Positions 1-32,000 of a stretch of 32,000 bases of DNA are shown here, in pieces. A program made the translations under genes and the position numbers. The DNA is taken from contig CANTGH010000005.1 of the NCBI GenBank assembly GCA_947653235.1, positions 72,491 through 104,490 of the forward strand. Reading direction: 5' to 3'. The notes beneath the pieces were generated by a model. That model saw only the letters and a list, made by a program, of their open reading frames with translations, had not been told where the DNA came from and searched no databases. Numbering within the stretch: the first letter of the stretch is position 1; each line of letters starts with the position of its first letter. This stretch comes from an uncultured Clostridium sp. Its GTDB lineage: Bacteria > Bacillota > Clostridia > TANB77 > CAG-508.

Positions 1-1511
1 ATTCCGTCGTTTAAGGCTCTAATAAGAACTTTTCCATGAATAGGCATCGTAACTGCACAATTTTCTTGTTCAGAAAATTCAAATGTAATATCATCCTTTT
101 CTTGAATATCTATACTTATTTGAGAATTTGGTTTTAGCCACCAAAACAGTTTGCTTTCATCTGAAACACACGGACCATCTGATTGTATAGAAGAAGAATT
201 GAACTCAATTTTAGGTGGTGTTGTATCTACTATATAGTTCTCGTTTTCAAAAACATCTGTAAATTCTTGGAATATTTCATCTTTTTCTGGGAAGTCATAA
301 ATAAACTTTCCATTGTATCCAGCTTCTATTGTATAGGTTATTTTATGTATATCTTCGGCGATTATCTCATCAGTTATATTTTGAGGATTTATTTCTTCGT
401 TATTTATTTTTAAACGTAAATCTCGTTTTTCTCTATTGGTATAAAAAGTTATTCTGTCTCCTTCTTTTAAATAATACTTTCCATCATCTGCCACTTTCTT
501 TGCTTTATATTCCATTGGCTTTTCTGGATTTGGCTCTTCAACTGCACCTACGTAAATAAAATTTCTATCAGACGATGAAGTTACATTACTTAGCGAATTT
601 GTATTACCTGCTATGTCACAAGCATCTTTTAAGTAAATGATTGGAAAATATTTCTTATCTTCTTCGGTATATTCCTCTACCCATATTTGTTGTATTCCTT
701 TATCTGGATATTGTTTGTATCTTAATATTTCATCACTTTCAAGTTCTACTTCTTTTGGTCCTTCTCCATTGTTTTTCAACATATATATTGATGTTCTTGG
801 AGTTATTTCACTTCCTGATAATTCATACGCACTTTCTTTTTTTGAAAAATTCATTACACATTTTAGTGAGAAGTCAGGATTTTCTTCTACTTCAATTGAA
901 CCATCTTCTTGCACTACTTCATCAATTCTCTCATAGATTACCTCTATAGACCCCCATGTTCCTTTGGCTATAATTTCACCTGGTTTCCAAGTTTGGTCTT
1001 TTCCTTGTATCGAGAATGGAAGTGTTTGCCCTTCTTCTGAAGTAGCCGTTCCTCTAGCAGAATGAAGCGAAATTTCTCCACTATCTTTCCCTTTTATCCT
1101 ATAATTAAATTCTACACTATTGGTCTTTTCATTTACGACAATATTTTGACCATTTATATGTTCCTGTTTGTTTCCTATATTAATAACCAACTCTGCATCA
1201 GCTGATATACTTTGTACTTTCTTAGAAAAAGGAAATACTATTTTTATGATTTCATCTTTTCCATAATAAGTTCTTGTATGTGCAATTTCTTCACTTATAG
1301 TTCTCCCTGTTGATGGTTCTATTCTTACTGGTAACTGATAAAAAGTGGTTGTATTGTTTATACTTAATACTTGTACTTTATCACTATTACTTCCTGCTAA
1401 TACTTCATCCATCATTTTGGTTGTTGCTTCTGTTTTTGTGGACAATAACAGTAATGTTGTTACACTCATGATTGATAGCATAACTATTTTCCTTGATTTT
1501 GCCTTTTTCAT
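1..1511 (-). CDS. secreted protein of unknown function, partial (C-terminus beyond left edge)
   Basis: Absent from the ORF track because it has no stop in the window. Hand translation of the minus strand from the ATG at 1511 stays open for 503 codons to position 3. GGAGG lies 7 nt upstream of the ATG. The N-terminus MKKAKSRKIVMLSIMSVTTLLLLSTKTEA looks like a Sec signal peptide. The small + strand ORFs at 183-949 and 1345-1545 are antisense shadows. Confidence 0.7.
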   Translation of the reverse strand, partial: MKKAKSRKIVMLSIMSVTTLLLLSTKTEATTKMMDEVLAGSNSDKVQVLSINNTTTFYQLPVRIEPSTGRTISEEIAHTRTYYGKDEIIKIVFPFSKKVQSISADAELVINIGNKQEHINGQNIVVNEKTNSVEFNYRIKGKDSGEISLHSARGTATSEEGQTLPFSIQGKDQTWKPGEIIAKGTWGSIEVIYERIDEVVQEDGSIEVEENPDFSLKCVMNFSKKESAYELSGSEITPRTSIYMLKNNGEGPKEVELESDEILRYKQYPDKGIQQIWVEEYTEEDKKYFPIIYLKDACDIAGNTNSLSNVTSSSDRNFIYVGAVEEPNPEKPMEYKAKKVADDGKYYLKEGDRITFYTNREKRDLRLKINNEEINPQNITDEIIAEDIHKITYTIEAGYNGKFIYDFPEKDEIFQEFTDVFENENYIVDTTPPKIEFNSSSIQSDGPCVSDESKLFWWLKPNSQISIDIQEKDDITFEFSEQENCAVTMPIHGKVLIRALNDG

Positions 1512-1777
1512 ATGCTTCCCTCCCGAACATCTTAGCATTATTTAGAGTTCTTTCCTTTTTATAATTTTATCTATTATTATTAAACAATTTTTTTACCTAA
1601 ATGTCAATAGTCAAATTCTTCCAAACACCCTAAAATTCCTTTTTTAAAACTCTATCCCCCCTACGGATAATATGTTTTACAAGAAATTTAAGCAAGAATA
1701 TATCTTTTTTGTTACATTTCCAAGGAAAAACTATAATAATATCGAGGAAATAAGATTTTATCTATTTTCGATTAAAA

Positions 1778-1803
1778 TAAAAAAAGAGCTAAGCTCTCTT
1801 TTT
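1778..1803 (-). terminator. weak intrinsic terminator after ypeB
   Basis: The minus strand reads AAAGAGAGC-TTA-GCTCTTT followed by TTTTTTAT. Confidence 0.4.
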
Positions 1804-3157
1804 ACACGGTTAACGTTCCACCTGGTGTATCTAAGATGACTAAAATATCTTCTTCTTCACCTGTTTCACAATTAATATACACAAGAAATTCTCTTTCTTC
1901 TATTTTTCCTTTAAATTCATAACATAAAATTTCTGTTTTCCACTCAGTTGGAATAATTGCCATTCCTTCGGATAAAATTTCTAAATCTTCATTTAATTTT
2001 TCACGTGCCTCTTCTAACGTTAATTTGACTTCATTAAATTCTCGACTTGTATGTGAATTCAAATATCCATCACTTTCTAACCCTAAAATTTCCCCATTGT
2101 CTAAAGCAATTTTCACTTTTATCAAATCTGGATAAGCAATAATATCTTCGTATTCATAGGCATAATTTACGGTTACCACATTTCCTAGTTTTGTAAAATA
2201 GGTTTCTTTCATCCCTTCAAATCCTTTTTGAGCTAAAAAACTCTTTCCTTTTTCATTAGCTTCTTCTTGGGATAACCTTTCCTCTGCTACTTCTCGGTTA
2301 TTTTGCATTTCAATCACTGCACCACCTTTTTGTGCAATTTCTATACTGACCTTACTTTCTTGATTTTTTAACTTTACTGAAAAATCATAACATGGTATAT
2401 CGGCATTTTGTAGAAATTGATTGAGTTCTATTTGTTCTATATTTTCTTGTCCAAAAAATTTCTCCACTACTTGTTTGGCCTCTTCTTCTGATATATTATC
2501 TCCGACAAGTCCTACTTTATCTGCTTTGTTAATATGATCTGAATAGGCACCATCATAAATTAACCCTTCGTACTGCTTTAGATTTGAATCAATGTTGGAA
2601 AAAACTGAAATATTGTCCACTGCTTGTGCATATTCTAAAGTATTTTTTTGACCTAAATCTTCCCATTTAATACTACCTGCATAAAGTTCTTCTGATAATT
2701 GATTTAATGTATTTTCTAATTGTACACTATATTCATGTAGATTTTTTAAATTATCAAAATCTTCTGATAATAATTCTTCTTTTTTAATATTCTTTCGTGA
2801 CAATGAATACGAATAATCGCTTACTTGATTTAAAAACTTAGCTGTTTGGGATAATTCTTCTGTATTCATTGGTATTCTCGTTAAATAAACCAATGCCAAA
2901 TTTGAATCTCGCCACACTTCTGTTAGTGTTTGGGCACTATGTTCCGCACTTTTTGAAATCATTGATTTGGCGAGTAAACTTTCAACACTGTTCATATAAT
3001 TAACTAAATTTCCAAATGCTTCATTATAATTATTTTTTTGTAATATAGCATAATCTTGATTTTTTTGGTAGGCATAATAGCCTATTGTTACTGCAATTGC
3101 AATTATTAGTATGATGGCAATTGTCAACAACTTATTTTTTACCTCACAGTTCATCAC
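1802..3157 (-). CDS. ypeB: germination protein YpeB (PepSY-domain, membrane-anchored)
   Basis: 451 aa with an N-terminal TM helix. The YpeB-type N-domain includes NYNEAFGNLVNYMNSVESLLAKS, EVWRDSNLA and SQTAKFLNQVSDYSYSL. C-terminal PepSY-like repeats are present. AGGAGG RBS. Confidence 0.85.
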   Translation of the reverse strand: MMNCEVKNKLLTIAIILIIAIAVTIGYYAYQKNQDYAILQKNNYNEAFGNLVNYMNSVESLLAKSMISKSAEHSAQTLTEVWRDSNLALVYLTRIPMNTEELSQTAKFLNQVSDYSYSLSRKNIKKEELLSEDFDNLKNLHEYSVQLENTLNQLSEELYAGSIKWEDLGQKNTLEYAQAVDNISVFSNIDSNLKQYEGLIYDGAYSDHINKADKVGLVGDNISEEEAKQVVEKFFGQENIEQIELNQFLQNADIPCYDFSVKLKNQESKVSIEIAQKGGAVIEMQNNREVAEERLSQEEANEKGKSFLAQKGFEGMKETYFTKLGNVVTVNYAYEYEDIIAYPDLIKVKIALDNGEILGLESDGYLNSHTSREFNEVKLTLEEAREKLNEDLEILSEGMAIIPTEWKTEILCYEFKGKIEEREFLVYINCETGEEEDILVILDTPGGTLTV

Positions 3158-3263
3158 ATTCTTTCCTCCTTTATTTTTATTATCTTTTCCACATATTTTT
3201 TTAATATTCCAAATATTGTAATTTTATTTTTTTCGTGATATAATATTAAGCAAAGGAGTTTTT

Positions 3264-4412
3264 ATGAAAAAAGTGCTAGTATTCTATGGTTCTTATGGGG
3301 GCGGTCATTTATCTGCTGCAAAATCCATTGAAACTTATATTAAAAATCATTATCCAGAAATTGAAATAAAATTAGTGGATTGTATTGAATATATCAATAA
3401 ATATCTAAATAAACTGCTAGCTGATAGCTATAATGAAGCTGCCAAAAAAGCACCTTGGGCTTGGAAAACTGCTTATCATTTAGCCAATGATGGATTCACT
3501 TCAAAAGCCGTGACTACTTCCAATAAATTATTTTCCATTAAACTTAATTCATTATTACAAGAATTTCAACCAGATTTGATTATATCCACTCATCCTTTTG
3601 GAACGCAAATGTGTGGTATCTTGAAAAAACGTGGAAAAATTAATTGTCAATTAGCCACGATTTTGACGGATTTTCACATTCATGGACAATGGCTAGTTTT
3701 TCATGAATATTGTGATTATTTCTTTGTTTCTAACCATCAGATGAAAGAAGATATGATAGAATATGGAGTTGATCAAAATAAAATTTATGTTTCTGGAATT
3801 CCTGTATCCCATAAATTTACAAAAAACTTTAATCGAGAAGAAATTTGTGAAGAATTTAATTTAAATCCAAAAGAGCAAGTTGTCCTATTTTTTGCAGGTG
3901 GCGAATTTGGATTGGGAAATAAAACGACAGTAATGGTTTTAAAATCTTTGATTCGTTTATTTTCAAAATTACAAGTTGTTGCTATTTCTGGAAAAAACAG
4001 AAAAATGAATACAAAATTTGAGGAACTTGTAAAAAATACGGACTCTGCAGAAAGAATTAAAGTTTTAGAATATACTAATAAGGTACCAGAACTTATGTCA
4101 ATTTCATCTTTTGTTATAACCAAGCCAGGTGGTCTTACTTCAACAGAAAGTTTAACCGCTCATCTGCCAATGATTATAATCAATCCTATTCCTGGTCAAG
4201 AAGAGGAAAATGCTGAATTTTTAGTAGAAAAGGGAGTTGGGCTTTGGATTAAAAAAAATGACAATGTAGCAAGGGTTTTGAAAAATTTATATCGTGATCC
4301 ACAAAAATTGCCTCTCATGAAAGAAAATACCTATTCTTTATCACGACCAAATTCAACAGAAGAAATTTGTAAAACATTATTAGAAAGAAAGAAAGAAACA
4401 GAAAATCAATAG
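3264..4412 (+). CDS. MGDG-synthase family glycosyltransferase (UgtP-like diacylglycerol glycosyltransferase)
   Basis: 382 aa. The N-terminus VLVFYGSYGGGHLSAAKSI and the TDFHIHGQW motif resemble the B. subtilis UgtP / MGDG_synth N-domain. The C-terminal GT-B half has KPGGLTSTES and EEENA. RBS AAAGGAG. Confidence 0.8.
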   Translation: MKKVLVFYGSYGGGHLSAAKSIETYIKNHYPEIEIKLVDCIEYINKYLNKLLADSYNEAAKKAPWAWKTAYHLANDGFTSKAVTTSNKLFSIKLNSLLQEFQPDLIISTHPFGTQMCGILKKRGKINCQLATILTDFHIHGQWLVFHEYCDYFFVSNHQMKEDMIEYGVDQNKIYVSGIPVSHKFTKNFNREEICEEFNLNPKEQVVLFFAGGEFGLGNKTTVMVLKSLIRLFSKLQVVAISGKNRKMNTKFEELVKNTDSAERIKVLEYTNKVPELMSISSFVITKPGGLTSTESLTAHLPMIIINPIPGQEEENAEFLVEKGVGLWIKKNDNVARVLKNLYRDPQKLPLMKENTYSLSRPNSTEEICKTLLERKKETENQ

Positions 4413-4427
4413 ATTTTTTCGAAAAAT

Positions 4428-4459
4428 AAAAAACACCAAACTAAAACTGGTGTTTTTTT
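4428..4459. terminator. bidirectional intrinsic terminator between the glycosyltransferase gene and recR
   Basis: AAAAAACACCA-loop-TGGTGTTTTTT, with A/T runs on both sides. Confidence 0.7.
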
Positions 4460-5057
4460 ACATTTCACTTCTTCCCTCCAACGCCTTCATCAGCGTCACT
4501 TCATCTGTATATTCTAGATCACCACCGATTGGAATACCACGTGCAATTCTTGTAACTTTAACGCCCATTGGTTTGACTAATTTCGAAATGTACATCGAAG
4601 TTGCTTCTCCCTCTACACGTGGATTAGTCGCCAAAATTAGCTCTTTTATATTTCCATCCATTAACCTTGCTAGTAATTCTTTTATTTTTATATCATCTGG
4701 TCCAATTCCGTTCATTGGTGAAATGGAACCATGTAAAATGTGATAAACACCTTTATATTCATGTGCTCGCTCCATCGCAAAAACGTCGCGTACATCTTCT
4801 ACAACACAAATTGTACTTTGATCTCGCTTGCTGTCTGCACAAATATTGCAAGGGTCTGTATCGGAAATATTAAAACAGCGGGAACAAAACTTCAAATTTT
4901 GTTTTGCATTTAAAATTGCGTCTGTAAACTCTTTGGCTTCTTCTTGGCTAACATCTAACATATAAAATGCCAGACGTTGTGCAGTTTTGTGACCGATGCT
5001 TGGTAATTTTTCAAAACTTTCGATTAATTTTTCAATAGATGGTGAATAATTTGCCAT
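4458..5057 (-). CDS. recR: recombination protein RecR
   Basis: 199 aa with the helix-hairpin-helix [15 protein letters not shown], the zinc finger CSRCFN...CNIC and a Toprim region. Canonical position downstream of ybaB. Confidence 0.95.
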
Positions 5058-5073
5058 GTTTTTGTGTCCTCTT

Positions 5074-5097
5074 TTTTGATAAAATTCTGATATTTTT
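5074..5097. repeat. 24-nt repeat TTTTGATAAAATTCTGATATTTTT (copy 1, just upstream of the recR RBS)
   Basis: Differs at 1 nt from the copy at 5563-5586. Related ATAAAATATTGATATT units lie at 5112-5127 and 5134-5149. Confidence 0.6.
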
Positions 5098-5170
5098 TTG
5101 ATAATATTTTCATAAAATATTGATATTATTATGATAAAATATTGATATTTTTTGTTGTTTTGGGATTGGG

Positions 5171-5195
5171 GTAGGGGGTGGAACCCTGCCCCTAC
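5171..5195 (-). other. GC-rich hairpin 4 nt downstream of the ybaB stop, no T-tract
   Basis: GTAGGGG / CCCCTAC forms a 7-bp all-strong stem in an otherwise extremely AT-rich spacer. Confidence 0.5.
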
Positions 5196-5198
5196 GGT

Positions 5199-5543
5199 TT
5201 ACATGAAACCTGGGATGTTGTATTTGCCAAAACTTGCGGATTGGGCATCGTCTACTTTTCTTAATGCTTCATTGATACAGGTTAAAATTAAATCTTGCAA
5301 CATTTCTACATCGTCTGGATCGACTACGTCCTTTTGAATTTTGATTTCTTTGATTTGCTTTGCACCTGTAACAGTTACGGATATTGCGTTTCCGCCTGCA
5401 GTTGCTGAAAATGTTTTTTCTTGTAATTCTTCCTGTGTTTTTTCCATGTCTTCTTGCATTTTTTTGGCTTGTTTCATTAATTGATTCATGTTCATTCCGC
5501 CAAATCCTCCCATTCCTCCAGGAAATCCTCCTCTTTTTGCCAT
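5199..5543 (-). CDS. ybaB: nucleoid-associated protein YbaB/EbfC
   Basis: 114 aa with a Gly-rich N-terminus, [17 protein letters not shown], and C-terminal PGF. Lies between dnaX and recR. Confidence 0.95.
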
Positions 5544-5562
5544 TTTTTGTTCTCCTTTCTTG

Positions 5563-5586
5563 TTTTGATAAAATTATGATATTTTT
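5563..5586. repeat. 24-nt repeat TTTTGATAAAATTATGATATTTTT (copy 2, just upstream of the ybaB RBS)
   Basis: See copy 1 at 5074-5097. Confidence 0.6.
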
Positions 5587-5678
5587 CTGTATCTTATTTT
5601 ATCATAATATTGATAATTTTATGATAAAATAATTCATCTCTTGAAGGCAGACAGGGTCATGTGCCTTTATGTTACATT

Positions 5679-7247
5679 TTATTCAATGATATTGATGTCA
5701 ATGCCCAAATCGTCAAATCCTGATGATGTTGTTTCTGCTGGTTTTTCTGTTTTGGTGTCTTTTAGTTTGATGTTGATTTCATGACCGACAGATAGTGCGA
5801 TGGTTTGGATTAAATCTTTTCGAGTTGTGACATCTTCTAAAATTTTTCTATTAAATTCTGTTAGTCCATTTGGAAATTCGATTTCCCACGTTTGGTCATT
5901 TAATTTGTTGACTGTCGTGTTGACAAGACAAGTATATAATCTGATTTTACCTGTTTTTTTCAAACTGTCTACAATCTGTTTCCAATCTTCGGTTTGTTTG
6001 GTGGCAGTTGGTCTTGCCGTTGTTGACGTTGATTGTGATCTTATTTGTGGCTGTCTTGTAGATTGCACCCCAGAAGCTCTTGGCACAGAAACAGTTCCAT
6101 TACTAATATTATTTAATTTTTGTTCTAATATTTCTACTTTCTTTTCTAAACTTGAAATGTCACCACTTGTTTGGTTCATGCAAATTTTTATGATACCAGA
6201 TTGAAATAAAATGTTTTTTTGCATTGAGTTTTTGAGATTACTTTCTAAATCTGATAATTGATAAATGACACTCAAAAGCCTTTGTTTTTCCGCTTTTTCA
6301 GACAATTCCTTGATTTGTTCTAATTCTTGCTGTGCATATAAATCCAAATTTTTTGTTGCTTGATAAACCAAGACATCTTTTACATATTTGATAACTTCCC
6401 ATAAAAAATTATATAAATCTTTTCCATCTTTTATGACATCATCAATTGCTTCTAAGGCAATCATTTCGTTATTTTCTAAAATCGCTTTTGCTAATTTGTG
6501 AATGTATTTTAAACTTGGCAAACCTACTAATTCTTTGACCAAATCAATTGTAATTTCTTCACTGTTTTCTTGACTACATCTTTCTAAAATGCTAATAGCA
6601 TCTCGCATGGCACCTTCAGATAATATAGCAATGGTTTTTAATGCCTCTTGTGTTGCCTTCAAGTTGGATTCTTGACAAATAATTTTTAGTCTTTTTATGA
6701 TATTTTCGTCACTTATTTTTTTATAGTCAAAACGCTGACAACGCGAAAGTATGGTTGCTGGCAATTTTTGTGGTTCAGTTGTTGCCAAAATAAATTTGAC
6801 ATGTTCTGGTGGCTCCTCTAGTGTTTTTAGCAAAGCATTAAAAGCACCTACGGAAAGCATGTGAACCTCATCGATAATATAAACTCTGTATTTGGCTTTG
6901 GTTGGTAGGAAATTGACTTCATCACGAATACTACGAATATCTTCTACACTGTTGTTTGAGGCAGCATCCATTTCTACCACATCGGTCAAAGAACCATCTA
7001 AGATTTCTTTACAAATTTCGCATTGATTGCATGGTTCGCCTTCTTCTGGATTTAGGCAATTTACTGCACGAGCTAAAATCTTGGCTGAGGTTGTTTTTCC
7101 TGTACCACGCCCTCCATTAAATAAATAGGCATGCCCTACTCTGCCTGCTATAATTTGATTTTTAAGTGTTTTTGTAATATGTTCTTGCCCTACCATATCT
7201 TCAAATTTTAATGGTCTAAATTTTCTGTATAATGCTGTATATGACAT
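5679..7247 (-). CDS. dnaX: DNA polymerase III subunit gamma/tau
   Basis: 522 aa with Walker A GGRGTGKTT, the zinc module CLNPEEGEPCNQCEIC, Walker B IIDEVHMLS and SRC. Confidence 0.95.
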   Translation of the reverse strand: MSYTALYRKFRPLKFEDMVGQEHITKTLKNQIIAGRVGHAYLFNGGRGTGKTTSAKILARAVNCLNPEEGEPCNQCEICKEILDGSLTDVVEMDAASNNSVEDIRSIRDEVNFLPTKAKYRVYIIDEVHMLSVGAFNALLKTLEEPPEHVKFILATTEPQKLPATILSRCQRFDYKKISDENIIKRLKIICQESNLKATQEALKTIAILSEGAMRDAISILERCSQENSEEITIDLVKELVGLPSLKYIHKLAKAILENNEMIALEAIDDVIKDGKDLYNFLWEVIKYVKDVLVYQATKNLDLYAQQELEQIKELSEKAEKQRLLSVIYQLSDLESNLKNSMQKNILFQSGIIKICMNQTSGDISSLEKKVEILEQKLNNISNGTVSVPRASGVQSTRQPQIRSQSTSTTARPTATKQTEDWKQIVDSLKKTGKIRLYTCLVNTTVNKLNDQTWEIEFPNGLTEFNRKILEDVTTRKDLIQTIALSVGHEINIKLKDTKTEKPAETTSSGFDDLGIDINIIE

Positions 7248-7277
7248 ATTTCAAACACCTCTTTTCCATTTTTTTAA

Positions 7278-7403
7278 GACTTCCTTTAAGGAAGATATGA
7301 CTCACATAAATACACTACTTATCGCTGCTTTCTCTCGAACCTGACGAGATTCATAGCTTTTTATTGAAACATACCCTCCTTAAAAGAAGCCTCGTTCAAC
7401 GTA
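7278..7403 (-). ncRNA. ffs: signal recognition particle RNA, short (4.5S-like) form
   Basis: The minus strand contains CGTCAGGTTC-GAGA-GAAAGCAGCG, which is the conserved SRP domain IV with a GNRA tetraloop. It is enclosed by a 20-bp terminal helix (7389-7370 pairs with 7299-7280, including 3 G-U pairs). Canonical location upstream of dnaX. Confidence 0.85.
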
Positions 7404-7408
7404 AAAAT

Positions 7409-7437
7409 ATTATATAATGAAATTTTAGATTTGGCAA
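7409..7437 (-). promoter_or_regulatory. sigma-A type promoter for ffs(-dnaX)
   Basis: TTGCCA - 17 nt - TATAAT on the minus strand. Confidence 0.65.
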
Positions 7438-7466
7438 GTGATTTGAGGAGAAAATTTGAGATATTT

Positions 7467-8285
7467 TTACACTTGTCTAAAAAATCGGTAATACTCAATC
7501 TCATCTGCAATTTGAATTATATAGCCACTTTTAACACTTCCTTCTTCTGTTTCTAATGGTAAATTGGCACTCATGTTACAGATAAATTCTTCATCTAAAT
7601 TATTTTTCAAATGGATAGTAAAACTTATCTTCGGTGATAATTCTTTTAAATTCATATCCATATTGTTAAAAATTCTACCATCAAAAGAAACTAATCCGTT
7701 TTCTTTTGTGACTTGATAGTGATTGACAATGTTTTGATTTATATATCCAATTGTAATTGGATTTGAACAATCTGCAAAAAATATTGGTGTTTCATAATTG
7801 CTGTTTTCATTTTCTTCATTGGTGTAAATTATTTTATAGGTTAAAGCATCTTGAATTTTATTTTCATCAATTATTCGAAATTTAGAAATTTCTAATGGAT
7901 TTTTATAATAGATTGCTGGTATTCCATGTTGATAGCCAACTTCTATGTGAAAATTGTCTAAATATAGTTCTTTTACTGTGTTTTTTTCAGTTAATTCTTC
8001 TTCTGTATTATTAATGTATAAAGCTATATCTGAATATTGATGAATACTTAAATCTTGCAGATTTTGCTCGGCTGTATTGTCAGTTGCTTCTGCACTACTA
8101 TATTTAATAATTTTTGATACTTTGAATATCGGTTCTCGATTGGCTTCTGCAATTTGTAATAACTCTTTTGTAAAATTATTTTGGGCTGATATTTTACTAA
8201 AAATAAATCGATTATCGATTGATAAGATTGCCAATATTATTAAACATAATATTGGCAAAGCAAATTTATCTATTTTCATTTTCAT
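7467..8285 (-). CDS. membrane-anchored extracytoplasmic protein, unknown function (paralog of 9841-10569)
   Basis: 272 aa with a single N-terminal hydrophobic helix. Aligns by eye with the 242-aa ORF: LDNFHIEVGYQHGIPAIYYKNP vs LQNFSITKAPSKGEIAIYRPTG, and VSFDGRIFNNMDMNLKEL vs ITYDGKLLQHIGINVEEI. Confidence 0.75.
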   Translation of the reverse strand: MKMKIDKFALPILCLIILAILSIDNRFIFSKISAQNNFTKELLQIAEANREPIFKVSKIIKYSSAEATDNTAEQNLQDLSIHQYSDIALYINNTEEELTEKNTVKELYLDNFHIEVGYQHGIPAIYYKNPLEISKFRIIDENKIQDALTYKIIYTNEENENSNYETPIFFADCSNPITIGYINQNIVNHYQVTKENGLVSFDGRIFNNMDMNLKELSPKISFTIHLKNNLDEEFICNMSANLPLETEEGSVKSGYIIQIADEIEYYRFFRQV

Positions 8286-8297
8286 AATGACTCCATT

Positions 8298-9722
8298 TTA
8301 TAATCTTTCATATAAATATTTCATATATTTATAAACTTTTTCATGCCATTGTGTATCACTTGCGTATCTTACATTGACCCCTGAAATAGTTGACCCATTA
8401 TAATAAGAACCTTTGGCTGTTTCATTTTCGTAAATTGGGGTACCAGCTTGATTTATGTAATATTTTACTAGAACTTTTGCTAATAATTCAATCCCTTCTG
8501 CATATGTTTCAAAAGAAAATGAACTTTCATAAGGTGAATTGTCATATGCACCATAGCCAAATAAATTTTTCTTGTCTTTAGAAATTGTTGAGGTTGCCCA
8601 ACCACTTTCATGAATTGCCATTGCTGCCAAAAATACACCATTGAGCTGATATTCCTTGTCCATATGATAAAATACTTCGGCATTTTGTTCTATGATATGG
8701 TTTTTATCTGCTGAATTACCTGACAAGATTTTTTCGTAATCTTCTAGTGTTAAATTGGTCGATTGATTTAATGGCATGTCCTCTTGCAAGGTCATTTTAA
8801 TTTTTTGCACACGATTAGCTTCTAAGATTTGTGGGGCAACTTTACTACTAGTTAAATTTTTACTTTCTATATAACCTTCTATACCATCGTATTCTACTTT
8901 ACACCAACTTTCTCCTTGCAGTTCTTTTAGTGTTACATCCAAGCTTTTTAAAATTGACTTGATTTCATTTGCTGAATGATTTGCTTTGTCCATTAATTTC
9001 ACTTCTTGTGTAACGTACATTGTATCTCCTAAATGTACTTGATTGTTGCTTAAGAATTTTGATGTTCCTTTATCTACAATTTGTGGGGCAGGATTTTCAA
9101 TGATAATGGTTTCTAGAATATCTTCTCCAACTAAAACATCGTTTTCATAGGATTTGATTACTTTTACTTGTTGTTTTCCTTCGATACCTTGCTTGTTTAC
9201 TGCTTCTTCGCCTTCTGGTAAATTGGGATTTTCATTGTATGTTATTTCAAAAGGAATTGGACGTTGTTCTTCTGCATATTCCTTAGATTTCAATACACTT
9301 ACATTTTCAAGTAGAATTTCTTCGAGTTGGATTGCATTTTCGTTTTTTTCTAAAATAGGTGGTGTATCTTTTGTTTGTTCTGGTTGATTTTCTTCTACAT
9401 TTTGCTTTTCTTGTGTTTCATTTTTTGTGTTTGTATTGGCTACTTGGTTTTCCGAAATTGTTTTAGCAAATATACTAGTTGAGAAAATGCAAGTAAAAGC
9501 TACTATTGCAATTGTTATTAGCACAATGATTCGCTCTTCTCTTGCAATTTTGGCTATTGTAGAATGTCTTATTTGATTTCGTTCTTTTTGTGCAACATGT
9601 CTTCCTTTGGATTTGTCTTGGTAGTCTGTGGTTTCTTCTGGTTCAATACGATACATGTTTTCTAAATTATGTTTCATTTGTTGAAGATTTTGTTGCATTT
9701 TTTGTAAATCGTCTGTTTTCAT
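8298..9722 (-). CDS. membrane-anchored peptidoglycan hydrolase (G5 + SH3 + C-terminal N-acetylglucosaminidase domain)
   Basis: 474 aa. It has a charged N-terminus and a TM helix. The G5-like segment is PIPFEITYNENPNLPEGEEAVNKQGIEGKQQVKV...PQIVDKGT. The SH3-like segment is WCKVEYDGIEGYIESKNL. The glucosaminidase motifs are AMAIHESGWATS and NLFGYGAYD. Confidence 0.8.
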   Translation of the reverse strand: MKTDDLQKMQQNLQQMKHNLENMYRIEPEETTDYQDKSKGRHVAQKERNQIRHSTIAKIAREERIIVLITIAIVAFTCIFSTSIFAKTISENQVANTNTKNETQEKQNVEENQPEQTKDTPPILEKNENAIQLEEILLENVSVLKSKEYAEEQRPIPFEITYNENPNLPEGEEAVNKQGIEGKQQVKVIKSYENDVLVGEDILETIIIENPAPQIVDKGTSKFLSNNQVHLGDTMYVTQEVKLMDKANHSANEIKSILKSLDVTLKELQGESWCKVEYDGIEGYIESKNLTSSKVAPQILEANRVQKIKMTLQEDMPLNQSTNLTLEDYEKILSGNSADKNHIIEQNAEVFYHMDKEYQLNGVFLAAMAIHESGWATSTISKDKKNLFGYGAYDNSPYESSFSFETYAEGIELLAKVLVKYYINQAGTPIYENETAKGSYYNGSTISGVNVRYASDTQWHEKVYKYMKYLYERL

Positions 9723-9802
9723 AATTTTCCTACTTTATATTTTTTCTATTTTATTATACTATATTTTATTTTTTGTGTCTATACCATTTTTTAGAATTTT
9801 AT

Positions 9803-9833
9803 AAAAACAGACACTTTTTACATGTCTGTTTTA
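9803..9833 (-). terminator. intrinsic terminator after the tadA / 242-aa gene pair
   Basis: ACAGACA / TGTCTGT stem followed by TTTTAT on the minus strand. Confidence 0.6.
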
Positions 9834-9840
9834 TAAAAAG

Positions 9841-10569
9841 TTATATTCTCTTAAAAACAACTTCTTCAAAATTATTTATTTCGAAATTAGAGGATCCTTT
9901 TTCAATAATTTCTTCTGATGGTAATGCAAGAGAAATGCTACCTTGGTAAGTTACATTTTTATTCGTTTGGATTTGTATATCAAATCTTAATTGGAATTTT
10001 ATTTCTTCTACATTGATCCCAATATGTTGCAATAATTTTCCATCGTATGTTATTTCTGTTGAATCGTTTGAAATATAATTTCCTAAGTTATCTAATGCAA
10101 CTCTGCAACTAATAACACCACCAGTATTAGCAATTTCTAATGTTTTTAAATCGTCAATTTCTGCACCAGAATAGTTTATGCTTTCTTTTAGATAATTTTG
10201 TTCACTGTATGTGTATAGATTTTCTAACTCACCTGTTGGTCTATAGATAGCTATTTCTCCCTTGCTTGGTGCTTTTGTGATTGAAAAGTTTTGAAGCGTA
10301 ATTTGTTGAATTGTCTCTTCTGTTTCATCACTTTTTTCAATATAAAAATATAAATCATTAGCTTGTTTTACATTAATGTTCCAAATATTTTCACCATCAT
10401 CGATTGGAGTTCCTTCTACTGTGCTAATAACAAAAATTTTGTTTATTTTGTAGGGTAATGTTTTTTCACCTTCTACTTCATATTTCACCATGACAAAGAT
10501 AACAATCATCAATACTATAATGGAGCAAAATAAAAATATGCATTTTTTAAATATTTGACTTTTCTTCAT
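9841..10569 (-). CDS. membrane-anchored extracytoplasmic protein, unknown function (paralog of 7467-8285)
   Basis: 242 aa with an N-terminal TM helix. Its start overlaps the tadA 3' end by 23 nt, suggesting translational coupling. Confidence 0.75.
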   Translation of the reverse strand: MKKSQIFKKCIFLFCSIIVLMIVIFVMVKYEVEGEKTLPYKINKIFVISTVEGTPIDDGENIWNINVKQANDLYFYIEKSDETEETIQQITLQNFSITKAPSKGEIAIYRPTGELENLYTYSEQNYLKESINYSGAEIDDLKTLEIANTGGVISCRVALDNLGNYISNDSTEITYDGKLLQHIGINVEEIKFQLRFDIQIQTNKNVTYQGSISLALPSEEIIEKGSSNFEINNFEEVVFKRI

Positions 10570-11029
10570 TTAATTTTCCTTTCTTTCGTTCGCGTAGTTG
10601 CTTGAAAAACGTTTTGAGGATTGTCTCACATTCTTCTTTTAATATATATTTTTGTACTTCAATTTTATGATTAAATTTATATTCTAACAAATTCAAAACA
10701 GATCCACAAGCCCCTGTTTTGTCATCTTGTGTCCCAATGTATAATTTTCTCATTCTGGCTTGAATTAAAGCACCTGTACACATAGGACAAGGTTCTAATG
10801 TTACATACATATCACAGTCTGATAAGCGCCATGCTTCCATTTTTTTGCAGGCTTTTTGAATGGCTAAAATTTCTGCGTGACCTGTTGCATCACATTTTAG
10901 TTCTTTTATATTGTGAGCTCTAGCTATTATTTTATTATCTTTTACAATGACTGCACCAACTGGAATTTCATTTTTATTAAACGCTTTTTGTGCTTCTTTT
11001 AGTGCTTCTTTCATAAATTTTTCTTCCAT
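10547..11029 (-). CDS. tadA: tRNA-specific adenosine deaminase
   Basis: 160 aa with the zinc motifs HAE and PCPMC. Confidence 0.95.
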   Translation of the reverse strand: MEEKFMKEALKEAQKAFNKNEIPVGAVIVKDNKIIARAHNIKELKCDATGHAEILAIQKACKKMEAWRLSDCDMYVTLEPCPMCTGALIQARMRKLYIGTQDDKTGACGSVLNLLEYKFNHKIEVQKYILKEECETILKTFFKQLRERKKGKLNEEKSNI

Positions 11030-11106
11030 ATTTCACCTGTATTTTTTTATTATTTTATTGTTATATCATATTTTGTTTTTTTTGACAAGAGGCTTAACAT
11101 TAGAAA

Positions 11107-11147
11107 AACTGCTACCACAAAATTATTTGATGTGATAGCAGTTCTTC
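11107..11147 (-). terminator. intrinsic terminator after the SleB-family gene
   Basis: AACTGCTA / TAGCAGTT stem followed by TTTTTCT on the minus strand. Confidence 0.5.
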
Positions 11148-11162
11148 TAATAAAGAGAGTCT

Positions 11163-11927
11163 TTACTGTGGCAGACATCGCTCTTCATAATTGAGCGGAT
11201 ACGCATAGTATTGCTCTGAATTCGGTAGGTTTGCTGATGCTAATCGACCAACCATCCAAGGTTTTTCCTCACTCGATTGGAATAATATTTTTTCTTCTAA
11301 GCAAGGAATTTCTCCCATAATTAATCCATAAGCCACTTCTTTTGCTTCTGGACTTGCTTCAATTCCTTCTTTTATTCTCTGTTTGCTTATATCATTATAT
11401 TGAGTGCCTTGCCAAAAGACTTCTTTGATGGTATGTACATCGCGGAAATCTTCATATGTAGTGCTAGTTCGATTTAGCGGAATTGAACCTACTCTTCTTC
11501 GATCTTCCATTGATTTTGCGGCTTCTATTTCGATTATCTTAGCTAATAAATCTACTTCACCTATCAAATGTTTAAAAGATCTCTCAGAAGCTTGCGCTTC
11601 CTTTTGAGCTTCGGCTTCTCTTTTGGCTTTTTCTTCTGCCAGTCCTTGCTCTCGAGCCTCTTGTCTTTCTTTGGCTCTTGCTTTTTCCCTGCCAAGCTGC
11701 ATTTTCGTTTCTTCTTGGATATGTTCTTCTTCTCGATTTTTTACATCCTCTAAAAGATTGATAATTTCTTTTGGTTCTTCCAACTCAGAAAATGTTGTAG
11801 CTTTACATTCAACTGACATACTTGTTACACAAAAAGTTGCCGCTATGACGCCTTGAAGAAATATTTTCCGAATGTCCCTCCTTTTTGTTACATTCTTCAA
11901 GGTTTGCCTGTCATCATTTGATTCCAT
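11163..11927 (-). CDS. SleB/CwlJ-family cell wall hydrolase with signal peptide and E/K/A-rich linker
   Basis: The C-terminal Hydrolase_2-like block is LLAKIIEIEAAKSMEDRRRVGSIPLNRT...IKEVFWQGTQYN. I prefer the ATG at 11927 (MESNDD), which has AAAGGAG 9 nt upstream, over the TTG at 11960 used in the ORF track. Confidence 0.75.
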   Translation of the reverse strand: MESNDDRQTLKNVTKRRDIRKIFLQGVIAATFCVTSMSVECKATTFSELEEPKEIINLLEDVKNREEEHIQEETKMQLGREKARAKERQEAREQGLAEEKAKREAEAQKEAQASERSFKHLIGEVDLLAKIIEIEAAKSMEDRRRVGSIPLNRTSTTYEDFRDVHTIKEVFWQGTQYNDISKQRIKEGIEASPEAKEVAYGLIMGEIPCLEEKILFQSSEEKPWMVGRLASANLPNSEQYYAYPLNYEERCLPQ

Positions 11928-12096
11928 AACTTGGCTTCTCCTTTCTTTATTATAACGCAAAAACGTTATAGGGTATAGTAAAAATTTTTACCGTTTATTA
12001 TTTTATCACATTTATGCCTATTTTGCAAGCTTTTTATGAATATTTTTACTATTGTAGATTATAATGTCTTAAATTCTATTGCACTATTTTTAAAAT

Positions 12097-12139
12097 AAAA
12101 CCCCTACAATATGCTGACACTTCAGTATTGTAGGGTTTT
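12097..12139 (-). terminator. intrinsic terminator downstream of tRNA-Arg
   Basis: CCCTACAATA / TATTGTAGGG stem flanked by A and T runs. Confidence 0.7.
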
Positions 12140-12145
12140 AAGTTT

Positions 12146-12222
12146 TGGTGCACCCAACTGGAATCGAACCAGTGACCTTCCGCTTAGGAGGCGGACGCTC
12201 TATCCTACTGAGCTATGAATGC
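12146..12222 (-). tRNA. tRNA-Arg (anticodon CCU), CCA encoded
   Basis: Reverse complement is GCATTCATAGCTCAGTAGGATAGAGCGTCCGCCTCCTAAGCGGAAGGTCACTGGTTCGATTCCAGTTGGGTGCACCA. It folds by hand into a cloverleaf with D stem GCTC/GAGC, anticodon stem TCCGC/GCGGA with loop CTCCTAA, and T stem ACTGG/CCAGT. Confidence 0.95.
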
Positions 12223-12273
12223 ATTTTGAAGTTTCGGACATTCTGACTTGTTTGTCCGAAACTTGCAGTTTTT

Positions 12274-12456
12274 TTATGCATTTAATTTAGCAACAAGTTC
12301 ATCTACATCAATTCCATGAACTGTACAAGCTTCCTCTAATGTTTCTGCTTGAGAAGCTGGACATCCTAAACAATGCATTCCTGCTTCTAATAAAATATCT
12401 GCTTTGTCTGGGTATTGTTCTAATAAATCCCCTATTTTTGTTGTTTTTTCTATCAT
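12274..12456 (-). CDS. DUF1858-type small redox-disulfide domain protein
   Basis: 60 aa with IGDLLEQYP...GMHCLGCP...ETLEEAC..HGID, which is typical of the hybrid-cluster-associated DUF1858 family. Confidence 0.75.
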   Translation of the reverse strand: MIEKTTKIGDLLEQYPDKADILLEAGMHCLGCPASQAETLEEACTVHGIDVDELVAKLNA

Positions 12457-12546
12457 AGTTTCCCTCCTATTTTAAATTCAATTTATGTGTTTTACTTAAA
12501 AGTTTTGATAATATGAATAATTTTAACATATTTTTTTAAAAAAGTA

Positions 12547-12575
12547 TAGACATTTTGAAAAAAATGTTGTATGAT
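12547..12575 (+). promoter_or_regulatory. sigma-A type promoter of the VirB2/VirB6/PrgI-like operon (about 165-nt leader)
   Basis: TAGACA - 17 nt - TATGAT. It shares the 14-mer AAATGTTGTATGAT with the promoter at 24230-24258. Confidence 0.6.
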
Positions 12576-12745
12576 AGAACAAATTTGAAAAAGAAATTTT
12601 TATCAAAACTGATTTTCTTTTCAGTTTACAACATTTTTTCATTGCAGTTTCTTGCAAATTTTCAAATTATAAAAATTTATTTGTAAAGAAGGTGATATTT
12701 GTTTTGTTTTTTATTTTATTTTATTTCTAAGAAAGGAGTTTTTGT

Positions 12746-13075
12746 ATGAAACAAAAAAAGTTTTTATTACTTTATACGGCGTTTGTTACTGTCGTATTCT
12801 TTTTCCTGTTTAGTCAGGTTGTATTTGCTGCTGATCCTAAGTTGGTATCAACATTGACAGGAGCTTTTTCTAAAATTGAAGGTTATATTATAAAAATAGC
12901 AACTTCTTTTGCTGCTGTCGCCGTGGCAACAGGGTTATTGATGAGAAAATTTAGTTTAGGTGATGAAAAAAAAATTTATCGAGCTAACAATTTAATAAAA
13001 GGAAGTATTACTTCATATGTATTAATTTTATGTATTGACTTAGTGCTTTCTTTGATTGAAACTGTTTTAGCCTAA
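12746..13075 (+). CDS. TrbC/VirB2-like small membrane protein (putative T4SS pilin-like subunit)
   Basis: 109 aa. A signal peptide ends at VFA/ADP and the mature part has two hydrophobic helices. It is first in an operon with polytopic and PrgI-like proteins. RBS AAAGGAG. Confidence 0.5.
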   Translation: MKQKKFLLLYTAFVTVVFFFLFSQVVFAADPKLVSTLTGAFSKIEGYIIKIATSFAAVAVATGLLMRKFSLGDEKKIYRANNLIKGSITSYVLILCIDLVLSLIETVLA

Positions 13076-13087
13076 AAGGATTTCAAT

Positions 13088-13957
13088 TTGGAAAGTTCAA
13101 CTCTTAATTTAACTACTTTAATTTGCGATTCTTTGAATAGCATTTTCTTCAATTTTTTTTCATCTATAAACCATACAGTATATTCTAATTTAGATAATAT
13201 TTTATTTATTCAAACAGATATTATTCAGGATGCCAAATTCCAAAAATTGTTTGGTACAGATACAAGCAATGGTTTATTGTTAGTTGCAAATAGTCTTATT
13301 TTTGGAATTGTTTTATTTTATGTCTTAAAATTTGTTGTGTCTCATTTAACGTATTCTCCTATTGATACACCTTATCAATTTATTTTTAAATGTATTATTT
13401 TTATAGCTTGTATGAATTGTTCTTTTAAACTTTGTGAAATGTTTATTTCTCTTATTGGCTTATTATCCGATTTCATCTGTGAAATTGGTTATTCTATAAC
13501 TGGTTATGAAATTAGCTTTTCGAGTTTAATCGATTTAATACATTCAAAATTATATCCATCTGTACAAATGTTTAACATATTTTCATTTGATGGTATTTTA
13601 AAGTTATGTTCTACCATTGGAATTATTTATATTTTAATGACTTATTCTGTACGTTATCTTTTATGTAAAATTTTCGTTTTATTGGCTCCCTTTGCTTTTA
13701 TCTCTTTAATTAATCACCGTTTTGACGGATTTTTTAAAGGATGGCTAAAACAATTTTTTATTTTACTTTTTATGCAAATTTTTGTTAGTCTTGTTTTAGT
13801 TCTAGGTTTTACTTTAGATTTTTATTTGGGACATGTTTTATCAGAATTGATTTATTTTTCCATTGTTATTGTGATTGCAAAATGCCAATATACAATAAAA
13901 GAATTGTTTTCTCATTTACACCAATATACTCATTACACATTAAAAGATTTTATTTAG
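13088..13957 (+). CDS. VirB6/TrbL-like polytopic membrane protein
   Basis: 289 aa with at least 6 predicted hydrophobic helices. TTG start with AAAGGA 7 nt upstream. The call rests on position and topology only. Confidence 0.45.
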   Translation: MESSTLNLTTLICDSLNSIFFNFFSSINHTVYSNLDNILFIQTDIIQDAKFQKLFGTDTSNGLLLVANSLIFGIVLFYVLKFVVSHLTYSPIDTPYQFIFKCIIFIACMNCSFKLCEMFISLIGLLSDFICEIGYSITGYEISFSSLIDLIHSKLYPSVQMFNIFSFDGILKLCSTIGIIYILMTYSVRYLLCKIFVLLAPFAFISLINHRFDGFFKGWLKQFFILLFMQIFVSLVLVLGFTLDFYLGHVLSELIYFSIVIVIAKCQYTIKELFSHLHQYTHYTLKDFI

Positions 13958-13965
13958 GAGGTTAT

Positions 13966-14262
13966 ATGCATTTTATTTTACCAAAAAATTATAAATTCAG
14001 AGCTAAATTATTGGGATTGCTTGATTACCAAACTGCTGTATTAGACACTCTTTGGGCTATCCTTTTATACGGATTGGTGAATTTACTTTTTTCTACAATC
14101 GGTTTAAAAATCTATGTTTTTATTGCTCTGTTTGTACCATTTTTCTTATTTAGTATTGTTGGCATCCATAACGAAAATATTGTATCTGTATTTCTTTATG
14201 TTTTTAAATATTATACAAATCAAAAAATATATTTATTTAAGAAAAAAATTACTCATCAATAG
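13966..14262 (+). CDS. PrgI/TcpE-like two-TM protein (VirB3 analogue)
   Basis: 98 aa counted from the ATG at 13966, which has AGGAGG 4 nt upstream. The track start at 13882 is inside the previous gene. The N-terminus LPKNYKFRAKLLGLLDYQTAVL is followed by two TM helices, as in PrgI-family proteins that normally precede VirB4. Confidence 0.5.
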   Translation: MHFILPKNYKFRAKLLGLLDYQTAVLDTLWAILLYGLVNLLFSTIGLKIYVFIALFVPFFLFSIVGIHNENIVSVFLYVFKYYTNQKIYLFKKKITHQ

Positions 14263-14263
14263 T

Positions 14264-14301
14264 AAAAAAACTATTAGAAGTTTTCTTCTAATAGTTTTTT
14301 T
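14264..14301 (+). terminator. strong intrinsic terminator after the PrgI-like gene
   Basis: CTATTAGAAG-TTTT-CTTCTAATAG followed by a T7 run. Confidence 0.85.
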
Positions 14302-14343
14302 CTTACTGCCAAGCGGACTTTATTAGCAAAAATATTTTCTGTA

Positions 14344-14372
14344 TTGTCAAGCAAGAAAGTTAATGATATAAT
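14344..14372 (+). promoter_or_regulatory. sigma-A type promoter for the dnaD-like / loader operon
   Basis: TTGTCA - 17 nt - TATAAT. Confidence 0.6.
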
Positions 14373-14480
14373 AAAAATACTGTACAAAAGAAATAAAAGT
14401 AAAGGTTTCACAATTGTATAAAAATGGGGATTTTATGCAATTTATTATCATAAAAAATATATAAAAATGGGGGCTTTCAT

Positions 14481-15434
14481 ATGAAACTGACACAAAATGA
14501 TACATCTTTTTTATTCTCAAGTACAGAAATACCAGATGTTTTTTTCACAGAATATCTACCTGAAGCAAGGAGTGAATTTGTTAAGGTTTATTTTTATGTT
14601 CTTTTTTTGTCAAAACATAGTAGCGAAATTAAAATTAACGATTTATCTAAAACGCTTGATTTAGATTTTCCAATTGTTCAAGATGCTATTAAATATTGGG
14701 AAACTGTCGGTTTATTGGTCAAAAATCCAAATGGCTATTGTCTAGCTAATATTCAAGAAATTGAATTAAATAAATTATATCATCCAAAAGTAAATCTTTC
14801 TCCAGAAGATATTCAAAAAAATGCTGAAAGCCAAGCTCACGCTAAAGTCATTGAAAGTATTAATTCACAGTTCTTCTCTGGAACTATGACACCAACTTGG
14901 TATGCTGATATCGATTTGTGGTTTCAAAAGTATGGTTTTGATGAACAAGTAATGCTTGCTCTATTTAGCTATTCTTACGAAAACCGAGCTTTACATCGCA
15001 ATTATATCCAAACTGTAGCAGAAGCCTGGAATAAAGAAAATATAAAAACGTATAATGATTTAGATTTATACTTTGAACGCAGAGAAAAGACAAATGTTTT
15101 GAAGAAAAAAATTGCACAAAAGCTTAATTTATCTAGAAATTTAACAGCTTATGACGAGGAATATATTATCAAATGGACTGAAACTTATCAATATTCCATG
15201 GATATCATTGAAGTTGCATTAAAAAAAGCAACCACTAAAAATACCATCAGTTTTGAATATATTGATACTCTTCTTTCTGATTGGCATAATAAAGACTTAT
15301 CAACTGTTGATGAAATTAATACTTACTTAAATTCCTTAAAAACAAAAGATAAAAAAGTCAAACAAATCAAACAAGTGGCACTTGAATATACGCAAAGTAC
15401 TTTTGACAACTGGGACGCATTATACGATAATTAG
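14481..15434 (+). CDS. DnaD-domain replication initiation / membrane attachment protein (DnaB_2 family)
   Basis: 317 aa with an N-terminal winged-helix-like region and a C-terminal DnaD/DnaB_2 repeat (YIQTVAEAWNKENIKT, YIDTLLSDWHNKDLST). Immediately followed by the loader gene. Confidence 0.8.
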   Translation: MKLTQNDTSFLFSSTEIPDVFFTEYLPEARSEFVKVYFYVLFLSKHSSEIKINDLSKTLDLDFPIVQDAIKYWETVGLLVKNPNGYCLANIQEIELNKLYHPKVNLSPEDIQKNAESQAHAKVIESINSQFFSGTMTPTWYADIDLWFQKYGFDEQVMLALFSYSYENRALHRNYIQTVAEAWNKENIKTYNDLDLYFERREKTNVLKKKIAQKLNLSRNLTAYDEEYIIKWTETYQYSMDIIEVALKKATTKNTISFEYIDTLLSDWHNKDLSTVDEINTYLNSLKTKDKKVKQIKQVALEYTQSTFDNWDALYDN

Positions 15435-15446
15435 CGGAGGAAAAGG

Positions 15447-16466
15447 ATGGATCATTCTACACTAAAACTTATTTTAAATGAATATGAACGCAAACGCAAT
15501 TATGCTATACATCAAGCTGAACTTAGAAAACGTGAGCTTCTGTCTGTTAATCCACGCTTATCGGAAATAGAAGCTGAACTTGCCAATATTTCCATTAAAA
15601 CAGCAAAATTAATTCTACAATCCAATACTTCTGAGCAAAAACAATTATTGGCAGATTTAAAAAAGCAATCTCTTGAATTAATCAAGGAAAAAAATAAATT
15701 TCTAAAAGAATTATCGAAAGATAATAATTATCTAAAACCACATTTTGAATGTAAATCTTGCAAAGATACTGGTTATACTGAAAAAGATGGTATTTCGACT
15801 ATGTGTAATTGCTTGAAACAACAGATTTTTAATACATATTACAATAAATCTAATATTGGAAATTTAGAAAAAGAAAATTTCAAGAAATTTAATCTCAATA
15901 TTTTTTCCATTGAGAAAAATCCTGAAATTTACAAGTCGAAACTTTCGCCTCGCGAAAATATAGAAATTATTAAAGAAAAATCGGAGAATTTCATCAAGAA
16001 TTTCGATGATCCAACTGAAAAGAATCTTCTATTTACTGGAAATACTGGTCTTGGCAAAACATTTATGACAAATTGCATCGCTAATGAATTCTTATCACAA
16101 GGCAAAACTGTTTTGTATCAAACAGCACCTGTTATGTTTGATGAGATTATTGATGCTAAATTTGGTAAAGAAAACTCAAAATTTGATTTGATGCAAAATA
16201 TTCTGACTTCAGATTTACTAATTATTGATGATTTAGGAACTGAACATACCAGTGAATTATATATCACTGAATTATTCACCATTATTAATACCAGATTATT
16301 AAATCAAAATAACAAAATTACAAAAACCATCATTTCTACTAATTTGAGACCAGATGAAATTGAGAAAATTTATACCACTAGAATTTCTTCAAGAATTGCT
16401 GGTTATTACAGAATTTTGAGATTTTTCGGTGAGGATTTAAGATTTAAAAAACGAAAAAACGACTAG
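15447..16466 (+). CDS. DnaC/DnaI-like helicase loader ATPase (IstB-like AAA+)
   Basis: 339 aa with the N-terminal zinc motif CKSCKDTGY...CNC, Walker A GNTGLGKTF and Walker B LLIIDDLGTE. Confidence 0.85.
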   Translation: MDHSTLKLILNEYERKRNYAIHQAELRKRELLSVNPRLSEIEAELANISIKTAKLILQSNTSEQKQLLADLKKQSLELIKEKNKFLKELSKDNNYLKPHFECKSCKDTGYTEKDGISTMCNCLKQQIFNTYYNKSNIGNLEKENFKKFNLNIFSIEKNPEIYKSKLSPRENIEIIKEKSENFIKNFDDPTEKNLLFTGNTGLGKTFMTNCIANEFLSQGKTVLYQTAPVMFDEIIDAKFGKENSKFDLMQNILTSDLLIIDDLGTEHTSELYITELFTIINTRLLNQNNKITKTIISTNLRPDEIEKIYTTRISSRIAGYYRILRFFGEDLRFKKRKND

Positions 16467-16489
16467 ATTTTAGCCGTTTTTTCTTACTT

Positions 16490-16810
16490 TTATTCCTTCC
16501 TTAGTCTTGCTAATAAGCAAAGTACCATTAAAAATGTAGTACCTATCAAAATTACTACGTTTTTCCACTCTGTTAGCATAATAAAACCTAAAAATGAAGT
16601 ATACAAAATAGTATATCCCCATTGTATGATTGCAAAAAGTTTCTTTTTTTCATGTGTTAATGCTAAACAAGAATAAACTAAAACAACTGTAAATATTAGT
16701 GCTTTCGTCTCCTGAAAAGTGTACACTAATGTTAATCCTATGAGTAACAAAATAAAGTTTATTAAGACTATCCGCAGTCTTATTACAATTTGTTCTTTCA
16801 AAAAAGTCAT
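16490..16810 (-). CDS. small polytopic membrane protein, unknown function
   Basis: 106 aa with 3-4 hydrophobic helices and no recognisable motif. Confidence 0.55.
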   Translation of the reverse strand: MTFLKEQIVIRLRIVLINFILLLIGLTLVYTFQETKALIFTVVLVYSCLALTHEKKKLFAIIQWGYTILYTSFLGFIMLTEWKNVVILIGTTFLMVLCLLARLRKE

Positions 16811-16877
16811 CCTTTCTATTATTTGATAAAAAGTATAATATCATATTTTTCTCAAAATGTCAAGTGTCTGAGTGCGT

Positions 16878-16922
16878 TAAAAAACGTTGTCAGGGTAGTT
16901 TTTTTGTCCTGCAACGTTTTTT
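16878..16922 (-). terminator. intrinsic terminator after gyrA
   Basis: AAAACGTTGCAGG...CCTGACAACGTTTTTT on the minus strand. Confidence 0.7.
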
Positions 16923-16926
16923 ATTT

Positions 16927-24259: not shown

Positions 24260-24890
24260 AATTTTTTTAAACTTTTTGTATATTTTTTTTTTGTTTGACC
24301 ATAATAATATTATAAGGTTTATATTAACCTAACTTAGAGTGATATTAGGTCAATTTTTGGCTTTTTATTATTCGAGCTAAGATGTAATGTAGCTGAAGAA
24401 ATCCTTTGGTTATCTTATGTTGGACGCGACGAGTATATTATTTGTTTGTAAGCTATTAAATATTCATTTTTACCATGTCTAATTAATGGTTAAATAATAG
24501 GTAATATATTCAAAGTCATGATGATACTTGTATTTCGCCGTGGTTGTTATTAGTCTCATTTGGGAGATGAATATGGTTATGGCAAGTGCATTTATTATCT
24601 AGCAACGGATTGATATATGTGGTATATAGCTTATTCATATAGTGATATATGTTAGGTTAGACTATTATGTATATTGGTTTTAGCTGAAAGCTAATATAAG
24701 CTTTATCGATGAACCGGTATCAAGTGTATTCTTGATACCGGTTTCAAAATTGTTGTTTCCACTGATGGTGCTTGTTTGAAGAGAATTTAAATTTAACATT
24801 CTCCTTTATTATAGCTATTTAAAAAATAAGGTTTAATTTACTAAAATTTAATTACAAAACCAAAAAGAAAAGGAACTCTCCTCCTCTTTT
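24260..24890. other. ORF-free block with coding-like GC content: candidate structured RNA, DNA processing site (oriT-like) or deeply decayed gene
   Basis: No ORF of 60 codons or more in six frames. By hand count, 24421-24780 is about 31% GC (G 73, C 39 on the + strand), against about 17% for the flanking spacer 24241-24300. There are multiple local hairpins. A 14-bp perfect hairpin lies at 24711-24745. Confidence 0.35.
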
Positions 24891-24899
24891 CAGTTGTTT

Positions 24900-25250
24900 T
24901 TACAGTATAGAAGACCTTACATTTTTAGTCAATCCATCGTAAAATTCATTCACTGCATCCATACTTCCAAAGGCAAATCTGAATTTTACATAATTTTTAT
25001 CCTTTTGCTTGTATGGAAAAACTTTTTTAAGCGACGCTGAGCAACTTTTTGCCCATTTAATCGTGGCTCGGCAGCGATCATAGTCCCTTTGTTCAATCTC
25101 TGTCTTTGCCCATTTATCCCGCATTTTGATAAAATCTTCCTCACATCCATCGATGTTATTAGTCTGATTTAATTTGATGGGCATATGCATTGGTATACCT
25201 ACTGTTACTAAAAATTCTTCCACTTTTGGCTCGTAAATTGTAATACTCAT
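24900..25250 (-). CDS. hypothetical cytoplasmic protein (116 aa), no recognisable family
   Basis: Good RBS (GAAGGAGGG) with an ATG start. A weak hairpin plus T-run lies downstream, around 24850-24895. Confidence 0.7.
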   Translation of the reverse strand: MSITIYEPKVEEFLVTVGIPMHMPIKLNQTNNIDGCEEDFIKMRDKWAKTEIEQRDYDRCRATIKWAKSCSASLKKVFPYKQKDKNYVKFRFAFGSMDAVNEFYDGLTKNVRSSIL

Positions 25251-25353
25251 TTAAGTTCCCTCCTTCAATTTTAAGAATTTTCTTATAGATGGGAGAACAA
25301 AATGCCTCCCGAATACTCGAAAGGCTATTCTTCAAAGAACCTTCTAAGTTAGT

Positions 25354-25382
25354 ATTATTACATATTTATACAAAAATGTCAA
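25354..25382 (-). promoter_or_regulatory. possible promoter of the 116-aa gene (about 100-nt leader)
   Basis: TTGACA - 16/17 nt - TAATAAT on the minus strand. Confidence 0.4.
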
Positions 25383-25504
25383 TATCTTCTCATTTTTTCT
25401 ATCCTTTTTTGATTGAATAATGAAATATTTAAAAATAAAAAACAATACTTTAAAATTAACAACCATACTTGCTTTTATGGAAATTTATATCATAAGAAAT
25501 CTAC

Positions 25505-25533
25505 TTGACATAATTTTATTTTTATGGTATGAT
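25505..25533 (+). promoter_or_regulatory. orphan near-consensus promoter pointing into the 3' end of the convergent ATPase-transglutaminase gene
   Basis: TTGACA - 17 nt (ending in TGG, an extended -10) - TATGAT. No + strand ORF lies downstream. Confidence 0.5.
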
Positions 25534-25599
25534 AGAATTAGGAAGTTATGTCATTTTTAACAAACTAGAAATAGATCTCAAGTGCAAAATATCGATATT

Positions 25600-27270
25600 T
25601 TAATTAAGTGCCCCACTCATTATCCTAAACTTCAAATCTTTCTCCCAAATTTCCTGCAATCTTTCAAAATTTTTATTGGGGTTTTGCATAAGCTCTGCTA
25701 AATTATCTAATTCTTGATATTCCTCTTCTGATAACTCAAATTTCTTTTTTTGCACATAGCTTGGCATATGTAAAAATATGATTTCATCATTCATCAAACA
25801 ATGAAAATCGTAAAATAATCCTCGCATAGCTGCTTTTAAACCAGTTGTTACAGGATTGGAAGCATAGGCAATTTCTTTTTCTTGATAACGACTTTGTCGC
25901 ATTCCTAGCCAAGCATTTACACCAAACAAAAACTTTTCCCTTGGTAAAGCAAATGGATTAAAATTGATAGCATTGCAACAACAATCCGCATCGGCTAATA
26001 TCCATCTCTTTTCCTTTTCGTCAAAATATTCTGTAATCCAATGATCCCAATAAACTCCTTCATTCGATGTATATTCAGCAAATCCTGACCTTGCTCTTGC
26101 TGGAATTCCTTTAGCTTTTAAAATACTGGCTAGCAAAATTGCCTGTGCTCGACAAGTGACATGAATTTTGTTTTGAATGCTCCTTTTTATTTCATAATTT
26201 GGATTTTTTCTTAATAATTCTGCCAAAACACTTTGGGCTGTTGGGAAAATATCGTCTTCAAAAATCAGTCTCGTTTCTGGAATTTTGGTCATATCACCGT
26301 AAAAACTGTTAGGGTCTTTTCTGGTTTCATCAATAAATGAAATAATTGGTGCAATGGCTTCTTGATACGATTGATTTTTGAGTTCATTAAAATCGCTGAG
26401 GAAAAAGTCTACCGTACTTTCGGGCAATTTTTCTTCCAGCTCGCTAATAATTTCATTTCGATATTCTATTTCCAAAATTAATTTTCGCAAATTGGAAAAC
26501 GACATTTGTTTTTTCACCAGTAAGATGTGAATACTATGTCTTAAAACACGTTCTAGTTTTGAATTGTATAAATCAGCAATTAACGATTTGAACAAAGTCA
26601 ACATCAATTCTGTGGAAGTTACAATATCTTTTCCAGAATTTCTGAATAAATTGACACGATCTTCCATTTTTTTAAAATCAATTACTGCCGTCTTTTCTAA
26701 ACCGCCAATGTCGTTTTCCATAGCAGCATGTGGATCAATGACAACAATTTTGTAATCCATTTGATAATTGGCATTTTTTTGAATATTAGCAATCATAGAG
26801 CTCATAAATTTAGACTTGCCTGAACCACTACTTCCTACAACTAATGAATGTTTGGCAAAATCATAAGAATGTAAGGGAAGAAAACAATCGTCATTTAGGT
26901 AGGGAAATCCATTGATTTTTAAAATCGTATTTCTTTCCTCACTTTTTAGTAAATGCAAAGATTTTTGTATATCTAAAAATTTAATGGCATCTTTTTTGTA
27001 AAAAAATCGATTATAATTTGAAAAATCAATGCTTAAAAATTGATGTGGAATATTAAATAAAGCTATTTTTTGAATATTTTTATTACCTTTTTTGAAAAAT
27101 AATTTGGTAAAAAATAAAAAATTATTTTTGCAATATGGCCAAATGGTAATTTGTGAAATTTCCAAATTTCTTGCCTTTTTTACTTCATTTTTATCATACA
27201 CATCTAAGATATTGCGTTCTTGATTGGTAATAAAATAATTGAAATTTCGCATGGATTTTTTCTTTTTCAT
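25600..27270 (-). CDS. chimeric protein: HerA/FtsK/VirD4-superfamily P-loop NTPase N-terminal part fused to a transglutaminase-like cysteine protease domain
   Basis: Walker A VVGSSGSGKS and VVIDPHAA (DUF87/T4SS-ATPase-like), with a possible Walker B at IISFIDE. From about aa 340 it has a complete transglutaminase-core pattern: VTCRAQAILLASILKAKGIPAR, WDHWITEYF and WILADAD (Cys-His-Asp). Confidence 0.7.
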   Translation of the reverse strand: MKKKKSMRNFNYFITNQERNILDVYDKNEVKKARNLEISQITIWPYCKNNFLFFTKLFFKKGNKNIQKIALFNIPHQFLSIDFSNYNRFFYKKDAIKFLDIQKSLHLLKSEERNTILKINGFPYLNDDCFLPLHSYDFAKHSLVVGSSGSGKSKFMSSMIANIQKNANYQMDYKIVVIDPHAAMENDIGGLEKTAVIDFKKMEDRVNLFRNSGKDIVTSTELMLTLFKSLIADLYNSKLERVLRHSIHILLVKKQMSFSNLRKLILEIEYRNEIISELEEKLPESTVDFFLSDFNELKNQSYQEAIAPIISFIDETRKDPNSFYGDMTKIPETRLIFEDDIFPTAQSVLAELLRKNPNYEIKRSIQNKIHVTCRAQAILLASILKAKGIPARARSGFAEYTSNEGVYWDHWITEYFDEKEKRWILADADCCCNAINFNPFALPREKFLFGVNAWLGMRQSRYQEKEIAYASNPVTTGLKAAMRGLFYDFHCLMNDEIIFLHMPSYVQKKKFELSEEEYQELDNLAELMQNPNKNFERLQEIWEKDLKFRIMSGALN

Positions 27271-27493
27271 CTACTTTTTTTAATAAAAAATCACTTAAAT
27301 GACTGATTACTGATGGCAATTTGCGAGAAGTCCTGACAAAATAGCGCACGGTGTTTTGTTCTATTTTGATGAAAATATCCCATTTTCGAAATCGACCATT
27401 GAGTTTTGAAATTTCAAAAATTAAATTTAACCATGCCTCTTCTGTGACAAATTTTGAAGTTAAAAAGATTTCGGATACAATTTTTTTGCGCAT
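27194..27493 (-). pseudogene. N-terminal fragment belonging to the ATPase gene, separated by a +1 frame change
   Basis: Its last 77 nt overlap the start of the 556-aa ORF. Removing one A from the A6 tract (T6 on the + strand, 27256-27261) joins the two frames. Preferred start is the ATG at 27493, preceded by AAAGGAG. Confidence 0.5.
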
Positions 27494-27535
27494 ATTTTTC
27501 TCCTTTAGCATGATTTTATCACGTTAAACAGAAAA

Positions 27536-27571
27536 AAAACTGACTTTTTTGATATCAAAAAAGTCAGTTTT
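27536..27571 (-). terminator. perfect-palindrome intrinsic terminator after the AraC-family gene
   Basis: AAAACTGACTTTTTTGATATCAAAAAAGTCAGTTTT followed by a T-run on the minus strand. Confidence 0.75.
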
Positions 27572-28367
27572 CGATGGGAATCCAAAATTCAGTCATGCCA
27601 TCATGATAATATTCAATTTCTGGAATATTTCTTAAATTATAGGTTAAAATTGGCAAAATTTCTATATAAAATTTATGAGACATTTCTTGAATATCTTTAG
27701 CATTCTGGGAAAAAATATCAAATTTTAACCATTTACTTTTGGGAATACAATATTTCTCAAATTCGTCAATTTTTTTATCATACAAAACCCAATATTCGAA
27801 TTGATCACTTTCAAATCTATCTTTATAGATTACCATACCATATTTTATAGTTCCATATTGATTTTTATACTTTTTTTGCATTTCTTTAAAGAAAGCTGGT
27901 GCTTCCTTAGAAATCGTAGCTTCACAGGTTTTTATACCCTTGCCATATAAAATCATTTCTTTTTTTTCGAAAATACTATATTGAACCTCTGGTTCTTCTT
28001 TTATATTTTCTTCAAAATGAATTTTAGTAAAAATTTTCAATCCTTCAGAATGATGTTTGACATGACTTGGCTTTATTCCATGAAATTTTTCAAAAGCTCT
28101 AGAAAATGATGTTGCACTTTCATATTGATACTTTTGTGCAATTTCCATTATTTTTTCATTATTTTTACATAAATGAAATCCTGCATTAGATAAACGCCTT
28201 TTACGAATATACTCCGAAACGGTCATATTACAAATAACACTAAAAATACTTTTCATTGTGTATTCATTGACGCCAAGAATTTTTGCTAATTTCTCATATT
28301 TTATCTCATCTTGAAGGTTATTTTCGATATAATCTATCATTTCATTTAACGATTTATAAATATTCAT
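27564..28367 (-). CDS. AraC-family transcriptional regulator with GyrI-like effector-binding domain
   Basis: The N-terminal HTH_18 pattern is YEKLAKILGVNEYTMKSIF...TVSEYIRKRRLS..., then YESATSFSRAFEKFHGIKPS. The C-terminal ~150 aa looks like a GyrI/Cass2-type domain. Preferred start is MNIYKS at 28367, with AAAGGAG upstream. Confidence 0.85.
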   Translation of the reverse strand: MNIYKSLNEMIDYIENNLQDEIKYEKLAKILGVNEYTMKSIFSVICNMTVSEYIRKRRLSNAGFHLCKNNEKIMEIAQKYQYESATSFSRAFEKFHGIKPSHVKHHSEGLKIFTKIHFEENIKEEPEVQYSIFEKKEMILYGKGIKTCEATISKEAPAFFKEMQKKYKNQYGTIKYGMVIYKDRFESDQFEYWVLYDKKIDEFEKYCIPKSKWLKFDIFSQNAKDIQEMSHKFYIEILPILTYNLRNIPEIEYYHDGMTEFWIPIEN

Positions 28368-28503
28368 TTTGTCTCCTTTTTGATTATTATACAATATTTT
28401 ACACCAAACTTCTATAATTTTACTCGATTTACTAATTATTTTTATTATTTTGTTGCAATCTAGCTTCTTATTTTATATAATTTTAAAAGTTTGGAGGAGA
28501 AAA

Positions 28504-29973
28504 ATGAAAAAATTGAAATCTAATTTAATTGTTATCGCTTTCTTTAGTTTGACCTTTTTCTTCCTTGTTTTACGCATTTTTCCTGTTAACTTTTCTTGTA
28601 TGGATGAAATCTGGAATTTTCAAAATATTTATAAAATGTATCACAACGGCTTAATTTATAAGGATAATAATGTAATCGTTACACCCATCTTTTTTATCAT
28701 TGGAAATTTTTTGTTTCATTTATTTCATGCTAATTTGACTGTTTTTAGATTTTATAATGTTGGAATTTACCTGATCAAATTTGTTTTAATCTATTTAATT
28801 TTCAGAAGTTATCGCATAAAAAGATTTCTTGCATTTTTATATACTTCTATCTGGCTTATAATTGACTTTCCTTATATTTCATCTGGTGCAAATTATAACC
28901 AATTGGCTATTATCTTTTGCTTGATTGGCACTTTATGGCATATTTCTAGTCATTCAAAGAATAATTACCATTTTATACAAGGATTAATTTTGTTTTTTGT
29001 ATTTTTTACCAAACAAACCATTGGAGTTTATTATGGACTAGGACTTTTTCTGTTTGAAATAATAGAAATTCGTCTAAACCAAGATTTCTTCAAAAATCAA
29101 TTACAAAAACTCTTTACTTTTTTATCTTGCACTTTTTTATTTTTGCTTGTCTTCTTTTTGAGAGGAAATCTAGGTAATTTTATTAATTTATGTTTTGGCA
29201 GTATTTTGGAATTTGCTAGGTCAAATTTTCATTTTTCTTGGGATACTTTTGAATATATAATTGCCATTGCATTTATCATTACATTCTCAATTTTTGTAAT
29301 TAATTCAGAAAAGATTTCAGCAATTACACAAAAAAATGCAAAGTTTTTATTATGCTTAAGTATTGGTATGTTATTTAATATTTTACCTTTAATGAATTCT
29401 TATCATATTAATCTATCCATTTTATTTTTTTATTTGTTATTTATTTATATAGTGAATGAATTATTGATAAGCGAAATATTTTGTACAAGATTTCATGAGC
29501 AGCTTTCTACTGTTATTTATATTGGTATCATTTTAGCACTTTTTATTAAAATCGGTTCTTTTTATTTTAGAGATTTTACTACTTTTGAGCATTTTGATAA
29601 AAGTCATCCATTTTACAATGTACCAATTTCTACCGAAAATATTAAAAAAATAAACAATATGACACAATATATAAAATCCAAAAATTCAGAAGGAATTCAA
29701 GTTCTGGTGTTATCTTATGAAGCCAGTATGTATATGATTCCATTATCAATTAACAATGGCGAATTCGATTTACTTTTTCGTGGAAACTTAGGATATCATG
29801 GCATTGAAAATATTATTCAAAAAATAGAGCATATGAAAAACACGGAATTTTTAATTTTTACCAATGCAGAGAACTGTTTTTTTCAAGAATCCCAAGATAT
29901 TCGAGATTACATTCTAAAGAACTTTGAAAAAAAAGATGAAATTTTAGAATATTCTATTTACATAAATGAATAA
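28504..29973 (+). CDS. GT-C fold polytopic membrane glycosyltransferase (ArnT/PMT-like)
   Basis: About 489 aa from the ATG at 28504, with GGAGGAG upstream. It has 10 or more hydrophobic helices, a DE motif in the first loop (CMDEIWNF) and a soluble C-terminal domain. Confidence 0.6.
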   Translation: MKKLKSNLIVIAFFSLTFFFLVLRIFPVNFSCMDEIWNFQNIYKMYHNGLIYKDNNVIVTPIFFIIGNFLFHLFHANLTVFRFYNVGIYLIKFVLIYLIFRSYRIKRFLAFLYTSIWLIIDFPYISSGANYNQLAIIFCLIGTLWHISSHSKNNYHFIQGLILFFVFFTKQTIGVYYGLGLFLFEIIEIRLNQDFFKNQLQKLFTFLSCTFLFLLVFFLRGNLGNFINLCFGSILEFARSNFHFSWDTFEYIIAIAFIITFSIFVINSEKISAITQKNAKFLLCLSIGMLFNILPLMNSYHINLSILFFYLLFIYIVNELLISEIFCTRFHEQLSTVIYIGIILALFIKIGSFYFRDFTTFEHFDKSHPFYNVPISTENIKKINNMTQYIKSKNSEGIQVLVLSYEASMYMIPLSINNGEFDLLFRGNLGYHGIENIIQKIEHMKNTEFLIFTNAENCFFQESQDIRDYILKNFEKKDEILEYSIYINE

Positions 29974-30022
29974 TTTATGCTATAATAAATAAGTAAATAA
30001 CTTTAAAATAGGAGTATATTTT

Positions 30023-30223
30023 ATGAAATTAGGAAATAAAAATAAGAATAAAAAACAAGAAAAAAAAGAGCCCTCAGATACTCAAAATGACATCGAAATC
30101 GTTTATGGTGATAATTCTAACTTAGCCATTTCAGATGTAGGAAGCTGTGTAAATGATTTGAGACCCAAAAATCAAGAAAAAAAGAAAAAGGAAATTGTTA
30201 TTCCGAAAAATAAAAACAAATAA
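30023..30223 (+). CDS. small Lys-rich hypothetical protein
   Basis: 66 aa. An RBS-like AGGAG lies 9 nt upstream, followed by a terminator. Low-complexity K/N/E termini flank a short ordered core, so coding status is uncertain. Confidence 0.4.
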   Translation: MKLGNKNKNKKQEKKEPSDTQNDIEIVYGDNSNLAISDVGSCVNDLRPKNQEKKKKEIVIPKNKNK

Positions 30224-30250
30224 AAAATCAAGCTTTAAAGCTTGATTTTT
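30223..30250. terminator. bidirectional intrinsic terminator
   Basis: AAAAATCAAGCTTTAAAGCTTGATTTTT. Confidence 0.8.
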
Positions 30251-31889
30251 ATTTTTCAATAGATCTCATAAAAAGAATTTTAAATTCTCCATATTCTTCC
30301 AAAGTAAATCCGTTTTCAAGTAATTCATTGATTTTAGAATTGTCATTTTTTATGATATAAACCGCCTCTTTATCAATTTGACTTGGTATTTCAAATTTGT
30401 ATTTTCCATATTGTACAATTATTCCATTATTAATCAGTAAATTTTCATTCCATTCGTAGGGTGAAACTGGTGTTGCAATTAATGTATATATATAGGTTTG
30501 ATTTAGCGAATTCTCCACATAAATACAAGATTTATCTAATTCTTCCGCTCTTTTTGAAGCTTGTATGATATCATTTTCAAAATAACTTAATTTAGTATTG
30601 GCAAAATCTGTAAAATAATAATTTAAAAAAATTACAAAATTAATACAATATAAACTAATAATTACAATTCCTAAATATTTTGAATTTCTAAATATCGTAT
30701 ATAAAAAAACTCCAGCAAAATAAATCATTGGAACGTAAATTGCATTGATTTTATTAATATTTACATCTTCTATACACAATGCCATAGAAAAGATAACCAC
30801 AAAAGTAACAACCATCATCAAATCTAAGGTAAATTTTTTCTGTTTTATTGCCTTAATACTACATTTTACAGACTTAATCAGTCCAAATACAACCAGTGGT
30901 ATTGATAATTTGTATAATGTGCCAAATTCTGGAATAGCATTATAATTTAGAAAATCTTTGACGAATAAAACATCAAATATATTTTTCAGATTATTGGAAA
31001 TATTTCTTAATGAGATTTCGCCACCACGGAAAAACCACAATTTGGGTATCGAAAATATAGGAATTGTAGCATTGGTAATTATATTGCTATTGTATAAAAT
31101 CATTAAAAATAATGGTATGGCTAATATGCCAAGTGGAATTGCTATACAGATTATATCTTTAAAGCTTGTTTTTTGGATAATAAATAAATATCCTAATAAA
31201 ATTGCTAAAATAATCGGTATTACTAGATAAGAAATCACATAAGTGTATAGAGTCAATCCAAAAAATATACCTGTTATAGCATATAAATATCTTTTATTGG
31301 TTTTTACTGCTTTTATGAAAAAATAAAGAGAAATAAGCATCATGGAACACATTAAATTACAATCTAATCCCCAACGTGACCTCATAATATTCCATGGACA
31401 TACTGCCAAAACTAATATAGATAGCAAAGCCTGTATCTTGCTGTGACTTTCCGCTACAATTTTATAAAAACAAACCAACAAAGCTAAACTCAATAAGATA
31501 GAAGGCATGCGAAATACAATAATATAATTTCCAAAAATCTTTATCATAATTGCTGCTAAATAAGCATATAAGGCACTTTGACCACCACCAAAATTAATTA
31601 GATATACTGGAAATTTATACAAATATCGGTCTACACCATAATTGGAAATACATATAGCATCATAAAATGCACCAGCTTCATCAACATGTAAACCTTGCGG
31701 TACTTGTTTTAATTTATAACTAATACTTATTGAAAATAGAATTAGGATTATAAAAAAGAGAATTTTAGCATATTTTTTAATAAAAGGACTTTCCTGTTCT
31801 TCATATATTAAAGTACATTTTTTTACACTACTTACAACGCAAATTATAACTGCTATTATAAATAATACATCTTGTATTTTCATTATCAT
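30249..31889 (-). CDS. GT-C fold membrane glycosyltransferase (GT39/GT83, ArnT/PMT-like)
   Basis: 546 aa and polytopic. The first extracytoplasmic loop has GLHVDEAGAFYDA (DE motif). Soluble C-terminal domain. RBS AAGGAGG. Confidence 0.7.
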   Translation of the reverse strand: MIMKIQDVLFIIAVIICVVSSVKKCTLIYEEQESPFIKKYAKILFFIILILFSISISYKLKQVPQGLHVDEAGAFYDAICISNYGVDRYLYKFPVYLINFGGGQSALYAYLAAIMIKIFGNYIIVFRMPSILLSLALLVCFYKIVAESHSKIQALLSILVLAVCPWNIMRSRWGLDCNLMCSMMLISLYFFIKAVKTNKRYLYAITGIFFGLTLYTYVISYLVIPIILAILLGYLFIIQKTSFKDIICIAIPLGILAIPLFLMILYNSNIITNATIPIFSIPKLWFFRGGEISLRNISNNLKNIFDVLFVKDFLNYNAIPEFGTLYKLSIPLVVFGLIKSVKCSIKAIKQKKFTLDLMMVVTFVVIFSMALCIEDVNINKINAIYVPMIYFAGVFLYTIFRNSKYLGIVIISLYCINFVIFLNYYFTDFANTKLSYFENDIIQASKRAEELDKSCIYVENSLNQTYIYTLIATPVSPYEWNENLLINNGIIVQYGKYKFEIPSQIDKEAVYIIKNDNSKINELLENGFTLEEYGEFKILFMRSIEK

Positions 31890-31955
31890 ACTAAAATACC
31901 TCCTTAGAGATTATAACAAAGCTGTATATTTTTGTCAATTTTTTTGATAAATTCC

Positions 31956-31984
31956 TTGACAAATGGGAATAATACGTTTATAAT
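31956..31984 (+). promoter_or_regulatory. consensus sigma-A promoter reading out of the right edge
   Basis: TTGACA - 17 nt - TATAAT. Confidence 0.6.

Positions 31985-32000: not shown

Follow-up and report, generated by a model that had tools for sequence, protein, structure and literature searches.

An intergenic block in the genome of an uncultured Clostridium sp. almost certainly contains the gene of a structured RNA that belongs to a new family. In the window, by which we mean the whole 32,000-nt stretch of DNA that was analysed, the block taken as a whole is best and with high probability explained by an independent gene at 24276-24752 of the + strand, which would specify a large structured non-coding RNA (ncRNA) of a family outside Rfam 15. 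The RNA is thus a candidate for a new class among the large bacterial RNAs and, if this is true, would stand alongside OLE, ROOL, GOLLD and RNase P. To our knowledge, only a handful of bacterial RNAs longer than ~300 nt have complex conserved folds; that handful consists of the rRNAs, RNase P, tmRNA, group I and group II introns, OLE, GOLLD, ROOL, HEARO and raiA, and each such large RNA is either a proven machine or a prominent open problem.

The block lies in the intergenic interval 24202-24899, which is flanked by two minus-strand genes encoding proteins of 185 aa (p185; 23644-24201) and 116 aa (p116; 24900-25250). A preliminary description of this DNA had found no ORF of 60 codons or more here; indeed, the longest one spans 40 aa, and stops crowd all six frames. 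Its base counts for 24421-24780 (73 G, 39 C and ~31% GC as against ~17% in the neighboring spacer) proved to be exact, with 31.1% GC in that interval, and 28.9% in 24312-24706 compared with 17.3% in the true spacer at 24202-24311. The excess of G over C to which it drew attention is likewise real, positive GC skew being confined to ~24300-24800. We considered and rejected a protein-coding gene or pseudogene. No frame is conserved, the longest stop-free stretch per homologue has a median of 51 aa, and every frame is interrupted by stops in each homologue. Entropy autocorrelation of the RNA alignment has no lag-3 peak, whereas the VirB4 coding control peaks at lags 3 and 6, and the inserts are mostly not multiples of three (79, 405 and 159 have lengths of 0, 1 and 2 modulo 3, respectively). 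The relic of a protein gene, an outcome that the preliminary description had said would overturn its reading, is thus not what the block represents. Reading TGA as a sense codon opened no frame in the block and rescued no genes. A 39-aa minus-strand ORF with a strong Shine-Dalgarno sequence (24799-24680), which overlaps the terminator of the RNA gene, was treated as a chance occurrence because even the closest relatives show no sequence conservation beyond that terminator. The remaining spacer at 24753-24899, where our alignment (A1) is lost, lies outside the RNA and is not conserved; a terminator-like hairpin of the 116-aa gene was found there by sequence scan (24858..24895, minus strand).

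Homologues were drawn from two sources, the GTDB MAGs of lineage TANB77/CAG-508 and gut metagenomes, the latter searched with the P6 motif TTATTNNTATAGNNATATATNTTAGNTT, which retrieved at least 120 stretches. With the single sequence, nhmmer matched 63 of 78 GTDB loci with E-values down to 3e-108, and these matches persisted where VirB4 identity was only 61-65%. The profile search, which together with nhmmer realizes the comparison with related genomes proposed earlier, matched 184 of the 198 fetched loci, including all 120 metagenome loci listed from the 28-nt motif, and on the window it returned a single copy at 24310-24744 (E = 1.3e-95). The core measures 350-449 nt across homologues (median 382; ~395 nt here), and among 111 distinct sequences 72 of its 368 positions are at least 97% conserved. 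The alignments are based on profile HMMs. As the MAGs and metagenomes that supplied the homologues all represent one lineage, kinship inflates some of the covariation counts.

The lead reading of the preliminary description, in which the + strand specifies a large structured RNA rich in G-U, is strongly supported, and conservation and covariation, which it had named as its test, bear it out decisively. The RNAalifold consensus comprises 124 pairs, 99 of which have compensatory double changes, and describes a six-helix wheel composed of a closing helix, P1, and five arms, P2-P6. Under this structure 97.0% of cells are paired, compared with 82.9% in shuffles (0 of 500 reached the observed value), and 926 cells carry double changes as against 254 in shuffles; when partners were slid as a control, only 35-45% of cells paired. 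These slid controls and the independent pair types argue that kinship is not the explanation for the covariation. Fifty-three metagenome sequences outside the derivation set are 96.9% paired under the same structure. Since G-U makes up 25.8% of the paired cells and A-C only 0.3%, the RNA strand is the + strand. Between 24312 and 24706 that strand folds with a minimum free energy (MFE) of -117.8 kcal/mol (z = -7.47; 0 of 100 shuffles as good), compared with -52.3 kcal/mol (z = -1.75) for the minus strand.

The structured core of ~395 nt (24312..24706, +) is delineated by the nhmmer profile, the consensus fold and its MFE z-score. In the consensus fold P1 joins the 5' and 3' ends, its 5' strand (24313..24326) pairing with its 3' strand (24692..24705) through 13 pairs, 7 of them with double compensatory changes, and 98.8% of cells paired; the first 14 nt of the RNA are thereby predicted to close a wheel with five long arms. 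P2 (24337..24373; 15 pairs, 12 with double changes) is a hairpin arm whose loop length varies, some species (L010, L013 and L048) having ~45-nt insertions, and it is followed by the P3 hairpin arm (24381..24421; 16 pairs, of which 15 have double changes; 97.3% of cells paired). P4 (24431..24511) is built of a two-part base and a distal helix; its helices 4 and 5 comprise 22 pairs, of which 16 have double changes, and the length of its distal part is highly variable (columns 270-370 of alignment A1). P5 (24520..24599), whose helices 6-9 account for 26 pairs, 20 of them with double changes, contains a conserved internal loop (UA ... GAA) that adjoins a GUCC/GGAU helix and in which U222, A223, A240 and A241 are invariant and unpaired. 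P6 (24602..24684) is the most sequence-conserved part, and its helices 10-12 contribute 32 pairs, of which 29 have double changes. It ends in a GNRA tetraloop, which reads GUGA at 24642-24645 here and GCAA or GUAA in others; terminal loops are otherwise variable.

The strands that connect the arms appear to be more than linkers. J3/4 (24422..24430) and J6/1 (24685..24691) are placed by the consensus fold, J1/2 (24327..24336; ACCUAACUUA) by mutual information, J4/5 (24512..24519) by covariation, and J2/3 (24374..24380), GAGCUAA, represents in alignment A1 one copy of a UUC-GAGCNAA-GAU junction motif. The GAGCNAA motif recurs among the junction strands in our per-clade junction table; J4/5 itself reads AAAGUCAU here and GAGCUAA in most clades. 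The top mutual-information pair of the whole alignment, HMM positions 24:187, corresponds to 24332:24516 and is 100% canonical (GC 48, AU 41, UA 19 and GU 3); it falls within a tertiary or pseudoknot contact between 24332-24335 (ACUU, J1/2) and 24513-24516 (AAGU, J4/5). The junction strands J1/2 and J4/5 are thus tied together by at least one tertiary pair that covaries. In addition, HMM position 67 in J2/3 covaries with position 26 in J1/2. Several pairings proposed earlier fared differently. The short complementary stretches AGCTA/TAGCT, CCTAA/TTAGG and TTAGCT-GAA-AGCTAA do occur in the sequence; they form no part of the conserved fold and represent clade-specific chance complementarity. Similarly, the suggested long-range pair between 24326-24333 and 24651-24658 exists in this sequence and is not conserved; GTTAGGTT pairs locally within P6, with covariation. 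Where these earlier pairings are not simply lost in other homologues, different ones take their place.

The transcription unit is delimited by a promoter, a start site and a 3' end that are all predicted from sequence only. Upstream of the core, conserved columns of alignment A1 contain a -35-like box, TTGTAT (24276..24281, +; family consensus TTGaAT), and, after an 18-nt spacer, a -10 box, CATAAT (24300..24305, +; consensus nATAAT). In a logo of 110 homologues aligned on the RNA 5' end, the former reads T79 T74 G78 a/t A81 T81 (% at -37..-32) and the latter A82 T80 A95 A74 T82 (% at -12..-8), with A24301 and T24305 invariant in alignment A1. From this conserved sigma-70-type promoter, transcription would be expected to start at ~24312, and the predicted 5' end is a purine at 24312 located right before an invariant UAAGG. 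The RNA thus has a predicted conserved -35/-10 promoter of its own, contrary to the earlier impression that no promoter was evident, and read-through from the 116-aa gene, suggested in its place, fails because that gene is on the opposite strand. At the other end, a terminator-like hairpin (24708-24748) with its T-rich tail spans 24708..24752 (+). Its stem is a perfect inverted repeat, as described before, with 13-nt arms (24712-24724 and 24731-24743) that are 100% complementary. The sequence of this hairpin is wholly different between species and its pairing is always kept; it would be this structure-conserved, sequence-variable element that terminates the unit. A hairpin of -8 kcal/mol or better with at least four T in the next 8 nt occurs in 88 of 111 homologues (median dG -21). 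The T tract after the hairpin is interrupted in this window (UUUCAAAAUUGUUGUUU), and this weak T run explains why a simple consensus terminator scan of the window did not call the terminator of the RNA. The locus therefore displays the generic marks of an ncRNA gene, namely a predicted promoter and terminator, compensatory changes and strand-specific wobble pairs.

The preliminary description also entertained an oriT or iteron-like DNA site. A conjugative DNA element of this kind, or a protein-gene relic, would account for the VirB4-type gene close by, the inverted and direct repeats, and a block that is ORF-free yet coding-like in GC; like the oriT regions of Gram-positive conjugative elements, the block is non-coding, repeat-containing DNA close to T4SS genes. 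Unlike them, it shows conservation of an RNA type (G-U wobble, promoter and terminator), and it is this strand asymmetry of the pairing on which the DNA-site alternative fails. The 10-nt direct repeat reported at 24611-24620 and 24643-24652 is present; its copies are not iterons, both being strands of the covarying P6 helices. The locus is chromosomal, situated between gyrB and gyrA near recF; no relaxase was found among the ORFs scanned with Pfam, the block matched none of 72,556 plasmids and 50,697 phage records in distant-mode blastn, and a DNA-motif scan of 2.9 million viral contigs gave 0 matches. The absence of codon periodicity, the insert lengths and the stops in every frame described above weigh equally against a relic. 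We consider the oriT/iteron and gene-relic readings refuted as far as sequence analysis allows, with a vanishingly small probability left to them. For annotation this means that the "intergenic" block upstream of virB4 is a gene and is not to be taken as an oriT.

How the RNA gene relates to its neighbors bears on two further explanations, one built on the upstream virB4 genes and the other on the downstream gyrB. In the usual arrangement the RNA is convergent with gyrB, and a split virB4 is transcribed divergently from it. We weighed whether the RNA could be a dedicated partner (a cofactor, scaffold or regulator) of the split VirB4-type ATPase, in the manner of pRNA and co-regulated with it via back-to-back promoters. 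The divergent placement is found in ~65 of the 71 GTDB loci with enough upstream sequence and in 81 of 93 motif-found loci with room, with a median of 191 nt separating the 5' end of the RNA from the start of p185. In the window, a consensus scan places a promoter-like site of the divergent 185-aa/VirB4 operon, TTGACA-17-TATGAT, at 24230..24258 on the minus strand (11 of 12 matches), back to back with the predicted RNA promoter and with the two -35 boxes ~17 bp apart. The VirB4 protein is moreover an orphan without other T4SS parts in its flanks and is unusually conserved (60-87% aa identity); PADLOC defence models run on the flanking proteins gave generic ASCE ATPase similarities only. Nevertheless, six species, scattered in the VirB4 tree, keep gyrB, p185 and virB4 with no RNA at the site (gyrB-p185 spacer 130-580 nt), and the RNA is found in at least three other contexts with no virB4 nearby: beside lspA-rluD-aspS (L191), beside radical-SAM and ABC-transporter genes (L117), and beside gyrB without virB4 (L081). 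The linkage to gyrB, which is the convergent downstream neighbor in 163 of 184 loci, is also about as tight as that to virB4, which suggests plain synteny, and nothing in the sequence or structure is pRNA-like. A dedicated partnership with VirB4 is therefore improbable. Placing the block upstream of the VirB4 operon was correct as geography, the two being divergent neighbors; a functional tie does not follow, each occurring without the other. We infer that the usual position by gyrB and the split virB4 reflects inherited synteny and not an obligatory functional coupling.

The downstream side could perceivably harbor a cis-acting function, with the RNA serving as a sensor either by riboswitch-like control of its terminator, read-through of which would give antisense transcription into gyrB, or by modulation of the divergent promoter. 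Riboswitches classically consist of a structured domain with an intrinsic terminator directly behind it, the end of gyrB lies a median of 33 nt past the terminator in the 163 loci where it is the neighbor, and Listeria and Clostridium are known to have antisense RNAs under riboswitch control. However, no conserved antiterminator or other alternative pairing was seen on inspection of alignment A1, the terminator sequences are unrelated between species, and no gene lies downstream on the same strand, the downstream genes being on the opposite one. The RNA is also retained without gyrB downstream in L117, in L191 and in the clade of this window; in the window itself the 116-aa gene is the convergent downstream neighbor. 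The aptamers that we know of are, in addition, far smaller than 395 nt with six helices. A riboswitch or cis leader was accordingly rejected as a candidate, and a cis-acting sensor of any of these kinds is very improbable.

With an independent RNA gene as the preferred explanation, we can ask how such an RNA might work. The chances that it forms the core of a trans-acting RNP or a ribozyme, independently of VirB4, are in our judgment evenly balanced. It would be a trans-acting RNA that works by means of its folded three-dimensional core, and most probably the RNA subunit of an RNP, in which it would serve as a scaffold or possibly as a catalyst; the reading as RNP scaffold or ribozyme draws on analogy with other large ornate RNAs. 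Constraint of the extent seen here (~100 covarying pairs, 72 of 368 positions and a tertiary contact) is normal for ribozymes and RNP cores. Action by base-pairing with mRNAs, by cis-regulation or as a DNA site is unlikely. A bolder proposal, which we regard as rather doubtful, is that the RNA, with its compact, tertiary-structured core, is the catalytic or organizing subunit of some cellular machinery in the gut Clostridia of TANB77 and, in its boldest form, a ring or scaffold for the orphan, chromosomally fixed VirB4-type ATPase, which would make it a cellular counterpart of the phage pRNA. TANB77 is an abundant but uncultured gut order, and the fact that the RNA is kept in its reduced genomes implies a function worth the cost. 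On the other hand, 6 of ~71 species lack it at the syntenic site, and this repeated absence speaks against an essential role, although in those six species it may have relocated to another genome position. The length of the RNA suits in vitro transcription, chemical probing and cryo-EM, and with a covariance model its protein partners could be sought by phylogenetic profiling.

No Rfam 15 family was matched at gathering thresholds in the window, at E <= 10 in the block (24000-25100) or at E <= 5 in six diverse homologue loci, in keeping with the earlier statement that no RNase P, tmRNA, 6S or riboswitch signature could be recognized. The sole Rfam matches were chance ones to hairpins. We found no earlier description in the literature; the catalogue of Fremin and Bhatt includes gyrB-flanked candidates (HMP2_2587 and HMP2_5062), among which the RNA may have been listed anonymously before. 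That the RNA is instead a highly diverged RNase P, OLE variant, tmRNA, 6S, ROOL or GOLLD is hardly credible. The only match of ARAGORN in the window was a tRNA-Arg, with neither a tmRNA nor a tRNA called in the block, and tmRNA was rejected on this ground and on the Rfam result.

RNase P comes closer. Like the type B enzyme (RF00011), the RNA is ~400 nt long, has a P1 that pairs both ends and its own promoter, and combines conserved junction nucleotides with a long-range, pseudoknot-like core contact; by eye, GAGCAAAGAU is loosely similar to CR-I of RNase P (GAGGAAAGUC). It differs in that its arms form a simple five-arm radial wheel and in that it is missing at the syntenic site in several species, which is unexpected for an essential RNA. 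RNase P was rejected, as neither RF00010 nor RF00011 had a covariance-model match in the block or the six homologues, and inspection of the RNA consensus revealed neither GAGGAAAGUCC nor ACAGAA...GGCUUA, no CR-I to CR-V signatures and no P4 pseudoknot.

The pRNA of phi29, 120-174 nt long and phage-encoded, scaffolds a packaging ATPase of the FtsK/HerA superfamily. The likeness of the phi29-family pRNAs to our RNA is one of functional analogy only, in that the VirB4-type ATPase next door belongs to the same ASCE (FtsK/HerA) superfamily; there is no resemblance in sequence or structure, and the linkage here is breakable. ROOL and GOLLD are, like this RNA, large structured RNAs of Firmicutes-type genomes that were defined purely by covariation. 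They are typically prophage-borne or tRNA-adjacent and form multimeric cages via conserved loops (bioRxiv 10.1101/2024.12.08.627333). The RNA described here, in contrast, sits in a core chromosomal region and its terminal loops are variable except for one GNRA; with no Rfam match and none in viral contigs, ROOL and GOLLD were rejected.

OLE was the remaining candidate, since TANB77, an uncultured gut order with reduced genomes, is reported to carry shortened "variant 1" OLE RNAs (PMC11332333). These score 310-390 bits against the OLE model (PMC11332333), whereas our RNA, in the searches at E <= 10 and E <= 5, gave no match to OLE (RF01071, including variant 1), and with no oapA-like gene directly downstream OLE was rejected as well. 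The two RNAs differ in size and layout, OLE having ~600 nt arranged as P1-P16 and the RNA here ~400 nt in a six-helix wheel closed by P1, and in context, since OLE is followed on the same strand by oapA, which encodes a CNNM-like membrane protein, in place of the convergent gyrB or p116. They nevertheless have much in common: both are specified by large, ornate, stand-alone ncRNA genes of Bacillota, both combine many invariant nucleotides with covarying helices, and both occur in the same gut order (PMC11332333).

The ORF-free block at 24202-24899 is flanked by two minus-strand ORFs of 185 aa (p185, 23644-24201) and 116 aa (24900-25250), its longest ORF spans 40 aa and all six of its frames are rich in stops, in agreement with the preliminary description, which had seen dense stops and no ORF of 60 codons or more. 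The hand counts made there for 24421-24780 (73 G, 39 C, 31.1% GC) are exact, and the adjacent spacer, put at about 17% GC, measures 17.3% (24202-24311) versus 28.9% for 24312-24706. Positive GC skew is confined to the block and turns negative over the surrounding minus-strand genes. The perfect hairpin (arms 24712-24724 and 24731-24743) and the 10-nt direct repeat reported earlier are both present. Folded as RNA, the + strand of 24312-24706 reaches -117.8 kcal/mol (z = -7.47, an energy equalled by none of 100 shuffles), the minus strand -52.3 kcal/mol (z = -1.75). Given these composition counts and folding z-scores, the feature is real and far above chance.

The 593-aa VirB4-type ATPase has many orthologues at 60-87% identity in uncultured Clostridia, through which we collected 78 loci from different GTDB species. 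Single-sequence nhmmer matched the block in 63 of them, with E-values down to 3e-108 and a conserved core of about 24272-24713; the block is thus conserved outside its own strain, and its detection extends to loci whose VirB4 shares just 61-65% identity. With a 28-nt motif taken from the best-conserved hairpin as the query, at least 120 additional metagenome stretches came up, mostly from human gut, and none of 2.9 million viral contigs matched. With a profile HMM the element was found in every one of the 120 motif-found metagenome loci and, all loci taken together, in 184 of 198, as one copy per locus, the window included. Clostridium sp. CAG:273 is among the loci carrying the fetched VirB4 neighbourhood, and the GTDB lineage of CAG-273 is Clostridia; TANB77; CAG-508 (PMC13508870). 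All sequences are MAGs and metagenomes of a single lineage.

In a MAFFT alignment of 64 sequences, the RNAalifold consensus comprises 124 pairs, 99 of which covary with compensatory double changes. Standard pairs occupy 97.0% of cells versus 82.9% when the 3' partners are shuffled (the observed value was never attained in 500 shuffles), and double-change cells number 926 versus 254. With the partners slid by 1-3 columns, only 35-45% of cells still pair, and the covariation score is 0.07-0.09 instead of 0.434. The consensus structure, derived from the GTDB set, is also kept by 53 distinct metagenome sequences held out of its derivation (96.9% paired versus 33-44% slid). The large structured RNA that the preliminary description had favoured is therefore the correct lead reading, having passed both the conservation and the covariation tests.

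The modelled architecture is a six-helix wheel, and the MFE fold of the window sequence alone gives the same arrangement. P1 (24313-26/24692-705) pairs the 5' end of the RNA with its 3' end and is followed on the + strand by P2 (24337-52/24358-73), P3 (24381-96/24406-21), P4 (24431-57/24485-511), whose distal portion varies in length, P5 (24520-56/24565-99) and P6 (24602-41/24646-84), which carries a GNRA tetraloop at 24642-45. Of the 368 core positions, 72 are at least 97% conserved. In the alignment, individual species carry expansion hairpins of 40-80 nt at the P2 loop (L010:3517-4076, L013:713-1261 and L048:3737-4240) and at the P4 tip (loci L058, L007, L011, L021, L025 and L070). They leave the core untouched, much as expansion segments do in other large RNAs. 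Of the individual helices proposed earlier, most turned out to be wrong. The suggested long-range pair is rejected because GTTAGGTT instead pairs locally with AGCTTAT, with covariation, and because other clades have GUUGAGCAA in place of its proposed partner, with no compensating change.

The junctions appear to be constrained as well. Over 111 distinct full-length homologues, the pair with the highest mutual information is non-nested and joins HMM position 24, in the strand between P1 and P2 (J1/2), to position 187, between P4 and P5 (J4/5); its states are all canonical (GC 48, AU 41, UA 19, GU 3). Its counterpart in the window, A24332-U24516, possibly lies within a four-pair ACUU/AAGU contact. 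Other junction covariations, 26:67 and 190:270 among them, include non-Watson-Crick combinations. A UUC-GAGCNAA-GAU motif recurs three to four times in the junction strands (24374-24380, 24512-24519, 24600-24609, 24327-24336 and the homologous alignment columns), and could have arisen by internal duplication of a unit made of hairpin and junction, or mark a site used repeatedly for protein or tertiary contact. Its J1/2 and J4/5 copies pair with each other through their GC, and several junction strands have been remodelled together in one clade, to which the window belongs.

The functional molecule is the + strand, antisense to the flanking genes, since G-U accounts for 25.8% of paired cells and A-C for 0.3%, and on the opposite strand pairing would drop from 97% to 71.5%. 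A logo of 110 homologues, anchored on the invariant UAAGG of the P1 5' end, contains a predicted -35 box (TTGaAT, -37 to -32, 24276-81, +) and a predicted -10 box (nATAAT, -13 to -8, 24300-05, +), and transcription likely starts at the purine at -1 (24312). Because this conserved predicted promoter precedes the RNA and the flanking genes are antisense, the read-through from the 116-aa gene envisaged earlier is mistaken. The hairpin 3' of P1 is unrelated in sequence between species and always keeps its pairing; in 88 of 111 homologues its folding energy is -8 kcal/mol or lower (median -21) and four or more of the 8 nt that follow are T. The T run of the window is interrupted, and a simple scan called no terminator there. 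The RNA is predicted to consist of a core of about 395 nt (350 to 449 nt among homologues) and a terminator of about 45 nt. Antisense to this terminator and to the 3' strand of P1 lies a 39-aa minus-strand ORF (24680-24799) with a strong AAAGGAG Shine-Dalgarno-like sequence upstream; it probably arose by chance, because sequence past the terminator is unconserved even in the closest relatives.

A coding reading of the block was discarded: the longest stop-free stretch in any frame has a median of 51 aa among homologues, column entropy has no lag-3 periodicity (present in the VirB4 control, with peaks at lags 3 and 6) and the majority of insert lengths are not divisible by three. The direct repeat had been considered iteron-like, and an oriT or iteron site had been entertained; each copy is a strand of the covarying P6 helices, and this, together with the strand-specific pairing, contradicts that alternative. 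Plasmid and phage records hold no similarity to the block, and the probability that it is a DNA element or a gene relic is virtually nil. As for the genetic code, of the 19 stop-free stretches in the whole window that reach 600 nt, only one ends in TGA (TAA 11, TAG 7), and there is no sign of TGA recoding, because the stretches that lengthen when it is read as sense are all non-coding or off-frame.

The two Rfam 15 hits in the window, a tRNA and a small SRP RNA, both lie outside the block, and nothing meaningful was detected in the block (E <= 10) or in six diverse homologue loci (E <= 5), so that no known RNA family was matched; ARAGORN found no tmRNA. The tRNA is a single tRNA-Arg(CCU) gene (12146-12222, -). 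The SRP RNA (small bacterial type, 7286-7380, -, 52.9 bits) lies just upstream of a 522-aa ORF (5679-7247), followed by ORFs of 114 and 199 aa, and by layout alone resembles the scr-dnaX-ebfC-recR arrangement of Firmicutes, many of which possess the long form of SRP RNA with its Alu domain. Shortened OLE RNAs of "variant 1" are reported from TANB77, where they are accompanied by oapA and reach 310-390 bits on the OLE model (Fernando and Breaker, PMC11332333). Our RNA scores nothing on that model and has no same-strand downstream gene, which rules out OLE variant 1 and makes it a second, different large RNA in TANB77. That it is a diverged form of a known RNA is highly improbable. We found no prior description in the literature; a human-microbiome catalogue of candidate structured RNAs lists the gyrB-flanked HMP2_2587 and HMP2_5062 (PMC8040213, supplementary tables), which might or might not overlap with it. 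As no described family matches it, we regard this RNA as a candidate new class among the large structured RNAs of bacteria.

The usual gene order is recF, gyrB, the RNA (convergent with gyrB), p185, VirB4, a ParA/MinD-like ATPase and gyrA, the last four being divergent from the RNA in most species. The hits of p185 are to the N-terminal portion of conjugation ATPases resembling VirB4 (CD1110 and TrsD families) and those of the 593-aa protein to the remainder (PDB 4ag5), so VirB4 is, by these matches, split in the window (20788-24201, -); the split extends across the GTDB loci (L001-L078), and the two pieces and the ParA/MinD-like ATPase lie between gyrB and gyrA throughout the lineage. No other T4SS component was found in its flanks, and VirB4 looks like an apparently domesticated orphan. 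This proximity, with a median of 191 nt separating the start of p185 from the RNA 5' end in 81 of the 93 motif-found loci that extend far enough, could suit a dedicated, pRNA-like partner of VirB4. The couplings of the RNA to its neighbours break in both directions, and we regard such a partnership as unlikely. Six GTDB species (L024, L028, L051, L072, L073 and L074) keep gyrB, p185 and VirB4 and lack the RNA in a gyrB-p185 spacer of only 130-580 nt. The four of these included in a VirB4 tree (L024, L028, L051 and L072) are scattered through it, L024 being sister to the RNA-bearing L020, which implies repeated recent loss or relocation of the RNA. Conversely, L081 has the RNA beside gyrB without VirB4, and in L191 and L117 it lies in other gene surroundings.

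A sensor that acts in cis and drives antisense transcription into gyrB is conceivable where gyrB ends a median of 33 nt beyond the terminator (163 of 184 loci), and is very unlikely: the RNA adjoins lspA-rluD-aspS in L191 and radical-SAM and ABC-transporter genes in L117, and in the window's own clade gyrB no longer adjoins it. A HerA/FtsK/TrwB-like ATPase ORF of 556 aa and a 105-aa ORF (25600-27511, -) overlap in the window by 77 nt in different frames and may represent one gene with a frameshift or two that overlap. Among the loci, only the closest relatives have homologues of the former (and in some cases of the latter), which suggests that an insertion displaced gyrB in this clade. The 116-aa gene had no tblastn match in any locus.

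By computation, the element is an independent, strand-specific and structurally constrained RNA gene whose transcription is predicted. We give an even chance to its being a trans-acting RNP scaffold or ribozyme, independent of its neighbours; a function beyond the readings weighed here keeps a sizeable, smaller share of the probability. It would work in trans via its folded core, because the junction is tertiary-constrained, a GNRA loop is present, the arm tips are free to vary in length and P6 is conserved in sequence beyond the needs of pairing. These four features are hallmarks of RNP cores and ribozymes, and not of base-pairing sRNAs or riboswitches.
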